From a virus (Duplodnaviria; Caudoviricetes), in IMG/VR virus record IMGVR_UViG_3300032030_000005, positions 160,001-224,000 of that record: a stretch of 64,000 nucleotides of DNA; one strand, 5' to 3'. The notes below the pieces were generated by a model. The model worked only from the letters and a program-made list of their open reading frames with translations. It did not search any database and was not told the DNA's origin. The position numbers and the translations under genes are program-made. Shown in pieces: positions 1 through 64,000 of the stretch. The first letter of the stretch is position 1, and the number at the start of each line of letters is the position of its first letter.

Positions 1-68
1 TTAAGTTAATATAAAGAAATAGCTAAATTATAATATATAAATATTTTCAATTAGAAATTTTAATAAAA

Positions 69-98
69 ATCCCTTAAGACTCTTTGGTCTTAAGGGAT
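69..98. terminator. CCCTTAAG-family hairpin terminator
   Basis: Inverted repeat ATCCCTTAAGAC/GTCTTAAGGGAT just past the stop of ORF 105..683(-), with T-run on the minus strand. Confidence 0.75.
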
Positions 99-104
99 AT
101 ATTA

Positions 105-683
105 TTACTTCTTTAATGTCTCTTCAAGTTCTTTCTTAGCAGCTTCAAGCTCTTCAGCCTTATCACCTTTAATATCCTTAGAACTTTCTTCAAGGATTGA
201 ATTCTGTTCTTCAAGATACTGTTTAAGAAATTCATTCTTATCTACTTTAGTCATAGCATCATAAATACCAGACTGCTTTTCAAAATTCTTAAAATTAGCA
301 ACAGCCTTAGTAAGAGCTTCCTTCTTGTCTTCTGGAATAGGAAGAATCTTACCATCTGGACTATTCTTGTCTACTAAGAGAAATGCTAAATTACCAAATA
401 CAGGTGTTCCAAAGAATCCTAAATTATATTTGATATCTGGATCGAACTGATCATAGTTCATAAACATTGTAAAATCATCAAAAGGGCTTGGAAGAAAACC
501 TGCATTATTAATCTTTCCCGGCTCTTGATCTTTTGTATGTTCCGTAACTAAATCAATAATCTTGATGAAAGCTTCATTCATACCTTCCTTATCAGAAGTA
601 TATGAAAAATCTTCAAAGATTACATTATCTTCACCCGGCTTTACTATGCCAATAAAACCAGTATAAGTTGTAACTAAATCCAT
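105..683 (-). CDS. hypothetical protein
   Basis: 192-aa ORF, AAGGAG SD upstream, AACT-N6-TA late-type motif at about 713-724. Confidence 0.8.
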   Translation of the reverse strand: MDLVTTYTGFIGIVKPGEDNVIFEDFSYTSDKEGMNEAFIKIIDLVTEHTKDQEPGKINNAGFLPSPFDDFTMFMNYDQFDPDIKYNLGFFGTPVFGNLAFLLVDKNSPDGKILPIPEDKKEALTKAVANFKNFEKQSGIYDAMTKVDKNEFLKQYLEEQNSILEESSKDIKGDKAEELEAAKKELEETLKK

Positions 684-746
684 AATCTTACTCCTTTATT
701 AAATTATTTAATATTATATAGTTAATAAAAAATTTTATTTTTTAAT

Positions 747-2153
747 TTATAATTCTTTATTTAAATTAAAAATATTTTTTATATTTCTCTTTTTAGATTC
801 CATATGAGTTCTACCAAAATATTCTTCTCTTTCATCTATAAGTTTTTGCATTTCTATAAGAGCTGGATCTATAGGATTATTAACTATATTATTCATTACT
901 TCTTCTTTATTATAACTAGCAAATCGTTTAAACTGTTGTTCTTGTTTATTAACTTCTTTTCTATTAAATTCATTAATAGGATTATCAGATATATTTTTAA
1001 AAAATTTATTTCTATTATTGCTATAAATCAATACATATAAGCCAATAAGATAACTCATAGTTAAGTCATCATGTTCACCACTCATATGATTAATCTTACC
1101 AGACTTTTCTCTTATTAATTTCTTAAGTTCATCAAAGAGTTCGTTATTGTTAATAAGTTCGGGTCTAGTATTAGCAATCATAAATAATATTTCTTCAGTC
1201 ATTACTTTTCTTGTAGTAGTATCTGTCTGGAAACCATACTTACGAGTTTCAATAGTACTTTTATTAGATTTATTCGTATTAAAGATAGAAGTCTTCTTAA
1301 TTTTCTTTTGTGTATAATCTTTATCTTCTGAAGATGTATAATAAAGATTCTTAGAAATATCAGACTTTTGAATATGTTCAATAAACGCTGAGTTAAAGTT
1401 ACGTTCAGGAATAATTACTGCATTAGGTACATATTTTTGTACAAATTCAATAACTAAATCTGCAAACTCTAATACACCAATATTATTATTCTTAAACTTC
1501 ATTACTTGTTTATAACTCATAGGATCTATTAATGAAAATGCTGAATAGTCTCGACCAAGACCACCACCAATATCTATTGATAAACACCAGTTCTTATACA
1601 TAAGATTGTTAAATGGTTCTAATACATCAATCTTATAATTATTAATATATATTGTTTGTTCATTTTCACGTTTAATATATTTGGACATTGCATCAAGTTG
1701 TTCTTCGGTAAAAATAGACATATTAGAAGCATATGTCCATTCAATAAGAATTTCTCTCTTAACCTTAGACATATCTCCTTCAAGAGCTTTGATTTGAGCT
1801 TTAAGCCATTTTTCATCTTTACCTAATTCATCATAATGATATTCTATATAAATATAATTATTGCCTGAATTCTTTTCTAAATAATCTTCTAATTCTTCAT
1901 CAGATTTATCATAAAAACTAAAATCAAATTTAGCAGCTTTTGTTATCATATCATGACAGAATTTACCTTCTGGTACATCTAAATTGTTAGGAGTAGTCGA
2001 GATTGTGATCCCATATGGTTGTTTTGCCTTTTTTGCTGCATCACTAGCTTTTGTAAGGGCCGGTCTAGCCGACATATACATGACTTTATTCATGTTCAAA
2101 AATGCAAATTCGTCACACCAAAGTATAGGAATATTAAGGCCTCGTCCTAACTT
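747..2153 (-). CDS. terL: terminase large subunit, exon 2 (Walker B plus RNase H-like nuclease domain)
   Basis: Frame extends upstream of the listed ORF as KLGRGLNIPILWCDEFAFL (GRG plus Walker B); nuclease motif SIDIGGGLGRDYSA and HDDL. Confidence 0.9.
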   Translation of the reverse strand, partial: KLGRGLNIPILWCDEFAFLNMNKVMYMSARPALTKASDAAKKAKQPYGITISTTPNNLDVPEGKFCHDMITKAAKFDFSFYDKSDEELEDYLEKNSGNNYIYIEYHYDELGKDEKWLKAQIKALEGDMSKVKREILIEWTYASNMSIFTEEQLDAMSKYIKRENEQTIYINNYKIDVLEPFNNLMYKNWCLSIDIGGGLGRDYSAFSLIDPMSYKQVMKFKNNNIGVLEFADLVIEFVQKYVPNAVIIPERNFNSAFIEHIQKSDISKNLYYTSSEDKDYTQKKIKKTSIFNTNKSNKSTIETRKYGFQTDTTTRKVMTEEILFMIANTRPELINNNELFDELKKLIREKSGKINHMSGEHDDLTMSYLIGLYVLIYSNNRNKFFKNISDNPINEFNRKEVNKQEQQFKRFASYNKEEVMNNIVNNPIDPALIEMQKLIDEREEYFGRTHMESKKRNIKNIFNLNKEL

Positions 2154-3670
2154 CTAATAAGTCTTAATATTTTATTTTATGTATTTATTCAGTATAACTT
2201 CGATGTTATTAAACTCTTTATATGATATTCTTAATAAGTCATGACCATATTTCTTACAATATTCATTTTTAAGATTATCTCTATATTGATATTCTTTTAG
2301 ATCACCATAATAACTTTCTTCAAAATGTTGAATACCATCAAATTCTATTAACAATAATGAGCCATCTGGATATTCCAATTTAAAATCAAATTTTAATGGA
2401 TGATTTTTAGATTTATGATAAAGATCTTTAAATATAAAATTACGTTTAAACTCAATATTGCGATCGGTTAACCATTTGGCTATACGCTCTTCACCTATAT
2501 AATTATTCTTACAATAAGGACATCTTTGTCCGGCTAAGAAATGATGAGGTGTCATATCAAATGTTCTATTACATTTTTTATGCTTAAATGTAAGCTTAGT
2601 CTCAGTATTTTTATATTCATTTAATACTGTATATGTATCTTTAACTAAATCATTAACTTTTGTTAAGAATTCTTCATTTGTCATAGTTTGTTTCTTTTTA
2701 GAACATACAGGACATCTATATCCTAATAAAAAATTAGATGGTGTTACATCATAAATAGTATTACAAGTATTATGTTTAATTTTAACTTTGGTGGAATTAT
2801 TAATATATTCAGACATTAACTCATATTCATTGTTGGTCAATTGATTTATTTCATATTTAAATATATCTGTATTTCTTTTATTATTTTTAGAACAATATGG
2901 ACATTTATTTTTCTTTTTCAAGAAACCTTGAGGAGTAATTTCAAATGTATTATTACATTTTAAATGTTTGATTTTAACTTTAGTAAAATTATTAATATAT
3001 TCATCTAATACTAAATATTCATTTCCACATTTTTCTTGAAATTCTTTAGTTGTTAATTTTCTATATTTATTACAATATGGACATTTTTTATATCCATTTA
3101 ATATATTAGCTACAATTCCTTCAAAAGTATTATTGCATGTTTTATGTTTAAAAGTTAATACAGATTTATTATTTGTATATTGGCCTGATATAACTATAAA
3201 TTCACCATTATTAAAATTTTCAAATTGTTTTTTAACTTCTTCAAATGTTTTTCGTTTACGGCTATAATGATTTGAATTCATATTAATTACCTCGCATATC
3301 GTTTAATATCCGGTTGTTAACATGAATATTTAAATAAAAAGTGGACTATATCTTCAGACGTATATGGTTAATACGTACTGCTCTCCATTTGGGTGATGTT
3401 TATATAACACCATATAGAAATTATTAAGTTCTATTCCTACTCTACTCCCTTCTTCAATTCTATATAGAATTTATGGTTTCGATAGTCTCTGAACGTTCTT
3501 CTATAATAAGTATAGAAGCTTCGCTGCTGATTGTCTAAGCTTCTTAATTTTTAAGCATTCAAGCTCATCTTTACAGATCACTTTGTAGCTTAAGAAGTAT
3601 AAAGAGTTTCCAGCAATTAGAAGAGTTTATTATAGTGCGAACAAGTTAGGATAGTTTCTGAAAGCTTTTT
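2154..3670 (-). mobile_element. group I intron in terL (1517 nt)
   Basis: Core elements P AATTGCTGGAAA, Q AATCAGCAG, R GTTCAGAGACTA, S AAGATATAGTCC; IGS TCCTAACTT-GTTCGCACT (3651-3634) pairs with 5' exon AGTGCGGAT (U.G at the splice site) and 3' exon AAGTTAGGA; ends in G; splicing restores frame SAD|KLGRG. Confidence 0.92.
2172..3281 (-). CDS. intron-encoded homing endonuclease (repeated Zn-binding CPxC modules plus Vsr/DUF559-like nuclease domain)
   Basis: Four H..C...CP(Y/V)C repeats; C-terminal FDF...IEFDGIQH...D..KNEYC...LLRI; lies 3' of the S element (P9 region); GAGG SD and AACA-N6-TA motif upstream. Confidence 0.85.
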   Translation of the reverse strand: MNSNHYSRKRKTFEEVKKQFENFNNGEFIVISGQYTNNKSVLTFKHKTCNNTFEGIVANILNGYKKCPYCNKYRKLTTKEFQEKCGNEYLVLDEYINNFTKVKIKHLKCNNTFEITPQGFLKKKNKCPYCSKNNKRNTDIFKYEINQLTNNEYELMSEYINNSTKVKIKHNTCNTIYDVTPSNFLLGYRCPVCSKKKQTMTNEEFLTKVNDLVKDTYTVLNEYKNTETKLTFKHKKCNRTFDMTPHHFLAGQRCPYCKNNYIGEERIAKWLTDRNIEFKRNFIFKDLYHKSKNHPLKFDFKLEYPDGSLLLIEFDGIQHFEESYYGDLKEYQYRDNLKNEYCKKYGHDLLRISYKEFNNIEVILNKYIK

Positions 3671-4267
3671 ATCCGCACTTTTTTCATCTTTAGGTGATGA
3701 TAATGATTTTACAGTATTATTTCTTTCAGCAATACGAAGCATATTTATATTATCTGTATCGTATTTAGGATTCATATGAGCTTTTAAATAAGCCGGTAAT
3801 ACTTCAATTACGTCCATAAGACGTTTAAGATTTTCTTGGCTATCCTGAAGCTGTTTATTACTAAATATCATAGTATAGTTTTCAGCTTGGAATAAATATA
3901 CCCAAGAATACCAACATATATTAGACCAAGTTTTATAGTGCTGACGAGGCAAACATATAATAACGTCTCTATTTTTTAACTGAACGAAATGTAATGCCAT
4001 ATTGCCTAAATGTAATTCATAAGGTACGGCACCACCAGTAGAATTAATCTTTATTACTTCTCTGATATAATACCAGAAATTAAGCTTAACTTCTTTAAGA
4101 ATCCGGCCTTGCATCTCTAAAGATAAATTATGACTATTAGGATCTATACCTTGTAATTTAGAATCATATAATTGTAACATAAAATTCCAATTCTTTACGC
4201 CTTTATCTTTAAGCTGTTTAGCCATTTTAATAAAACTTAAATTTGATGTATTGTAATCATAAATCAT
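3671..4267 (-). CDS. terL: terminase large subunit, exon 1 (ATPase N-terminal part)
   Basis: Walker A-like IICLPRQHYKT and NFWYYIRE motif; ATG at 4267 follows GAAAGGAG SD; spliced product about 667 aa. Confidence 0.9.
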
Positions 4268-4336
4268 ATAATTTCTCCTTTCTTTCAATATTTATAATCA
4301 TATAGTTATAAACCGAAATAAAATATAAATGTATTT

Positions 4337-4345
4337 ATATATTAT
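4337..4345 (+). promoter_or_regulatory. early-type promoter motif ATATATTAT
   Basis: Same motif precedes gene blocks at 4835, 11581(-), 30798, 37333, 40127, 49510, 60567, 61377; resembles phiKZ/AR9 early promoter consensus; low information content in AT-rich DNA. Confidence 0.55.
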
Positions 4346-4394
4346 TATTGTAATGAAAGAAACCACAACTACTATATTAAAGGAGGTAATAAGT

Positions 4395-4778
4395 ATGACA
4401 AATACTTATGAAACAATTAAGAATCTTATCGCTAGGTGTTCAAAGCCTAGCGAGCTGGATAGGATAATGGAAGAATATATCGATGACGAAATTCAGGAAC
4501 GTCTTATCGATGAATTTGAAGAAGAATACAAGAAGTTTATAGCAACAGATATAAAGGATTTGCCTGAGATTCGAGTTGATGGCCGTAGGATTCTCGATCC
4601 AGGTAATTACCGCATCTTTGCATTTAAAAACTCCCTTGTCCTGAAAGTGGAGTATGTGGTAAGAGGTTATATGGAAAACAACAAGGTAACATTTACACCA
4701 AGTAAGAACAAGTACTATAAGAGCTATCACGTATGCCTCAAGAACTCAGTTCGGTACAAGTTCAATATTGGTTACTAG
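4395..4778 (+). CDS. hypothetical early protein
   Basis: ORF 4329..4778; better start is ATG 4395 after AAGGAGGT; followed by hairpin 4794-4830. Confidence 0.75.
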   Translation: MTNTYETIKNLIARCSKPSELDRIMEEYIDDEIQERLIDEFEEEYKKFIATDIKDLPEIRVDGRRILDPGNYRIFAFKNSLVLKVEYVVRGYMENNKVTFTPSKNKYYKSYHVCLKNSVRYKFNIGY

Positions 4779-4894
4779 GTGAAAGGAAGTGATAAAAAAA
4801 AAATAATGGTTATGAACCATTATTTTTTTTATTTATATATTATAATAGTGTAAAAAAATTAATATTTTTGTCTAAAGACAAGGGGGAATTAAAA

Positions 4895-5269
4895 ATGGCA
4901 AAAGATTTTTTAAAGATCATTGATGAAGAACTTTTTACGCCAACTGAAATTGATGAATTCGTAACTGAACTTACAAGTGAAGAGTATGAATTATTAATTG
5001 CAATTGCTAAAACATGTGTTGTTCTTATTGACAAGGATGTCTTATATAAAAGACGTTCACATTGTGAAGAGTTCTGTCATGATCTTACATTGAAAATGGA
5101 TTATGTTCTTAAGTCCAGACCATACTATGAAGGAGGAACAGAAGTGTATACGACTGGTATAAAAGGAGGATATAATCCAGAACACAGATGCAACTATGAT
5201 TTAGATGCTTTACCATCTAATACTGATGTTGCTTTTGAATCAGAAAACTTTGAATGGAGGAAATATTAA
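4895..5269 (+). CDS. hypothetical protein
   Basis: ATG 4895 after AAGGGGG SD; early motif upstream. Confidence 0.75.
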   Translation: MAKDFLKIIDEELFTPTEIDEFVTELTSEEYELLIAIAKTCVVLIDKDVLYKRRSHCEEFCHDLTLKMDYVLKSRPYYEGGTEVYTTGIKGGYNPEHRCNYDLDALPSNTDVAFESENFEWRKY

Positions 5270-6018
5270 TGTATAGTACAAATCAGATTTTTAAAAAAAT
5301 TCATAGTCGTATCAATGATATAAAGGATATTACTGTTGAAACTGAATATGAAACAAATAAAAGGCTGTTTATCCGTCCAGGATTTACACCTCTTAGACTT
5401 GGATACGTAGGTGTAGGTGATATATCCTATAGTACAAGTGCATATGTATTTGATTCACTGTTTTATGATGAAACAGGTTTCAAATATGAAGAAAATAAAC
5501 AAAGATTTTTTGAAGGAAAAGCTGCTTATAAATATTGTGATGGCAGAACACTAGCACTTATTGAAAATCTACTTGATATAGTTATCGGTAGATGCGATCC
5601 TTTAGATCTAGACGCATATAAAGATCATTTATATAATAAAGATATAGAATATATAATCTTCAATCTTTCAGATAGTACTTGCATAGATGAGACAATACGC
5701 TCAAATTGTATTTTCTCAATAATTGGTCATGATTATAATCAAATGATTAAAGAAGAATACTATTTTGAAATATCTGTTGATCATTACTATGATGTAATAG
5801 TTGATAAATATTATGATGATAAGCCTTTGTCATTAGTCAAATTATACAAAATCAATAATATTACAAAATATCGTAATATAGATGAATTTGAAGAAAGATT
5901 AAACGATATAGATCCTAATATAGCTAGACTCGTACATAAAGATTATTCATATTTAGCGGAGGAAAGTATAAAACATCTTTTCAACGAAGAAGAAATTGAA
6001 ATTGATTGGAGAGATTAA
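5269..6018 (+). CDS. hypothetical protein
   Basis: ORF coupled to upstream stop (TAATG), GGAGG SD. Confidence 0.75.
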   Translation: MYSTNQIFKKIHSRINDIKDITVETEYETNKRLFIRPGFTPLRLGYVGVGDISYSTSAYVFDSLFYDETGFKYEENKQRFFEGKAAYKYCDGRTLALIENLLDIVIGRCDPLDLDAYKDHLYNKDIEYIIFNLSDSTCIDETIRSNCIFSIIGHDYNQMIKEEYYFEISVDHYYDVIVDKYYDDKPLSLVKLYKINNITKYRNIDEFEERLNDIDPNIARLVHKDYSYLAEESIKHLFNEEEIEIDWRD

Positions 6019-6019
6019 T

Positions 6020-6721
6020 ATGACTGATAATACTCTTACAGAAAAAATATTTAAAGAAAACTACCAAGAGGAAGCTCTTGGTAGTTATATTAGATACGGA
6101 TATGCACCTTTAAATTATTATAAAGGTAGATTTGTAATAAATGGTGTAGAAACTGAATTAGTAATAACACCTGATAATTCAGCTAATATCCATGAGATAT
6201 TATCATTTTTCAGTTGTGGACATGATATAATATCAGATAGTAGTTGTATATCATTATTACAGATGTTAAAAAGATTACCAAAATATAGTAATTTAGAAAA
6301 TAAAGATATTATAAATCTATCAAAAGTGGGTAATTACTTATCTTTTTATATGCATAAATATGTACCTTGTTCATTTATATCATATGATGAAGAAGAAGAC
6401 TTTATCAATATAGATTCATATATTGGCATAATTGTAGCCGATGGTATTAAGAAAAAATGTTATCAACATTGTTTATCTGTAAATTTTAAAATTTATGCAG
6501 ATCATATTGGATTTTATAGTAATCCAATGTTATTTTTCCACACTGATAGACAATGTTATATTTATGATGATGATGTTGATACATTTTATAATACTGTTAA
6601 ACGTGAAATTATTAGTCATCATAATATAGCACAACATGACATATCACAGTTAGACGCATTTAAAAATATGTATTTACAGACAGTAATAGGCCAATTAGAA
6701 AGGAATCTAGATAATGGTTAA
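6020..6721 (+). CDS. hypothetical protein
   Basis: ORF 5996..6721, likely start ATG 6020 after GGAG; ends ...LERNLDNG. Confidence 0.75.
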   Translation: MTDNTLTEKIFKENYQEEALGSYIRYGYAPLNYYKGRFVINGVETELVITPDNSANIHEILSFFSCGHDIISDSSCISLLQMLKRLPKYSNLENKDIINLSKVGNYLSFYMHKYVPCSFISYDEEEDFINIDSYIGIIVADGIKKKCYQHCLSVNFKIYADHIGFYSNPMLFFHTDRQCYIYDDDVDTFYNTVKREIISHHNIAQHDISQLDAFKNMYLQTVIGQLERNLDNG

Positions 6722-7427
6722 TACAAAAACGTTATTTGATATGGAATATAAATATCGTAATGATAGTATACGAACACCACGTAACTATTATAATACATAT
6801 GATAATTTGAATGTTAAAGATGGTTATAATTTATTAACTACTTTTCATTATGCATTTACAACAGTATACAAAAGAAATGCTATATTTTCTAATGATAGTT
6901 CAGATCATGCTATTCACTTTTATGATCGTTTCTTAAATTTATTCTTTGATTATAATTTCCGCAAAAAATTACACCCTGAGTTATTTAAAAAAACTTATTC
7001 AGCAACAGTTCCAACAATTCTAAGCGAATTTACCAATGATCAAGAATATTTTAGAATAAGAAAAGATAATGCTAGTTATATTAAATATTATATAGAATCT
7101 AATCCTGGGTTTAGTAGTGATGAATTTGTAGATGAAAAATATGATATTGTCTATATAAAATCAAATATAGCAGTTATATATTTTAACACAGATGATGTAA
7201 TAATAGCTGAAAAATATTTGCATGTATATTTTTCATATTACAATGATTTAATTATATCTAATAATGATATAAAACCAATAATGTTTTATAACGTACACAA
7301 TATAAAGGAAATCCAAGGGTTTGATGATTATATAGCAACATTATCTGAAAAGGATGAAAATGTTATTAATAGTTTAAAACGAGAATATAGAGAAATAGTT
7401 GTCGATAGTTTAGAATCTAATATTTAA
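6714..7427 (+). CDS. hypothetical protein
   Basis: 237-aa ORF, AAGGA SD; followed by hairpin plus T-run at about 7434-7470. Confidence 0.75.
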   Translation: MVNTKTLFDMEYKYRNDSIRTPRNYYNTYDNLNVKDGYNLLTTFHYAFTTVYKRNAIFSNDSSDHAIHFYDRFLNLFFDYNFRKKLHPELFKKTYSATVPTILSEFTNDQEYFRIRKDNASYIKYYIESNPGFSSDEFVDEKYDIVYIKSNIAVIYFNTDDVIIAEKYLHVYFSYYNDLIISNNDIKPIMFYNVHNIKEIQGFDDYIATLSEKDENVINSLKREYREIVVDSLESNI

Positions 7428-7505
7428 TTTATATAAAGATAAATCCATATAGGATTTATCTTTTTTTTTTATAAAAACTATTCTTTATAGTTTAAAAATA
7501 GAGAG

Positions 7506-8678
7506 GTGAAAATTGTGTCTACATTTTTTAATGATGAAATATATCCTATGATTAGTTCAAATGATAGTCAATCTATTGCTAAACAATTTGAAGCTTATGT
7601 GCAAAAATATATGGATAAAAATTCAGAAGTATTATTCCATAATATTCCTAGTAAACGATTATTCTTTACACCTAATGATATAAAGTATCCATTTGATTTA
7701 TATCATATTAATGTAAGTGATATTGATAATACGGTTAATAAGATTAAGAAGACTAAGGAATGTTATGGTGTTATTAACCAAGTTAACTTCCCATTAAACT
7801 TTTTAATGGTTAATATTATAAGATATTATCATTTAAAGAACAATCAGGCTGCTATGCAAGCTGCATTAATGTATTTGACACTATATCAATATGCTGCTTT
7901 ACATGCTAAGTATTTCCAGAAATTCTTACCTAATGAAGATTGTATGCAGTTTACATTTAATAGAGTATCTGATAAATATTACTTTAGAAAATATCAATCA
8001 GTATTCAAAGCTATATTTGCCACTGTTATTAATGCTCATGAAACACAAAAGAAATCACTAGAATCTAAAAATGATATGGATATATTAAGTTATCTTCTTG
8101 CTATAAGAACAAGACTTAATAACCAGATGAAAGCTTTTGTTAATGAGTATATGAATGACTTTAATAGTAAGAAATATCTTAAATTACAACAAGATAGTAA
8201 TGATGAAGAAAATTATTATGAAACATCAAATCAATCAGCTGAAATGGTTAATATAGTTAATAAAGCTTTTAATAAGTTTAATACACAGAAACTTGATCCG
8301 GTAATATTAAGAACTGCTTGCGGTATATGTAAAGCAGAACAGAGTGTAATGAAATTAGCACTTGAGAATATTAAAGATAATGAATTAGAATCTATTAGAA
8401 TTTTATTATTATCAATCGTTCAGTTATACATCTATAATGAAAATAATAATATAAATGAAATCGGATCACAGAAATTTGTTACTTATATGATAAGTTCATA
8501 TAGTAAGTCTAATAGTAGAAATGATATTAGCTTAAGTATCAAGGAGACTTTAGATAAATTCTTAACTAAGTACTGTAATAGATATTCTAATACAGAAAGA
8601 GAAGCCACTAAGGTTATATATAGGAAAGCTTGCTATATTTACTTTATATTACTTATTAATAAATCTTATAATGAATAA
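7506..8678 (+). CDS. hypothetical protein, probably late/structural
   Basis: 390-aa ORF preceded by AACT-N6-TA motif at about 7476; no recognisable domain. Confidence 0.75.
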   Translation: MKIVSTFFNDEIYPMISSNDSQSIAKQFEAYVQKYMDKNSEVLFHNIPSKRLFFTPNDIKYPFDLYHINVSDIDNTVNKIKKTKECYGVINQVNFPLNFLMVNIIRYYHLKNNQAAMQAALMYLTLYQYAALHAKYFQKFLPNEDCMQFTFNRVSDKYYFRKYQSVFKAIFATVINAHETQKKSLESKNDMDILSYLLAIRTRLNNQMKAFVNEYMNDFNSKKYLKLQQDSNDEENYYETSNQSAEMVNIVNKAFNKFNTQKLDPVILRTACGICKAEQSVMKLALENIKDNELESIRILLLSIVQLYIYNENNNINEIGSQKFVTYMISSYSKSNSRNDISLSIKETLDKFLTKYCNRYSNTEREATKVIYRKACYIYFILLINKSYNE

Positions 8679-8686
8679 GAAAGGAA

Positions 8687-8968
8687 ATGATGAAGATGAA
8701 CAGATATGATGAAATATTTATGGAAGGCTATTATGATGGATTAGCTGCTATTGAAGAAACACCTAAGTGTGATTGCAATCTTAGTAAGAAAGCTAAAATT
8801 AAAGCTAGAGCTACTAGACAGCAAGCAGAAGCTAATGATAGATATTTACAATTAAAGTCTGGAAGAACTGCTAATATTAGAAAGAGATTTGATTATGATA
8901 AGTTTAATCATAACTTCAATCCTAGATCTACAACAGAATATAATTTAAATGAAGAAGAAGATATTTAA
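8687..8968 (+). CDS. small putative head-associated protein
   Basis: Motif DEIFMEGYYDGL shared with ORF 36307..37311 (DEAYIQGYYDAL). Confidence 0.6.
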   Translation: MMKMNRYDEIFMEGYYDGLAAIEETPKCDCNLSKKAKIKARATRQQAEANDRYLQLKSGRTANIRKRFDYDKFNHNFNPRSTTEYNLNEEEDI

Positions 8969-8976
8969 AAAAAAAT

Positions 8977-9006
8977 ATCCCTAAAGACTATAATGTCTTT
9001 AGGGAT
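8977..9006. terminator. bidirectional CCCT(T/A)AAG-family hairpin
   Basis: ATCCCTAAAGAC/GTCTTTAGGGAT between convergent genes. Confidence 0.8.
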
Positions 9007-9010
9007 TTAT

Positions 9011-9577
9011 TTATTCTAGATTTTTTATCAAATCAAATTCAATTATTGGTCTATCATCACTAATTTCAAGGCATAACAGATCTATTTTAAAACTTTTACG
9101 CCTATTAGTAGAATTAAGTATAACTGGATAGCTTAAAGTAATTCTATCTCCTTTTTTAAAAGTATATTTTAAATCCAAAATTTCCTTAGTCTTTTCACAT
9201 TCATAGTGGAATCTATAATATTTATTAATATTTGGAGATTTGATTCTTATGGTGTCCAAACAATCACACCATATTAATATATCATATAAATCTTCGACTG
9301 CCATTTTTCGATCTATATTAATAGTTATGTCTAAATATTTCTTAAATCCATTACAATCACAATTATCAATACCAATAATACATTCTTTTATTAATTTTCT
9401 TAATTCTTCCATATTCTTTATATGATGTGAATCTTTCTGTAAAGAGATCGTTCTTAATACAGAAGAATTTATATTTAGATTATTGCAAATCTTATCTTTT
9501 AATTCATTACAAAGAGATACATAACGACGTTCAAAATAAATATCTTTTACATGTTCAATATTATGAAGTTTTTCCAT
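9011..9577 (-). CDS. hypothetical protein, tandem paralog array A
   Basis: Ends FKKGDRI...IEFDLIKNLE, similar to neighbours. Confidence 0.75.
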   Translation of the reverse strand: MEKLHNIEHVKDIYFERRYVSLCNELKDKICNNLNINSSVLRTISLQKDSHHIKNMEELRKLIKECIIGIDNCDCNGFKKYLDITINIDRKMAVEDLYDILIWCDCLDTIRIKSPNINKYYRFHYECEKTKEILDLKYTFKKGDRITLSYPVILNSTNRRKSFKIDLLCLEISDDRPIIEFDLIKNLE

Positions 9578-9592
9578 TGAAGTATAACTCCT

Positions 9593-10054
9593 TTATTCTA
9601 AGTTATTATATAATATGAATTCTGTATAACGATTTTCACCAACTAAATTGATATTAATCGTTTGTATTTTTGTATTATTAAAAATGATTTCTACAGAATC
9701 CTTTTCCTCCATTATAAATGTTTTAGGAATATTACTATATGAAATAATATTTCCATTAACAGTTATAATTACGTTATTTAAATTATTTCTTTTAGGACTA
9801 GGATTAGTAGTAGATACTAATAATATATAACTTGCTATAAAATTTCTGATTTGTTCGGTGGCATATTCGCCTTTAAATCTTATTACAAAGTTATTTATTT
9901 TATATCGGATTATATTATTGAGACAAGTATAATATAAAGAAGACGAATCACACTTATTAATTACGTCACCTCCAATGATATCTAAGCAATCAAATCTTTC
10001 TTCCGTATTATATATCTCTGAGTCAATATAACCTAGATAGTCTAACTCTTCCAT
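9593..10054 (-). CDS. hypothetical protein, tandem paralog array A
   Basis: Ends INL...TEFILYNNLE. Confidence 0.75.
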   Translation of the reverse strand: MEELDYLGYIDSEIYNTEERFDCLDIIGGDVINKCDSSSLYYTCLNNIIRYKINNFVIRFKGEYATEQIRNFIASYILLVSTTNPSPKRNNLNNVIITVNGNIISYSNIPKTFIMEEKDSVEIIFNNTKIQTININLVGENRYTEFILYNNLE

Positions 10055-10091
10055 TGTTAATATTTTAGTATTAATGGCTAGTCATCTCCTC

Positions 10092-10535
10092 TTAACTTAA
10101 AGAATTAGCTAACATAAATTCAGCAACTCTTACTTCATCATCTAAATGAATTTTCACTTCTTTAAGTAAAAATCCATCAAAAATATATTCTATATTTTCA
10201 GTACTTTTAAACTGAAAGTCTGGATGCGGACCAATTGTTGTATGACCATTAACAGTCATTTTTGTGTTATCATCCCCTCTATACATCATAAATGATTTGC
10301 AGATTAATTTCATAAATGTTCCTCCTTGAAAGTCACAAGTTGTTATAATTCTTAAAGGATCATTAGATCTTACTAAAGCGTCTATTAAATCAATGAGTTT
10401 AAATTCATCATCATAAACCGAATATAGATCGGAAGCTAAATAAAATACCGAATATGTAGGTTTAATTCTACCACGTATAATAGGTGGTATATCCTTCCTA
10501 TCATTTATGAAATAATAATTACTTTTTATCTTCAT
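10092..10535 (-). CDS. hypothetical protein, tandem paralog array A
   Basis: Ends IHLDDEVRVAEFMLANSLS; GAGG SD. Confidence 0.75.
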   Translation of the reverse strand: MKIKSNYYFINDRKDIPPIIRGRIKPTYSVFYLASDLYSVYDDEFKLIDLIDALVRSNDPLRIITTCDFQGGTFMKLICKSFMMYRGDDNTKMTVNGHTTIGPHPDFQFKSTENIEYIFDGFLLKEVKIHLDDEVRVAEFMLANSLS

Positions 10536-10553
10536 AATAATACCTCTTAATTT

Positions 10554-11075
10554 TTAATTCTCCAAATTATTATACAGTAAAAGTTCAGAAACTCTTGCAT
10601 CATTATTTAGATGAATAATTACTCCTAAAAGTTCTTCTTTTAGAAATTTATATTCTATATATTCGCCTTTTTCAAACTTAAAATCATCTGCTATTTTATT
10701 TACCTTTTTATTACTAGCATATATTTGTAAATTACTTATAAAATCAGCAGCCATTTCTAATATGGTGTGATATATATCTTTAATAATTTCTGATGTTTCA
10801 TCTTCATCAGTTACAGTTATTATTTTGAATATACTATATTCACAATGTAAAACCATTTTATAAATAAATGATCTTAATTCTAGTCTTGAATCAAAACCAT
10901 CATAATCAGCATATGAAAGTTTATTATCAAAAACAAAAATATCATACTTTTGTAAGTCACTAATAAGTTCTTTATTTTCATCCCTATACAATACTAAAGT
11001 TAGATCTAAAAAACTAACTCTTTTTGGTTTAATAAATAAATTATCTTTATATTTTTCTAATTCTCTATCTTCCAT
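10554..11075 (-). CDS. hypothetical protein, tandem paralog array A
   Basis: Ends IHLNNDARVSELLLYNNLEN; AGGAGG SD. Confidence 0.75.
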   Translation of the reverse strand: MEDRELEKYKDNLFIKPKRVSFLDLTLVLYRDENKELISDLQKYDIFVFDNKLSYADYDGFDSRLELRSFIYKMVLHCEYSIFKIITVTDEDETSEIIKDIYHTILEMAADFISNLQIYASNKKVNKIADDFKFEKGEYIEYKFLKEELLGVIIHLNNDARVSELLLYNNLEN

Positions 11076-11084
11076 TTTAACCTC

Positions 11085-11555
11085 CTAAATGTAAGAATAT
11101 CTATCTCCGTCTAATGTATTTAATAGATAAAGTTCAGCCTTTCCAGCCTCTGTTAAATCCAAATGTATATGTATTATATGTCCATCAGCATAAGTTATAT
11201 ACATTTTTTCATCTTTTTTAAAGGCATAATCTGCATCCAGATATGGTATTGGTATCATTAGTGGATCTTTATTAATAGTGATTTTTAGATATTCACTAAA
11301 AAGATTAAATATATTTGCAGTTATATCTATATCAAGATTAACACCTTCAATGTTTTTTAATAGAAATTTAGCACTGAAGCCATAATTATCTTCATAATTT
11401 GAATATGCCACAGTTTGTATAAAATTACTATTAAAATACTCAATCATCTTTTTATTTTCTAATACATAAAGATCTGCCTTTGGCACTTTAAAATTATATT
11501 TATACATGTAATTCATCATTGACTCTGGATAATTACCAAAATTAAATACTGACAT
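11085..11555 (-). CDS. hypothetical protein, tandem paralog array A (first gene)
   Basis: Likely start ATG 11555 after GAAAGGAAG; IHL...KAELYLLNTL; early motif at 11581-11589(-). Confidence 0.75.
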   Translation of the reverse strand: MSVFNFGNYPESMMNYMYKYNFKVPKADLYVLENKKMIEYFNSNFIQTVAYSNYEDNYGFSAKFLLKNIEGVNLDIDITANIFNLFSEYLKITINKDPLMIPIPYLDADYAFKKDEKMYITYADGHIIHIHLDLTEAGKAELYLLNTLDGDRYSYI

Positions 11556-11659
11556 ATTTATAACACTTCCTTTCATGGTTATAATATATGCTTAAAATAT
11601 TAAATTAAAATAGTTAATTCAACAAACATTTATATTTTTGTACTATTTTATATAAAGAG

Positions 11660-12598
11660 GTGTATTTTATGAAACGATTAACTGATTCAGCTATATTCTC
11701 TAAGTTAATTAATAATGGTGAATTAATTAAGAAGATGAAATTAATAGTATCTCAGAACGGTATTACTTTATTAACACCAAAAGATTTAGAGATTCCTTAT
11801 GCTGATATAAATAAAAGAATTAAATATTCAACTAAACAGCCTATCATGAATATGGTTGCTAAGGGAACTATTGTTCCATTTAGAGATGTCGCTACTAAGA
11901 CTCCTTCATATCTTCCAACTGTAACCGGTAAGGGAACTAACGGTGACTATGTAATATATGTTAACCTTGAAAGATATATGAATAGTTCTGGAGAGATTTA
12001 TCCTAAGACATTATTTGCTTTACTTCAGGAAGCCATGGTATCTTATGAATTTGCTAAAAAGTGGGATGTATATACAAACAATCTTGACTTTGTAAAGGAT
12101 ATTAGCTTTATATATTCAAGAATTACTACAAAGATATTAGATAAAGTATTTGCATTAGACTTAGATACCTTTAATTCAGATTTACTTTCATTCATTTTTG
12201 CAAAGTTCTGCATTATTAATATGTGTGAAAGAACTGATAATGATTTAAATGATAATATTGCTTATAAATGTTGTTTTAATAAGTCATCATTAGATATGAT
12301 TAAACAAGAAGAAGAATCTATTAGTCCTAATAGATATAATTCATTCTTTGAATTAATTGATGCCATTAAAGAGATTAAGACAATTAAGAATATTAATTTA
12401 AGAACGTTTGTAGAAAACTTTACTCGTATGTATGGTGAAAGTAGCTTATTAGCGTTAGACTATTTACCAGCTTTAATGCAAGTATTAACAAGTACAGCTA
12501 TTGGTGGTGGATTAACTAAGGACTATATGTACGAAAGTGTTGCAGGTAGATATATTGATAATCTATATATTACTTTCTCAAAATTAATTACTTATTAA
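11660..12598 (+). CDS. hypothetical protein, probable virion/structural module
   Basis: 312-aa ORF behind AACA-N6-TA motif (11621), directly upstream of the giant gene. Confidence 0.7.
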   Translation: MYFMKRLTDSAIFSKLINNGELIKKMKLIVSQNGITLLTPKDLEIPYADINKRIKYSTKQPIMNMVAKGTIVPFRDVATKTPSYLPTVTGKGTNGDYVIYVNLERYMNSSGEIYPKTLFALLQEAMVSYEFAKKWDVYTNNLDFVKDISFIYSRITTKILDKVFALDLDTFNSDLLSFIFAKFCIINMCERTDNDLNDNIAYKCCFNKSSLDMIKQEEESISPNRYNSFFELIDAIKEIKTIKNINLRTFVENFTRMYGESSLLALDYLPALMQVLTSTAIGGGLTKDYMYESVAGRYIDNLYITFSKLITY

Positions 12599-12623
12599 TA
12601 ATTAATAGGAGGTGTAAGATAAC

Positions 12624-15600
12624 ATGAGTAATAAAAAAGATGGTATCTTTTCACTTATCGATGAAAAGAATTTTAGTTATAGAAACTATAATAATGAAAC
12701 CGATCACTATACTTATAAAATAGATAAAATTTTTAATTACGACAGTTATCTTTTCGTCCTTTTTAGTAAGTTATACTTAGAAAATAAATTGATAGGTGAT
12801 TCCGTAACAAGGAATCACCTTTATTTAATAACTATTGAAAAGAATGGAAGGGAAATAACTGATACTACGGCTTTAGAAAAAGAATTATTTGAATTAATAG
12901 ACAATAATAAAGTAGTAGATTTATATGCTGGTAAGTATAAAGCTACTATTATTATAAATAATTCTGCTTTTAATGCTACTATTTCTAAGATTACTTCCGA
13001 TCCTGCAGAAGGTAATCCTTGGGCTAGAGTATATAGAAAGTTAAAGGCGACTTCAGATTTAACAGAAGTTTCATTTAAAAAGATTAATACAAATCTCAAT
13101 GATACTGTACATATTATAGATGATGAGCCAATTACTATCACTAATGAAAAAGATGAATATACATATGCAGACATAGATCAATTCATTACATTATATCATA
13201 ATATACCAACTAATAATGGTACTATAGACATGTATGGTACAAATTCAGGAAGAATTGGTATAAATAATATTACATCTAACACTATTACTGAAGAGGAAAG
13301 AGCTCAATTAACAAATATTAATGACTCTAACAGAATGCTTTATAACTATGAATATTATTGGGATAGTTCTATTGAATCTGAAGACTATTCAGTAGACATG
13401 AAGTTCTTTAATCAGTTCTTATATAATAGAGACTACAATGATAATACATTAATGGGTGATATGAATACATTAAAAATATTCCCATATTATGAAAAGAACT
13501 ATTTTGGTGGATTAACTGTTGATGGTCGTACTAGTACTAATATTCATAATTATACTTATAAAGATAAAGCATTTATCACAGATTGTTTATTAACTACAAA
13601 TATAGATGATAACTATATCAATTTTAAATCATTAAATGCTTGTACATCTCAAGAATCAAAGGATATACCAATAGTATTTTTTAATCCATTATTAATGAGT
13701 CAATCAGAATTACTTGAAGTGGATAGTAAATTAATATATCGTGAAGATGATAAAATTATTGATAATTATATATCTACGGATTATAAAACTAAAACTGCAA
13801 AATATATGCCATATAGTCTTTACTCTTATTCAAGTAAATATAATACATCTGGTATATTACAATATATTGATATAACGGCTGAAATGACAAATGTATTAAC
13901 TTCATTAGAAGTTAAAAATTATTTACAGCCTATAAAAGTATTCTATAATTATTATTTTTTATATGATCCGACAACACATAAGCTTGAACAAAGAAAACTT
14001 TTAAGTAAAATTCACTTTAATAATGAAGATATTAAAATAGAAACGGATTTTGACTGGGTAAATGCTAGTATCTCTAAAATTACTATTAATGAAACAACTG
14101 TTAATATAGAACATTCAACAATAGAAATGAATTATCGTTTAGCTTTCTTTACTGATAGTTTTAATGAAATTTTAGCAGGTAATAATATCTTTATTCTTCC
14201 TAGATTAGATCCAATAACATATAATGACTTATTAGATGATAAGAATTCTCAAGAAAATGCTATGGTTTGTTATATAGAAGAAGTAGATATGAGTTCTGTA
14301 GATAATTCAACATTACCATTCTATACAATTAAACAATACGTGTATAATAGTGCAGATCATGAATGGACATTAGATGATGATATTATAATGATGATTATTC
14401 CAAAGGATTCTAATTGTAATATTAAAATGAATAATTTAAGAATGAACGTTCCAACAACAAGTTCAAATATTAGTGGTTGTAGAGTTGAACGTTTTAAATA
14501 TTATGATCCTAATGAAATAGGTGTATGGGCAGAATTAGATAAACAAACTACAGATGAAACTTTCTTCTATATGAATAATCCGTTAATTAAGAAAGATACA
14601 AAAACATTTATTAATGCAACTTCTGTAGACAATGTATTTTATAATACAAATAATACAACATCTGTTAAATATACAAATAATACGTCTGTGTATAATATAG
14701 AAAGAGAATTAAATGATCTTTATCCAAATGTATCTTATGATAGTCAATTAGTAAACTTTAATAATTTTGGTAAAGATAATAAATACAAGAATACTTCTTT
14801 ACCAGCTTATTTAGTTGATATAGACGGTGAAGGAACATTCTATGATGGTAGATTATTATATAATAATGAAAATGATAATGAGAAAAAATTAAGAAATAAC
14901 TATAATACTACATTTGAAAATATTGTTAATCATTATATGACTGTACCTGGACGTTCTCCATTTGATCGTTTTGAAGAAGTACTTAAAGAATTAAATCCAT
15001 TATTTAACATTAATAAGACTTATTTATATCTTATTTCAAAAGGTGTTAATTGTTCGGGCATATATTATAATACAAGTGGTGTTATAAATACTACAACTGA
15101 TACTTTAGAGTCTGATAAATATTTTATTTTAGATAGAATTAATATATCTAATTTAAAAGAGTTTTCAAAATTAGCAAATATTACATTAGAAAATATAGAG
15201 GATATAACACTTAAAACTAATTATCCAATATATTATAAATTTGAAGATATAACTATTAAAACTATAGCAAATTATTATCAAAGTCTTCTTGAATTATTAA
15301 TTCGTATATCGGCAGATGATAGTATAGAATTATTATTTACTAACAATGAATACGATATGAGTACAACAATAATGAATTCTTTAACAATGAAAACATCTGT
15401 TAAACCATTCGAAAGTATTAATGCTGCATACATTTTAAGTAGACATTATTTTTATGATGGAGCTGTTTCTATTAAAGATCTTATTACATTTGGTATTAGA
15501 GATAATCATTTAATATATGAAGGTATATATAATGAAGAAAATAAATATATCTTAAGAAATAAATTTATCAAATCTAGTAGAGAAATAGATCCTCAAAATC

Positions 15601-18600
15601 AGTCAGATCATGATTTTGTTGAGCCATATTATTGGACTGATACTAATATGAAGCAAGTAAAAAATAATAATCCATTTATTGTTGACACTAATAGGATATA
15701 TTCAAGAGGATATAACTTTAATGAATTTGAATCTAATGGTGTTCCTAAATTAAATGCATATGGTATTTCTGAAGGTTATTTTAGATCTCAAAAGACAGCG
15801 TCTGAATATTTTGAAGACAATAACATTAGTTGTTTAATTAATGTAAACTTAGCAGATGATGTTATTGAAATATATCATACTAAACATACAATAACTGAAA
15901 CTGTTGATCACACTTTATTATTAAATCCAGATATTCCGGCAATTTTCTTAGATGAAGTAAAAAATAATGCTTCAACTAATTCTATTACAAATCAAACATT
16001 TATGGAATTAGCATTTAGCGGATATGGAAATAGTGGTAGCAGTTCTTGCAAAATATGTGCTACTTTATTAGCTCAAGTTGCAGTATTAGAGCAGCTTGAT
16101 AAATTCTATCTTGTTGATAGAAATAATAAAATGTGTGTATATATTGTTGAATATACTGTAAATGGTTCAACTTCTTCATTAAGAATCACTAAATTAATGA
16201 ATGAAGCAAAAGTTGTTGATATTATAGCTAATACTTATTATGGTAAATTAGATATAAATTTAACTAATATGAGCACAACCATTACAACTCCAACAACTAC
16301 AGTTCCAGATCTTGGTTTAAGAACTACATATATTAAAGATACTGGTAAGAAATATATCACTATAAATACAAGTAATTTATCATATAGAAAATTAATTACA
16401 CAATCATATAATAATACCACTATTGATAAAATTAAAGCGGCTAGACATATTTCAATAATAACACCTAATAATGAAAAAGTATATTTCCTCGATCCGGATA
16501 AAGACTTTATAGGATTTGTTAGATTTGAAGACTGGGGAGATGTAGCAGATAAGTCAAATTGGGTTAACTATATAAAACCTGAAGATGCATTACCGTATAA
16601 GGTTGCTCATAATAAAGAATTTTATGTCGCAGGAGACGAGTCAATTGATTACATGTATGTAAATATATTAGATGAATCAACAATAACTCAAGATGATATA
16701 AGATTATCTAGCAAGAATTTTATCGAAGACTATTTATTAAATAGAAAAACATATATAACTTATTATACTAAAGTTGGTAATGATATAGCTTATAAATCTA
16801 TAAATAAAGATATAGATGAAAACTTTAATAAATATGTAATGGCTGTAGATTCAAGTCAACTATATATAACAACAAATGATAACTATGTAGATCATCTTAT
16901 AGGTACAAGTACTCCTAGCGAAACATTCTATATGACTTGTCGTTATGGTAAAGTATATGCTAATTTTGATTTGAATAGTATAACTGAAGATGAAAATTTT
17001 AAGAATTTCTTTAATATTACAGGTTATAGATATTTACCTTATACTAATTTCTATTCAACAAAGTTTATCTTTGTAGATGATAGTAATAGTTCTAGAGAAA
17101 GTTCTAAACAAATAGCAGTCTTAAAGAATAATGGTATCGTAACATTAGACGCCCAACAGTTCTTATTAGATCCGGACACTGCTATTTTTAACTTTAAGTT
17201 CTTACATGAAAATAATGATATCTATAAATACTATACAACATTTGAAGATAAACTATATGCTGTAGATGGTCATAAGAAAACATTATCTAATGCACCTAAG
17301 GCTATATATGAAATAGCCTTTGATGAAAATAATTTATTAACGGCAGATATAAATGTTTATATGACAAATGAAGAAATAGATGTTAAATATAATTATATAG
17401 ACTATTTAAATTTATTAGATAATAATATACCTTTCTATAAGATTAATTACAATTATAGCTCTAATAATGAAGATAGTGTACCAAACTATGTTTATTATGC
17501 ATATTCAGTAAATAATACTATTGTAATAGTAAGAACTGTATTATCTGCTGCACCTAGTGCTGGATATGCTGAAATTATGGCTGTATTAAAATTTGAAGAT
17601 AATATTATCTTAACAGGTACGGATACTTTCATAATGGCTATTCAGGATAAATGGACTTATGATTTAGAAGATAAGAAGTATAGATATAAAACAGCTTATA
17701 GTATTTTAAAGTATGAAGATATTATGCAGAATTTATATGAAAATCTTAATTCTGAAAAATCTTCATTATATAATATTACAACAAATCTTACATTTAAAAA
17801 CAATATGCTTGTTTTAAAGGATACTTTAATCGATGATACTTCTATTATTGATGAAAATAAATCAGACTATTATAATACTGTAAATCAAACTGTTATTACT
17901 GATAATTTATTAGAAATTAACAATGTTACATTATATAATATTCATAAATTTGCTGGTTCTACATCTTCTAAAGAAGAATATAGAATCTTTGTATGTAGTA
18001 ATGGCCGTATTTTAGTTTCTAATACTATATTTAATAATACTAATGAAACTGTAGAAATGGTTGATTTCTATACAATAAATGGTAGAGTTAATAATATTTA
18101 TATGGAAACATGTGATGTTGATAATAATGATATCATGTGTGTGGCATCTGATAAAAATGAACTTTATATCTTTAAGAATTTATTTAAAGTAACAAATCCA
18201 GACTATGCTAACGAATATGAAAAGTATTTTGGTGGCGAATTAACAAAGACTTCATTAAAATATAAATATAATTTTAATAATGAAGCTATTGACTTAAAGA
18301 ATGTAACTCCTGATGATGAAAGATCTGCTTATTATAGAGAGACATTAACACCTACTATATTGAATATAGGAAGTTCTATTGATGATATTTCTGTTTGCGA
18401 ACAATATTTAAATACTCTTAATAAGAGTCTCATAAATGTTACAGATAATAAGATAGAATTCGTTAACAGTATTAAATACTTCAAATTATTAAGTAATGCA
18501 TTTATTTCTAATGATATTAATATAGATAATAATAGTATAAATACAGATGGTACTGATGACGAAGATACTTATATTAAATTAGAAAATGTTGCAAATACAT

Positions 18601-21600
18601 TAAATATTGAAAATACTGATAAAGCAACTTTCTTAAATATGAGAGTTAATATCAATAATAAAAATATCCCTGAAAATGATAGATACTATGAATTTGATTA
18701 TCAGTTAATTTCAACATCAACTCCTATAGATCCTGATGATTATGTATTTAATGAGCACAATCTTGTTAAAAATTCAGTTATCTTTGAAGAAAATGATATT
18801 TATAAGAATGTATATGTATATATGCCTCGTACATTACTTGAAAAAGGTAGCTTTAATTTCATGAAAGATGAGAATGATGCTATTATTAAAAGAAATGAAA
18901 AGACATATTTAATTAACTATAAAAATGTATTAGACCCATCATTCGATAACAGTATCGTTGAAAATTATGCAAATATTATTAAAAATAATACATCTGATCT
19001 TTATAGTATACCAGCTAAACTTAATTATAAGATTATAGATAATTATTTCCCTAATAATGCTAATACATATACAGTTACTAAACTTCCTTATAAATTTAAT
19101 ACTAGAGATTATTTCATTGCTAATATAAATAATGGTATTGAAGATATTAATCGTTTGTATTTTAGATGGAGATATATTGGTGATCTTCCTATTAATAAGA
19201 AAACTACAAGTAGTGATCCTTCAATATACGATGATGATGAAGTTAAAGAAACAGAATATGATTATTATGTGTTATCATATATTCGTAAGGGATATGATAA
19301 TGAAGAAATTAATGAAAAGACAATTATAAAAGATGTTAGCAAAATGTTAAAGGGATATCTTTCAAGAACATTTGATGCTTCATATAGTGCTTATGATTTT
19401 ATGATTAATAAGCTTGATACATCTGAAGATTTTAAATGGGCATATATAAATATTCCTAAGAAAGCTACAAATTGTACTTTATTTAATATTATAGTGGCTA
19501 AACAAAAGTATAATTATGAACAACAAATACAAGGTGATCCACACTTTGATGATTTTAATGATACTTGTTGGTTTGATGAAATCTTATTTGAAGAAAGCAT
19601 AGACTATTCAGTATTTTTAAATATCAATAAACTTAAGAAGATTACTATTCCATATGAAAAAGTAAAAATTACATATGATGAATATATAGACTTCTTAGAG
19701 TATATGGAAAATTCTATAATATTTACTACTAGTAATTATAATTATAAAATAGAATTTGCATACCAACCAAATATTGATTATACTAATAAAAATAATAACC
19801 CTATAAATCTTATAGCTACTGAAAATATTAATAATGATAAAGATACATTAATGAGTAATGTATTTAATAAAATGATATTCATTCCAAAACATGACTTCTA
19901 TTTCCAATATTCAAATTTAGCTGAAGGTTCAGAATATGAATCAAGTTTAATTCCTATCAAAGTATATGGTGCATATAATAATAAGACAACAGATTACTGT
20001 CAATATTTTAATGCTGATTATATGGAATGGATTGGAGGAAGTATCCTTGGTGGAGGATATTATAGGCCATTAAATATTTATAGAGATTTTATTAAATGGA
20101 AATATAAATATAATACATATGATGAGTATGATAACTTCATCTGGAGTTTAATTTTAGAAGAAGCTGATATTCTTAATTTCAAGTTAAATCCTAATGATGG
20201 TTCATTTACTTTATATGATACTAAGATGAGCACTGATGTATGGTGGTATAATGATAATACTAATGAAAATTGGTGGGATAATTCTATTTATAGAAATATC
20301 TGGATAAATGAAAATTATATGCCACTTAAATCTACAACATTCTCAGAAGAAGTAAATGTTTATACTGATGAAATGTATAATAATGGTTTATCTTATAATA
20401 CTAGTGCTATTGGTTTATTAAATCTTTCAACAAATCTTAATGATATAACGCATCATGGTATTGAAAAACGTTTATTACCGACAGTATATATAGACGGATT
20501 AAAATTATTTAATGAATGCTATTATCATAAAGACTTAATGAATAACTGTCAGGATATATACATAGATCCAAGCAATGTTAGAAGTTATTTTGTTGATACA
20601 AATGAATTCCCATTCTTTAGTCGTTTAATAGGATTAATGAATACTGTAAATCAGAATCAAAAAGCATATTTAAAAGCTTATAATAAATGGATTGAAGAAG
20701 GTAGTTCATTATCTGATAAACCTGAAGAACCTAGTCATACAATTAACCTTAAAGATATACTTTCTAATATTGAAGTTAATACTAACTTTGGTTTAATTTC
20801 TGAACAAGAAAAATTAGTAGCTTATATAGAAGTTAAAGATAAGATAAATGAAACTGGAACGGTTACTAGAATTGTTAAATCTTTAAATAATGAAACCGGT
20901 GCATACTTTGTATCAGATTATTCAGAAACTAATATTAATGATGATTTAACAATTGATGAAAATAATCTTGTTGAACCTTCTGAAAATGTAATCTCTAATT
21001 GCTTAAATTTACAATTCGATGATCAATATATTAAGAATATTATTAACAATAATGATAGAATTAATATTTATATTTCTTATAGAAATGATATTGGTGGTAA
21101 ATATGCAAGAAGAATTAATCCTAAGTTTGTAAGCGTTAATATTGAAAACCAGAATATTAATTTACAAATTAGAGGTCTTTATACATATGAACATTTAAGT
21201 ACTATTTATATAGTAACAGGTGATATTAATAATCATAATATGTTCTTCAGGAATATTGATTCTGAAATAGAATATATTGATTTAGTAGAACTTGGTAGTA
21301 TGTCAGATGGTACATTATTTAAATGGTTATCATATGATACAATTGTATCTTCTAAAGATGTAGAAATTAATATGAATGGATATATCTTATATCCTGAAAT
21401 AGATTATACTATTATCAATAGTGAAGATAATGCTAATAACACAAATCTCATCATGTTCAGAAATAAAGTACCTTCAAATGGTAATATCAGTGTTGAAATA
21501 AATCTTAGACCAGACAGTCAATCTAAGTTAGTATATAAGACTAGTCAGGCTAAATCTATGTGTATCAATTATGTCAATAACTCTTATAAGAAAGTACCTA

Positions 21601-23357
21601 TTGCTAAAACTATAACACTTGATAACGATAAGTACCAATTCTTATCATCTACTGTTAACGGTCAAAAGATTAATAAGTTTGAAGTGTTTATTAATAATAT
21701 GAAAGTACCTAATCAGTTTATTAATATTGTAAACTCTAAAACTATTAATTTAACAGTAAATGATAAAGATTATGCTATTGATATGCATAAAACACATATT
21801 GCTAAATGGAATGAAAATACAAAACAATATGAAATTACTACATTATATAATGATGCTGAAAAAGATAATTACAGATATTTCGATCCGTTATATGAGAATA
21901 TTCTTATTGTATTCCAGAATAAGTTTAATCCTTATAATTACGAAACAGAAATAGCTAATAAGTATTCTAATGATAACTTTGCTTCATTACTTGATAACTT
22001 ATTCTTTAGGTTAGAACAAGTTGATAAAAATAATAATTTAGAATTAACTAATAGCTGTTATGTACCTAAGAATAGTAATCATATTTATGATAACTTTGAC
22101 TGGTTATGTAAGAATAAAGAAACTTCTGAAATAGAAAATAATGATAATACTAAAGTAACAGTATTAAATAATGTAGACAATATTATTAACTGTAATGATG
22201 ATAGTTTATCATTTAATATTTCATTTGATAGTAAACCTATTGAAAATAATTTATTAATTGATAATATCTTATTTGACTGTAATCCAATTGATAGTGTATT
22301 AGATAACAGTATGGTGGCTGGTATATTTAAATTTAATAGTTTTGCTTTAAACGCAGATTATTTTAATTATCTTAATAATACAGGTAACTTATTATTTGAT
22401 ACAGTCTATACACAAAAGGGAGATCATAGAGTTAGAACAATAGTTCTTTATATTGCTAGAACAACTAGAGATAGTGAAGATCCTTTAGTATTTGAAAGAA
22501 CTTACCTTGTTCATCATATAGATCCTTCTGATTATATAAAAGATTATACAAATAAGAATTTAGATCCAGCTATTGAATACAATATGGAAAATGAAACAGT
22601 TACTAAAGAAACTAAACTTGTATTTAAATTAATAGCATATGATGAAGATGGTTTTGCTATCGATACTAGTGAAGAAACAGTATATACTGATGAATCTGGT
22701 GAAATTAAACTTCAGGGTGGATTCACTTATGATGTTGAAGATCAGGTATATGATAATAATAGAGGCACATGTTATTGTCTTGCTAACTTCACAGAACATA
22801 ATACTGGTACTAAATTAATTCTCTTAAAGGAAGTAGATGGAGAATTTATAGAAGCTAATGATATTAATGGTAAGAACCCTATGTCTATTAGATATTATCA
22901 GGAAGATAATAGAAATATTTATCTACCAGCTGGTACTAATACAGATAAGGTTGTAGATCCAGAACATCCATTAACTCCAGAAGATGCTCCAAGAAATATG
23001 GTTGTTTATAATGTATTCCCATTAACACCTGCAGACTTTAGTCTTGATGGTATTAGATGTAAATATATTGCAACAACTGCTAATGATCACATAGTTGCTG
23101 AATCTGAAGTATTTAGTTATGTACCAAAAGTATCTAAAGACTTCATTCTCGGTGATAAAGATCCAGTTAATAGAACATGTACACTTATTATGTATATAGG
23201 TGATGGATCTATTACAGAAATCCCTAAGAGAGTTATGGATCCGGTAGACGAAACAGATACTTTATTCTATAAACCAATAACTATTGAAGCAACGTGCTTT
23301 AACTACACTCCAATAGGAAGTCTTGATATTAAAAACTCAATTATTGATATCGAATAA
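12624..23357 (+). CDS. giant (3577 aa) putative virion baseplate/tail-associated protein with a C-terminal BspA-like LRR fragment
   Basis: Uninterrupted 10.7-kb ORF, AGGAGG SD, N/D/Y/T-rich composition, recurring 'VYIDGLK / INMNGYIL.P.IDYT / VFINNMK' units; C-terminus CTLIMYIG...EIP...ITIEATCF. Confidence 0.7.
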   Translation: MSNKKDGIFSLIDEKNFSYRNYNNETDHYTYKIDKIFNYDSYLFVLFSKLYLENKLIGDSVTRNHLYLITIEKNGREITDTTALEKELFELIDNNKVVDLYAGKYKATIIINNSAFNATISKITSDPAEGNPWARVYRKLKATSDLTEVSFKKINTNLNDTVHIIDDEPITITNEKDEYTYADIDQFITLYHNIPTNNGTIDMYGTNSGRIGINNITSNTITEEERAQLTNINDSNRMLYNYEYYWDSSIESEDYSVDMKFFNQFLYNRDYNDNTLMGDMNTLKIFPYYEKNYFGGLTVDGRTSTNIHNYTYKDKAFITDCLLTTNIDDNYINFKSLNACTSQESKDIPIVFFNPLLMSQSELLEVDSKLIYREDDKIIDNYISTDYKTKTAKYMPYSLYSYSSKYNTSGILQYIDITAEMTNVLTSLEVKNYLQPIKVFYNYYFLYDPTTHKLEQRKLLSKIHFNNEDIKIETDFDWVNASISKITINETTVNIEHSTIEMNYRLAFFTDSFNEILAGNNIFILPRLDPITYNDLLDDKNSQENAMVCYIEEVDMSSVDNSTLPFYTIKQYVYNSADHEWTLDDDIIMMIIPKDSNCNIKMNNLRMNVPTTSSNISGCRVERFKYYDPNEIGVWAELDKQTTDETFFYMNNPLIKKDTKTFINATSVDNVFYNTNNTTSVKYTNNTSVYNIERELNDLYPNVSYDSQLVNFNNFGKDNKYKNTSLPAYLVDIDGEGTFYDGRLLYNNENDNEKKLRNNYNTTFENIVNHYMTVPGRSPFDRFEEVLKELNPLFNINKTYLYLISKGVNCSGIYYNTSGVINTTTDTLESDKYFILDRINISNLKEFSKLANITLENIEDITLKTNYPIYYKFEDITIKTIANYYQSLLELLIRISADDSIELLFTNNEYDMSTTIMNSLTMKTSVKPFESINAAYILSRHYFYDGAVSIKDLITFGIRDNHLIYEGIYNEENKYILRNKFIKSSREIDPQNQSDHDFVEPYYWTDTNMKQVKNNNPFIVDTNRIYSRGYNFNEFESNGVPKLNAYGISEGYFRSQKTASEYFEDNNISCLINVNLADDVIEIYHTKHTITETVDHTLLLNPDIPAIFLDEVKNNASTNSITNQTFMELAFSGYGNSGSSSCKICATLLAQVAVLEQLDKFYLVDRNNKMCVYIVEYTVNGSTSSLRITKLMNEAKVVDIIANTYYGKLDINLTNMSTTITTPTTTVPDLGLRTTYIKDTGKKYITINTSNLSYRKLITQSYNNTTIDKIKAARHISIITPNNEKVYFLDPDKDFIGFVRFEDWGDVADKSNWVNYIKPEDALPYKVAHNKEFYVAGDESIDYMYVNILDESTITQDDIRLSSKNFIEDYLLNRKTYITYYTKVGNDIAYKSINKDIDENFNKYVMAVDSSQLYITTNDNYVDHLIGTSTPSETFYMTCRYGKVYANFDLNSITEDENFKNFFNITGYRYLPYTNFYSTKFIFVDDSNSSRESSKQIAVLKNNGIVTLDAQQFLLDPDTAIFNFKFLHENNDIYKYYTTFEDKLYAVDGHKKTLSNAPKAIYEIAFDENNLLTADINVYMTNEEIDVKYNYIDYLNLLDNNIPFYKINYNYSSNNEDSVPNYVYYAYSVNNTIVIVRTVLSAAPSAGYAEIMAVLKFEDNIILTGTDTFIMAIQDKWTYDLEDKKYRYKTAYSILKYEDIMQNLYENLNSEKSSLYNITTNLTFKNNMLVLKDTLIDDTSIIDENKSDYYNTVNQTVITDNLLEINNVTLYNIHKFAGSTSSKEEYRIFVCSNGRILVSNTIFNNTNETVEMVDFYTINGRVNNIYMETCDVDNNDIMCVASDKNELYIFKNLFKVTNPDYANEYEKYFGGELTKTSLKYKYNFNNEAIDLKNVTPDDERSAYYRETLTPTILNIGSSIDDISVCEQYLNTLNKSLINVTDNKIEFVNSIKYFKLLSNAFISNDINIDNNSINTDGTDDEDTYIKLENVANTLNIENTDKATFLNMRVNINNKNIPENDRYYEFDYQLISTSTPIDPDDYVFNEHNLVKNSVIFEENDIYKNVYVYMPRTLLEKGSFNFMKDENDAIIKRNEKTYLINYKNVLDPSFDNSIVENYANIIKNNTSDLYSIPAKLNYKIIDNYFPNNANTYTVTKLPYKFNTRDYFIANINNGIEDINRLYFRWRYIGDLPINKKTTSSDPSIYDDDEVKETEYDYYVLSYIRKGYDNEEINEKTIIKDVSKMLKGYLSRTFDASYSAYDFMINKLDTSEDFKWAYINIPKKATNCTLFNIIVAKQKYNYEQQIQGDPHFDDFNDTCWFDEILFEESIDYSVFLNINKLKKITIPYEKVKITYDEYIDFLEYMENSIIFTTSNYNYKIEFAYQPNIDYTNKNNNPINLIATENINNDKDTLMSNVFNKMIFIPKHDFYFQYSNLAEGSEYESSLIPIKVYGAYNNKTTDYCQYFNADYMEWIGGSILGGGYYRPLNIYRDFIKWKYKYNTYDEYDNFIWSLILEEADILNFKLNPNDGSFTLYDTKMSTDVWWYNDNTNENWWDNSIYRNIWINENYMPLKSTTFSEEVNVYTDEMYNNGLSYNTSAIGLLNLSTNLNDITHHGIEKRLLPTVYIDGLKLFNECYYHKDLMNNCQDIYIDPSNVRSYFVDTNEFPFFSRLIGLMNTVNQNQKAYLKAYNKWIEEGSSLSDKPEEPSHTINLKDILSNIEVNTNFGLISEQEKLVAYIEVKDKINETGTVTRIVKSLNNETGAYFVSDYSETNINDDLTIDENNLVEPSENVISNCLNLQFDDQYIKNIINNNDRINIYISYRNDIGGKYARRINPKFVSVNIENQNINLQIRGLYTYEHLSTIYIVTGDINNHNMFFRNIDSEIEYIDLVELGSMSDGTLFKWLSYDTIVSSKDVEINMNGYILYPEIDYTIINSEDNANNTNLIMFRNKVPSNGNISVEINLRPDSQSKLVYKTSQAKSMCINYVNNSYKKVPIAKTITLDNDKYQFLSSTVNGQKINKFEVFINNMKVPNQFINIVNSKTINLTVNDKDYAIDMHKTHIAKWNENTKQYEITTLYNDAEKDNYRYFDPLYENILIVFQNKFNPYNYETEIANKYSNDNFASLLDNLFFRLEQVDKNNNLELTNSCYVPKNSNHIYDNFDWLCKNKETSEIENNDNTKVTVLNNVDNIINCNDDSLSFNISFDSKPIENNLLIDNILFDCNPIDSVLDNSMVAGIFKFNSFALNADYFNYLNNTGNLLFDTVYTQKGDHRVRTIVLYIARTTRDSEDPLVFERTYLVHHIDPSDYIKDYTNKNLDPAIEYNMENETVTKETKLVFKLIAYDEDGFAIDTSEETVYTDESGEIKLQGGFTYDVEDQVYDNNRGTCYCLANFTEHNTGTKLILLKEVDGEFIEANDINGKNPMSIRYYQEDNRNIYLPAGTNTDKVVDPEHPLTPEDAPRNMVVYNVFPLTPADFSLDGIRCKYIATTANDHIVAESEVFSYVPKVSKDFILGDKDPVNRTCTLIMYIGDGSITEIPKRVMDPVDETDTLFYKPITIEATCFNYTPIGSLDIKNSIIDIE

Positions 23358-23366
23358 AAAAAAAAG

Positions 23367-23393
23367 ACCCTTAAGGCAATAAGCCTTAAGGGT
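23367..23393. terminator. bidirectional CCCTTAAG-family hairpin
   Basis: ACCCTTAAGGC/GCCTTAAGGGT between convergent genes, overlaps stop of 23386..24048. Confidence 0.8.
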
Positions 23394-24048
23394 TATTATT
23401 TTTAAGTTGTTCTAATTCTTCTAGAGTATCATATCTTATTACTGTACATGATGGTGGGAATACTCTATCTTCTATTATAGTAGAATTAGGCACATATGCA
23501 GTTTGAACGCTACTTTCAAAGAAGGATTCAGATTTTAAGATTTGTACCTGTAATGGAATAGTTATTGTAGTTATAGGAGTATGAGCGAAAGCTCCTAAGA
23601 GTTCAGGATGATCTGTATGAGTCTTTAAAACTGTTCCATCATTTCTATAGTTCTCTTCTATATTAAATACATTCCAAGGAAATTCTTTCTTAAAGTATGC
23701 TAAGTCTTCCATATATATGATAGATAATTCATTATCCCTATCAGTAAATTCTTCTAATTTCCAAATATTAAGAGGGAACTTATGTTTAAACTTAGCTAAA
23801 TCTTTTTCTTCAAATATCATTAAACCAGAATCTTCATCAAATTTCCAAGTATTTAATGGAAATTCTTTCTTTAATAATACTACATTTGGCATATAATATT
23901 CTTGTAAATTAGAATCTTCTAATTTCCATGTATTTATAGGAAACTCTTCTTTAAATAATACTATATCTTCTGCTTCAATATTTCTTAAATCTTTATTTCC
24001 TTGACCATCATCATAAATATACCATACTTCACCAGCCATGATAGTCAC
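23386..24048 (-). CDS. repeat protein with BspA-type leucine-rich repeat C-terminus
   Basis: Four FK(K/E)EFP(L/I)N(T/I)WK-type repeats, then GAFAHTPITTITIP..V..L...SF. Confidence 0.7.
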   Translation of the reverse strand: MTIMAGEVWYIYDDGQGNKDLRNIEAEDIVLFKEEFPINTWKLEDSNLQEYYMPNVVLLKKEFPLNTWKFDEDSGLMIFEEKDLAKFKHKFPLNIWKLEEFTDRDNELSIIYMEDLAYFKKEFPWNVFNIEENYRNDGTVLKTHTDHPELLGAFAHTPITTITIPLQVQILKSESFFESSVQTAYVPNSTIIEDRVFPPSCTVIRYDTLEELEQLKNNNP

Positions 24049-24053
24049 CTCTT

Positions 24054-25205
24054 TTATCCTTCATCTTCATACATAATTGGGAATCCCATTTGTATTAACC
24101 AGTCTTTGTCTACTAATTGAGCATCTGTAGGAAATTTTATATTTGAATTCCATGATAAATTACTATCCAATAATAAATTTGTGTTAATTAAATTTGTATT
24201 AGTCCAATTACCTTGAACGTTATATACACTATTATCATATGGATGAAGAGTCGTAAATCCAGTATATACTGAAGCAGCAGGTGTTTTTGCTTTAATTTTA
24301 AATACATTATTTGAAAATAAGCCTAAAATTGTTGTACCACCTGCTGAACCTGTATCACCAGTCATATACATATCTAATGATAAATAATTATCATTATATA
24401 AATATATATTAAATTTATTATTTTCTATAGTATAACCTGTAAAACCACCACTAGAAGTACCTCTAAATAACAGATATTTTTTATTTTGAATATCCATAGT
24501 AAGTTTAAAATTATTATTAGTAATTTTAACATTATTATTCCTAATTTCAGCAATATATTTTGTACTATTTATTGGAGTAACAACTCTTATATTAAAACTA
24601 TTATTTAATATATACGCTGGATAATTATTCCCAGTATATATTAATTGTTGGTCGTGTTTATTAATTACTATTGAAATTTTACAATTTTTAAGAATAGCCG
24701 GTTTACCTGATCCACCATCCATTTTAATTATTGCACCCGATTCAGTTGATTGCCCATTATTAAAATAAGCATTTACTATATTTAAATTAGAAATTGAACT
24801 GCCTATTGAATTTTGAGTCACTGTCAAAAAAGGATTATTACCAACATTTGTAATATAGAAATTTTTAATAGTGCAATCATTTCCATCAATAATATCTCCA
24901 TTTGATGTAAATACATGTGTTGCTCCTTCTGGCATAACTTTATTCATATCTATAGTCTTTTTCTTTCTAGATATATCTTCTGTTGTATCACCAGTTTTAA
25001 CAGATTCTTGTTCCCAGCTAGCTATTTCATTTGCAAATTTTATATATAAATTTTTAGTACTAAGATGTGTTAAATAATCAAATAATTCATAGCTATCAGG
25101 TCTAAATGGATTAACTTCAGTACCATCACCGGCAACAGCGTAATATTCCATTGCAATAGGATTCCAACCGTATAATACTCCTTCTTCGATTTTAGGATCT
25201 GGCAT
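24054..25205 (-). CDS. putative beta-helix tail/receptor-binding protein, paralog 1
   Basis: Likely start ATG 25205 after GAAAGGA; repeated I.N..F.I beta-helix-like pattern; paralogous to 25298..26539. Confidence 0.6.
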   Translation of the reverse strand: MPDPKIEEGVLYGWNPIAMEYYAVAGDGTEVNPFRPDSYELFDYLTHLSTKNLYIKFANEIASWEQESVKTGDTTEDISRKKKTIDMNKVMPEGATHVFTSNGDIIDGNDCTIKNFYITNVGNNPFLTVTQNSIGSSISNLNIVNAYFNNGQSTESGAIIKMDGGSGKPAILKNCKISIVINKHDQQLIYTGNNYPAYILNNSFNIRVVTPINSTKYIAEIRNNNVKITNNNFKLTMDIQNKKYLLFRGTSSGGFTGYTIENNKFNIYLYNDNYLSLDMYMTGDTGSAGGTTILGLFSNNVFKIKAKTPAASVYTGFTTLHPYDNSVYNVQGNWTNTNLINTNLLLDSNLSWNSNIKFPTDAQLVDKDWLIQMGFPIMYEDEG

Positions 25206-25297
25206 ATTAATCATTCCTTTCATTAATTATTTAATAAAACGTATTATTATAATAAAAAGTTTTATTTAATATTTATATAGAAAGTGAGGTTTTAATT

Positions 25298-26539
25298 ATG
25301 GCATATTGTCACGGAAGCAATATATCACCTCAAAATCCAATTATTCTTGAATGTTGGCAGGATTTATTAGATTATTGGATTAAATCAACAGCTACAAAAG
25401 TTCATGATGTAGATAATGATGTTGATGTTAATTTAGTATATTATGTAGATCCTTATAATGGAGGAGATATAAATTCTGTAAATACATTTTTTAAATTTGC
25501 AGATGAAGTACCTGTTGATGAAAGAGAAACTATAAAATCTGGGGATAGTGCAGAAGTTATAGCTCAAAAAAAGAAAACTATAGATATGAACAAAGTAGCT
25601 CCTAGGGGCATTGATACCAGTTTATTAAAAAATAGTTATATTGATCTATTTGAATGTAAAGATGTTGATGTACTTTTAGGATTTTGTTTAGATAGAAACC
25701 ATTTTGGTACTTATCGTGGATTTATATCTTTTGATGGTAATGGTTTAATTATTAAAAATTTATATTTAGTTAAAAATACTACAAAACAAGTAATCTTTTC
25801 AACGCTTATGTCTAATAATATTGCATCATACGTACCAGCTGATAAAATTTATGCAAAAAATTTTAGTTTTTTAAATTGTTATATAAATTATCCGGGAACT
25901 TCAGAAACTCATTTATTTATGTTTAGAGGTTCTAAAGATGCAAATAATGAGCTTGTTGCATTAGAAAATTGTAAATTTAGTGTAATTGTGAATAATGGTT
26001 ATACCAATATGACAATTTTTCCACATGATCCAAATAATATTGAAAATTTAACTAATAGAGGTATTTATAATTCAAGTTTTAATATAAGATTAATAAATGG
26101 AATTAACTGTATAAGTACAATGAGATATCAATCTCCATATACAGCACCTATGTGTAACTGTAATATAAAAGTTTATACACCATCAGTAAGTAGATTATTT
26201 GATGGAAGTGCTTCAGATAGTTCAGCAGCTTTTTTAAATTGTAAATTTTTAGTCAAAGCAACTAATTTAAAAAATTTATATGGTGCTATGGATACAAAAT
26301 TTGCAAATTGTGTAATTGATGTTACCGATTGTCCTAATTTACAAGATTGGAATCCTGATACATTAACGGCTAGTGCTTCTAGTTCGACATTAATAGTATC
26401 TTATAGAGAATATAAATTAAATACTAATTTATATAATATAACAAGAAGCATTATAAAAAATGGTAAAGATGGTAAAACACCAGAAGAATATTTAATTGAA
26501 GTTTGTCATTTCCCTTTATTATGGGAAGATAATGGTTAA
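25298..26539 (+). CDS. putative beta-helix tail/receptor-binding protein, paralog 2
   Basis: Shares KFA.E....E.E..K.GD..E.I..KKKTIDMNKV.P.G, DGN...IKN.Y, L.NCK.S and C-terminal FP...ED.G with paralog 1. Confidence 0.6.
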   Translation: MAYCHGSNISPQNPIILECWQDLLDYWIKSTATKVHDVDNDVDVNLVYYVDPYNGGDINSVNTFFKFADEVPVDERETIKSGDSAEVIAQKKKTIDMNKVAPRGIDTSLLKNSYIDLFECKDVDVLLGFCLDRNHFGTYRGFISFDGNGLIIKNLYLVKNTTKQVIFSTLMSNNIASYVPADKIYAKNFSFLNCYINYPGTSETHLFMFRGSKDANNELVALENCKFSVIVNNGYTNMTIFPHDPNNIENLTNRGIYNSSFNIRLINGINCISTMRYQSPYTAPMCNCNIKVYTPSVSRLFDGSASDSSAAFLNCKFLVKATNLKNLYGAMDTKFANCVIDVTDCPNLQDWNPDTLTASASSSTLIVSYREYKLNTNLYNITRSIIKNGKDGKTPEEYLIEVCHFPLLWEDNG

Positions 26540-26547
26540 AAATAATA

Positions 26548-26577
26548 ATCCCTTAAGAGTATATACTCTTAAGGGAT
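26548..26577. terminator. bidirectional CCCTTAAG-family hairpin (perfect 30-bp palindrome)
   Basis: ATCCCTTAAGAGTATATACTCTTAAGGGAT between convergent genes. Confidence 0.8.
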
Positions 26578-26584
26578 ATTTTAA

Positions 26585-27532
26585 TTATGAAAGAACTGCG
26601 TCCTTAAAACCAATAAATACTTCGTTTGATTCCTTCATCTTTTCATCAAAAGGAGCTTCATTAATTGGTCCATAATTCCATGGAAGGTCAATATTTTCAA
26701 TAGAATCCTTACCAACATAAGCCTTGTTTTCTTCTTCATCAACGAAGATTACTGAAGCTGTATCATAGTAATGTGTTTCAAACTTTTCATCTTCCATGCT
26801 CTTATATGTAACCTTAACAAGTCTTGTACATCTTCTATTAATATAAATATCTTCAATATCATATCCATCTAATTCGAGGAATGTCTTAAGCTTATATTCC
26901 TTATTAAGTGTCTTAACATTAACCCAATCTTCTGGATAATTATCATCATCTACAATTGGAGAAAGTGTTGCATTATTAACAATTCTAGTCACTGTATTCA
27001 TTACATTTCTAAGTGTTCCCGGTGTATGACCCTGAGCTGATAATACTCTAAGAACCTGAGATACATCTGTAATAAAGATGCTCATTTCATCATAATAAGC
27101 CTTAAGGTCTTCTTCAGGAATATTTTCCTTGTTATATTCAACAAGTCTTCTAAGTTCAAAATCAGCAAAGATTTCATAATCAATTAAATTTCTTTTACCC
27201 GGAAGAATAAACTTAATAAAGTTTTCATACTTTTCCTTATTATCTTTGCTAATTGAATAGTCAAATACCTTAATAATAAAGTCTTCATCAAATTCTCTAG
27301 TCTTCTTAAGTTCTTCAATTAATGTTTCTAATGTTGCTTCATCATCAATCTTATAATCATACTTACCATCAATTGTCTCATATGTCCAAAGACCATTAAA
27401 TCTTTCAAAGAAATAGAAATAATTACTCTTACTTGGCTGTGGAAGAATATATATTGCTGAAATATTCTTCAGAATAGACTTTTTTAATTCTTCATTATAA
27501 ATATTATAACTGTCTTTTGTAATATCAATCAT
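26585..27532 (-). CDS. hypothetical protein
   Basis: 315-aa acidic ORF, AAGGAG SD. Confidence 0.8.
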   Translation of the reverse strand: MIDITKDSYNIYNEELKKSILKNISAIYILPQPSKSNYFYFFERFNGLWTYETIDGKYDYKIDDEATLETLIEELKKTREFDEDFIIKVFDYSISKDNKEKYENFIKFILPGKRNLIDYEIFADFELRRLVEYNKENIPEEDLKAYYDEMSIFITDVSQVLRVLSAQGHTPGTLRNVMNTVTRIVNNATLSPIVDDDNYPEDWVNVKTLNKEYKLKTFLELDGYDIEDIYINRRCTRLVKVTYKSMEDEKFETHYYDTASVIFVDEEENKAYVGKDSIENIDLPWNYGPINEAPFDEKMKESNEVFIGFKDAVLS

Positions 27533-27546
27533 TATTTGTATACTCC

Positions 27547-27780
27547 TTTTAATAAATAATTTAATTATAATTAATATTTTATTTTATAATTTTTTATTAA
27601 ATTTTATTTTTTATTATATTATATTATATTATATAATTTTTTTTTATTAAATTTTATTTTTTTTTTTATTAAATTTATTTATATTTATTAGTTATTTTAT
27701 AAATTTAATTTTTAAAATATTAAGATTTATTATATAAAAATTATAAATTCAACATATAGATATAAATTTTTTAATAAAAA
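27547..27780. repeat. extreme A/T intergenic tract with direct repeats
   Basis: About 230 bp with only a handful of G/C; TTTTTATTAAATTTTATTTTTT at about 27591 and 27641, with a degenerate copy at about 27663; lies between divergent genes. Confidence 0.6.
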
Positions 27781-27794
27781 GGACGTGAATATTA

Positions 27795-30788
27795 ATGGCT
27801 ACATTGAATATAAGTTCTATTTCTAGTGGACAATATTCTGATATGGTTAATTCAGTAGCATCTACTAGTTCAAATAAAGTATTATTAGATAATATATCCA
27901 ACTATTATAACTATAAAGACATTATACATTTTCCAATGAGCTTTTTAAGGAAATATGAGAATATTCTTAAGTCTAATTTAATGGATTATAAAATAACTAA
28001 ATCAAGATTCTATAGACCAGAATATGTATCATGGGATGTATATGGTACTACAGATCTTTGGTATTTAGTATTATTCGTTAATGATTTAACAAATCCAATG
28101 GAATTAAACTTTGAAGATATTAAATTACCTAATTCATATTATATTATGGAAATTATTAATAAGTTAAAGATGATTGATAATATCAATAATGATAAAAGAA
28201 ATCCTACTAATTTAGTACAAAGTTTAATTAAAGATATTAATTCTTCTTCAAATAAAATATTTAAAGATACTGAAGTATCTAATGCTTTTGTACCAGATCC
28301 TACATTATATTGGAAAGATGATACAGAATTATTTGATGGTACATATCTTAAAATTCAATTTGGAGAATTAGAAAGAGATTATTATAAATGTAAAGATACC
28401 AATCAAATAAAACAGTCACATAATAATTTTGGATTTATTCCTAACTTAGAAATGTATAAAGTATTATCTACTAAATATCGTGATAATCCTTATATGGTTT
28501 TAACTAAAAATTTTGATAGTAACACAAAATATTATATCATGAAAAGATATGCTGGTATAATGAATTTAAATATTACAAGCAAATCTGATGAAGGATTAAA
28601 ATATAAATATAATAAAAATATCTTAGTTAACAGTAAAGTAGATATGGCTCCGACTATATTAACATATGATTTAAGAGAAGCTTGTATAGCACCAGAATAT
28701 CTTACTGAATGTTTAGTATTAAAATTTGAAGATAAAGTATATGAGCCAGAAATACTTAAAGATGATAATGGAAAAGAATATTATGGTATAACTATTGATG
28801 ATCATGATTTTGAAATATTATATGATGGTACAGCTTATTATATTGAATATGAAAACACAGAAGATGAAAGAAGCATTATACTTTTAGAGAATAAAGATGA
28901 TGCTTGTATATTCCATTCTGCTAATGAATGGAAGCTTAATGATTCTGAATCACCATTAATAAGATTAGATGAATTAAGTGAAAATCTTTATTTTAATGAA
29001 GAATACCTTTATAAAAATGGTGAATATGTATATAACCTTAAATATACTAATAGTAACTTAGATAACTTAAATAATATTAGATATCGTATTGATGTTGATA
29101 GAGATCTTAAGTCTAACAGTAATAAATTAAGTAAATATGAATTCTTAGGTGTAGAATTTGAAGTAGGTATAAGTTATACAAATAGTAATATAGATGATTT
29201 AAAAAAGATTATATCTTTCTCACCATTATCAATTACTGTAGTATTAGAAGATCTAAATGATGATGGTAAGAATATTGAATATACATTCTCATATCCTTAT
29301 GGTATAAATGATATAGATGTTGATACTAGCCATCCAGCACATAATTATTTAAATGATTATATAGATGAAGTTAATAATTCAGAATATAATCAAACTAGCT
29401 TATATAAATATAAAAAGATAATTCCAATTATTAAAAACTTTAGAGATAAAGAACACTTAAAGATTAAAAAATTATTAATTGGTCCTCATGTAGAAAGAAC
29501 TAGTGATGATGGTTTTATGGGAGAACTTATTATAAGTTGTGGTAAAATAAAATTATTTGGATTACAATATGAAGATATTATAACTGAATTCATGACTCCT
29601 GAAGCAACCGTTGAAAATATGGATTTTGATATTACATATAATTACACAACTACAGGTACTAAATATTCTGATCCAAAAGAAACTACATATTTTGAACCAT
29701 ACATAGTTCCAGATGTAGATGATATAATGTATTTATTATCAGATGAAAATAATTTAGATCATAATAAATATTCTAATTTAATAATGAATGAAATGTTAAC
29801 TGAAAATATTCATTCAGAACATTTAGAAGATAAAGATGAAAAAGAAAATGATAATGATAATAGTATTGATAAATTTATTGGATATGATTTTTATACTGAA
29901 AATACTTCAGATAGACATATAGATAATAAGTATTCATATAATGATTATATAACAGCTAGACTATATAATGCAGATAACACTAAATTTAATTTAGCAGATA
30001 ATTATAAGCTTGATATTAAATTAATATTTGATGAAGAAAGTTATAAAAATAATAAGAAATATTTAAATGGTTATAATATAGATGAAACAGATAATAAACA
30101 TTTCTTCCATAATAATATTCAATTCTTATTTAATATAGTTGATAAAAATAATTATTATTTACTTAATTTTGGTGAGTATAAGTATTTAACCAATAACTCT
30201 TCAAGAAAAAATGATCCTGACTCTAAATATCATAATAATAATACTTTCTTATCTAACTTTAATTCTTATCCTATAGAGATAGATTTAAAAGAAAATAAAG
30301 TTGATTATATCAAGTTTAGAAATATGTTTGTTAATGAAAATAATACTATAGAAAGACATATTATATATACTAAAGTTGATAATATGGTATATTCTATGCC
30401 GGGTGGTTTATATAAATCAATATATGGAGAAGGAACTAGAAAATATTCTCCTTATTCTTATATAAAGAATTTCTATTTCTCATGTTATCCTATAGATCAA
30501 TCAAATGTATTATCTAACTATTATCATGATATGATTCAATATAATACTATATCATTAAATACATCAAATGAAATAACTATGCCAAAACGTAATATATATT
30601 TATCAATACGAAAATCTCATTCAAATTTTAATATTTATTATAAACTTACTAAAAAAGATAATTATAAATTGTTATATAGCTTTAGTGATTCTTATAAACC
30701 ATTTAGCAATGGTACTATAGGTTTTAATTTTATAAATAATCTTCCTTTCAATAAACTTGAGATATTATCTTATAAAGTTAATAAGTAA
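27795..30788 (+). CDS. baseplate wedge-like protein (N-terminal T4 gp53/LysM-like domain) with long extension
   Basis: YRPEYVSWDVYGTTDLWYLVLFVN motif; AACA-N6-TA at 27751. Confidence 0.7.
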   Translation: MATLNISSISSGQYSDMVNSVASTSSNKVLLDNISNYYNYKDIIHFPMSFLRKYENILKSNLMDYKITKSRFYRPEYVSWDVYGTTDLWYLVLFVNDLTNPMELNFEDIKLPNSYYIMEIINKLKMIDNINNDKRNPTNLVQSLIKDINSSSNKIFKDTEVSNAFVPDPTLYWKDDTELFDGTYLKIQFGELERDYYKCKDTNQIKQSHNNFGFIPNLEMYKVLSTKYRDNPYMVLTKNFDSNTKYYIMKRYAGIMNLNITSKSDEGLKYKYNKNILVNSKVDMAPTILTYDLREACIAPEYLTECLVLKFEDKVYEPEILKDDNGKEYYGITIDDHDFEILYDGTAYYIEYENTEDERSIILLENKDDACIFHSANEWKLNDSESPLIRLDELSENLYFNEEYLYKNGEYVYNLKYTNSNLDNLNNIRYRIDVDRDLKSNSNKLSKYEFLGVEFEVGISYTNSNIDDLKKIISFSPLSITVVLEDLNDDGKNIEYTFSYPYGINDIDVDTSHPAHNYLNDYIDEVNNSEYNQTSLYKYKKIIPIIKNFRDKEHLKIKKLLIGPHVERTSDDGFMGELIISCGKIKLFGLQYEDIITEFMTPEATVENMDFDITYNYTTTGTKYSDPKETTYFEPYIVPDVDDIMYLLSDENNLDHNKYSNLIMNEMLTENIHSEHLEDKDEKENDNDNSIDKFIGYDFYTENTSDRHIDNKYSYNDYITARLYNADNTKFNLADNYKLDIKLIFDEESYKNNKKYLNGYNIDETDNKHFFHNNIQFLFNIVDKNNYYLLNFGEYKYLTNNSSRKNDPDSKYHNNNTFLSNFNSYPIEIDLKENKVDYIKFRNMFVNENNTIERHIIYTKVDNMVYSMPGGLYKSIYGEGTRKYSPYSYIKNFYFSCYPIDQSNVLSNYYHDMIQYNTISLNTSNEITMPKRNIYLSIRKSHSNFNIYYKLTKKDNYKLLYSFSDSYKPFSNGTIGFNFINNLPFNKLEILSYKVNK

Positions 30789-30832
30789 ATTATATTTATA
30801 TATTATATATTTGGTTTAATAAGCAATTATTA

Positions 30833-30877
30833 AACATAAATATATCAATATATTGCTCAAGGAAATATTAGAAAGGA
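30833..30877 (+). promoter_or_regulatory. late promoter plus conserved 5' leader (copy 1)
   Basis: AACA-N6-TA (predicted +1 at 30844), then ATCAATATATTGCTCAAGGAAATATT and GAAAGGA SD; near-identical leader at 31864-31906. Confidence 0.7.
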
Positions 30878-30883
30878 TAAATT

Positions 30884-31684
30884 ATGAAAGTAATTAGAAA
30901 AATGATTAATAAGATTAAGAGAAATTTTAAAATTGACACATTTGTAATAGCTCTTACTCTTACAGTCATGATAGTATTTTTGGTATATAATTTTAGAGCT
31001 CCAGAGTTAAGTGATCACTCATATATGGAAGCTGCTAAAATAATGCCAGTTACTACTAATGAAACTAGTTTAGTTTCTAGTATCACAACAAGCAATACAA
31101 ATACAACATTCACTACAACAATGAGTCCAGTCACTACAACTTCTATAGAAACAACAACTGCTATGACAACTACAGTCATTGAAACAACAATTGTTGAAGA
31201 AATCCCCGTACCTGAAATAGTTGTTGAAGAAAATAACTATGTAGAAGAACCACCTATCGAAGAAAATGTTTATATTCCAGAGGAAGAACCAGAAGAAGAA
31301 GTTTTTTATGAAGAAGAGGTTATAGTAGAACCTGAAGAAGTCATAGAAGAAATTTCTGACTCTGATAAACATTTATTAGCAGAAATTGTTTTCTTTGAAG
31401 CAGGTAGTGATTGGATATCTATTTATGATAAGGCCCAAATTGTAAATGGTGTTATGAATCGAGTAAATGATTCTAGATTTCCAGATACAATTTATGATGT
31501 TCTTACACAGCCTTATCAGTTTTCGGGATTCTGGCCAGGTATGTATGACTATGGCACACAGTATGGTCCAATAACATTAGCATGCTATGATGCTGTAGAT
31601 TATTACTTTGAACATAAATCAGAGTTTGGTAATGAAAATTCATGGTATGGTGATGGATATCAAAATCACTTTTACTATCAGTGA
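30884..31684 (+). CDS. membrane-anchored cell wall hydrolase (SleB/Hydrolase_2 family)
   Basis: N-terminal TM helix, T-rich and E/P-rich linker, LAEIVFFEAG...VMNRVNDSRFPDTIYDVLTQPYQFS. Confidence 0.88.
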   Translation: MKVIRKMINKIKRNFKIDTFVIALTLTVMIVFLVYNFRAPELSDHSYMEAAKIMPVTTNETSLVSSITTSNTNTTFTTTMSPVTTTSIETTTAMTTTVIETTIVEEIPVPEIVVEENNYVEEPPIEENVYIPEEEPEEEVFYEEEVIVEPEEVIEEISDSDKHLLAEIVFFEAGSDWISIYDKAQIVNGVMNRVNDSRFPDTIYDVLTQPYQFSGFWPGMYDYGTQYGPITLACYDAVDYYFEHKSEFGNENSWYGDGYQNHFYYQ

Positions 31685-31699
31685 GAATATAAGAAAAGC

Positions 31700-31790
31700 A
31701 TATTGTTAAGAAGATTGCATAATATATGTAAAATTTAAATCTTCTTAAAAATATTTGTCTTGAGCTTATAAAACTAAAATATATTGATAT
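31700..31790 (+). ncRNA. conserved structured 3'-UTR element (copy 1), complementary to own 5' leader
   Basis: Stem TTAAGAAGAT/ATCTTCTTAA enclosing TGCATAATATATGTAAAATTTAA, then AATATTT..CTTGAGC..AATATATTGAT. Confidence 0.65.
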
Positions 31791-31803
31791 AAAAAATATG
31801 CGG

Positions 31804-31849
31804 AAAAGAAGTGTTAAACCCTGTTGGGGTTTAACAGCTTTTTTTTTTT
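31804..31849 (+). terminator. intrinsic terminator
   Basis: TGTTAAACCC/GGGTTTAACA stem followed by a long T-run. Confidence 0.8.
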
Positions 31850-31863
31850 CTAAATTTTTATAT

Positions 31864-31906
31864 AACAAAAATATATCAATATATTGCTCTCAAATATTGG
31901 AAAGGA
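31864..31906 (+). promoter_or_regulatory. late promoter plus conserved 5' leader (copy 2)
   Basis: AACA-N6-TA (predicted +1 at 31875), then ATCAATATATTGCTCTCAAATATT and GAAAGGA SD. Confidence 0.7.
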
Positions 31907-31911
31907 ATATT

Positions 31912-32952
31912 ATGATAAATTTTGAGAATCTAAAAGCAAAAAAGACAAAGTATATTATTGTTATAATATTAATAATAATTATATTAATTGCTTTAATTAT
32001 ATTTAGTGGAAAATTAAGCGACGCCAATATTGATAGTGATGAAAATTTAAATGATGTAACAACAACATTCGTTGAAACAACTATTGCTACTTCAAATGTA
32101 ACAACAAGTAATGTAACAACAACTATTAATACAACTGTTACAAATGAAACAACTTTAGAAACTAGTGAAAATACTACTACATCTGAAACAGTTCTTCCAG
32201 TAACTAACGTTCCTGCTACAGAAACTTCAACACCTGTTGAAGCTAAGAATGAACAGCCTTCAACTGAAGCACCTGTTGAAGTAGTAACTACAGTAGCTAA
32301 TACTACAACAACTATTGAAACTTCTAATGAAGTAGTCAATCCAATTGACAAAGCTGAAGATATTTTTAATGATACTAAAGATATAATGGTAGATGTCATT
32401 AAAGATACTAAAGATACTTTATTAGATATTGAAAGTATTGCTAAAGAAGTTATTGATGGTAAATGGGGTTCTGGTGCTGATCGTAAGAAGAAGTTAACAG
32501 ATAATGGTTATAACTATGATGAAGTACAGGATAAGGTTAATGAAATTATTAAAGAATCAAAACCTGTAAATAGTAATGTTTCATTAGATGGTAGTAATAT
32601 GTCATATGTTAAAAACTTTACCAGAGGTACTTATTATGGTGAATATGGATATGATGTATGCGGTGGTTCAGGTAGATCACTTATAGATTGTTCTTGGGGT
32701 GACGGAACTGTAAGAGGTTCTATAGCATCTTCATATTTATATAGTAACTATGGTTATAACTATAATGGTAAAAGAACAATGGTATACTTAGAAGTATATG
32801 GTTGCCCATCTATGACCGGTTATTATTACTTAGATGACTGTGATGCTGGTAACTGGAGTGTAATTGATTTTTATTATAGATATTATAGTAACTGTCCATT
32901 CCAAAATGCTGGTGTATTAACAAGTATTGATTGTTATATCGTAAATTATTAA
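31912..32952 (+). CDS. membrane-anchored cell-wall protein: TM, T-rich linker, CW_7 repeat, 3D/DPBB-like C-terminal domain
   Basis: Start ATG 31912 after SD; IAKEVIDGKWGSGADRKKKLTDNGYNYDEVQDKVNE is CW_7-like; TYY...IAS...YYLDDCDAG..SVIDFY resembles the 3D domain. Confidence 0.8.
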   Translation: MINFENLKAKKTKYIIVIILIIIILIALIIFSGKLSDANIDSDENLNDVTTTFVETTIATSNVTTSNVTTTINTTVTNETTLETSENTTTSETVLPVTNVPATETSTPVEAKNEQPSTEAPVEVVTTVANTTTTIETSNEVVNPIDKAEDIFNDTKDIMVDVIKDTKDTLLDIESIAKEVIDGKWGSGADRKKKLTDNGYNYDEVQDKVNEIIKESKPVNSNVSLDGSNMSYVKNFTRGTYYGEYGYDVCGGSGRSLIDCSWGDGTVRGSIASSYLYSNYGYNYNGKRTMVYLEVYGCPSMTGYYYLDDCDAGNWSVIDFYYRYYSNCPFQNAGVLTSIDCYIVNY

Positions 32953-33001
32953 TAATTATATGAGGATTAACTTAAATTTTATATGTAAACATACATATAC
33001 A

Positions 33002-33083
33002 GAGTGTTGATTGCATAATATGAAATGCAAAATTTAAAATCAACCTCATAATATTTGATAGAGCTTATTACAATATATTGATA
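33002..33083 (+). ncRNA. conserved structured 3'-UTR element (copy 2), complementary to own 5' leader
   Basis: Stem GAG.GTTGAT/ATCAAC.TC enclosing TGCATAATATGAAATGCAAAATTTAAA, then AATATTTG..AGAGC..AATATATTGAT. Confidence 0.65.
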
Positions 33084-33121
33084 ATATTTATAATTTGATA
33101 TAATTAAATCACTATATAAAA

Positions 33122-33165
33122 AATGTAAAGAGTTCTTTAAACTTATAAGAACTCTTTACAAATTT
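33122..33165 (+). terminator. hairpin terminator
   Basis: TGTAAAGAGTTCTT/AAGAACTCTTTACA stem followed by T-rich sequence. Confidence 0.7.
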
Positions 33166-33208
33166 ATTTTTAAATTCACAATTAACAAATTATTGTGAAA
33201 ATAGAAAT

Positions 33209-33282
33209 GACTCAGTAGCTCAGTCGGTAGTAGCACTACACTTTTAATGTAGGTGTCGTGGGTTCAATTCCCACCTGGGTCA
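33209..33282 (+). tRNA. tRNA-Lys(UUU)
   Basis: Cloverleaf; anticodon arm CTACA-CTTTTAA-TGTAG; no encoded CCA. Confidence 0.92.
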
Positions 33283-33319
33283 CTTATAATAAATATATTT
33301 ATTAAAGGAGTAATTAAAA

Positions 33320-33562
33320 ATGGATAATAAAGCTATTGAAATAGTAACAGCATATATTACAGAGCATCTTGATAAGAGTGATCCAATGCCATGCTTTGAA
33401 GTTTATACAGTATGGAAGGCTAAAGCTTTACAGAATTGGAAGTATCTTATATCAAGTACTTTAAATGATGGAATGTATTATGAACTTACTTATAATGGAA
33501 ATAACAAAGAATGGTATTTAGACGCATATAAGAAGTTCGAAAATAGAGTTATTCCGGATTAA
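33320..33562 (+). CDS. small conserved phage protein (DUF6275-like)
   Basis: VWK.KALQNWK.L.SST..DGMYYELTYNG...E.YLDAYKKFEN; AAGGAG SD. Confidence 0.8.
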   Translation: MDNKAIEIVTAYITEHLDKSDPMPCFEVYTVWKAKALQNWKYLISSTLNDGMYYELTYNGNNKEWYLDAYKKFENRVIPD

Positions 33563-33599
33563 AAACTATTTATTTTTAAATTTATATCTAACATTAATT

Positions 33600-33839
33600 T
33601 TATATTACAATTTTATAACCTGAGTTTAAGATAAATAATTATCTTAGTGAATATTAAGATTTACTGTAAGAATTGTTCGAGAATTCTTATCTTATTATTC
33701 ATTTCTTCAGAGAAGAGGATTAAGTATCTCCATTAGCAGTATGTGGGTTTGAGGGGCAGAGACATATATGATCAATATGTAAATGATACAGGTTGAGCGA
33801 ACGTAAGCACCTACAAATAAGCTCATTATTGTAATATAA
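33600..33839 (+). ncRNA. unidentified structured RNA, about 240 nt
   Basis: Closed by 12-bp TTATATTACAAT/ATTGTAATATAA plus inner TGAGTTTA/TAAGCTCA; several hairpins; GC-richer core; no long ORF; inside tRNA cluster. Confidence 0.6.
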
Positions 33840-33853
33840 TTTTAATATATTAT

Positions 33854-33934
33854 GGGAGATTTCTCTAGCGGCAATGAGATCAGTCTGTAAAACTGACGGT
33901 TATACCTTCGGTGGTTCGAGTCCACCATCTCCCA
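33854..33934 (+). tRNA. tRNA-Tyr(GUA)
   Basis: Anticodon arm TCAGT-CTGTAAA-ACTGA, long variable arm. Confidence 0.92.
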
Positions 33935-33940
33935 TTTTAT

Positions 33941-34014
33941 GGTGGTATAGTTCAGATGGTTAGAACGCTTGCCTGTCACGCAAGAGGTCGTGGGTTCGAT
34001 TCCCACTATCATCG
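33941..34014 (+). tRNA. tRNA-Asp(GUC)
   Basis: Anticodon arm CTTGC-CTGTCAC-GCAAG. Confidence 0.92.
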
Positions 34015-34016
34015 TT

Positions 34017-34088
34017 AGCAGAGAGGACAAGTGGTAAGTCACTTGGCTCATAACCAAGGGATAGTAGGTTCGATTCCTACCTCTGCAA
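34017..34088 (+). tRNA. tRNA-Met(CAU), initiator-like
   Basis: Anticodon arm CTTGG-CTCATAA-CCAAG; A1:A72 mismatch. Confidence 0.88.
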
Positions 34089-34098
34089 TTAAATATAA

Positions 34099-34171
34099 CG
34101 CCCTATCGACAAGCGGTTTAAGTCACTGCCCTTTCACGGCAGAGTCGCCAGTTCGAATCTGGCTAGGGTGA
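34099..34171 (+). tRNA. tRNA-Glu(UUC)
   Basis: Anticodon arm CTGCC-CTTTCAC-GGCAG. Confidence 0.92.
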
Positions 34172-34211
34172 TTTAAAAATAAATTTTAGAAATAACTAAA
34201 GTTTATAAATG

Positions 34212-34814
34212 AATTTATAATGTTTTATTATAATAATTAATTAACCATGTGTATAAGAGCAGTAAAGCTCGTCATGGATATATCGAATATAACTGGGAAT
34301 AAAATAGAGCTATCTTTTTTATTTAACAGTTGAATAAATAGTAATATTTATTCTGAATGACCGTAAGTGTCAAATATAAGATATAGTGCATCATGTTTCG
34401 CTGTATAAAGCTTTTGTAACTTTCCGTCTCCATAATAGACGATCTCTGTGAGATAATAACCTTTAAAGCTGTGAATGTGGAAGTTCATGGGTTACAAGAA
34501 GGAATTCCAAATAAGGAGATTACCTAGTTGATGTATAGAAATATACGTATAAGGAAAGGGCAAAGTACGAGTAGGAGAAATCTAGGTATATATATTACAT
34601 TAGAAATATTTGTGTAGCATATATAATATTTTTCTGAACACCTCTGAAAGTTAGGAGTAATCAATCTCTTATATAGTTCACATTTTTGTTGGGTAAGAAG
34701 TTAGGAGTAGCTATCCGAAGCTCAGACTTATCTATATATTGGCTGAATAATATAGAAGAAACAATGGTGTAAGTCGAAGGACTAATTTATTATTATAATA
34801 AAGCATTATAAATT
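34212..34814 (+). ncRNA. large ornate ncRNA, ROOL-like (about 600 nt)
   Basis: 26-bp closing stem (34212-34237 with 34789-34814, one G.U), many internal stems, GC-richer than flanks, no long ORF, between tRNA-Glu and tRNA-Asn; size and context match ROOL; family not verified. Confidence 0.65.
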
Positions 34815-34815
34815 T

Positions 34816-34889
34816 GCTTCTTTAGCTCAGTTGGTAGTAGCAAACGGCTGTTAACCGTTGTGTCGTAGGTTCAAGTCCTACAAGAAGCG
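34816..34889 (+). tRNA. tRNA-Asn(GUU)
   Basis: Anticodon arm AACGG-CTGTTAA-CCGTT. Confidence 0.92.
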
Positions 34890-35124
34890 TTAATTATCAT
34901 AGTTTTTGTTCTTTGTGGTTTCTTTCTTTGATGAGATACCAAAAACTCCTTTGTATTTTTATTAGGCTAGTAGTTACATGTAACTGTAAGTAGTATCGGA
35001 TATTACACTAGCCTTTAATTTTCTATCAATCTTTGATAATCCTCTTTGTCTAACATATCGCACCAAATTAAATAAAAGGCGATCGTGTGAATATTAATTT
35101 GGGAATAAGCACATTAAAATTTTT

Positions 35125-35601
35125 ATGAAAGGTTTTATAATGGCTAAAAAATATTTTGCAGAAGAATGGAAAGATCGTATTATTGAAGCTATCAATAATA
35201 CTAATAATATGACTCAAGCTTATAAATATTTAAACTTAGAAAGAAAAACATTTATAAAAATGGCAAAAGAATTAGGTCTATATAAAACTAATCAAGGTGC
35301 TAAAGGTTCTAATAAGAAACATAAATACCATAGCCCTGATGATTTAAAAGATATATTGACTGAAAATTCTACATATCAAAGTTCAAAATTAAAGAAAAGA
35401 TTAATTGAAGTTGGTTTAAAAGAAAATAAATGTGAAATATGTGGTATTAATACATGGAATAATAAACCATTAGTATTACAGCTACATCATAAAAATGGAA
35501 TTCACAATGATAATAGATTAGAAAATTTAGAAATAGTCTGTCCAAATTGTCATTCTCAAACTGATAATTTTACAGCTAAAAATATAAAAAAGAATAAATA
35601 A
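35125..35601 (+). CDS. HNH endonuclease
   Basis: CEICG...LQLHHKNGIHNDNRLENLEIVCPNCHSQT; start may be ATG 35140. Confidence 0.9.
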   Translation: MKGFIMAKKYFAEEWKDRIIEAINNTNNMTQAYKYLNLERKTFIKMAKELGLYKTNQGAKGSNKKHKYHSPDDLKDILTENSTYQSSKLKKRLIEVGLKENKCEICGINTWNNKPLVLQLHHKNGIHNDNRLENLEIVCPNCHSQTDNFTAKNIKKNK

Positions 35602-35606
35602 TATAA

Positions 35607-35692
35607 GCCAGTGTGGTGGAATAGGCAGACACTCGGCACTTAAAATGCCGTGACGGTAAAAGGTCGTATGGGTTCAAGTCCCATCACTGGTA
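35607..35692 (+). tRNA. tRNA-Leu(UAA)
   Basis: Anticodon arm CGGCA-CTTAAAA-TGCCG, long variable arm. Confidence 0.92.
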
Positions 35693-36159
35693 TCAGACTT
35701 TACATTTTTGTTCATTGGTGTAAAGTTCTATCCTTTCTGCGTGAATAAAGAAATGTGCAAATGGCTTGTTCCTAGACTATATTTATTATTTTAATAAATG
35801 TAAGCCGTCATCGTAGGCGGCATAGTCTTTTATTTTCTTATTTATTTGGTTGACATTTAGTTCATAAAAATCTATATTTTAAAAAAATTAACACCATTGT
35901 ATTTTGTTATTCTCCTTTTCAAAGACGTGCATTTCGGGTTGGCTTCTTGGATACTTGTTGACGGTTTATTCTAACAAACAATTTGCAATTTTCATCAATA
36001 ATACATACATAATACTTATAGATTTTTATAGACGAATACCTCCTATCTAATAAATTACCGGACATATTTTTGACTGGATATTCTCAATCATAGTGAACTC
36101 TTCCTAGGATTAATTAAAGCTTGTTTTTGTTAATTTTCAAGCTTTAATATTTTATATAA

Positions 36160-36230
36160 TGCGGCATGGCCAAGCGGTAAGGCAACGGACTTTGACTCCG
36201 TTATCCTGGGTTCGAACCCCAGTGCTGCAA
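36160..36230 (+). tRNA. tRNA-Gln(UUG)
   Basis: Anticodon arm ACGGA-CTTTGAC-TCCGT. Confidence 0.92.
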
Positions 36231-36267
36231 TTAATCTTTATAGATTATTTATATTTTGTAATTATTT

Positions 36268-36298
36268 TTCCCTAAAGAACTAATAGTTCTTTAGGGAA
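36268..36298. terminator. bidirectional CCCTAAAG-family hairpin ending the tRNA cluster
   Basis: TTCCCTAAAGAACTA/TAGTTCTTTAGGGAA plus T-run. Confidence 0.8.
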
Positions 36299-36306
36299 TT
36301 TTTTTT

Positions 36307-37311
36307 TTATCTCTTTGATTTCTTATAAGCATCCATAATACGTTTTCTATCTTGCGGTCTTAATCTACTATATAATGAGATGTATCCAGCAGCTTCTTCT
36401 GGATTTACAGCAGAACCCGGAAGGAACTTATTCTTTCTATAGAATACTCCGCCTTCAGTACCATATTCACCGCCAATTAAACCACCAGTGATCTTTTTAC
36501 CAGTATCAAGATATGCTTTAATAGCAGCAATACGTTCTGGACCATTACCCATTTGATACATTGCTAATAAATCACCTTTAATATCATGACCACCAATAAT
36601 AGGGAATGGATTTGTCTTAATATCATTCATTGCATCATTAAAGCCTTCTAAGAATGCATCTTCATATTCATTATCGAAATCAGCTTCATTTTCAATATCA
36701 TCATAGATATCATAATTTGTATTATTTTCCATTTCATTTAAAGCATCATAATATCCTTGTATATATGCTTCATCAAAAGGTTTTTTATCCATAGCTTCTT
36801 TTCCTTTCTTATCAAGAATATATTTTCCAGCTAAAATACCACCAGTAACTAATGCACCACCAGCAACAGCAGCACCAGTCATATTTCTTTTTGCACGTTT
36901 TTCAGCTTTTGAATTTATTTCTTTTTGACGTTTCTCATTATTTGATAAGTTAATATTTGTTTTAATCATACCTAATCTTACTTTAGACTTTTTTCTCTTT
37001 TTATTTATTTCATTTCTTAAATCATCAGCAGTTTTAGTATTACCATTACCATTTTTCTCAAGAACTTTTAAACGATGTTTAAGCTGTGCTAATTCTTTAG
37101 CTTCTTTTGAAGTCATTGTTACTTTCATATTTTTTGCTTTTTCAGAAGCAGATGATAAACTCTTATGTTCTTTTTCTAATTTATTTAGCTCATCTCGTTC
37201 AGCTTTAGTTTTACCAGTTTTCCAATATTTAATATTATCACCAATTTTATCTTTAAAACCTTCATTCATCGGTTCATATAAAAAATCTTTATAGTTCACG
37301 TATGTCACCAA
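36307..37311 (-). CDS. putative internal head protein (basic coiled coil, Gly/Ala hydrophobic segment, acidic segment)
   Basis: MNE|GF candidate cleavage site, GAAVAGGALVTGGILAG, GYYDALNE motif; late motif at about 37334-37345(-). Confidence 0.6.
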   Translation of the reverse strand: MVTYVNYKDFLYEPMNEGFKDKIGDNIKYWKTGKTKAERDELNKLEKEHKSLSSASEKAKNMKVTMTSKEAKELAQLKHRLKVLEKNGNGNTKTADDLRNEINKKRKKSKVRLGMIKTNINLSNNEKRQKEINSKAEKRAKRNMTGAAVAGGALVTGGILAGKYILDKKGKEAMDKKPFDEAYIQGYYDALNEMENNTNYDIYDDIENEADFDNEYEDAFLEGFNDAMNDIKTNPFPIIGGHDIKGDLLAMYQMGNGPERIAAIKAYLDTGKKITGGLIGGEYGTEGGVFYRKNKFLPGSAVNPEEAAGYISLYSRLRPQDRKRIMDAYKKSKR

Positions 37312-37419
37312 CTTTCATTTTATTTTTTAAATATATATTATTGTTGTGTAAGAATTCATAGAATATTTATAAATCTATGAGAAAACAAATATTTTTATTT
37401 GAAAGGATAGGTAAAAACA

Positions 37420-38583
37420 ATGGCAAAATTTAGTGAACTCAAGGAAGCAGTAGTTAATGTAGCACTTAGCGGAGGTGTTCCATTCATCAGAGGTTTACAT
37501 GGAATAGGTAAATCAGAGATGATGGAAGGCATCGCTGAAGAAATTGGAAATCGTTTAAATAAAGACGTAGTGTTTCACATTATCGATGCAGCTCACCTTA
37601 AGGAAGGTGAGATTACCGGTATGCCAATCACTACGGTGGACAAGGTGACCGGTCAGAAGATAAACGATTATACACTGTACCATGTCTTCAATGAGATAAT
37701 GAAAGAGTCTCAGGAAGGACAGATTTCTGTATTAGCTGTTGATGAAGTTAACAGAACTGAATTAACAGTTTTTAATGAACTCATGCCAATCATTTTGGCA
37801 AAGAGAGTTCAGGAAACACAGCTTCCTGATTCTCTTTATATTATTGCGGCTGGTAATCCAGAAGACATTACTCAGTATAAGGGTGCTACTGAAGACTATA
37901 ATGTAAGACCGATGGACCCGGCCTTAAAAGATAGGTTTTTTATCTTTGATCTTGAGGTTGACAGCATGGAGTGGCTGAAGTGGGCAACCACTTCAAAGAG
38001 AGTTGATATGGACGTAGTAGAGTATATTTCTGAATATTCTAATATGCTTCACTTCCTTAGTAATAAGGAAGTAAACCCGACACCTAGAGGTTGGGTGTTA
38101 TTCTCAGATGCTTATAGAACTATAAAGAAGTATGTTAAGGATCCAGATGAACTTGAAAATACTGTCATCCTTGTAGGTGGTGGTAAGATCGGTACGGATG
38201 CGGCAACTAATTTCGTGAGATTCCTCAGAGAATCAAAGAATCCATTGCTTAAAGTAAAAGATTTCTTTGATGCTAGCGTCTCAGAGAAAAAATTCTCTGA
38301 AAATCTTGAAAAACTTAAGAAAGAGAAGGCTACAAGACAGTATGTAACTGTCACAAACGTTCTCGAATATTTCTTAGGCACATATGAGGGTAAGACAACC
38401 CTCAAGAAAAATGAGAAGGCGGATCTCCTTAAGCGTTTCACTGAAATACTTTGGGTTCTTCCTAAAGACATCATGCTCGGCACAATTAAAGAAATTAAGG
38501 AGAGAAACAGAACTGCCTTAACAGAAGTCGTTGCAGTTGATCCTAAGAAAATAATAGAAATTCAGCAGTACATCTCAGGCTAA
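37420..38583 (+). CDS. MoxR-like AAA+ ATPase
   Basis: Walker A GLHGIGKS, Walker B LAVDEVNR, AAGNP, DPALKDRF, TPRGW. Confidence 0.9.
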   Translation: MAKFSELKEAVVNVALSGGVPFIRGLHGIGKSEMMEGIAEEIGNRLNKDVVFHIIDAAHLKEGEITGMPITTVDKVTGQKINDYTLYHVFNEIMKESQEGQISVLAVDEVNRTELTVFNELMPIILAKRVQETQLPDSLYIIAAGNPEDITQYKGATEDYNVRPMDPALKDRFFIFDLEVDSMEWLKWATTSKRVDMDVVEYISEYSNMLHFLSNKEVNPTPRGWVLFSDAYRTIKKYVKDPDELENTVILVGGGKIGTDAATNFVRFLRESKNPLLKVKDFFDASVSEKKFSENLEKLKKEKATRQYVTVTNVLEYFLGTYEGKTTLKKNEKADLLKRFTEILWVLPKDIMLGTIKEIKERNRTALTEVVAVDPKKIIEIQQYISG

Positions 38584-38672
38584 TCTGAATAATCGATTAT
38601 TTATTTGACTTAAGAAGGGAAAGTTTTATACTTCCCTTCTTTTTTTATCTATTAAAGAAAGGAATTTAAATT

Positions 38673-40124
38673 ATGACTAAAAAAGAAGAAAAAACCATAT
38701 CATTAAAAAAATTAATTGACTATGTGGATTATTATACACCAGAATTCATGCCATCATTAATATTTTCTAAACATTTTGGTAGAGATAATTCATTAACTGC
38801 TCCAGATATGAATATCGATGTTTTTTATAATAGAGTTAAAACAAATATCGATAAATTTAATAACCTCCCTATATCATTGGAAAATTATAAATTAGTAAAA
38901 GGAAAAGATATTTATTTAAAAGAAAATATAGGTAATATACTTACAATAGATGATAAAGAAATGTATGTTTTAAAATTATTCATGTTTATGAGCTGTTTCT
39001 ATGATCCAACAGAAAATATATTAGAACGAATATATAGTCCTAACTTAGATGAGCTATCACCTATTTATTGGAGTGGATTACAATATAAGTCAAGACAACT
39101 CTATTCTATAGATGATAATTTTATTGATACTTTCTTTAAAACATTAAAAGAAAATGATTCAAAAAAGTTAATAAAAACTAAAAAAGCATTTTTCGTATAT
39201 TCTTTAATGCAAACACTTATAAATGAAACCACCAGTAGTTATCTAATGGATTGTGCTAATATTATTTATAATGCTATAAAAGATGAAAAAAATGAAGAAT
39301 TCAGTATATATACTGAATTAAGAGAATATTTATTAAATAATAGAAACTTATTAGATATGGAATTATTAAAAAAATATATAGATGAAACATATGATAGTCT
39401 ACTTAGATGTAGAAATTATAGATCACTAAATGTACTATATACTGTTTATGCTAATGGTAATAATATTTTAGAAAAAAATTATTTGAGGAGTTTAATATTA
39501 GTATCTGAAAATACATATGTATCTTTAACTCTTAAAGATGTATCAATACCACAGTTGGTATCAGATATTCATAAAGACTACACTGAATGTAATATAACTA
39601 TGTCAGAAGTAGAAGAAATTATTAAAACACAATTTGTAAATATGGCAGATGTTATATTAACTAAACATAAAAAAAGTATTTTATCAGATTATAAAAATAT
39701 ATTTAAGGATTTAGTATTATATCTAAAACAGATGGAATATGTTTTTAATATTTATAAAAATGTATTTAAAGTAAAATATAATATTGATGATATAAATAAT
39801 ATAGAAATAAATATAGAAAATATTAAAAAACATTTTATGAAAATATATTTAAATAATAAAGATGATTTATCTGGAATTGTAAATAATCTTTTAAGTTCAA
39901 GTCTTAAAAGAGATTTTTATAAAACAGAAAATATAGTTCAGCCTAGCTTATGGTTTAATTCATCTGATAAAAATTTTAAAAGAATACTTTATTTTGAGTT
40001 AATAATAGATATAAAAAATAAAATAAAAGAATTAATTGATGAAGATAAAGATCCAGTCAAAGAATTAGGAATAACTAAAAATAATATGGCTGAATTGATT
40101 TTAACTTTTGATAATAATAAATAA
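38673..40124 (+). CDS. hypothetical protein, MoxR/vWA-associated family member 1
   Basis: 483 aa; C-terminus ELGITKNNMAELILTF. Confidence 0.75.
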   Translation: MTKKEEKTISLKKLIDYVDYYTPEFMPSLIFSKHFGRDNSLTAPDMNIDVFYNRVKTNIDKFNNLPISLENYKLVKGKDIYLKENIGNILTIDDKEMYVLKLFMFMSCFYDPTENILERIYSPNLDELSPIYWSGLQYKSRQLYSIDDNFIDTFFKTLKENDSKKLIKTKKAFFVYSLMQTLINETTSSYLMDCANIIYNAIKDEKNEEFSIYTELREYLLNNRNLLDMELLKKYIDETYDSLLRCRNYRSLNVLYTVYANGNNILEKNYLRSLILVSENTYVSLTLKDVSIPQLVSDIHKDYTECNITMSEVEEIIKTQFVNMADVILTKHKKSILSDYKNIFKDLVLYLKQMEYVFNIYKNVFKVKYNIDDINNIEINIENIKKHFMKIYLNNKDDLSGIVNNLLSSSLKRDFYKTENIVQPSLWFNSSDKNFKRILYFELIIDIKNKIKELIDEDKDPVKELGITKNNMAELILTFDNNK

Positions 40125-40184
40125 ATATATATTATTATTGTGTACGTTTAAGCCATTATAAATTATGAAAGGAAAGGTACAAAC

Positions 40185-41897
40185 ATGGCTAATATAAGAA
40201 ACAATGAAGCATTCAAGCAGTTATATGCTTCAATCAAAAAGCGTCTTGAAGAGGGTGTAAACCCAAGAACTGATAAGGCTCTTGAAGGAGATATTCAGGA
40301 GGCAATGGCAAATATTATCCTGTCAATTGAATTAGGTAAAGATGACGAGGCATTCTGCGGAATGTTTCTTCCAAGACTGAATAGAGAGTATAATTACTCT
40401 TATCCAGCAGCGGCGGCGATAACAATTATCAACGCTACACCAACGATTATCTTTAACCCGATAATCTTATTCCAGATGTGCGAGGGATATACTGATGTAT
40501 CTACTATTATACAGCATGAGATTTATCATCTTATCTTCAAGCACCTTCTTGAATCAAGAAGATATCCAGACCACAAGCGTTGCAATGTGGCTATGGATAC
40601 TTCAGTAAACCAGTATATCACTTTTAGTGATAATCTGGCAAAACAGTGTTACACACTTAAAAATTTCAATCAAGAAATGCAGTGTAATGCTGAAGAAAAA
40701 AGGGAGTTTGAGTATTATTATAACTTGATTCCTGAAAAACATTTTCAGAATCAGGGTATGAACATGCTCAAACAGCTCCTCGATCGTCTCAAGGACTTAC
40801 AGGATGAAAAGTCCAAGAGAGAAAATGGAGAAGGAGGATCTGGATCTGGAGATTCTAATTCTGAAGGGGAAAGTGAAGATTCTAATGAAAATGATGAATC
40901 TAACTCTAATTCAGGAAAAGGAGAATCTAAAAAAGAAGGAGAACCTAATGAAAAAGAAGGTTCTGGTTCTGGAGAAGGAGACTCTGAAGAAAAAGATGAA
41001 CAGAGTTCTGGTTCAGGAGATTCTAAAGAATCAGAAGAAGTCTCTGAGAATAAATCATCTAGTTCTAAAAAGCCGTCAGATATGACAGATAAAGAAATAG
41101 ATGATGAAATCAAAGACATCATCGAAGCAATCAAGAAGATGATCCAGAATGGAAAAATTTCCAATGATATTACTGAATCAGTAGAAGGATCTTCAAATGA
41201 GCTTACTGCTGCTGAAAAACTTACTCTTGAAGATTTAGTAAAGGGTACATTGGAATCAGCAAAGCAGAGAGGTAAAATTCCGGGAAATATTTCTGGAATG
41301 ATCGAAGATCTGTATTTCAAGGATCCAATCATCTCTTGGAAAAAAGAATTTAGAAATATGATTGGATCTATTCCATGCCCTTATAAAACTACCATGAGGG
41401 TAAAAAATCGAAGGCAGCCGCAAAGAGCTGATATATCTGGAAGAGTTTATGACCGTAAGGTCAAGATTTGTATTGCGATAGATACATCAGGATCAGTTGA
41501 TGACAATCAGCTGATGTATTTCTTTAACGAGATTTTCCATCTCACAAAGGATTACAACACAATTATTACACTCATCCAGTGTGATGCAAATATCTCATCT
41601 GTGACTACATTAAAAGATAAGAAAGATGTAAAGAAAATTAAAGTAACCGGCAGAGGTGGTACATCTTTCACTCCAGTATTTGAGTATCTTAAAAATGATG
41701 TAAAGAAATTAGATCAGCCAGATCTATTAATTTACTTCACAGATGGATATGGAGAAGGTGAGATTGATGTAAATCTTAGAGGACGTTATGACCTTATGTG
41801 GGTTATATCAGGACTCAAGGATGAATTATCAGTAAGAACACCTTCATTCATTAATAAGGTAAGATACTTGAATATTGAAGGTAAACAGTACAGGTAA
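40185..41897 (+). CDS. DUF2201-like protein: HExxH metallopeptidase-like domain, acidic S/E/G linker, vWA domain
   Basis: HEIYHLIFKH, NVAMD..VNQ, MIDAS IDTSGS, GRGGTSF, YFTDGYG. Confidence 0.9.
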   Translation: MANIRNNEAFKQLYASIKKRLEEGVNPRTDKALEGDIQEAMANIILSIELGKDDEAFCGMFLPRLNREYNYSYPAAAAITIINATPTIIFNPIILFQMCEGYTDVSTIIQHEIYHLIFKHLLESRRYPDHKRCNVAMDTSVNQYITFSDNLAKQCYTLKNFNQEMQCNAEEKREFEYYYNLIPEKHFQNQGMNMLKQLLDRLKDLQDEKSKRENGEGGSGSGDSNSEGESEDSNENDESNSNSGKGESKKEGEPNEKEGSGSGEGDSEEKDEQSSGSGDSKESEEVSENKSSSSKKPSDMTDKEIDDEIKDIIEAIKKMIQNGKISNDITESVEGSSNELTAAEKLTLEDLVKGTLESAKQRGKIPGNISGMIEDLYFKDPIISWKKEFRNMIGSIPCPYKTTMRVKNRRQPQRADISGRVYDRKVKICIAIDTSGSVDDNQLMYFFNEIFHLTKDYNTIITLIQCDANISSVTTLKDKKDVKKIKVTGRGGTSFTPVFEYLKNDVKKLDQPDLLIYFTDGYGEGEIDVNLRGRYDLMWVISGLKDELSVRTPSFINKVRYLNIEGKQYR

Positions 41898-41962
41898 TAA
41901 TTTAAGCCATAGGATTTATATAAATCCTATGGCTTTTTATTTTTTATAAGGAGGAAAAAATC

Positions 41963-43351
41963 ATGGGACACATGGGTTATTCTTATGTAACATCGGCATT
42001 ATATATTGAATTAAAAAATATAAATAGCATAAATAGAAACGGAAAATGGGAAGCCTATCTTAATTATGGCGGCCATAATCGAATATTTTTAAATAAAAAT
42101 TATGATTTGGTAATAAGACAAGACCAACCAACAAGCTATGAAGAAAATTTTAATATGAATGAAATAACCGCTCGTTCATACAACTGTTCATTTGATGTTG
42201 AAAAATTAATCTTTAATAAGCTTCTTGAAAAGCATGGAAAAGAGTTTTTTATCAATAATCCTAAATTTGATTTAAAAGTGTATGTTTCTGAAGAACAGCA
42301 CCATAACAACGAATATACAGATGTTATGCATAAATTAAACGCTTATAACTTAATATTTTATATTAAAAATAAAAATAATGAAGATGAAGTATTTCCATAT
42401 ATTTTAGATTTCAATACTTATAAACTGATTAAATGGCATGCTCATGTTACAACAGAAGAGTTATTTAACTATGCGTTTACAGATTGCCCATATCAAGACA
42501 ATGGACTGGTATGCTCATATAAAAAATTAAATTTAAATTCTGATGAACCATATGAATTATGCTATACAGACAGTAAAATATATGATGTATTATCATTTTC
42601 GCAGAATCCTGTATTAATGAGTGTGATTTTAAATCAGATATTGGAAAATAATGGTATTCAGATATCTGATATAAATGAAATAACTAAAATTAGTTATCTC
42701 AGAAGTTATAGTATTATTTTAACATATATTGGAACGAGAAATGCTGATGTTAAAAAAGGTATTACCAATATATATAATACTAATAATAGATATAGATATG
42801 GAAATGGTAATAATCCAGAAGAACGAATATTTTTAAATTGTACATTTGATAAATATTTAAATAGTAATATTCATGGTTATGATGGTTATAAAAATAGAGT
42901 GGAAAGATGGTTACATAATAATCCTTTGGAGAATGCATTAAAATTATGTGACTATTATATTAGTTATTGTGTTGCATATATATGTGGAACACCTATTGAA
43001 TTTAATAAAGAACATAAGGATTCTGAATTATATAGTGAAATTGAAAGATCTCTTAATTATAAAAGATTGAAAAAGGATAACCCAAAATCAGAATTATTAA
43101 AATTCTGGGATGAACAATATAAAACTTTTAAAGATGCTTTTGATCTTATAAATTATAAAGATTTGAAAATTAGTTTTAATAAGTATTATAGGCTATACAA
43201 AACATTGACAACATCTAAGACTATTGATAAATATATACTTCGAAAGATGTTAATCCAAAAGATTAAAGAAGATACTGCTAATGGAGTAGATGTAATAGTC
43301 GAATATCAAATTAGCAAAAATAACTTAGCAGAAATTTTAGTGGAGGTATGA
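41963..43351 (+). CDS. hypothetical protein, MoxR/vWA-associated family member 2
   Basis: 462 aa; C-terminus EYQISKNNLAEILVEV. Confidence 0.75.
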   Translation: MGHMGYSYVTSALYIELKNINSINRNGKWEAYLNYGGHNRIFLNKNYDLVIRQDQPTSYEENFNMNEITARSYNCSFDVEKLIFNKLLEKHGKEFFINNPKFDLKVYVSEEQHHNNEYTDVMHKLNAYNLIFYIKNKNNEDEVFPYILDFNTYKLIKWHAHVTTEELFNYAFTDCPYQDNGLVCSYKKLNLNSDEPYELCYTDSKIYDVLSFSQNPVLMSVILNQILENNGIQISDINEITKISYLRSYSIILTYIGTRNADVKKGITNIYNTNNRYRYGNGNNPEERIFLNCTFDKYLNSNIHGYDGYKNRVERWLHNNPLENALKLCDYYISYCVAYICGTPIEFNKEHKDSELYSEIERSLNYKRLKKDNPKSELLKFWDEQYKTFKDAFDLINYKDLKISFNKYYRLYKTLTTSKTIDKYILRKMLIQKIKEDTANGVDVIVEYQISKNNLAEILVEV

Positions 43352-44628
43352 TTATGGCAAAAAAAGCAGTAAAAGCAATAACTATTAACGATATAACTGA
43401 AAACCAAACAACTATGAGTTTTTTAATAAATAAAGTAAAAGATATATTTGATGCAGATCCAAATATCTATAATAATGGAGGATTTTATAAATTTATAGAT
43501 TTTGATAATGATTATATGAATATAGAAAAAATTATAAATGATTATTTAAATGATAATAAATCGAAGCTATACAATGAAACATATAGTAGTTTAAGAACAG
43601 TAAGTAAACCTAAAAGAGGAGAACTATATAGACTTGATGAATATGAAAATGATTTTGAAAAAATCTTTTTCAACTATATATTTTATATATATGCTTTTAA
43701 GGACGTAATATATACACGTACTTCAGGTATGAGTAATCTATACATTTATGGTGATGAAAAGATTGATGGTGCAATTAGCACTTTTTATAATAATCTTCTT
43801 TCATGTAACGGTATATATACATTAGATATGGAACTTTCAAAAAATAATTCCTTTGATGATCTAACAAACGCTGAACGTAAAATTGCAAAGCACATGTATA
43901 AATATTTATTTGACAATATAAAATTATTTGATAGGTTTATGATTAAAAAAATGCTTTTATTATTTGCTTCTGAAGCAACAGCAATGGCAACAAGGTATGT
44001 TAATTACTCACCACAGTCAGTACTTAGTTCTATTAATTGGAGATATTATCGTAAACTGAATGCTCTTACAATCCCAGATACTTGTATAGATAGTTTAAAA
44101 AATATAATGCAGCTCAATTTTAACCGGCTAAATAAAGATTTTTGTTGTTATATATACAAATTAAAGAAATCATATTATGATTTCTATTTTGAGTATTATA
44201 TTATAATGCCTTTAAAAATTAAAACAACTTTTGAAAATTATGCCGTATATTATAAAGCAACTGGTAGATACAATAATTTAAAAAAGCTTGTTAAAAAAGT
44301 TGATACTAAGGCAAAGAACAATATAAAAAATTTAACTAATAAGCAGTTAATTTCATTGATAAATGAAAGAATTAACCGTTTATTAAAAACAAGTGTATTT
44401 AAGTCTTATAAATATGTTAATAGAGTTCCATTAACTAGTTCTACTGTAGCTTTAAATAATCATTACTCATATATCTGTAAGAGTACATTAAAAGATGAAA
44501 GAAATCTTAAAATTCTTTTAATGTTTGCTTATCAGATAACAAAAGAAGTTAATAAATCAGTAGATATTAATGAAAAATATCATATTAAAAAATCATTAAT
44601 ATCACAATTATTAACGATAACACTTTAA
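43348..44628 (+). CDS. hypothetical protein, MoxR/vWA-associated family member 3
   Basis: 426 aa; C-terminus KYHIKKSLISQLLTITL. Confidence 0.75.
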   Translation: MIMAKKAVKAITINDITENQTTMSFLINKVKDIFDADPNIYNNGGFYKFIDFDNDYMNIEKIINDYLNDNKSKLYNETYSSLRTVSKPKRGELYRLDEYENDFEKIFFNYIFYIYAFKDVIYTRTSGMSNLYIYGDEKIDGAISTFYNNLLSCNGIYTLDMELSKNNSFDDLTNAERKIAKHMYKYLFDNIKLFDRFMIKKMLLLFASEATAMATRYVNYSPQSVLSSINWRYYRKLNALTIPDTCIDSLKNIMQLNFNRLNKDFCCYIYKLKKSYYDFYFEYYIIMPLKIKTTFENYAVYYKATGRYNNLKKLVKKVDTKAKNNIKNLTNKQLISLINERINRLLKTSVFKSYKYVNRVPLTSSTVALNNHYSYICKSTLKDERNLKILLMFAYQITKEVNKSVDINEKYHIKKSLISQLLTITL

Positions 44629-44682
44629 TGTAAATTCTCTCCTAGGCTTCTAGGAGAGAATTTTTTTAAGAAAGGAATTATT

Positions 44683-46056
44683 ATGGCAAATTCAATTGAA
44701 AAAATCTTAAATAATTTTAAAGTTTATAATGAATATTTTTCTCCATTATATTGTCTGGATAACAGTGAAAGTGATATTCGAATTTTAACAGACTATATAA
44801 AGTCTAATGAATCATCAGCATATACTATGCATAATCCAATAACAATAAATAATGATGAGTATTTTGAATTAATAGATAAAGTTATTGATAGATATCATTA
44901 TTACGCTTCAAATTATATTGAAAAGATAATTAAAAAATATAATAAGATACATTCGAATTTAAATGGTAAAGAAATCTATGCTATGATGTTTGTATTTTTA
45001 TTATTATTAAACAGAGATTATTTTAGAATATATCAAGAAAGATATGATTCAAATACATTAAAAGAATATTTAAATAGTAATAATATAATGAAATTATTAT
45101 CAGAAGTTTCTGAAGCTACTTGTGAGCTATTTAAAGTTGTAACTAATCGGACATTAATAGAACATTTTTATCCTGTAGATGAGACAACATGTTATAGATA
45201 TAATTTTGATATAGACAAAATTAATTGTCCTTTAATGACACAGAGTATATTTGTTAAACCATTTAGAGAAATTTTCTATAGAATGTATAATTATTTATTT
45301 GAATTTAAAAATTTATTTGATGAAGATATTGCGTATAATGTATTTGATCTATTCTTTAATAGTAATTATAAGCATACTAATATAAATAGACAAGGTAATG
45401 TAATTGATTATATGTATTTAATTAAAGAAGATAGTATTGGTATAAAAAAAGAATTTAAGCATGGAAGTATATTTACAGATAGTATTTTCAAGGAATTAAG
45501 TAAGTTGAATCCAATTGATTTAAACATAGAAATTTATGATAAAACGTATCCCCTCCAACAGGAAGATGATACTATTCCAATCGATACCATTAAAGTTATA
45601 TTTGATAAAGTTATTAATGAAATAAATATAGATATGAGAAGAACATTCCACATATTGATAAATGATTTTATATTTAGATTATCTGGTTTTATTTTCTATG
45701 AACCACTGAATAGTTTTAAATATTTTGTAGAAGGTGAAATGTTAGATATATGTTTTTCATGCGATAATTTATTCGATATTATCGTTAATTTAAAGGAATA
45801 TCAAAAGAGAATTTTTGAATTTATTAAAAATGGTAAATTTAAAAAATTAGATAACTATATTAATAGGCTTATAGCAAGAGAACTATATGATCCTAAACAT
45901 TTAACATCTCATATATATAATCCAGGAATATCAACTGAAATGGGGCAATGGATTATAAAAATGTTAAAAAAGGACGTGCATAAAAATCCAGATGGTGCTA
46001 TTAATGATTATAGATTATCTAAAAAAATAGTTAGTGAATTAATAGTTGAAGTTTAA
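44683..46056 (+). CDS. hypothetical protein, MoxR/vWA-associated family member 4
   Basis: 457 aa; C-terminus DYRLSKKIVSELIVEV. Confidence 0.75.
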   Translation: MANSIEKILNNFKVYNEYFSPLYCLDNSESDIRILTDYIKSNESSAYTMHNPITINNDEYFELIDKVIDRYHYYASNYIEKIIKKYNKIHSNLNGKEIYAMMFVFLLLLNRDYFRIYQERYDSNTLKEYLNSNNIMKLLSEVSEATCELFKVVTNRTLIEHFYPVDETTCYRYNFDIDKINCPLMTQSIFVKPFREIFYRMYNYLFEFKNLFDEDIAYNVFDLFFNSNYKHTNINRQGNVIDYMYLIKEDSIGIKKEFKHGSIFTDSIFKELSKLNPIDLNIEIYDKTYPLQQEDDTIPIDTIKVIFDKVINEINIDMRRTFHILINDFIFRLSGFIFYEPLNSFKYFVEGEMLDICFSCDNLFDIIVNLKEYQKRIFEFIKNGKFKKLDNYINRLIARELYDPKHLTSHIYNPGISTEMGQWIIKMLKKDVHKNPDGAINDYRLSKKIVSELIVEV

Positions 46057-46061
46057 AATAT

Positions 46062-46089
46062 AACCCTTAAGGAATTATCCTTAAGGGTT
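46062..46089. terminator. bidirectional CCCTTAAG-family hairpin
   Basis: AACCCTTAAGGA/TCCTTAAGGGTT between convergent genes. Confidence 0.8.
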
Positions 46090-46094
46090 TTTTT

Positions 46095-47819
46095 TTAATC
46101 TTTCTTATATGTAAAAATCATATTACCACAATCATATATTCTTTTATATATTTTAGTTTCATTCATTATTTGGAATTCTGTTTTATCATCTGAATATATA
46201 TCTGGAAACTTAGTTTTAAGAACTTGTTTCCTAAAACTATAACGATGAAATCTTTCTTTTGTATTTCTATTAAAATAAAAATAATTTGGTTGACTTATAT
46301 GATCTAAGGTAAAATTATTTTTTAAATATACACCGCCAACAGACCATCTTAAATCAGCATAAGTAATTAAATTTTCCCATTCATAATTATTCTTAAAATA
46401 GCTGAATAACTTACCGAATGAACCTAATACATTAAATTCATGTGCATTTGCAAATCTAGAAAGTTCATAATCATATTTAGTCTTATTCTTTTTATTACCT
46501 AAAGATACTTGTGGCTTTCTAAATGTCATAACAGATACTAATATATCTCCCTCTTCTGATGGATACCATAAACCTAATTTAATAGAAGCATTATCTGAAC
46601 CTTGTAAATGATTTTCTTTAAGAAAATCATTCTTTTCTTTAACTCCTATTTCTTCAATATAACATTTTCTAGCGTATATCTTTGGTAAATTAGTGTTTAA
46701 ACCTAATATGTGTTTAACTTTTCTTTCAACTATTTCATAGTTATCGTCATCAAATATATGAACTAATCTTACACCTGCAGCTTCACAAGCCTTTGTTTTA
46801 TTAATATGATAATTCTTATCTTTGAATTCATCACAGTGCCAATATAACCCATCTATTTCAAAAGCTATTTTCTTTTCAGGAACATAGATATCTAATTCTT
46901 GACCTTTTAAAACAGTCCTGTCTTTTTCAATAACTTTTAAATTAGAATTATTCTTAATCATATCAATTAAGTCTTTTTCATATTTAGATTGAGTTATTTT
47001 GTTTGCACATTTAGGACAACCAGTATTATGATGTAAAATATTATCTGGTATTGCTTTCCATACATGATTACATGCAATACATTTATGTTTAATAGCTGTT
47101 TTCTTATTAATATATGGTTCTAATGGAATTAATGGACTATTTATTTTTAATAATCTTTCTTCATATGAAAGATTATTAAAATCATCTCGCTTCATATTAT
47201 TACATGAAGGGCATACTCTAGTCTTTCCATGCATTCCTCCAGTAATATTTGCTGGAGAAGTTTTCCACTCATAGTTACAAATTCTACATCTATGTTTAAT
47301 AGCAGTATTTTCATTAATATAATCTTCTAAAACATCATATGATTTATCTTTACCAAAAAAGTTATCCAATTTTTCTTGATATTTTTCAGTAGTCATTTTA
47401 TGATTATTTCTTAAACAGTTAGCACATACTGGATGTTTTAATGAATGTAAAACCAAATTACTTGGTTTAGCTTCAAATTCATATCCACATTTTTTACATT
47501 TAACTTTTATTTTAGTTTTATAATTCATAAATGGAGTTATAAATTTATATGGATTTTCACCAAATAAATTAATAAGCTTATTTTCAAAGTCTTCTTGAGT
47601 AAAAGATAATTTTCTACCTCTGCCTGATAAAGTAGAACAATTAGGACAACCTGTACCTCTAGATATTAATTCATATGGTGCTTTTTTCCATACATGACCG
47701 CATGTATTACATTTAGTCAATATTGGAGTTTTTGAATTAATATAGTCTTCTAGAAATTCAAATTTATTTCCATGTTTTTCTATAAGTAATTCTTTGTAAT
47801 TTTCTTTTGTTAATTTCAT
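46095..47819 (-). CDS. free-standing putative homing endonuclease (Zn-ribbon repeats plus DUF559/PD-(D/E)xK-like domain)
   Basis: Four CxxC..(W/F)....CxxC modules; ELDIYVPEKKIAFEIDGLYWH; C-terminal YELSRF...ITYADLRWS...IYDCG. Confidence 0.8.
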   Translation of the reverse strand: MKLTKENYKELLIEKHGNKFEFLEDYINSKTPILTKCNTCGHVWKKAPYELISRGTGCPNCSTLSGRGRKLSFTQEDFENKLINLFGENPYKFITPFMNYKTKIKVKCKKCGYEFEAKPSNLVLHSLKHPVCANCLRNNHKMTTEKYQEKLDNFFGKDKSYDVLEDYINENTAIKHRCRICNYEWKTSPANITGGMHGKTRVCPSCNNMKRDDFNNLSYEERLLKINSPLIPLEPYINKKTAIKHKCIACNHVWKAIPDNILHHNTGCPKCANKITQSKYEKDLIDMIKNNSNLKVIEKDRTVLKGQELDIYVPEKKIAFEIDGLYWHCDEFKDKNYHINKTKACEAAGVRLVHIFDDDNYEIVERKVKHILGLNTNLPKIYARKCYIEEIGVKEKNDFLKENHLQGSDNASIKLGLWYPSEEGDILVSVMTFRKPQVSLGNKKNKTKYDYELSRFANAHEFNVLGSFGKLFSYFKNNYEWENLITYADLRWSVGGVYLKNNFTLDHISQPNYFYFNRNTKERFHRYSFRKQVLKTKFPDIYSDDKTEFQIMNETKIYKRIYDCGNMIFTYKKD

Positions 47820-47921
47820 TTAATTACCACCTTTTATAAATATATACATAGTATTCTATGTATATCTATAATATATATTTATAGAATTTTGTTTCGGTTT
47901 TATTTTAAATTAAAAGATAAA

Positions 47922-48011
47922 TTAATCTGAAATATAATCATCTATGTTAATTTTTGCTAGATGTATTGTACTGTCATGGAATGCTTTCATGCTTTTGTTT
48001 AATATGATACC
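47922..48011 (-). CDS. RNA polymerase beta' C-terminal subunit, exon 2 (trigger loop)
   Basis: GIILNKSMKAFHDSTIHLAKINIDDYISD*; MKAFH corresponds to the bacterial trigger loop MRTFH; too short for the ORF track. Confidence 0.8.
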   Translation of the reverse strand, partial: GIILNKSMKAFHDSTIHLAKINIDDYISD

Positions 48012-48337
48012 TTGTATTAGTTAGTATAACTCCGCCTAATTATACCGTTATATAAATATATAACCTCTATATTACTATAGAGCATAGACTATATCTTCAC
48101 CTGTATATGGATAATACAGTGTGCTCCCCATTTCGATTTAATCAGGAATTATATGATTATTACTCAATACCTGAACCTCAGTAGCTTAGGCTCTACTCTA
48201 CTTCCTTCTTCAAGTCTTTTTAGACTTTATGGTTTCGATAGTCGTTGAACGTTCCTTAATAAATAAGGCTTCGCTGCTGATTGTCCTTAATAGGAGTTTC
48301 CAGCAATTAAAGGAGTTTTACATCGGCAGTATTATTT
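48012..48337 (-). mobile_element. ORF-less group I intron in RNAP beta' gene (about 326 nt)
   Basis: P AATTGCTGGAAA, Q AATCAGCAG, R GTTCAACGACTA, S AAGATATAGTCT; P1 ATCGGT/GCCGAT with U.G; core closely similar to the terL intron; 3' boundary uncertain by 1 nt. Confidence 0.88.
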
Positions 48338-49459
48338 ACCGATTTCTGTAGTAAGCAATCCTATATTTTTACTACCCATTTTATAATAATAGTTTCCGGC
48401 ACATTTATTACATATCTTATCACCTTTACAATATAAAGGAGATCTCATTTTAACTTTCTTATTAAAGTATTTGCTTTTAGTTTCATCATTTAATTCAACA
48501 AGTTTATTTGTAGAAGGATCTAATACGTATCTATATAAGAAGTTCTTATAATCTCCTTCAGTTAATACAAACTCATAATAAAGCTTAGTACCACAATCTG
48601 AGCTTTCTTTATCTAATACCGATGATTGGAAACTTGTTGACATGATTTTATTTTGATAACCACCATCTTGTGTTTCTATGGCTTTGCCATATGTACCTGC
48701 AATACTCATATCACAGTAATATTTAAATTCTTCAGGTTTAATACCTTCATCAAGGTTAGTAGTAGAAATATATACTTCACCAGTTACGAAGTCTTTAACA
48801 GCTCCACGTATAACACTTGTATTCTTAAAGTTGTTACCAAAACTACCTCTACATCCACTATCATAAATCTGCATTGCAGGTGCATCTTTATATTCTTCTT
48901 TAGCCATGTCAAGTAATTCATTTTCTATTTTAGCAGTAATAACGCTATCACCATTTTTAAGAGCTGTATCATGTTCTTTAATTAATTCTGCTTTACGTTT
49001 AGCAATCTTAGGATTAGTAATAACAAAGTCTGCGCTCAATGAAGCATTTACAAATTTAGCACTATAAAATCCGAACCAATTTACTTTATTCATAAATTCA
49101 TTTACTTCATCTGCATCTATTGTATCTTTAGTATATAAAGCCACTATATCATTTAATAAACCATTAATTTTTTTATTATCAAATGCTTTATTCTGATATC
49201 CTATAAGATTTCCTAATTTTTCAGTAAGAATTAATACATTAAAAATAAATCTACCAACTTTAGTACTTTCAGCAGATTTATTATATAATTTATTGGCTGG
49301 TAATACAAAATAATCTTGTGGTGAATATTTAGGCTTTTTATTCTTAGTATAGGCAAAATATTCTTCAAGTAAAGAACCAGTTATATCATCAGATTTTAAA
49401 TTTATAAGTTCATTTACTTCATTTTCACTTAAAGATCTACCTTGTATAACTTTCTCCAT
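48338..49459 (-). CDS. multisubunit RNA polymerase beta' C-terminal subunit, exon 1 (probably virion RNAP)
   Basis: SGCRGS, bridge-helix-like GTYGKAIETQDGGY, Zn site DCGT...RSPLYC...ICNKCAG; late-type motif AACT-N6-TA at about 49485-49496(-). Confidence 0.88.
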
Positions 49460-49561
49460 ATTAACACCTTCTTTTTAAATATAATAATAAATAGTTGAAT
49501 ATTATATTTATATATTATATTCATGTTTTAATACAAATTAAAATTTATAGGAGGAAAAATT

Positions 49562-49870
49562 ATGACAGGAATTTACATTAATGATTTATTAAATATCTGG
49601 GAGCATAGACCGGACTATTGGTATTTAAAAATAGTTTTTACAGCCAATAATAAATATTATAGTACCAGCTATAGTTGTGATGACAGTAATTACGAATTTG
49701 TAAAAAATACATTAAAATCACTTGATCCATCTGAATATCAGATTGAATTAAGAGCTGGACATAGAGATGCTATTAATCCATCAACTGGTGAATTAATACT
49801 TATAGCTTTTCAGGTTAGATTATTATCTAATAGAGTAAAAGCATTATTTTTAATTAATAAAACTTTATAA
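49562..49870 (+). CDS. hypothetical protein, array B pair 1
   Basis: Paralog of next gene (IYI..LL..W...Y.IEL..G...FQVRL.S). Confidence 0.75.
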   Translation: MTGIYINDLLNIWEHRPDYWYLKIVFTANNKYYSTSYSCDDSNYEFVKNTLKSLDPSEYQIELRAGHRDAINPSTGELILIAFQVRLLSNRVKALFLINKTL

Positions 49871-49883
49871 GGAGGGATATTAT

Positions 49884-50207
49884 ATGTTTATCTATATTCA
49901 AAGTTTACTAGATGCATGGACATCACCATTTAGTATGGATGAAGGAAGATGGAACACACTAATGGTAATTTATCATAAAGATATGGACATATATCATGAA
50001 TATACTTATACAGAAAGTTATACAGATTTACTTGCTAATCTTGTAAAGTTTTTGTATTCTTTAGATAAAAATGACTATATGATTGAATTAAAACCCGGTG
50101 CGTATAGAATCTGTGATTCTGAAGGTCGTTTAATAGTACGAAACTTTCAGGTAAGACTTATTAGTGATAAAGCCAATGCTTTATATTTAACGGAGATGAA
50201 TTTATGA
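49884..50207 (+). CDS. hypothetical protein, array B pair 1
   Basis: FQVRLISDKANALYLTEMNL. Confidence 0.75.
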   Translation: MFIYIQSLLDAWTSPFSMDEGRWNTLMVIYHKDMDIYHEYTYTESYTDLLANLVKFLYSLDKNDYMIELKPGAYRICDSEGRLIVRNFQVRLISDKANALYLTEMNL

Positions 50208-50635
50208 AATTTGATTTTGAAGCTTTTGTAACAGCAAACTTATATCATATATTACATGGAGATTTTACAGTAATAGTAACACTTAATAAGCCAATATCTG
50301 TTAAGAAAATTCTCTATGTAAATGAAAGAAATATAAAAGATGCACATAACATTAGTACTAGATATTTAATATTAGAAAATAATGTTCTTATGAAAGCAAT
50401 TAAAGATTTATCAAATGAAGATGTTTATATAACTTCAAATGATGTTGAATTAAAAATATTTGAATCGTTAGCATGTTATTCAGTAGATGAAGATAATATT
50501 ACATTAACGTATACGCCTTCATATTGTGAATTTATTTTATTTATAACACCAAAAACAAAAGAAGCTAATGAATACTTTGAGAATTTAGTATACAAAGTTT
50601 TAGCCAAAGAAATGATAGAGGAGAATTTAGAATGA
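50204..50635 (+). CDS. hypothetical protein, array B
   Basis: MK..FE.F start; FITPK...EMIEENLE. Confidence 0.75.
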   Translation: MKFDFEAFVTANLYHILHGDFTVIVTLNKPISVKKILYVNERNIKDAHNISTRYLILENNVLMKAIKDLSNEDVYITSNDVELKIFESLACYSVDEDNITLTYTPSYCEFILFITPKTKEANEYFENLVYKVLAKEMIEENLE

Positions 50636-51003
50636 AAATAGGTTTTGAAGAATTTATTAAAATAAATATTCATGATATAATATCAGAAGGATATGTTGCA
50701 TTTGAAAGATTTCTTATTAAATTTGATGAACCAAGAAAAATAGCTAATATACAGAATATAAAATATGCAAATATATTAGATCCATCAGACGTTAAAAAAA
50801 TAATAGATCTATTTGATGATAGCGATATATCTATATCTTTTTCATCAGATGATTCTGAAGATAGATGTTTAACTTCTGATCTAGATTTATGGCATATAGA
50901 TAGTGTAACAGAAAATTACATATTTCTAACACCTAAGAGTGAAAGATTTATGGAGTTTATAGACAATATAATTGCAGAATTAATGATAGAGGAGAATTTA
51001 TAA
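50632..51003 (+). CDS. hypothetical protein, array B
   Basis: MKIGFEEF; IIDLFDD; FLTPKS...AELMIEENL. Confidence 0.75.
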   Translation: MKIGFEEFIKINIHDIISEGYVAFERFLIKFDEPRKIANIQNIKYANILDPSDVKKIIDLFDDSDISISFSSDDSEDRCLTSDLDLWHIDSVTENYIFLTPKSERFMEFIDNIIAELMIEENL

Positions 51004-51374
51004 TGAAAATTAGTTTTGAAAAATTTGTTAATGATCATTTAGATAATATTATTTTAAATTCAAATAATAAAACACTAATATTTTATATTAAACTTAGTGA
51101 ACCAATAACTATTGGAAATAATGAAGTTATTACACTTATCGACTTATACATTGATCAAGTTAGAGAAATAATAGATCTCTTTGATGATAATGATATCCAA
51201 TTATCTTTATATACAGCAATAACTTCAAAATTTTTAACAGTTGATGGAAGTTTAGAAGATGTAAGTGATCTAAATCTTGAAAACGTTGTATTCTTAGTAC
51301 CTATATCTGAAAAATCTAAAAAATATGTTAATGATATATTAGCTGACCGATTATTAACAATGAATTTAAAATAA
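51003..51374 (+). CDS. hypothetical protein, array B
   Basis: MKISFEKF; IIDLFDD; FLVPIS...LLTMNLK. Confidence 0.75.
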   Translation: MKISFEKFVNDHLDNIILNSNNKTLIFYIKLSEPITIGNNEVITLIDLYIDQVREIIDLFDDNDIQLSLYTAITSKFLTVDGSLEDVSDLNLENVVFLVPISEKSKKYVNDILADRLLTMNLK

Positions 51375-51399
51375 TGAATTTAAAAGAGGAGAATTTATA

Positions 51400-51948
51400 A
51401 TGTACTTTAACGATAAAGAAATATTTCAGCAAGTTTTATTTTCAAAGACAGAATTATATATCTATTTAAGTATTAACAGATATATAAATAATACTATGGA
51501 AGAATTTAATAAATATAATCAATGCTGTGAAAGTGTAAAAAATATTATAGATATAAAAGATATTAATTATATTTTACTAAATCCAACATCGGATGCTTTT
51601 AAAAGAAATCTTGAAGTAAACTATAAAAATATATTAACAGATAATTTAAAGTCATGCAGTAATTTCGATAAGTATTATTTTATAAATTTCTTTAAAGAAA
51701 ATTCATTCGATATTACTATTAATCCACCGTTCTTTGTAAGAGATGAACATTCATTCATCTATTTTACACAGGATTGTGAAGTTAAAAAAGACACAGCGAA
51801 AAGATTTAAACGGCATTTATATGATGATAAAGATTATGCTATATTAATTTTAAAACCAAGATCACAAGAAGCTATAAATTTTGCAAAAGGCATATGTGAT
51901 CTAATGTTTTCAATACTAGGAAAGGAAATGATAGATAAAAATTTATAA
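51400..51948 (+). CDS. hypothetical protein, array B
   Basis: LKPRSQEA...KEMIDKNL. Confidence 0.75.
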   Translation: MYFNDKEIFQQVLFSKTELYIYLSINRYINNTMEEFNKYNQCCESVKNIIDIKDINYILLNPTSDAFKRNLEVNYKNILTDNLKSCSNFDKYYFINFFKENSFDITINPPFFVRDEHSFIYFTQDCEVKKDTAKRFKRHLYDDKDYAILILKPRSQEAINFAKGICDLMFSILGKEMIDKNL

Positions 51949-51996
51949 AAAAAATTTAAAATCAAAAATATAATATATTAAATAGGAGGATAGCTT

Positions 51997-54795
51997 ATGA
52001 AAATTAATTATATCAAACTCGAAAATTTTATAGGTATCTATGCAGGTATGAATCGTACTTGCATTGAGATAGACTTTAAGAATAATAAAAATAATATCAT
52101 TATTCTTAATGCAGCTAATGGTAAAGGTAAGACTACTTTATTGTCAATGCTTCATCCACTTAGAGGCACAATGGACCAGAGGTCCGATATAGTCTTACCG
52201 AATGAGACAGGCCATAAAATAGTAGATGTTTCTAATAACGGAGACACTTATCATATAGAGCATTTTTATGGTAAGAAGAATAAGAGCTTTATATCCAAAA
52301 ATGGAACAGAGCTTAATGAAAATGGCAATATTAAGTCTTTCAATGAAATTGTTAAGGAAGAACTTGGTATTGATGAAGACTACTTTAAGTTAGGAAGATT
52401 AGGTTCTAATGTTTCTAACTTCATTGATTTTAAGTCAACTGATAGAAAGAAGTATATTACTGAGTTTATTCCTTCAATTGAGGAATATTTAATTGCATTT
52501 GAAAATGTAAAGGAAAAATATACTTCCTTCAATTCTCAAATAAAACTTATTAAAGGTAATATTGAAAAATATGCCGGTAATAAAGATGTCGATGAGATTA
52601 AAACATTCGTTAAGCAACTAGACAAAGATATAGTAGACTATCAAGAAAAAATCAATAAACTCACTAATAAGATAGATGGGTTTAAAGATGAAAAAGAAAA
52701 GATTGAAGGTAAGATAGTTGATTATGTCAATAATAAAACGGATTACTCTATCAAAGACTTTGATAAAGAAATCAATGATCTTACTCGGACAATAGACGAT
52801 GATGTTGATAAAATTGAAGCTGAAATGGATAAGGCTGAAGATAAATATAATAATTTTATTGAAGAAAATAAAATCCGAGTAACCGAAAATATAGAAGAAT
52901 ATATTAAGTCTCTTGAAATAAAATTTAATAATAGATTGGGTCAGTACGAGGAAGCAAGGAAGTCTTTAATTAAAGAGGAAAATGACACAAGAACAGCAAA
53001 GTTTGCTGCAAATGACAAAATGTCAGAATATACTCAGAAGTTAAAGGACCTGGACAATAACCTCACAGAAGATCAGCTTGAAAACGTCCAAAATGAACTT
53101 CTTAATTTAGAAGAGAAGATCAAGGATGCTAAGACTAAGCTTGAATATCAGTATAATTGTTTTACTGATAAAGAGATTGATGAAATTGAAGCTTTCTATA
53201 CTGATGATAGACCTACAGTTGATCCGACAAAAATAAATTTTATAGTTAAAGATATTATAGAAAAGTATGATGATATTAAAGCCGAATATGATTTAAAATA
53301 TCTTAATTGTTATTATGAATATTTAGAAAATTCTGAACCAGCAGTATCATCAAAAGTACTTAATAATAAAGTTATTGAGTTAAAAGATTTATTAACAAAA
53401 ATAAATGAAGATCTTAATAAAATCGAAGGTTCTTTAGCTTACGTTGATAAGACTCTTCCATTAAGATCAGAAAATTGTACTGATGATGGCTGTAGCTTTA
53501 TATCAGAAGCTCTTTCACTTAAAAAAGAGAATGAGCCAAAATATAAAGAACTTCTGGAGTTAAAGAATAAAAAACAAAAGCTTCTAAAAAGTTATGAAGA
53601 AAAATTTGATATAGCTTCTGTTAATGAAGCTATCGATAAAACTGTTAAATCTCTTGAAAAAGAGATTAAAAATGTTCTTCCAGAGTTTATATGCAAACAA
53701 ATCTTTGAAAGAAAATTATTGTTAACTAATAATACAATGATTATTGAAGAATTTAAAATAGATGCTCTTAATAATATATATTCTTTGAATGAAAAGCTTA
53801 ATACACTTAAAGATGCAAAGGATAAATTAGTTAATAAGATTAATTCTTATAATGCTTCTAAATCTTTAATTGATGAATATAATAATCAATTAAATGAAGC
53901 TAAAAAAGAGTATTCTGAAGCAGAGCAACATATGAATGATATATCAGATGCTATTACTGATATCGACATTAAGATAGAAAATGTTAAATTAAAGATTTGC
54001 ACATGTATTGCTTTTTACGATATAAACGATAAGCTAAAAGAAACTACTGAAAAGTATGATAAGTATGTAGCTCTTCAGAAAGATTTATTAGCATTAATAG
54101 TAGAATATAAGTTATTCATGAAGCATAATAGTATTAATGAATTAAACGAACAGCTTGATACTTATAAGAAGTCTTTAAAGGAGATAAAGACCAAGCATGA
54201 CGAAAATGCAACAGCTGTTACAATTATCGAAGATAATTTAAATAGCTTAAAGGGTCTTGAAGAAGACTTTAAATACTGCAATTTAATCAAAGAAGCCTTG
54301 AATCCTAAAAGTGGTATTCCTATGGTCTTTGCAGATAACTTCTTAAAATCAATCGCTGTAAAAGCTAATAATCTCCTTAACATAGCATATGAAGGACAGT
54401 TTATGATTAAATTCGATATCACTGCAACTGAATTTAATATTCAGGTATATAAAGGTGATGGAACAATGCTTAAAGATATTTCACTTGCATCTCAGGGTGA
54501 AACATCTTTAACAAACGTATCATTGTCTTTAGCTATGTTGGAAACAATGATAAAGGGTTATAATGTGCTCTATTTAGACGAAATTGATTGTACACTTAGT
54601 ACTGAAAATCGAAGACGTTTTATAGATATGTTATATACTCAATTAGAGACATTGAATATAGAACAGTGTTTTGTAATTTCACACAACAATGAATTCTATG
54701 ATAAAAATGTTGATCTTATTCTTCTTGAAGGACATGATTGTGATCTTAATGATCAGGACTTTATGAAAGGTAAGAATGTAATATTTAAAGTTTGA
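51997..54795 (+). CDS. sbcC: SbcC/Rad50-like SMC-family ATPase
   Basis: LENF, Walker A ANGKGKTT, long coiled coil with central CTDDGC, signature ASQGE, Walker B LYLDEID, ISH. Confidence 0.88.
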   Translation: MKINYIKLENFIGIYAGMNRTCIEIDFKNNKNNIIILNAANGKGKTTLLSMLHPLRGTMDQRSDIVLPNETGHKIVDVSNNGDTYHIEHFYGKKNKSFISKNGTELNENGNIKSFNEIVKEELGIDEDYFKLGRLGSNVSNFIDFKSTDRKKYITEFIPSIEEYLIAFENVKEKYTSFNSQIKLIKGNIEKYAGNKDVDEIKTFVKQLDKDIVDYQEKINKLTNKIDGFKDEKEKIEGKIVDYVNNKTDYSIKDFDKEINDLTRTIDDDVDKIEAEMDKAEDKYNNFIEENKIRVTENIEEYIKSLEIKFNNRLGQYEEARKSLIKEENDTRTAKFAANDKMSEYTQKLKDLDNNLTEDQLENVQNELLNLEEKIKDAKTKLEYQYNCFTDKEIDEIEAFYTDDRPTVDPTKINFIVKDIIEKYDDIKAEYDLKYLNCYYEYLENSEPAVSSKVLNNKVIELKDLLTKINEDLNKIEGSLAYVDKTLPLRSENCTDDGCSFISEALSLKKENEPKYKELLELKNKKQKLLKSYEEKFDIASVNEAIDKTVKSLEKEIKNVLPEFICKQIFERKLLLTNNTMIIEEFKIDALNNIYSLNEKLNTLKDAKDKLVNKINSYNASKSLIDEYNNQLNEAKKEYSEAEQHMNDISDAITDIDIKIENVKLKICTCIAFYDINDKLKETTEKYDKYVALQKDLLALIVEYKLFMKHNSINELNEQLDTYKKSLKEIKTKHDENATAVTIIEDNLNSLKGLEEDFKYCNLIKEALNPKSGIPMVFADNFLKSIAVKANNLLNIAYEGQFMIKFDITATEFNIQVYKGDGTMLKDISLASQGETSLTNVSLSLAMLETMIKGYNVLYLDEIDCTLSTENRRRFIDMLYTQLETLNIEQCFVISHNNEFYDKNVDLILLEGHDCDLNDQDFMKGKNVIFKV

Positions 54796-54800
54796 TAAAA

Positions 54801-54831
54801 AACTCCTTAAGGTTATTAGCCTTAAGGAGTT
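54801..54831. terminator. bidirectional CCTTAAG-family hairpin
   Basis: AACTCCTTAAGG/CCTTAAGGAGTT with A-run and T-run flanks, between convergent genes. Confidence 0.8.
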
Positions 54832-54837
54832 TTTTTT

Positions 54838-55086
54838 TTACTTATTTCTCCATGTAATGATTCCTGATGTTAAATCATATGGAGAAAGTTTAACTTCAAC
54901 TGAATCACCTTCAACAATCTGAATGTTATTCATACGAAGTTTTCCTGATAAAGTACATAATGCTTCTCTATTGGTGTTTTCGATTAATACCTTAAACTTA
55001 GCACCCGGAAGGCAATCAGTTACTTTACCATTAATTTCAATGTGTTCTTCTTTAACCACGTTTGTTTTTTTACTATTCTTTTTCAT
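54838..55086 (-). CDS. infA: translation initiation factor IF-1
   Basis: IEINGKVTDCLPGAKFKV...LSGKLRMNNIQIVEGDSVEVKLSPYDLTSGIITWR; start ATG 55086 after GAGGG. Confidence 0.93.
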   Translation of the reverse strand: MKKNSKKTNVVKEEHIEINGKVTDCLPGAKFKVLIENTNREALCTLSGKLRMNNIQIVEGDSVEVKLSPYDLTSGIITWRNK

Positions 55087-55119
55087 ATAAGTTTCCCTCA
55101 ATAATTTATATAGTTTCGA

Positions 55120-55608
55120 TTAACCCATATATGGATTAGTATTATTTAAATATCTGTTATCGAATGAATTTTTTTGTAAATTATCTACATATTTTTCATT
55201 CCTATTCCAATTATAATACTCTGGTCTATATGGCTGTGGAAGTTCATTTACTAAGTGATTTTCATTAAGAGGTCTTCCGTATAAATCTTCAGTCCTTCTA
55301 ATTGGTTCTTCTTCACTAAAATGTCTAAAATCATGTACAGCACACTGATCAAAATATTCTTCTTTAGTAAGAAGTTTTGGAGGCATTGGAGGAATAATTA
55401 ATACAGTCTTATCACCATTAGACATAGCTTCTACAATATGATCAAATACTTGAGCTATAGCAGCATAGTTTGGTGATTCATATAAACAGATACCTTCATT
55501 ACGAGTTGTTCCGATTACTTTATATAATGGAAGGTCCTCTTTAATTTTAATTCCATAAACATCATGGGCATAACGAGCGTCACGATCGTTTCTAATTACA
55601 GTAATCAT
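55120..55608 (-). CDS. hypothetical protein
   Basis: 162 aa; N-terminal region resembles that of 55634..57307. Confidence 0.75.
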   Translation of the reverse strand: MITVIRNDRDARYAHDVYGIKIKEDLPLYKVIGTTRNEGICLYESPNYAAIAQVFDHIVEAMSNGDKTVLIIPPMPPKLLTKEEYFDQCAVHDFRHFSEEEPIRRTEDLYGRPLNENHLVNELPQPYRPEYYNWNRNEKYVDNLQKNSFDNRYLNNTNPYMG

Positions 55609-55633
55609 CTGTAAAACCTTCCTTTCATAATGA

Positions 55634-57307
55634 TTAAGGATTGATATCTGTGTCTTTTAAGATGAGATAATCAACAGGTGATGATGTTCTAGGTGGTACT
55701 AAATCAACAACCTTAACGAAGCCGTTTTCAATTAATGACTTAGTATTATCATATTCATCAGATGTCCATGTACAGAATCCCTTACCATAGTTAGCATCAG
55801 GAACAGCTACGAAGTAAGTTGTATATAATGGAACATCTCTTTCTACATCACTCTTAGCATAGATAACCATCTGATATACATGATTTTCTTTAGCAATCCA
55901 GCTATATTCATCATTAATGAATCCTGTAAGAGTCTTTACATAAGCTGTTGGAACTGAAAGATCCTGAACTGTTACTATATAGTTCTGGTTGCAATTCTGG
56001 ATTCTTAATGTAATAACATAATTATCCTGATCTACTGGGTCTGGTGATGGCTCTAAATTAAAGTCTCTACCAGTCTTAGCAAATCTCATATCATATCTAC
56101 CATTAAGCTTAATAGCATTTACATAATATCTTACACCATTATCCTGAATTGTAAATGTTGTTTGAGCTAATGACCTATCAAGTTCTTTCCATAAGCCATC
56201 TGTAAGATTGTCCTTATAATACCAATTAAAGTCCTTAATATACTTAAAGAATCTATCTGGAATCATAAAGAAGCTCCATTCGCCAGCTACATTCATATTT
56301 GTCTTAAATACTGTATCAGCAAGTAAGCATTCTAATACGCTCTTCTTTACAACAATCTTATCCTTTGGATCCATATTCGGGAATGTTGAATGATAATTCT
56401 TATGTAACATTGTTCTAAGTGCATTTGGTGCAATTTCAGCAATGTTATCAGAAATTACTGATTCACCCATTGTAAAACCGCCATCACCAAAATATACAAC
56501 AATCTTTTCTCTTGGCTGTGGTGGGCATGGAGGAACAAATGGTTCTGGTTTTGGACATGGTGGAATTGGTGGATATGGATATGGTGGAATTGGAGGACAA
56601 GGAGGTTCTGGTCTAAATGGATATGGTGGATATGGTACTGGTGGAGGTGGAACAGGACAACATGGTGGTTCTGGACCAAAATGAGTAATTTCACCATCAT
56701 ATCTTGGGAGATTATGACAATCTACATCATTGATTGTGCATTCATCACAGAATGGTTCTGGTGGAAGAGGCTTTGGACCACCTGCATATCTTGGCTCTCT
56801 TGTCATAGTTTCAAAGCAATCATAATAAGGATTACGTCTTGGATCATTAAGATATCTTGGATCAATTTCGCTATCCGGAATATGACAATCAAACTTATCA
56901 TTCTTATAGAACCATGGATGATATGGATCATATGGTGGAATAAATGGACCTGGACCCGGACAAGGAGGGAACATTCCCGGTCTGAGTGGAGTATCCGGAA
57001 TTCTAGATAAATCTATATATCTATATCCTCTTCTACATAATAAGATAAAATTATCAAGATATGTCTGTGCTTTTACTAAATCCTTGCTTCTATAACAAGC
57101 ATATGATTGTGTATTTTCAGGATTTGTAAATAACACTACATCATAAAAAATTTTATCAATAAATCTTGGATCTCTACGAACTGGTAAATTGTTTACTGCC
57201 TTAGGTGGATTAGGATAAGTAGTCTTAGACTGTTTAATTCTAGCACCATAGGCTGTGAATATACCAACATCATATCTGAAACAAGTAACATTGAATGAAT
57301 GTGTCAT
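55634..57307 (-). CDS. Pro/Cys-rich protein
   Basis: PPCCPVPPPPVPYPPYP...PPCP repeats between globular domains; late motif at about 57337-57348(-). Confidence 0.8.
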   Translation of the reverse strand: MTHSFNVTCFRYDVGIFTAYGARIKQSKTTYPNPPKAVNNLPVRRDPRFIDKIFYDVVLFTNPENTQSYACYRSKDLVKAQTYLDNFILLCRRGYRYIDLSRIPDTPLRPGMFPPCPGPGPFIPPYDPYHPWFYKNDKFDCHIPDSEIDPRYLNDPRRNPYYDCFETMTREPRYAGGPKPLPPEPFCDECTINDVDCHNLPRYDGEITHFGPEPPCCPVPPPPVPYPPYPFRPEPPCPPIPPYPYPPIPPCPKPEPFVPPCPPQPREKIVVYFGDGGFTMGESVISDNIAEIAPNALRTMLHKNYHSTFPNMDPKDKIVVKKSVLECLLADTVFKTNMNVAGEWSFFMIPDRFFKYIKDFNWYYKDNLTDGLWKELDRSLAQTTFTIQDNGVRYYVNAIKLNGRYDMRFAKTGRDFNLEPSPDPVDQDNYVITLRIQNCNQNYIVTVQDLSVPTAYVKTLTGFINDEYSWIAKENHVYQMVIYAKSDVERDVPLYTTYFVAVPDANYGKGFCTWTSDEYDNTKSLIENGFVKVVDLVPPRTSSPVDYLILKDTDINP

Positions 57308-57372
57308 ATATTCTTCATCCTTTCTATATAATTATTTATATTATAGTTATAAATGACTGTTGTTATACTATA

Positions 57373-58545
57373 TTAAATAAACTTAGCGGAACATCTTACT
57401 GCACCTGTTAATGGTTCACTTAATGGCTTAGCTTTACTATCGAAAATAGCCAATTCTTCAGTTAATACATTAATTTCTTCATCTAATACATTAATTTCTT
57501 CTTCTAATGATTGTATTCTCTTTTCACATTCAAGCCATTCTGGGCTATTTGGCTCATATGTGAACTGTTCATTTATAGCTTCGTTCATAGCAGCTTGCTT
57601 TTGTAATTTTTCAGCTTTTCTTCTTTCTAATTCTGCTTTATACTGAGCTTGATGTGCAGCTTCTTCAGCCTTTCTAGCTTCATCAGCTTTTTGTCTCTTT
57701 TCTGCTGCAGCTATTTGACCTTGTTGTGATTTTTGTTGATTTTTTATAGCAGTATTTTCTTTTTGTTGTATCTGTCTCCATTCTTCGGCTTCTTTATTGC
57801 TAATTCCACCGCCAAAATCTTTCTTTATTTGATTGGTTTCAGCTTTTGCTGCAGTTGATTGGGCTTTAGCCTTTGCAGCTCTTGTTTCAGGTGTATTAGC
57901 TTGTTGTGCTTGTTGCATTTTTTGCTGTCCAGCTAAAATATTTTGTCCTTGTTGTGAACTAGCATCAACAGTGGTTGTTGTACCATGTCTATCATATGAT
58001 ACAGTATGCTGTCCTACAGGATTTTTGAACATACCTGACTGTTTTCTAGAAGCAATATCCATAGTTGTCTTACCAGTTGTTACATTTGTATTTGTTGAAG
58101 CACCTTTATATTGTTTTTGAGCTACTTTAGCTTTTCCAGATGTTCTAGCTACATTCTTCATTGTATTCATTGCACCATATTGCTGAGTCATATTCTTAAG
58201 ACCCATTGCAGCATTCTTAAATCCCTTATTAGCACCACCATTAGCAGCCTGATAAGCATTACCGGCTCTATAAGCCTTGACACCAGCAACACCAGCACCT
58301 ACACCAGCAGCAACGCCTAATAACTTCTTAAAAAATCCTTCATTGAGCATTAATTCATGCATATATTCTGATTCGCTTAATGGTTCTAAATTATTAACTT
58401 CACATGATTCTAAATAATAATTGTATGATTCTAATATATAATTCTCACAAACTGAAATAGTCTTTTGATCAGCTGGATTATCAATATCAGTTTCAGCTAA
58501 TCGTACAACGCATTCAGCTAATAATTCATATTTCATAAGAGTCAT
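57373..58545 (-). CDS. putative internal head protein with acidic propeptide
   Basis: Acidic N-terminus ending LNE|GF, then GVAAGVGAGVAG and basic/Q-rich body; EEINVL tandem (21-bp) repeat; AACA-N6-TA at about 58564-58575(-). Confidence 0.65.
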   Translation of the reverse strand: MTLMKYELLAECVVRLAETDIDNPADQKTISVCENYILESYNYYLESCEVNNLEPLSESEYMHELMLNEGFFKKLLGVAAGVGAGVAGVKAYRAGNAYQAANGGANKGFKNAAMGLKNMTQQYGAMNTMKNVARTSGKAKVAQKQYKGASTNTNVTTGKTTMDIASRKQSGMFKNPVGQHTVSYDRHGTTTTVDASSQQGQNILAGQQKMQQAQQANTPETRAAKAKAQSTAAKAETNQIKKDFGGGISNKEAEEWRQIQQKENTAIKNQQKSQQGQIAAAEKRQKADEARKAEEAAHQAQYKAELERRKAEKLQKQAAMNEAINEQFTYEPNSPEWLECEKRIQSLEEEINVLDEEINVLTEELAIFDSKAKPLSEPLTGAVRCSAKFI

Positions 58546-58585
58546 TCCTTTCTTATAATAGTATAAAAGCTTGTTGAATATAATA

Positions 58586-58617
58586 ATACCTCTTAACTTA
58601 TTTAAGTTAAGAGGTAT
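58586..58617 (-). terminator. CCTCTTAA-variant hairpin
   Basis: ATACCTCTTAACTTA/TAAGTTAAGAGGTAT after the DHH gene stop. Confidence 0.7.
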
Positions 58618-58622
58618 ATAAA

Positions 58623-59798
58623 TTATAATTTTATAGGTTCTCCATACTTTTCTAATGTAGGAACTATAAGCCTTTGCATTTGTAATGGATTCTTACCATC
58701 AAGAACACATCCAGCTGCAAATTCATGTCCTCCACCGCCATAAATATTTGCAATCTTAGATAAATCTATATCATCATATATCCTTCTAAAACTAATTGAA
58801 CCATATTTAAAAGATATATTCGCAATATATTTAATATTGAATCTTGAATATATCTTTTTATTAATTATATCTTCTTTAAGCTTATCACATATTAATGATA
58901 CATTCTCATCACTACGAATAACTATGTACTGAATATCTGGATATGGTACATTAAATTCATTAATATGATCTAACACTACAGAAGTTGCTAAAGCTTTCTG
59001 ATAATCTTTTTCTATCTTTTCTAAAACTTCATTAAGCAAAGCTATTTCAGATTTATTAAAGTAGAAAGCTAATCCATTTTTCTGTTCTTGATCTACAAAG
59101 AATTTACTTCTCTTTGTATTAGAAAATACTAAATTAAGATCTCTAGCTACAATATCTCCATTATTCTTCCATTCAAACGTATCCCAATTATGTACATGTT
59201 CAAGATAACTTCTTAACCATACTTTTCTATCTTCATACATTGGATGATGAATACCTAAAGTAACTCTGGCCCATTCTCTTGACTGATCACTTTCAATAAA
59301 GTTAAATACTTGTAATGCAGCACAATTAGTCATATCATTATAGTATTCAATAATAGGGAAGAATTCTTCAACTCTATTTCTAAAAGTCTTTTCACTATCT
59401 TTATGATGATCTATAATAAACATCTTCTTGAAAAGGCTAGTATTTTGTCTAGCAGGATCATTTAATTTAGCATTAAAAACTCTTAATGGATTCTGAATGT
59501 AATCATGGAAATTATCACTGGCAATATTTATATCGGTAATAAACACATAATCATATTTCTTTATACCATCTTCATTATTTATGTCTATGAATGTTTTAAG
59601 TGATGAAATATCATTATAAGACATAAAAGTAAAATCAAAATTGATTCTCTTAAGATCATAACACCTCTTAAGTGCTAATGCACAACTAACTCCGTCTAAA
59701 TCATTATGGGTAAATACTTTAACTCTAATATTTGTGATATCAGATATAATTTCTATATCCTTCATAATCATATCCTCCACAGTTATATAAACCATCAA
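58623..59798 (-). CDS. DHH/DHHA1 family phosphoesterase
   Basis: THNDLDG, FITD, IDHH, GGGGHEFAAG; true start probably ATG about 59771 after GGAGG. Confidence 0.88.
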   Translation of the reverse strand: MMVYITVEDMIMKDIEIISDITNIRVKVFTHNDLDGVSCALALKRCYDLKRINFDFTFMSYNDISSLKTFIDINNEDGIKKYDYVFITDINIASDNFHDYIQNPLRVFNAKLNDPARQNTSLFKKMFIIDHHKDSEKTFRNRVEEFFPIIEYYNDMTNCAALQVFNFIESDQSREWARVTLGIHHPMYEDRKVWLRSYLEHVHNWDTFEWKNNGDIVARDLNLVFSNTKRSKFFVDQEQKNGLAFYFNKSEIALLNEVLEKIEKDYQKALATSVVLDHINEFNVPYPDIQYIVIRSDENVSLICDKLKEDIINKKIYSRFNIKYIANISFKYGSISFRRIYDDIDLSKIANIYGGGGHEFAAGCVLDGKNPLQMQRLIVPTLEKYGEPIKL

Positions 59799-60513
59799 CG
59801 TTTACTTCACCAACTGCAGTAGCTGCTGGATTATCAAAATTTGTTACAAAAGTTGGTTTCAATGTATTATTTGTTATCTGTAATTTTAATACATACCTAT
59901 TCTTAGTAGCACCTATCTTTACAAAACCTTGACTTTCAAAGAATGTTAATTTAGATTCCTTATCCATATCAATCTCAATAAAGTTTGCACTAAGACTAGA
60001 TTTAGCAATTTCTAATAATTGTTTAGCAAAACCAAGACCTTGATACTGAGGGTTTATATCAAAAGTAGTTATAAGGTTTTTATTCTCTATACAACAAACT
60101 TCAACTTTTGCTACAGGAGTGCCTAATTCATTTTTAAACACAATACCTTTAATAAGACCTCTTTTAGATTTAGTAATACCTAAATCATTTCTAGAATAAC
60201 TATTAAATTGGCTTTCATATTTTTCTCTTTTAAAATCATAAAGATTTTTAACGATTTTATTTACTTCAACAGATTCTTGCATATTATTAGGTTTATTAGC
60301 CATTGCAGATTGTTTAGCTTTTTGTCTTAAATTAGGATCTTTAATACCTTGCCATTTAGACTTCTTTGAAAAAGAAGAATTATTTGTATAATTTTTTTGA
60401 ATTGCACCTTGACCTTGTCCTAAAGCTATACTATAAGCTTGCCCTTGTTGTGGATTTACAGTTTTATTTTGTCTTACAACACTACCACCGGCTTTTTTAC
60501 TCATTATTATCAC
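59740..60513 (-). CDS. GNAT-domain protein with basic low-complexity N-terminus
   Basis: Acetyl-CoA motif INPQYQGLGFAKQLL and FFESQGF. Confidence 0.7.
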   Translation of the reverse strand: MIIMSKKAGGSVVRQNKTVNPQQGQAYSIALGQGQGAIQKNYTNNSSFSKKSKWQGIKDPNLRQKAKQSAMANKPNNMQESVEVNKIVKNLYDFKREKYESQFNSYSRNDLGITKSKRGLIKGIVFKNELGTPVAKVEVCCIENKNLITTFDINPQYQGLGFAKQLLEIAKSSLSANFIEIDMDKESKLTFFESQGFVKIGATKNRYVLKLQITNNTLKPTFVTNFDNPAATAVGEVNVDGLYNCGGYDYEGYRNYI

Positions 60514-60672
60514 TTCCTTATATACTATTTTATATATTAAATAACTTAATGTTTTTCATAAAACTTATATATTATCATATAATAAATGAATTTTTATAAA
60601 TAAATTAAAATATAAAATTTAAAAATAAATTTTAAAAATAATAATTAATTATTTAGTCTTTTAGATGGGACG

Positions 60673-61362
60673 GTGTTTAATATGAAATTAATGACAATGA
60701 AACAATTCTTACAAAATCCTTCTGGGCCTTATTCAGCTAGCTTTGCAAGAAGAGATTTAATTATAGCTAATTTAGAAGATAGATTCGCTAAATTATATCA
60801 GAAAAGAAAAAGTGAATTTAAAGTAAAGACATTTAGAGGAAAAAATAAAAACGAATTCTATTTCTATATTCAAGTACCAAGTGAAAAATATGATAAGATT
60901 GTATATGATGTAGTAATTCAGTTTATACCAGTAGATATGGCTTCTTTATCAGCTACTACAATTGATAAATATGCCATAAAGGTATTTAGTAATAGTTTAA
61001 ATTTTACTTTTTCGTATGCATATTGGTATAATATCGATCAATTAATTATACCAGAGCTAATTGATAAATTATCTCCAAAGGCTATTACAGATAAACCAGT
61101 AATTAAAAATAATGAAGGAATCTATGGCTTTGAGAAGTCTTTATATTTTGCTTTATTATATATTAAATATAATGAGTTAAATTATAAAGCTAATATTCTT
61201 AAGGTGATAGATAATTCAATGACTATTGCTAAATTAAAACCAATGATTAAATCTTCTAATTCTAAAATTATTGAGTATAATCTTGTTAAAAAAGCTAATG
61301 GTGATAAAGAACCATCAAAAAAGAAGATAGCTAAGCCAAGACCAAAACCATATAAATTTTAA
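60673..61362 (+). CDS. hypothetical protein
   Basis: 229-aa basic ORF behind early motif at 60567. Confidence 0.75.
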   Translation: MFNMKLMTMKQFLQNPSGPYSASFARRDLIIANLEDRFAKLYQKRKSEFKVKTFRGKNKNEFYFYIQVPSEKYDKIVYDVVIQFIPVDMASLSATTIDKYAIKVFSNSLNFTFSYAYWYNIDQLIIPELIDKLSPKAITDKPVIKNNEGIYGFEKSLYFALLYIKYNELNYKANILKVIDNSMTIAKLKPMIKSSNSKIIEYNLVKKANGDKEPSKKKIAKPRPKPYKF

Positions 61363-61435
61363 TAATATTTAAAAATATATATTATAATTCTGTCTTTTTC
61401 CAAAAGACAACTTATTCAAGGGGAGGAATAATTTA

Positions 61436-62929
61436 ATGCCAATCATTTCAAACGAAGCAGAAATTGAAAAATTTAACGAACCGTTAGACAAACTGAATGA
61501 TAAGGATTATGAGTTTGCTGTTTATGATCAGTATACTCATAACATTTGTGTAAAATTCGACCAGATCTTTGATAGAGAAGATCTTAAGAAGTATAACACA
61601 TTCAAAATTCAGTTTAAAAGGTATTATTCTGAAGGCACAGTAAACAGTAGCACAAAACCAATGATGCCAACAATATGTAATGATTTAAATTACGTATTTA
61701 ATAAGGACAACGATAGCATCAGACAATATTTAGCATTTGCTACTAAGATAACAATGATGGAATTTAAACCATATGAATTAGAAGACTTCAAGAATGATAT
61801 TTATGACTTTATTGATACAATAAAGGAAAATGTCAGAGATTATGTAAATGAAAATTATCATTTAAATCTATCAGAATTAAATGACAAAATAAATATAGAT
61901 TTACAGGTTACTGATGAAATGAATAAAGTATTCATTCAATCGGCTATAGGTATGAGACTTGTAATTCCGATAATTTGTACTTATACTGCTGATGAAAAGA
62001 TTGACAAAATATTTTATGAGATCTTTAGGGAAATAATGATTAAGTTCTCAGAGATTGATGAAGAACACAATAATCCATTAACAAAGCTCAGATCTATTAT
62101 TAGATCTAGAGTTGAACAGACAAAATATGCAAATAAGAAAATATGGAAATTCATGGGAAATTACACTTCAGATATGACAATTATATGTGAGCAGTTTAAT
62201 ATATCTTTAATTGAAAGTATTATACCAAAGCTTGATATAAATAGATCTGCTATTAAATATATCGATGTAGTATTACGTAAAAAGTTAGACTTTGCGTTTA
62301 CTTATAACTTCCCTTTAGATTATCGTCCACTTAAGAATTTAGAGAATGACGATGATCCAGATGAACGTGATAGACTCAATGAGACAATATTTGTTAACAG
62401 AAAAAATGAAGCGGCTTTAATGCTTAACAAGTTAACAATAAAACAGCATATTACTCAGTTCATCAATGACAATGATATAACAGAGGATGAGATAAACAAC
62501 TTTAAGAAGGTAAACCTTAAAGGAAGAAAACTTAATAACATCCAGCAGTACTTCCTGTTTATAACATTTGGTAAAATATTTGAAGTAACTGTTGCTACAG
62601 AGAGTGATAGAATTGTACTTCTATATGAACTTATAAAGCATTTAGAAATGGAAGGCTTTGTTGAGATTCCTAAGATGCTTTCAAATACTGTAGAAAATGT
62701 TATCGATATGAGAAACAAAGTACAGGCAAAGAGATTGAGAGTTCAGGATGGTTTTACCAAGATAATTAAGAAGTATGAACCAGTTATTGATATAATTGAT
62801 AATGATAACTTCATAGTAAAGATGACAAATTTTAGAAACTATAATTACTATGACACCAATAACGAACTTATCAAATTCAACCCGAACAATTTTGAACGTG
62901 AAACTATTAGCTTTATATTAAGCTTATAA
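61436..62929 (+). CDS. non-virion RNA polymerase promoter-specificity (sigma-like) subunit, AR9 gp226 / phiKZ gp68 family
   Basis: Blocks KINIDLQVTD, MRLVIPIIC, SRVEQTKY...IW, PKL...S.I.YIDVV..KL...FT..P..Y.PLK match my recollection of AR9 gp226; similar size; early motif upstream. Confidence 0.8.
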   Translation: MPIISNEAEIEKFNEPLDKLNDKDYEFAVYDQYTHNICVKFDQIFDREDLKKYNTFKIQFKRYYSEGTVNSSTKPMMPTICNDLNYVFNKDNDSIRQYLAFATKITMMEFKPYELEDFKNDIYDFIDTIKENVRDYVNENYHLNLSELNDKINIDLQVTDEMNKVFIQSAIGMRLVIPIICTYTADEKIDKIFYEIFREIMIKFSEIDEEHNNPLTKLRSIIRSRVEQTKYANKKIWKFMGNYTSDMTIICEQFNISLIESIIPKLDINRSAIKYIDVVLRKKLDFAFTYNFPLDYRPLKNLENDDDPDERDRLNETIFVNRKNEAALMLNKLTIKQHITQFINDNDITEDEINNFKKVNLKGRKLNNIQQYFLFITFGKIFEVTVATESDRIVLLYELIKHLEMEGFVEIPKMLSNTVENVIDMRNKVQAKRLRVQDGFTKIIKKYEPVIDIIDNDNFIVKMTNFRNYNYYDTNNELIKFNPNNFERETISFILSL

Positions 62930-62950
62930 AAAATAAAAACTCACGAAAAC

Positions 62951-62982
62951 ATTCCCTTAACAGTGAAAGCTGTTAAGGGAAT
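62951..62982 (+). terminator. CCCTTAA-family hairpin
   Basis: ATTCCCTTAACAG/CTGTTAAGGGAAT. Confidence 0.75.
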
Positions 62983-63006
62983 TTATTATTTTAGGTGGTG
63001 ATCAAT

Positions 63007-64000
63007 TTGATAGATACTAATTATGATAAAACCATATATGAATACTTTAAGAAGAATTTGTCAGTGTGTATGATAACTACAGATCAGTCTGAAACAGTTA
63101 TTCGTTGTCCTTATTGTGGAGATAGTATTAAAGAACATCATGCACATTTATATATACACAACAATCCACCCTTTAAATATTTCTGTCAAAAATGTTCAAC
63201 CACAGGTATTGTTGACAGTAAATTCTTAAGAGATGTGAGTTTGTATGATCCAGATATAGTTGATTTTGTAAGTGAAAGTAAATCTAATTATCTTAAAGAT
63301 CTTAATAAAAAGTATGGTAATAATTTCTTAGAAATATTTAATAAAGAATTTGATATACTTCCTAATCAATATACAAAGATAGAAATTAATAAATTAAAAT
63401 ATATTAATAATAGATTGGGAATAAATATTAATAATAATGATATGATTAAAAAATATAAGATTATATTAAATCTTAAAGACTTCTTTGAGAATAATGATTT
63501 ACAGATGAATAAATTCTATAAAACTAATATAAAGAAATTACAGAATAACTATGTAGGATTTTTATTAAATGATAACAATATGATCTGCTTTAGAAATATA
63601 AAAGAAGATGATAATGAACGTTATATAAATAAAAAGATATATAGCGAGAATATATTTCAAAGTAGAAAATTCTATTCTATCGGGAACACCATAGATTTAA
63701 GCAATAGAACTTATAATATAGTTTTAACTGAAGGCATCTTCGATATTTTAGGCGTATATAATCATATATACAATTGTAATCAGAATAATAATGATATATT
63801 TATATCTTGTAATGGTAAGAGTTATAATTTTGTATTGAATTATCTTCAGTCATTAAGTATTCTTAATACAGATATAAAGATATATTCTGATAATGATGTA
63901 ACTAAAGAAAAGATGATGGATTTAGTTAAATATAATAAATTAATAAAATTAAATGGAGCTACTGTATACTATAATCTATTGAATAAAGATTGTGGTGTTA
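63007..64000 (+). CDS. DNA primase (Zn-binding plus Toprim), truncated by window end
   Basis: TTG start after AGGTGG; RCPYCGDS..HAHLYI...FCQKC, VLTEGIFD, IYSDND; open to the end of the window so missing from the ORF track. Confidence 0.85.
   Translation, partial: MIDTNYDKTIYEYFKKNLSVCMITTDQSETVIRCPYCGDSIKEHHAHLYIHNNPPFKYFCQKCSTTGIVDSKFLRDVSLYDPDIVDFVSESKSNYLKDLNKKYGNNFLEIFNKEFDILPNQYTKIEINKLKYINNRLGININNNDMIKKYKIILNLKDFFENNDLQMNKFYKTNIKKLQNNYVGFLLNDNNMICFRNIKEDDNERYINKKIYSENIFQSRKFYSIGNTIDLSNRTYNIVLTEGIFDILGVYNHIYNCNQNNNDIFISCNGKSYNFVLNYLQSLSILNTDIKIYSDNDVTKEKMMDLVKYNKLIKLNGATVYYNLLNKDCGV

Follow-up and report, generated by a model that had tools for sequence, protein, structure and literature searches.

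A giant rumen phage (genome size 305,865 bp) carries two adjacent genes for cell-wall enzymes, each framed by a 5' leader and a 3' UTR that are complementary to one another, and sequence comparison strongly indicates that this pairing is an RNA-level structure of the sense strand kept by selection; related phages keep the pairing with quite different sequences, which argues for a selected RNA structure. The two units, which lie in a window of 64,000 nucleotides (the whole stretch of DNA analysed), are by the same comparison assigned with similar firmness to one family of 5'/3'-UTR frames around genes for membrane-anchored peptidoglycan hydrolases in gut and rumen phages of low-GC hosts. The best overall explanation is, with a probability of roughly 0.55, a selected end-to-end closure of each late mRNA with a role like that of the helix in the Bacillus subtilis hbs mRNA.

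Gene products and predicted transcription units

The predicted products are hydrolase-type proteins of 266 and 346 aa and not small toxins. The product of gene 1 comprises a TM anchor, a Thr/Glu-rich linker and a Hydrolase_2 (SleB-like) domain, and that of gene 2 a TM anchor, a Thr-rich linker, a CW_7 repeat and a C-terminal Cys/Tyr-rich domain. The first-pass annotation had described the two frames as enclosing different cargo; this holds for the C-terminal domains, to which the difference is confined, and not for the N-terminal TM anchor and Thr-rich linker, which are common to both proteins. Pfam and PDB sequence searches with the C-terminal domain of gene 2 gave no matches; Foldseek aligned its AlphaFold model (mean pLDDT 53) weakly, at an E of about 0.1, with MltA, expansin and further DPBB folds, a faint hint of an MltA/DPBB-like fold. 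A 384-aa ORF from 31798 was rejected as gene 2, its start falling within the gene-1 terminator and lacking an SD. The two units, arranged as tandem paralogues, have almost identical leaders. A BLAST search of 50,697 phage records gave no matches to the region.

The late promoter of the AR9 nvRNAP has the consensus AACA-N6-T(A/G), the final base being the TSS (PMC5312081). AACA-N6-TA precedes both leaders in the window as well as the leader of L331, the orthologue at the syntenic locus in a 265-kb jumbo phage. The motif stands upstream of 59 of the 255 genes in the present genome, compared with 21-27 for control patterns, an enrichment found in this genome only; the phage also encodes split RNAP beta/beta' homologues. 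The motif places the predicted +1 positions at 30844 and 31875; each gene appears to be a monocistronic late transcription unit with its own promoter-like motif and terminator (Table 1), the terminator of gene 2, which the consensus scan missed, being the less certain assignment of the two. The pairing lies inside the transcription unit and upstream of the terminator, as had been proposed. An antisense promoter at the 3' arms was considered and rejected, as no AACA-N6-TA was seen by eye at a suitable distance.

Table 1. Predicted features of the two units (positions in the window)
Feature	Position	Strand	Details
AACA-N6-TA motif, gene 1	30833..30844	+	AR9-type late-promoter consensus; last A is the predicted +1
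Leader 1, 5' arm	30844..30869	+	H1 30844-30854, H2 30855-30861(62), H3 30863-30869; pairing probability 0.70-1.0; sequence (30844-30869) ATCAATATATT/GCTCAAG/g/AAATATT
Gene 1 SD and CDS	30870..31684	+	SD AGAAAGGA 30870-77; CDS 30884-31684
3'-UTR hairpin 1	31710..31744	+	GAAGATT...AATCTTC; inner TTGCAT/ATGTAA including one G.U pair
3' arm 1	31750..31788	+	H3' 31750-56 AATATTT; H2' 31758-65 (CTTGAGC 31759-65); H1' 31778-88 AATATATTGAT; 12-nt internal loop on the 3' side between H2' and H1'
Gene 1 intrinsic terminator	31812..31848	+	11-bp stem and T run
AACA-N6-TA motif, gene 2	31864..31875	+	predicted +1 at 31875
Leader 2, 5' arm	31875..31898	+	H1 31875-85, H2 31886-90, H3 31891-98; pairing probability 0.74-1.0 for nt 1-23, 0.35 at nt 24
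Gene 2 SD and CDS	31899..32952	+	SD GGAAAGGA; CDS 31912-32952
3'-UTR hairpin 2	33006..33044	+	GTTGATT...AATCAAC; inner TTGCAT/ATGCAA
3' arm 2	33050..33082	+	H3' 33050-57 AATATTTG; H2' 33060-64 AGAGC; H1' 33072-82 AATATATTGAT; 7-nt loop between H2' and H1'
Gene 2 terminator-like hairpin	33125..33171	+	AT-rich stem, interrupted T run

Leader/3'-UTR pairing in the two mRNAs

The leader and 3'-element motifs that the first-pass annotation had described for both genes were all found in place, and in each mRNA the leader's first ~25 nt are predicted to pair with the 3' UTR as three stacked helices (H1-H3), about 25 bp in all and near-continuous. The leader/3'-UTR duplexes have energies of -21.8 and -19.3 kcal/mol, compared with a mean near -9 +/- 2 kcal/mol for dinucleotide shuffles, none of which (0 of 1000) reached the observed values (z-scores of -4 to -6.5). 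The best sense-strand partner of each leader genome-wide is its own 3' UTR (9408 windows, both strands, trivial antisense excluded), and the leader 15-mer has just two exact copies in the 305,865-bp genome, both at these genes. When the full predicted mRNAs were folded, the closing helix was recovered in the MFE structure and the partition function for both genes (P 0.7-1.0), against P 0.00-0.25 for nine control genes in the same test. The pairing had been called gene-specific, but discrimination between the tandem genes is small: cross-pairing of the arms of genes 1 and 2 is only 0-4 kcal/mol weaker than cognate pairing.

Within H1, CAATATATTG reads as a perfect palindrome; three of the four sites have it and the fourth matches it at 9/10 positions, and part of the H1 complementarity is automatic because of it. 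A 13-bp helix on its own falls at about the 90th-95th percentile genome-wide in these AT-rich genomes and is no outlier; the argument is carried by covariation and conserved position. When every gene in three genomes was scanned for raw 5'/3' complementarity, the scores did not discriminate, the top candidates being repeated terminators and promoter look-alikes, and RNAduplex with long windows over-extended the duplexes and was uninformative.

Conservation of the layout in related phages

L331 keeps the three-helix layout with other sequences: its H1 is ATCAATG/CATTGAT, which is not palindromic, and AAGGAA/TTCCTT forms its H2, where genes 1 and 2 have GCTCAAG/CTTGAGC and GCTCT/AGAGC. The internal loop on the 3' side and the position beside AGAAAGGA match those in the window; the full-length MFE structure of L331 retains H1 only. 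The outer stem of the 3'-UTR hairpin covaries as well (GAAGATT/AATCTTC in gene 1, GTTGA/TCAAC in gene 2, GGCGA/TCGCC in L331). A pattern scan for further members of the jumbo-phage subgroup returned only three contigs of the 265-kb phage.

About nine more sequence variants were found in gut and rumen phages of 60-170 kb, each with a leader/3'-UTR helix of 10-16 bp whose 3' arm sits upstream of the terminator. The arm pairs are ACAGTAATTCC/GGAATTACTGT, ACAGTAATCC/GGATTACTGT, ACAGTAATTTCC/GGAAATTACTGT, GCGTGAATCC/GGATTCACGC, GCGTGAATTTCCCC/GGGGAAATTTCACGC, GCGTGTTCCC/GGGAACACGC, GCGTTGAATTTCTCT/AGAGAAAATTCAACGC and GCGTTGAAATTTCTCT/AGAGAGAAAATTCAACGC, together with ACAGTAGTCC/GGATTACTGT, which includes G.U. 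The differences between the arms of homologues comprise double substitutions, indels matched on both sides, and G·U pairs on the sense strand; G.U wobble pairs were seen in the sense orientation only, and A.C pairs not at all. The selected pairing with compensatory change that the annotation had proposed is thus seen again in L331 and about nine other variants. Cognate duplexes have a mean energy of -26.6 kcal/mol, compared with -14.4 +/- 4.8 kcal/mol for non-cognate pairs between families, a mean that none of 20,000 permutations matched, and closure is predicted by folding with P about 0.9-1.0 in six full-length relatives. In each complete genome of a relative the arms are found a single time, at this hydrolase gene and nowhere else.

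The relatives' leaders contain GNRA-loop hairpins with covarying stems and a local 5' hairpin where the mRNA probably begins. On visual inspection, the 5' arms are preceded by -10-like or AACA-N6-TA elements, and the frame is found with the AR9-type motif in some phages and with TTGAC-N17-TATAAT promoters in others. The placement of the arms, the sense-only wobbles, the leader hairpins and the persistence across promoter types point to pairing in RNA rather than to a DNA element. The pairing defines a conserved family in phages of ~60 kb to 306 kb that survives a change of transcription machinery and accompanies a single class of enzymes that could be self-destructive. No closure is visible in the homologues L195/196/225/226/231, L326, L354 and L305.

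Rfam 15 covariance models matched only tRNA in the window region and nothing at nine related loci (E <= 0.1); the element belongs to no family described there, and the first-pass annotation likewise knew of no description in jumbo phages. An exact scan of IMG/VR with the 15-mer leader gave at least 118 matches, all in unrelated coding sequence, and MAFFT with RNAalifold on the 3' UTRs recovered the terminator only, because the alignment was poor. Two further candidates were set aside: a 'helix' with three U.G pairs in L224, the 3' half of which is the SD of the next gene, and a sigma-54 reading of a TGGCA(C)-N5-TTGC hairpin, which occurs in four variants only and is probably a coincidence.

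Proposed role of the closing helix

In the preferred reading, the first ~25 nt of the leader would pair with the 3' UTR just before the terminator and close the mRNA, so that the SD, the ORF and the conserved 3'-UTR hairpin would be held inside a loop of ~1 kb. The helix would bury the 5' end and the leader, in the jumbo phage from the predicted +1, and may thereby protect the leader against decay of the RNase J1/Y type, both 5'-end-dependent and endonucleolytic, reserving long life and expression for complete, terminated transcripts. This mechanistic part, protection or licensing of the mRNA, is drawn by analogy with hbs, and we put it forward tentatively, at somewhat less than even odds. Our guess is that the effect is stabilising rather than repressing; in the jumbo phage, where it runs right up to the SD, the helix may adjust initiation as well. 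The local hairpin at the likely 5' end in the relatives implies that 5'-end protection is not the whole role of the long-range helix there.

A broader proposal, which we consider possible and hold with less conviction, is that both UTRs form one split structured RNA domain, a new cis-regulatory class acting as a checkpoint or timer for the lytic enzyme. The 5' hairpin, the long-range closing helix, the GNRA-loop hairpin and the conserved 3'-UTR hairpin would be its parts, and it might act, for example, through binding of a phage or host factor or through sensing of transcript completion, being dedicated to membrane-tethered wall hydrolases in phages of Gram-positive gut bacteria. If a function is confirmed, the element would offer a new handle on post-transcriptional control of wall-degrading enzymes by Firmicutes phages, and a natural, compact mRNA-closing module for studies of mRNA decay and translation in Gram-positive bacteria.

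Alternative explanations

The first-pass annotation had favoured a lock of the hok/aapA kind, in which the closed full-length mRNA is inert and slow 3' trimming frees translation, delaying the wall hydrolase. The 5'-3' closure formally resembles the tac/fbi stem of hok (PMC9841398), a gap of 0-2 nt separates the end of the helix from the SD in the window and L331, and a membrane-tethered hydrolase is plausibly harmful when made too early. In a thermodynamic model only, however, the predicted accessibility of the SD (P unpaired) shifts in opposite directions, from 0.23 in the full-length closed mRNA to 0.56 in the 3'-truncated one for gene 2, as a lock would demand, and from 0.80 to 0.44 for gene 1. 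Moreover, in most relatives (~9) the end of the 5' arm and the SD downstream of it are ~25-45 nt apart and have a separate hairpin between them, neither ucb/dcb-like alternative pairings nor a leader ORF nor an antisense gene was recognised, and the cargo consists of enzymes of 266-346 aa rather than small toxins, so that we now regard a lock as unlikely. Still less probable is a site for the host RNase III, cleavage of which would excise the mRNA from read-through RNA or limit expression. The ~25-bp near-continuous duplex of the window version would suit this enzyme, the 5'/3' duplex of icaR that RNase III cuts provides a Firmicute precedent (PMC3868564), and in a read-through RNA the 3' arm of gene 1 could pair with leader 2, ~90 nt off, at -20.1 kcal/mol. 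The relatives' helices of 10-16 bp are, however, short for RNase III; a search of the phage found no RNase III gene; with a promoter-like motif and a terminator for each unit, excision from a polycistron is not obviously needed; and, unlike in icaR, the SD is uncovered and the 3' arm carries no anti-SD motif.

Inverted repeats that flank a whole gene could be recombination sites of an invertible or mobile cassette, or paired operators, and both the palindrome in H1 and the presence of gene 1 as an additional cassette compared with the 265-kb relative would agree with this. An operator reading of H1 was nevertheless rejected on the non-palindromic H1 of L331, and the insertions of 4-12 nt in the 3' arms would spoil the geometry of a recombinase site; no recombinase or transposase was found within or adjoining the two units, the jumbo phages share synteny at the locus, and the smaller phages keep the downstream gene. 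The arms also tolerate G.U with no A.C and drift freely yet stay complementary, which a protein site would not, and a DNA element is accordingly very improbable. The least weight of all is given to a functionless relic of duplication or a chance product of an AT-rich genome, for which the tandem paralogy, the many weak inverted repeats in AT-rich spacers (204 pairs in 2.9 kb) and the unremarkable raw complementarity scores might be adduced; duplication, however, yields direct and not inverted repeats, and the shuffle statistics, the genome-wide rank of each leader's own 3' UTR and the complementarity of about 12 variants at the same relative positions stand against it.

Comparison with known systems

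Structures of this kind have seldom been described in bacteria or phages; to our knowledge, few documented cases are backed by phylogenetic covariation, and limited literature searches and Rfam provided no phage example of such pairing. In the stalks of rRNA operons and the RNase III sites of phage T7, too, flanking sequences pair and a stem brackets a long RNA, but these are processing signals in polycistronic precursors (stable RNA, early mRNA), whereas the phage units appear to have their own promoter and terminator and have shorter helices.

In the type I toxin mRNAs hok (tac/fbi) and aapA1, a long-distance 5'-3' stem closes the full-length mRNA (PMC9841398), and these share with the phage units a closed full-length mRNA and a product dangerous to the cell, as an analogy without sequence similarity. 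The phage units, found in phages of Gram-positive and thus other hosts, differ in that they encode no small toxin and show no sign of a leader ORF, of an antisense RNA or of alternative pairings, and sequestration of the SD is not consistently predicted. In Staphylococcus aureus icaR, the 3' UTR carries a UCCCC anti-SD motif that base-pairs with the SD and blocks initiation (Ruiz de los Mozos et al. 2013, PMC3868564). The likeness is the pairing of an mRNA's own 5' and 3' UTRs in a Firmicute, possibly as an RNase III-cleavable duplex; the difference is that the phage pairing lies upstream of the SD (leader nt 1-26 in the window), and C-rich anti-SD motifs are absent from the 3' arms of the window and the relatives.

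A close parallel is the B. subtilis hbs mRNA, in which a 14-bp 5'/3'-UTR helix modulates cleavage of the leader by RNase Y and thus the fate of the mRNA (Braun, Durand & Condon 2017, PMC5737220). The phage element has no sequence or structural homology with hbs; it is dedicated to wall-hydrolase genes, is multi-part (5' hairpin, GNRA hairpin and 3'-UTR hairpin) with phylogenetic covariation, and in the jumbo phage has a helix of ~25 bp from the predicted +1. A helix of at least 10-15 bp between the leader and its own 3' UTR, outside the SD, is present in the window and the relatives, and the resemblance to hbs extends to the low-GC Gram-positive setting, the monocistronic mRNA, and a helix of ~14 bp between leader and 3' UTR that precedes the terminator and leaves the SD uncovered.

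Hydrolase genes and transcription signals

The tandem cell-wall-hydrolase genes (see table) are located on a single contig of 305,865 bp (27% G+C), of which the window covers bases 160,001-224,000; the contig also encodes fragments of RNA polymerase (two beta-like and one beta'-like). For the C-terminal domain of gene 2 there was no match in Pfam, and the predicted fold gave weak matches only, to MltA, expansin and other DPBB proteins. The AR9 late-promoter consensus is AACA-N6-T(A/G), whose final base is the start site (PMC5312081). In this genome, 59 of the 255 genes carry it in the 100 nt upstream (control patterns, 21-27); two smaller related phages showed no such enrichment. The form AACA-N6-TA precedes gene 1 and gene 2 alike, and on this basis the predicted start sites agree with those of the first-pass annotation.

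Features of the hydrolase region and related elements (window positions)
Feature	Position	Description
Intrinsic terminator	~51-105	repeated type
Predicted +1, gene 1	30844	behind AACA-N6-TA
Gene 1	30884-31684	TM anchor, Thr/Glu-rich linker, Hydrolase_2 (SleB-like) domain
Gene-1 3' arm to leader 2	31750-31898	complementary segments
Predicted +1, gene 2	31875	behind AACA-N6-TA
Leader 2 to SD/AUG	31875-31916	predicted alternative fold
SD/AUG, gene 2	31900-31916	
Gene 2	31912-32952	TM anchor, Thr-rich linker, CW_7 repeat, C-terminal domain (~120 aa)
tRNA gene	33209-33282	

Near-identical intrinsic terminators of the CCCTTAAGAG...CTCTTAAGGG type are repeated genome-wide (in the window, at G000 151.8-152.9 kb and in other spacers), and their recurrence gives rise to spurious 5'/3' complementarity at some genes. 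The tRNA gene follows ~50 nt past a weak terminator-like hairpin of gene 2, and genes for tRNA-Lys, tRNA-Asn and tRNA-Gln occupy the syntenic place in a 265-kb relative; judged from this arrangement, the hydrolase mRNA and the adjoining tRNA may therefore be one transcript.

Pairing of the leaders with their own 3' UTRs

Three helices (H1-H3) between each 5' leader and its own 3' UTR had been described in the first-pass annotation, whose motifs and coordinates all proved correct on re-reading. The 24-26-nt leaders form duplexes of -21.8 and -19.3 kcal/mol with their own 3' UTRs, compared to a mean of about -9 +/- 2 kcal/mol for dinucleotide shuffles (observed value attained in 0 of 1000). Trivial antisense aside, the own 3' UTR was the top partner of each leader among 9408 genome windows on both strands, and the leader 15-mer occurs in two copies only in the whole genome. 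When the predicted full-length mRNAs were folded (1005 nt for gene 1; 1294 nt for gene 2), all three helices were present in both predicted minimum-free-energy (MFE) structures, with pairing probabilities of 0.70-1.0 along leader 1 and of 0.74-1.0 over nt 1-23 of leader 2 (0.35 at nt 24); nine control genes of the same genome, matched by similar length and intergenic flanks, yielded mean 5'-UTR-to-3'-UTR pairing probabilities of 0.00-0.25.

A single 13-bp helix on its own is no outlier in these genomes, and CAATATATTG within H1 is a palindrome, so that part of the complementarity of the H1 arm comes free. The middle helix, put forward as gene-specific, does differ between the two genes, but the discrimination is small (0-4 kcal/mol). 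The gene-1 3' arm is also complementary to the gene-2 leader ~90 nt away (-20.1 kcal/mol); in a read-through RNA, this pairing would form a large hairpin with terminator 1 inside.

Homologous loci and covariation

Homologous genes were found in IMG/VR, metagenomes and genomes by searching at the protein level. The closest relative is the 265-kb jumbo phage (locus L331), in which a homologue of the 997-aa baseplate-like protein, the CW_7 hydrolase and tRNAs follow one another in an order syntenic with the window. Its leader, behind AACA-N6-TA as in the window, reads ATCAATG-TAAGGAA-tgc-TTTTAAATATT-AGAAAGGA, and its 3' UTR AATAatgTTTAAAA-c-TTCCTTta-ttat-CATTGAT; the layout is thus that of the window, with three helices, an internal loop on the 3' side and the helix abutting the SD, whereas H2 is wholly different and H1 is shorter on both sides. 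The predicted full-length MFE of L331 contains H1 alone, and H2 and H3 are hence proposed from complementarity. The 3'-UTR hairpin before the 3' arm covaries (outer stem GAAGA/TCTTC, GTTGA/TCAAC or GGCGA/TCGCC), with one G.U pair in the inner stem of gene 1.

Orthologous genes in phages of 60-170 kb have the TM anchor, Thr-rich linker and a Cys motif in common, and each phage carries only one of two cargo types, a SleB-like or a DPBB-like catalytic domain. The Cys-rich motif, THYIH..CRW..CSECNP, stands between the linker and either catalytic domain (L119-L128, L193-L199, L227 and others) and is absent from the two proteins of the window. In L197/L198 (IMG/VR 3300011008_000029/3300011005_001126), an in-frame TAG codon within the Thr-rich linker interrupts the hydrolase frame, which is interrupted in L127 and L340 as well; frameshifts, pseudogenes or a recoded TAG could account for this.

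In these smaller phages the 5' arm lies, by eye, ~35-47 nt upstream of the ATG and the 3' arm at most ~10 nt ahead of the terminator stem. Nine arm sequence variants were found: the ACAGTAA-type and GCGTGAA-type helices differ by double substitutions at four positions, all fully compensated; at the arm ends, CCCC is answered by GGGG and CUCU by AGAG; U runs of one, two and three are answered by A runs of one, two and three; and in L325 a G.U pair replaces the A-U of its relatives. For 13 representative loci, cognate leader/3'-UTR duplexes averaged -26.6 kcal/mol and non-cognate pairs across families -14.4 +/- 4.8 kcal/mol, the cognate mean being attained in none of 20,000 permutations. Full-length folds of six relatives predicted the closure at P ~0.9-1.0. 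Each complete genome examined has a single copy of the arm or leader motif, at the hydrolase gene only, and an Rfam search matched no family. Since the homologues keep it, the pairing is taken to be under selection; the observation is confirmed, now for a whole conserved family, and the structural reading of a 5'/3' closure is supported. As gene family, 3'-side loop and the order of the parts are shared, the jumbo-phage form with three helices and the form with one or two helices in the smaller phages are likely homologous.

The closure is not visible in some homologues, mainly in a group of 37-40% G+C and in L326 and L354. In rumen phages of ~40% G+C (L195/L226, L196/L231, L225), hydrolase homologues without closure are followed, as is the preceding gene, by a direct repeat CAATCGTT(A/G)TAG and then a terminator. 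A TGGCA-loop hairpin, AATTGAnnTGGCAnnTCAATT, is kept with covarying stems in the 3' UTRs of L119, L123, L126, L127, L128, L194, L197, L199, L227, L304 and L336, and in loci with this hairpin a GAAAATA motif is conserved ~10 nt before the 3' arm. In four loci the hairpin reads TGGCA(C/A)-N5-TTGC, which matches the -24/-12 spacing of sigma-54, probably by coincidence.

RNA structure or DNA site

We consider the pairing to be an RNA structure, with a probability of about 0.85, on the basis of the following. The 3' arms are upstream of the terminators, and the 5' arms, by eye, are downstream of promoter-like elements (AACA-N6-TA in jumbo phages, -10-like hexamers elsewhere). All non-Watson-Crick helix pairs found are G.U on the sense strand and none is A.C (L325 arm and its GNRA hairpin, gene-1 3' hairpin, L341 5' hairpin). 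The relatives' leaders contain a GNRA-loop hairpin with covarying stems (CCA/TGG, GTCA/TGAC, GTTCA/TGAAC, GTCC/GGAC, GGCG/CGCC). The 3' arms hold insertions of 4-12 nt, tolerable in an RNA internal loop but not in a recombinase site; no recombinase was found near the locus, and the locus is syntenic.

Comparison with known mRNA closures

Three literature models (hok, icaR and hbs) were compared. A hok-like lock, in which the SD is sequestered in the closed form (PMC9841398), was the function first proposed; it is not supported, since modelling of SD sequestration gives opposite answers for gene 1 and gene 2 and the relatives' arm is far from the SD. The icaR model (PMC3868564) needs an anti-SD motif, which is absent from the phage element. 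RNase III might cleave the ~25-bp duplex, though helices of 10-16 bp, as in the relatives, are short for this nuclease, and no RNase III gene was found in the phage. When the 3' arm is omitted from mRNA 2, the model folds leader 2 (AUCAAUAUAUU) onto the SD/AUG of the gene, possibly as an alternative conformer of nascent transcripts, which would perhaps go untranslated before synthesis of the 3' arm; the full-length prediction of mRNA 2 shows no freed SD.

Closure of a bacterial mRNA through its 5' and 3' UTRs is a known kind of structure, of which the phage closure is a variant; we found no description of it for phages in the literature searched, and no Rfam family for the phage element. In hbs, a 14-bp 5'/3'-UTR helix leaves the SD uncovered and modulates cleavage of the leader by RNase Y (PMC5737220); likewise, the helix is off the SD in all phage members. 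The hosts have a low G+C content, and one homologous locus comes from a Ruminococcus MAG contig. In the jumbo phage the predicted first nucleotide already belongs to the helix, a geometry that would be ideal against 5'-end-dependent decay. As the protecting strand is transcribed last, complete mRNAs alone would be protected. Given the low-GC hosts, the SD-free helix, its start at the first nucleotide and the late protecting strand, hbs appears, by analogy of anatomy, the best fit of the three, and we tentatively infer a comparable mechanism.
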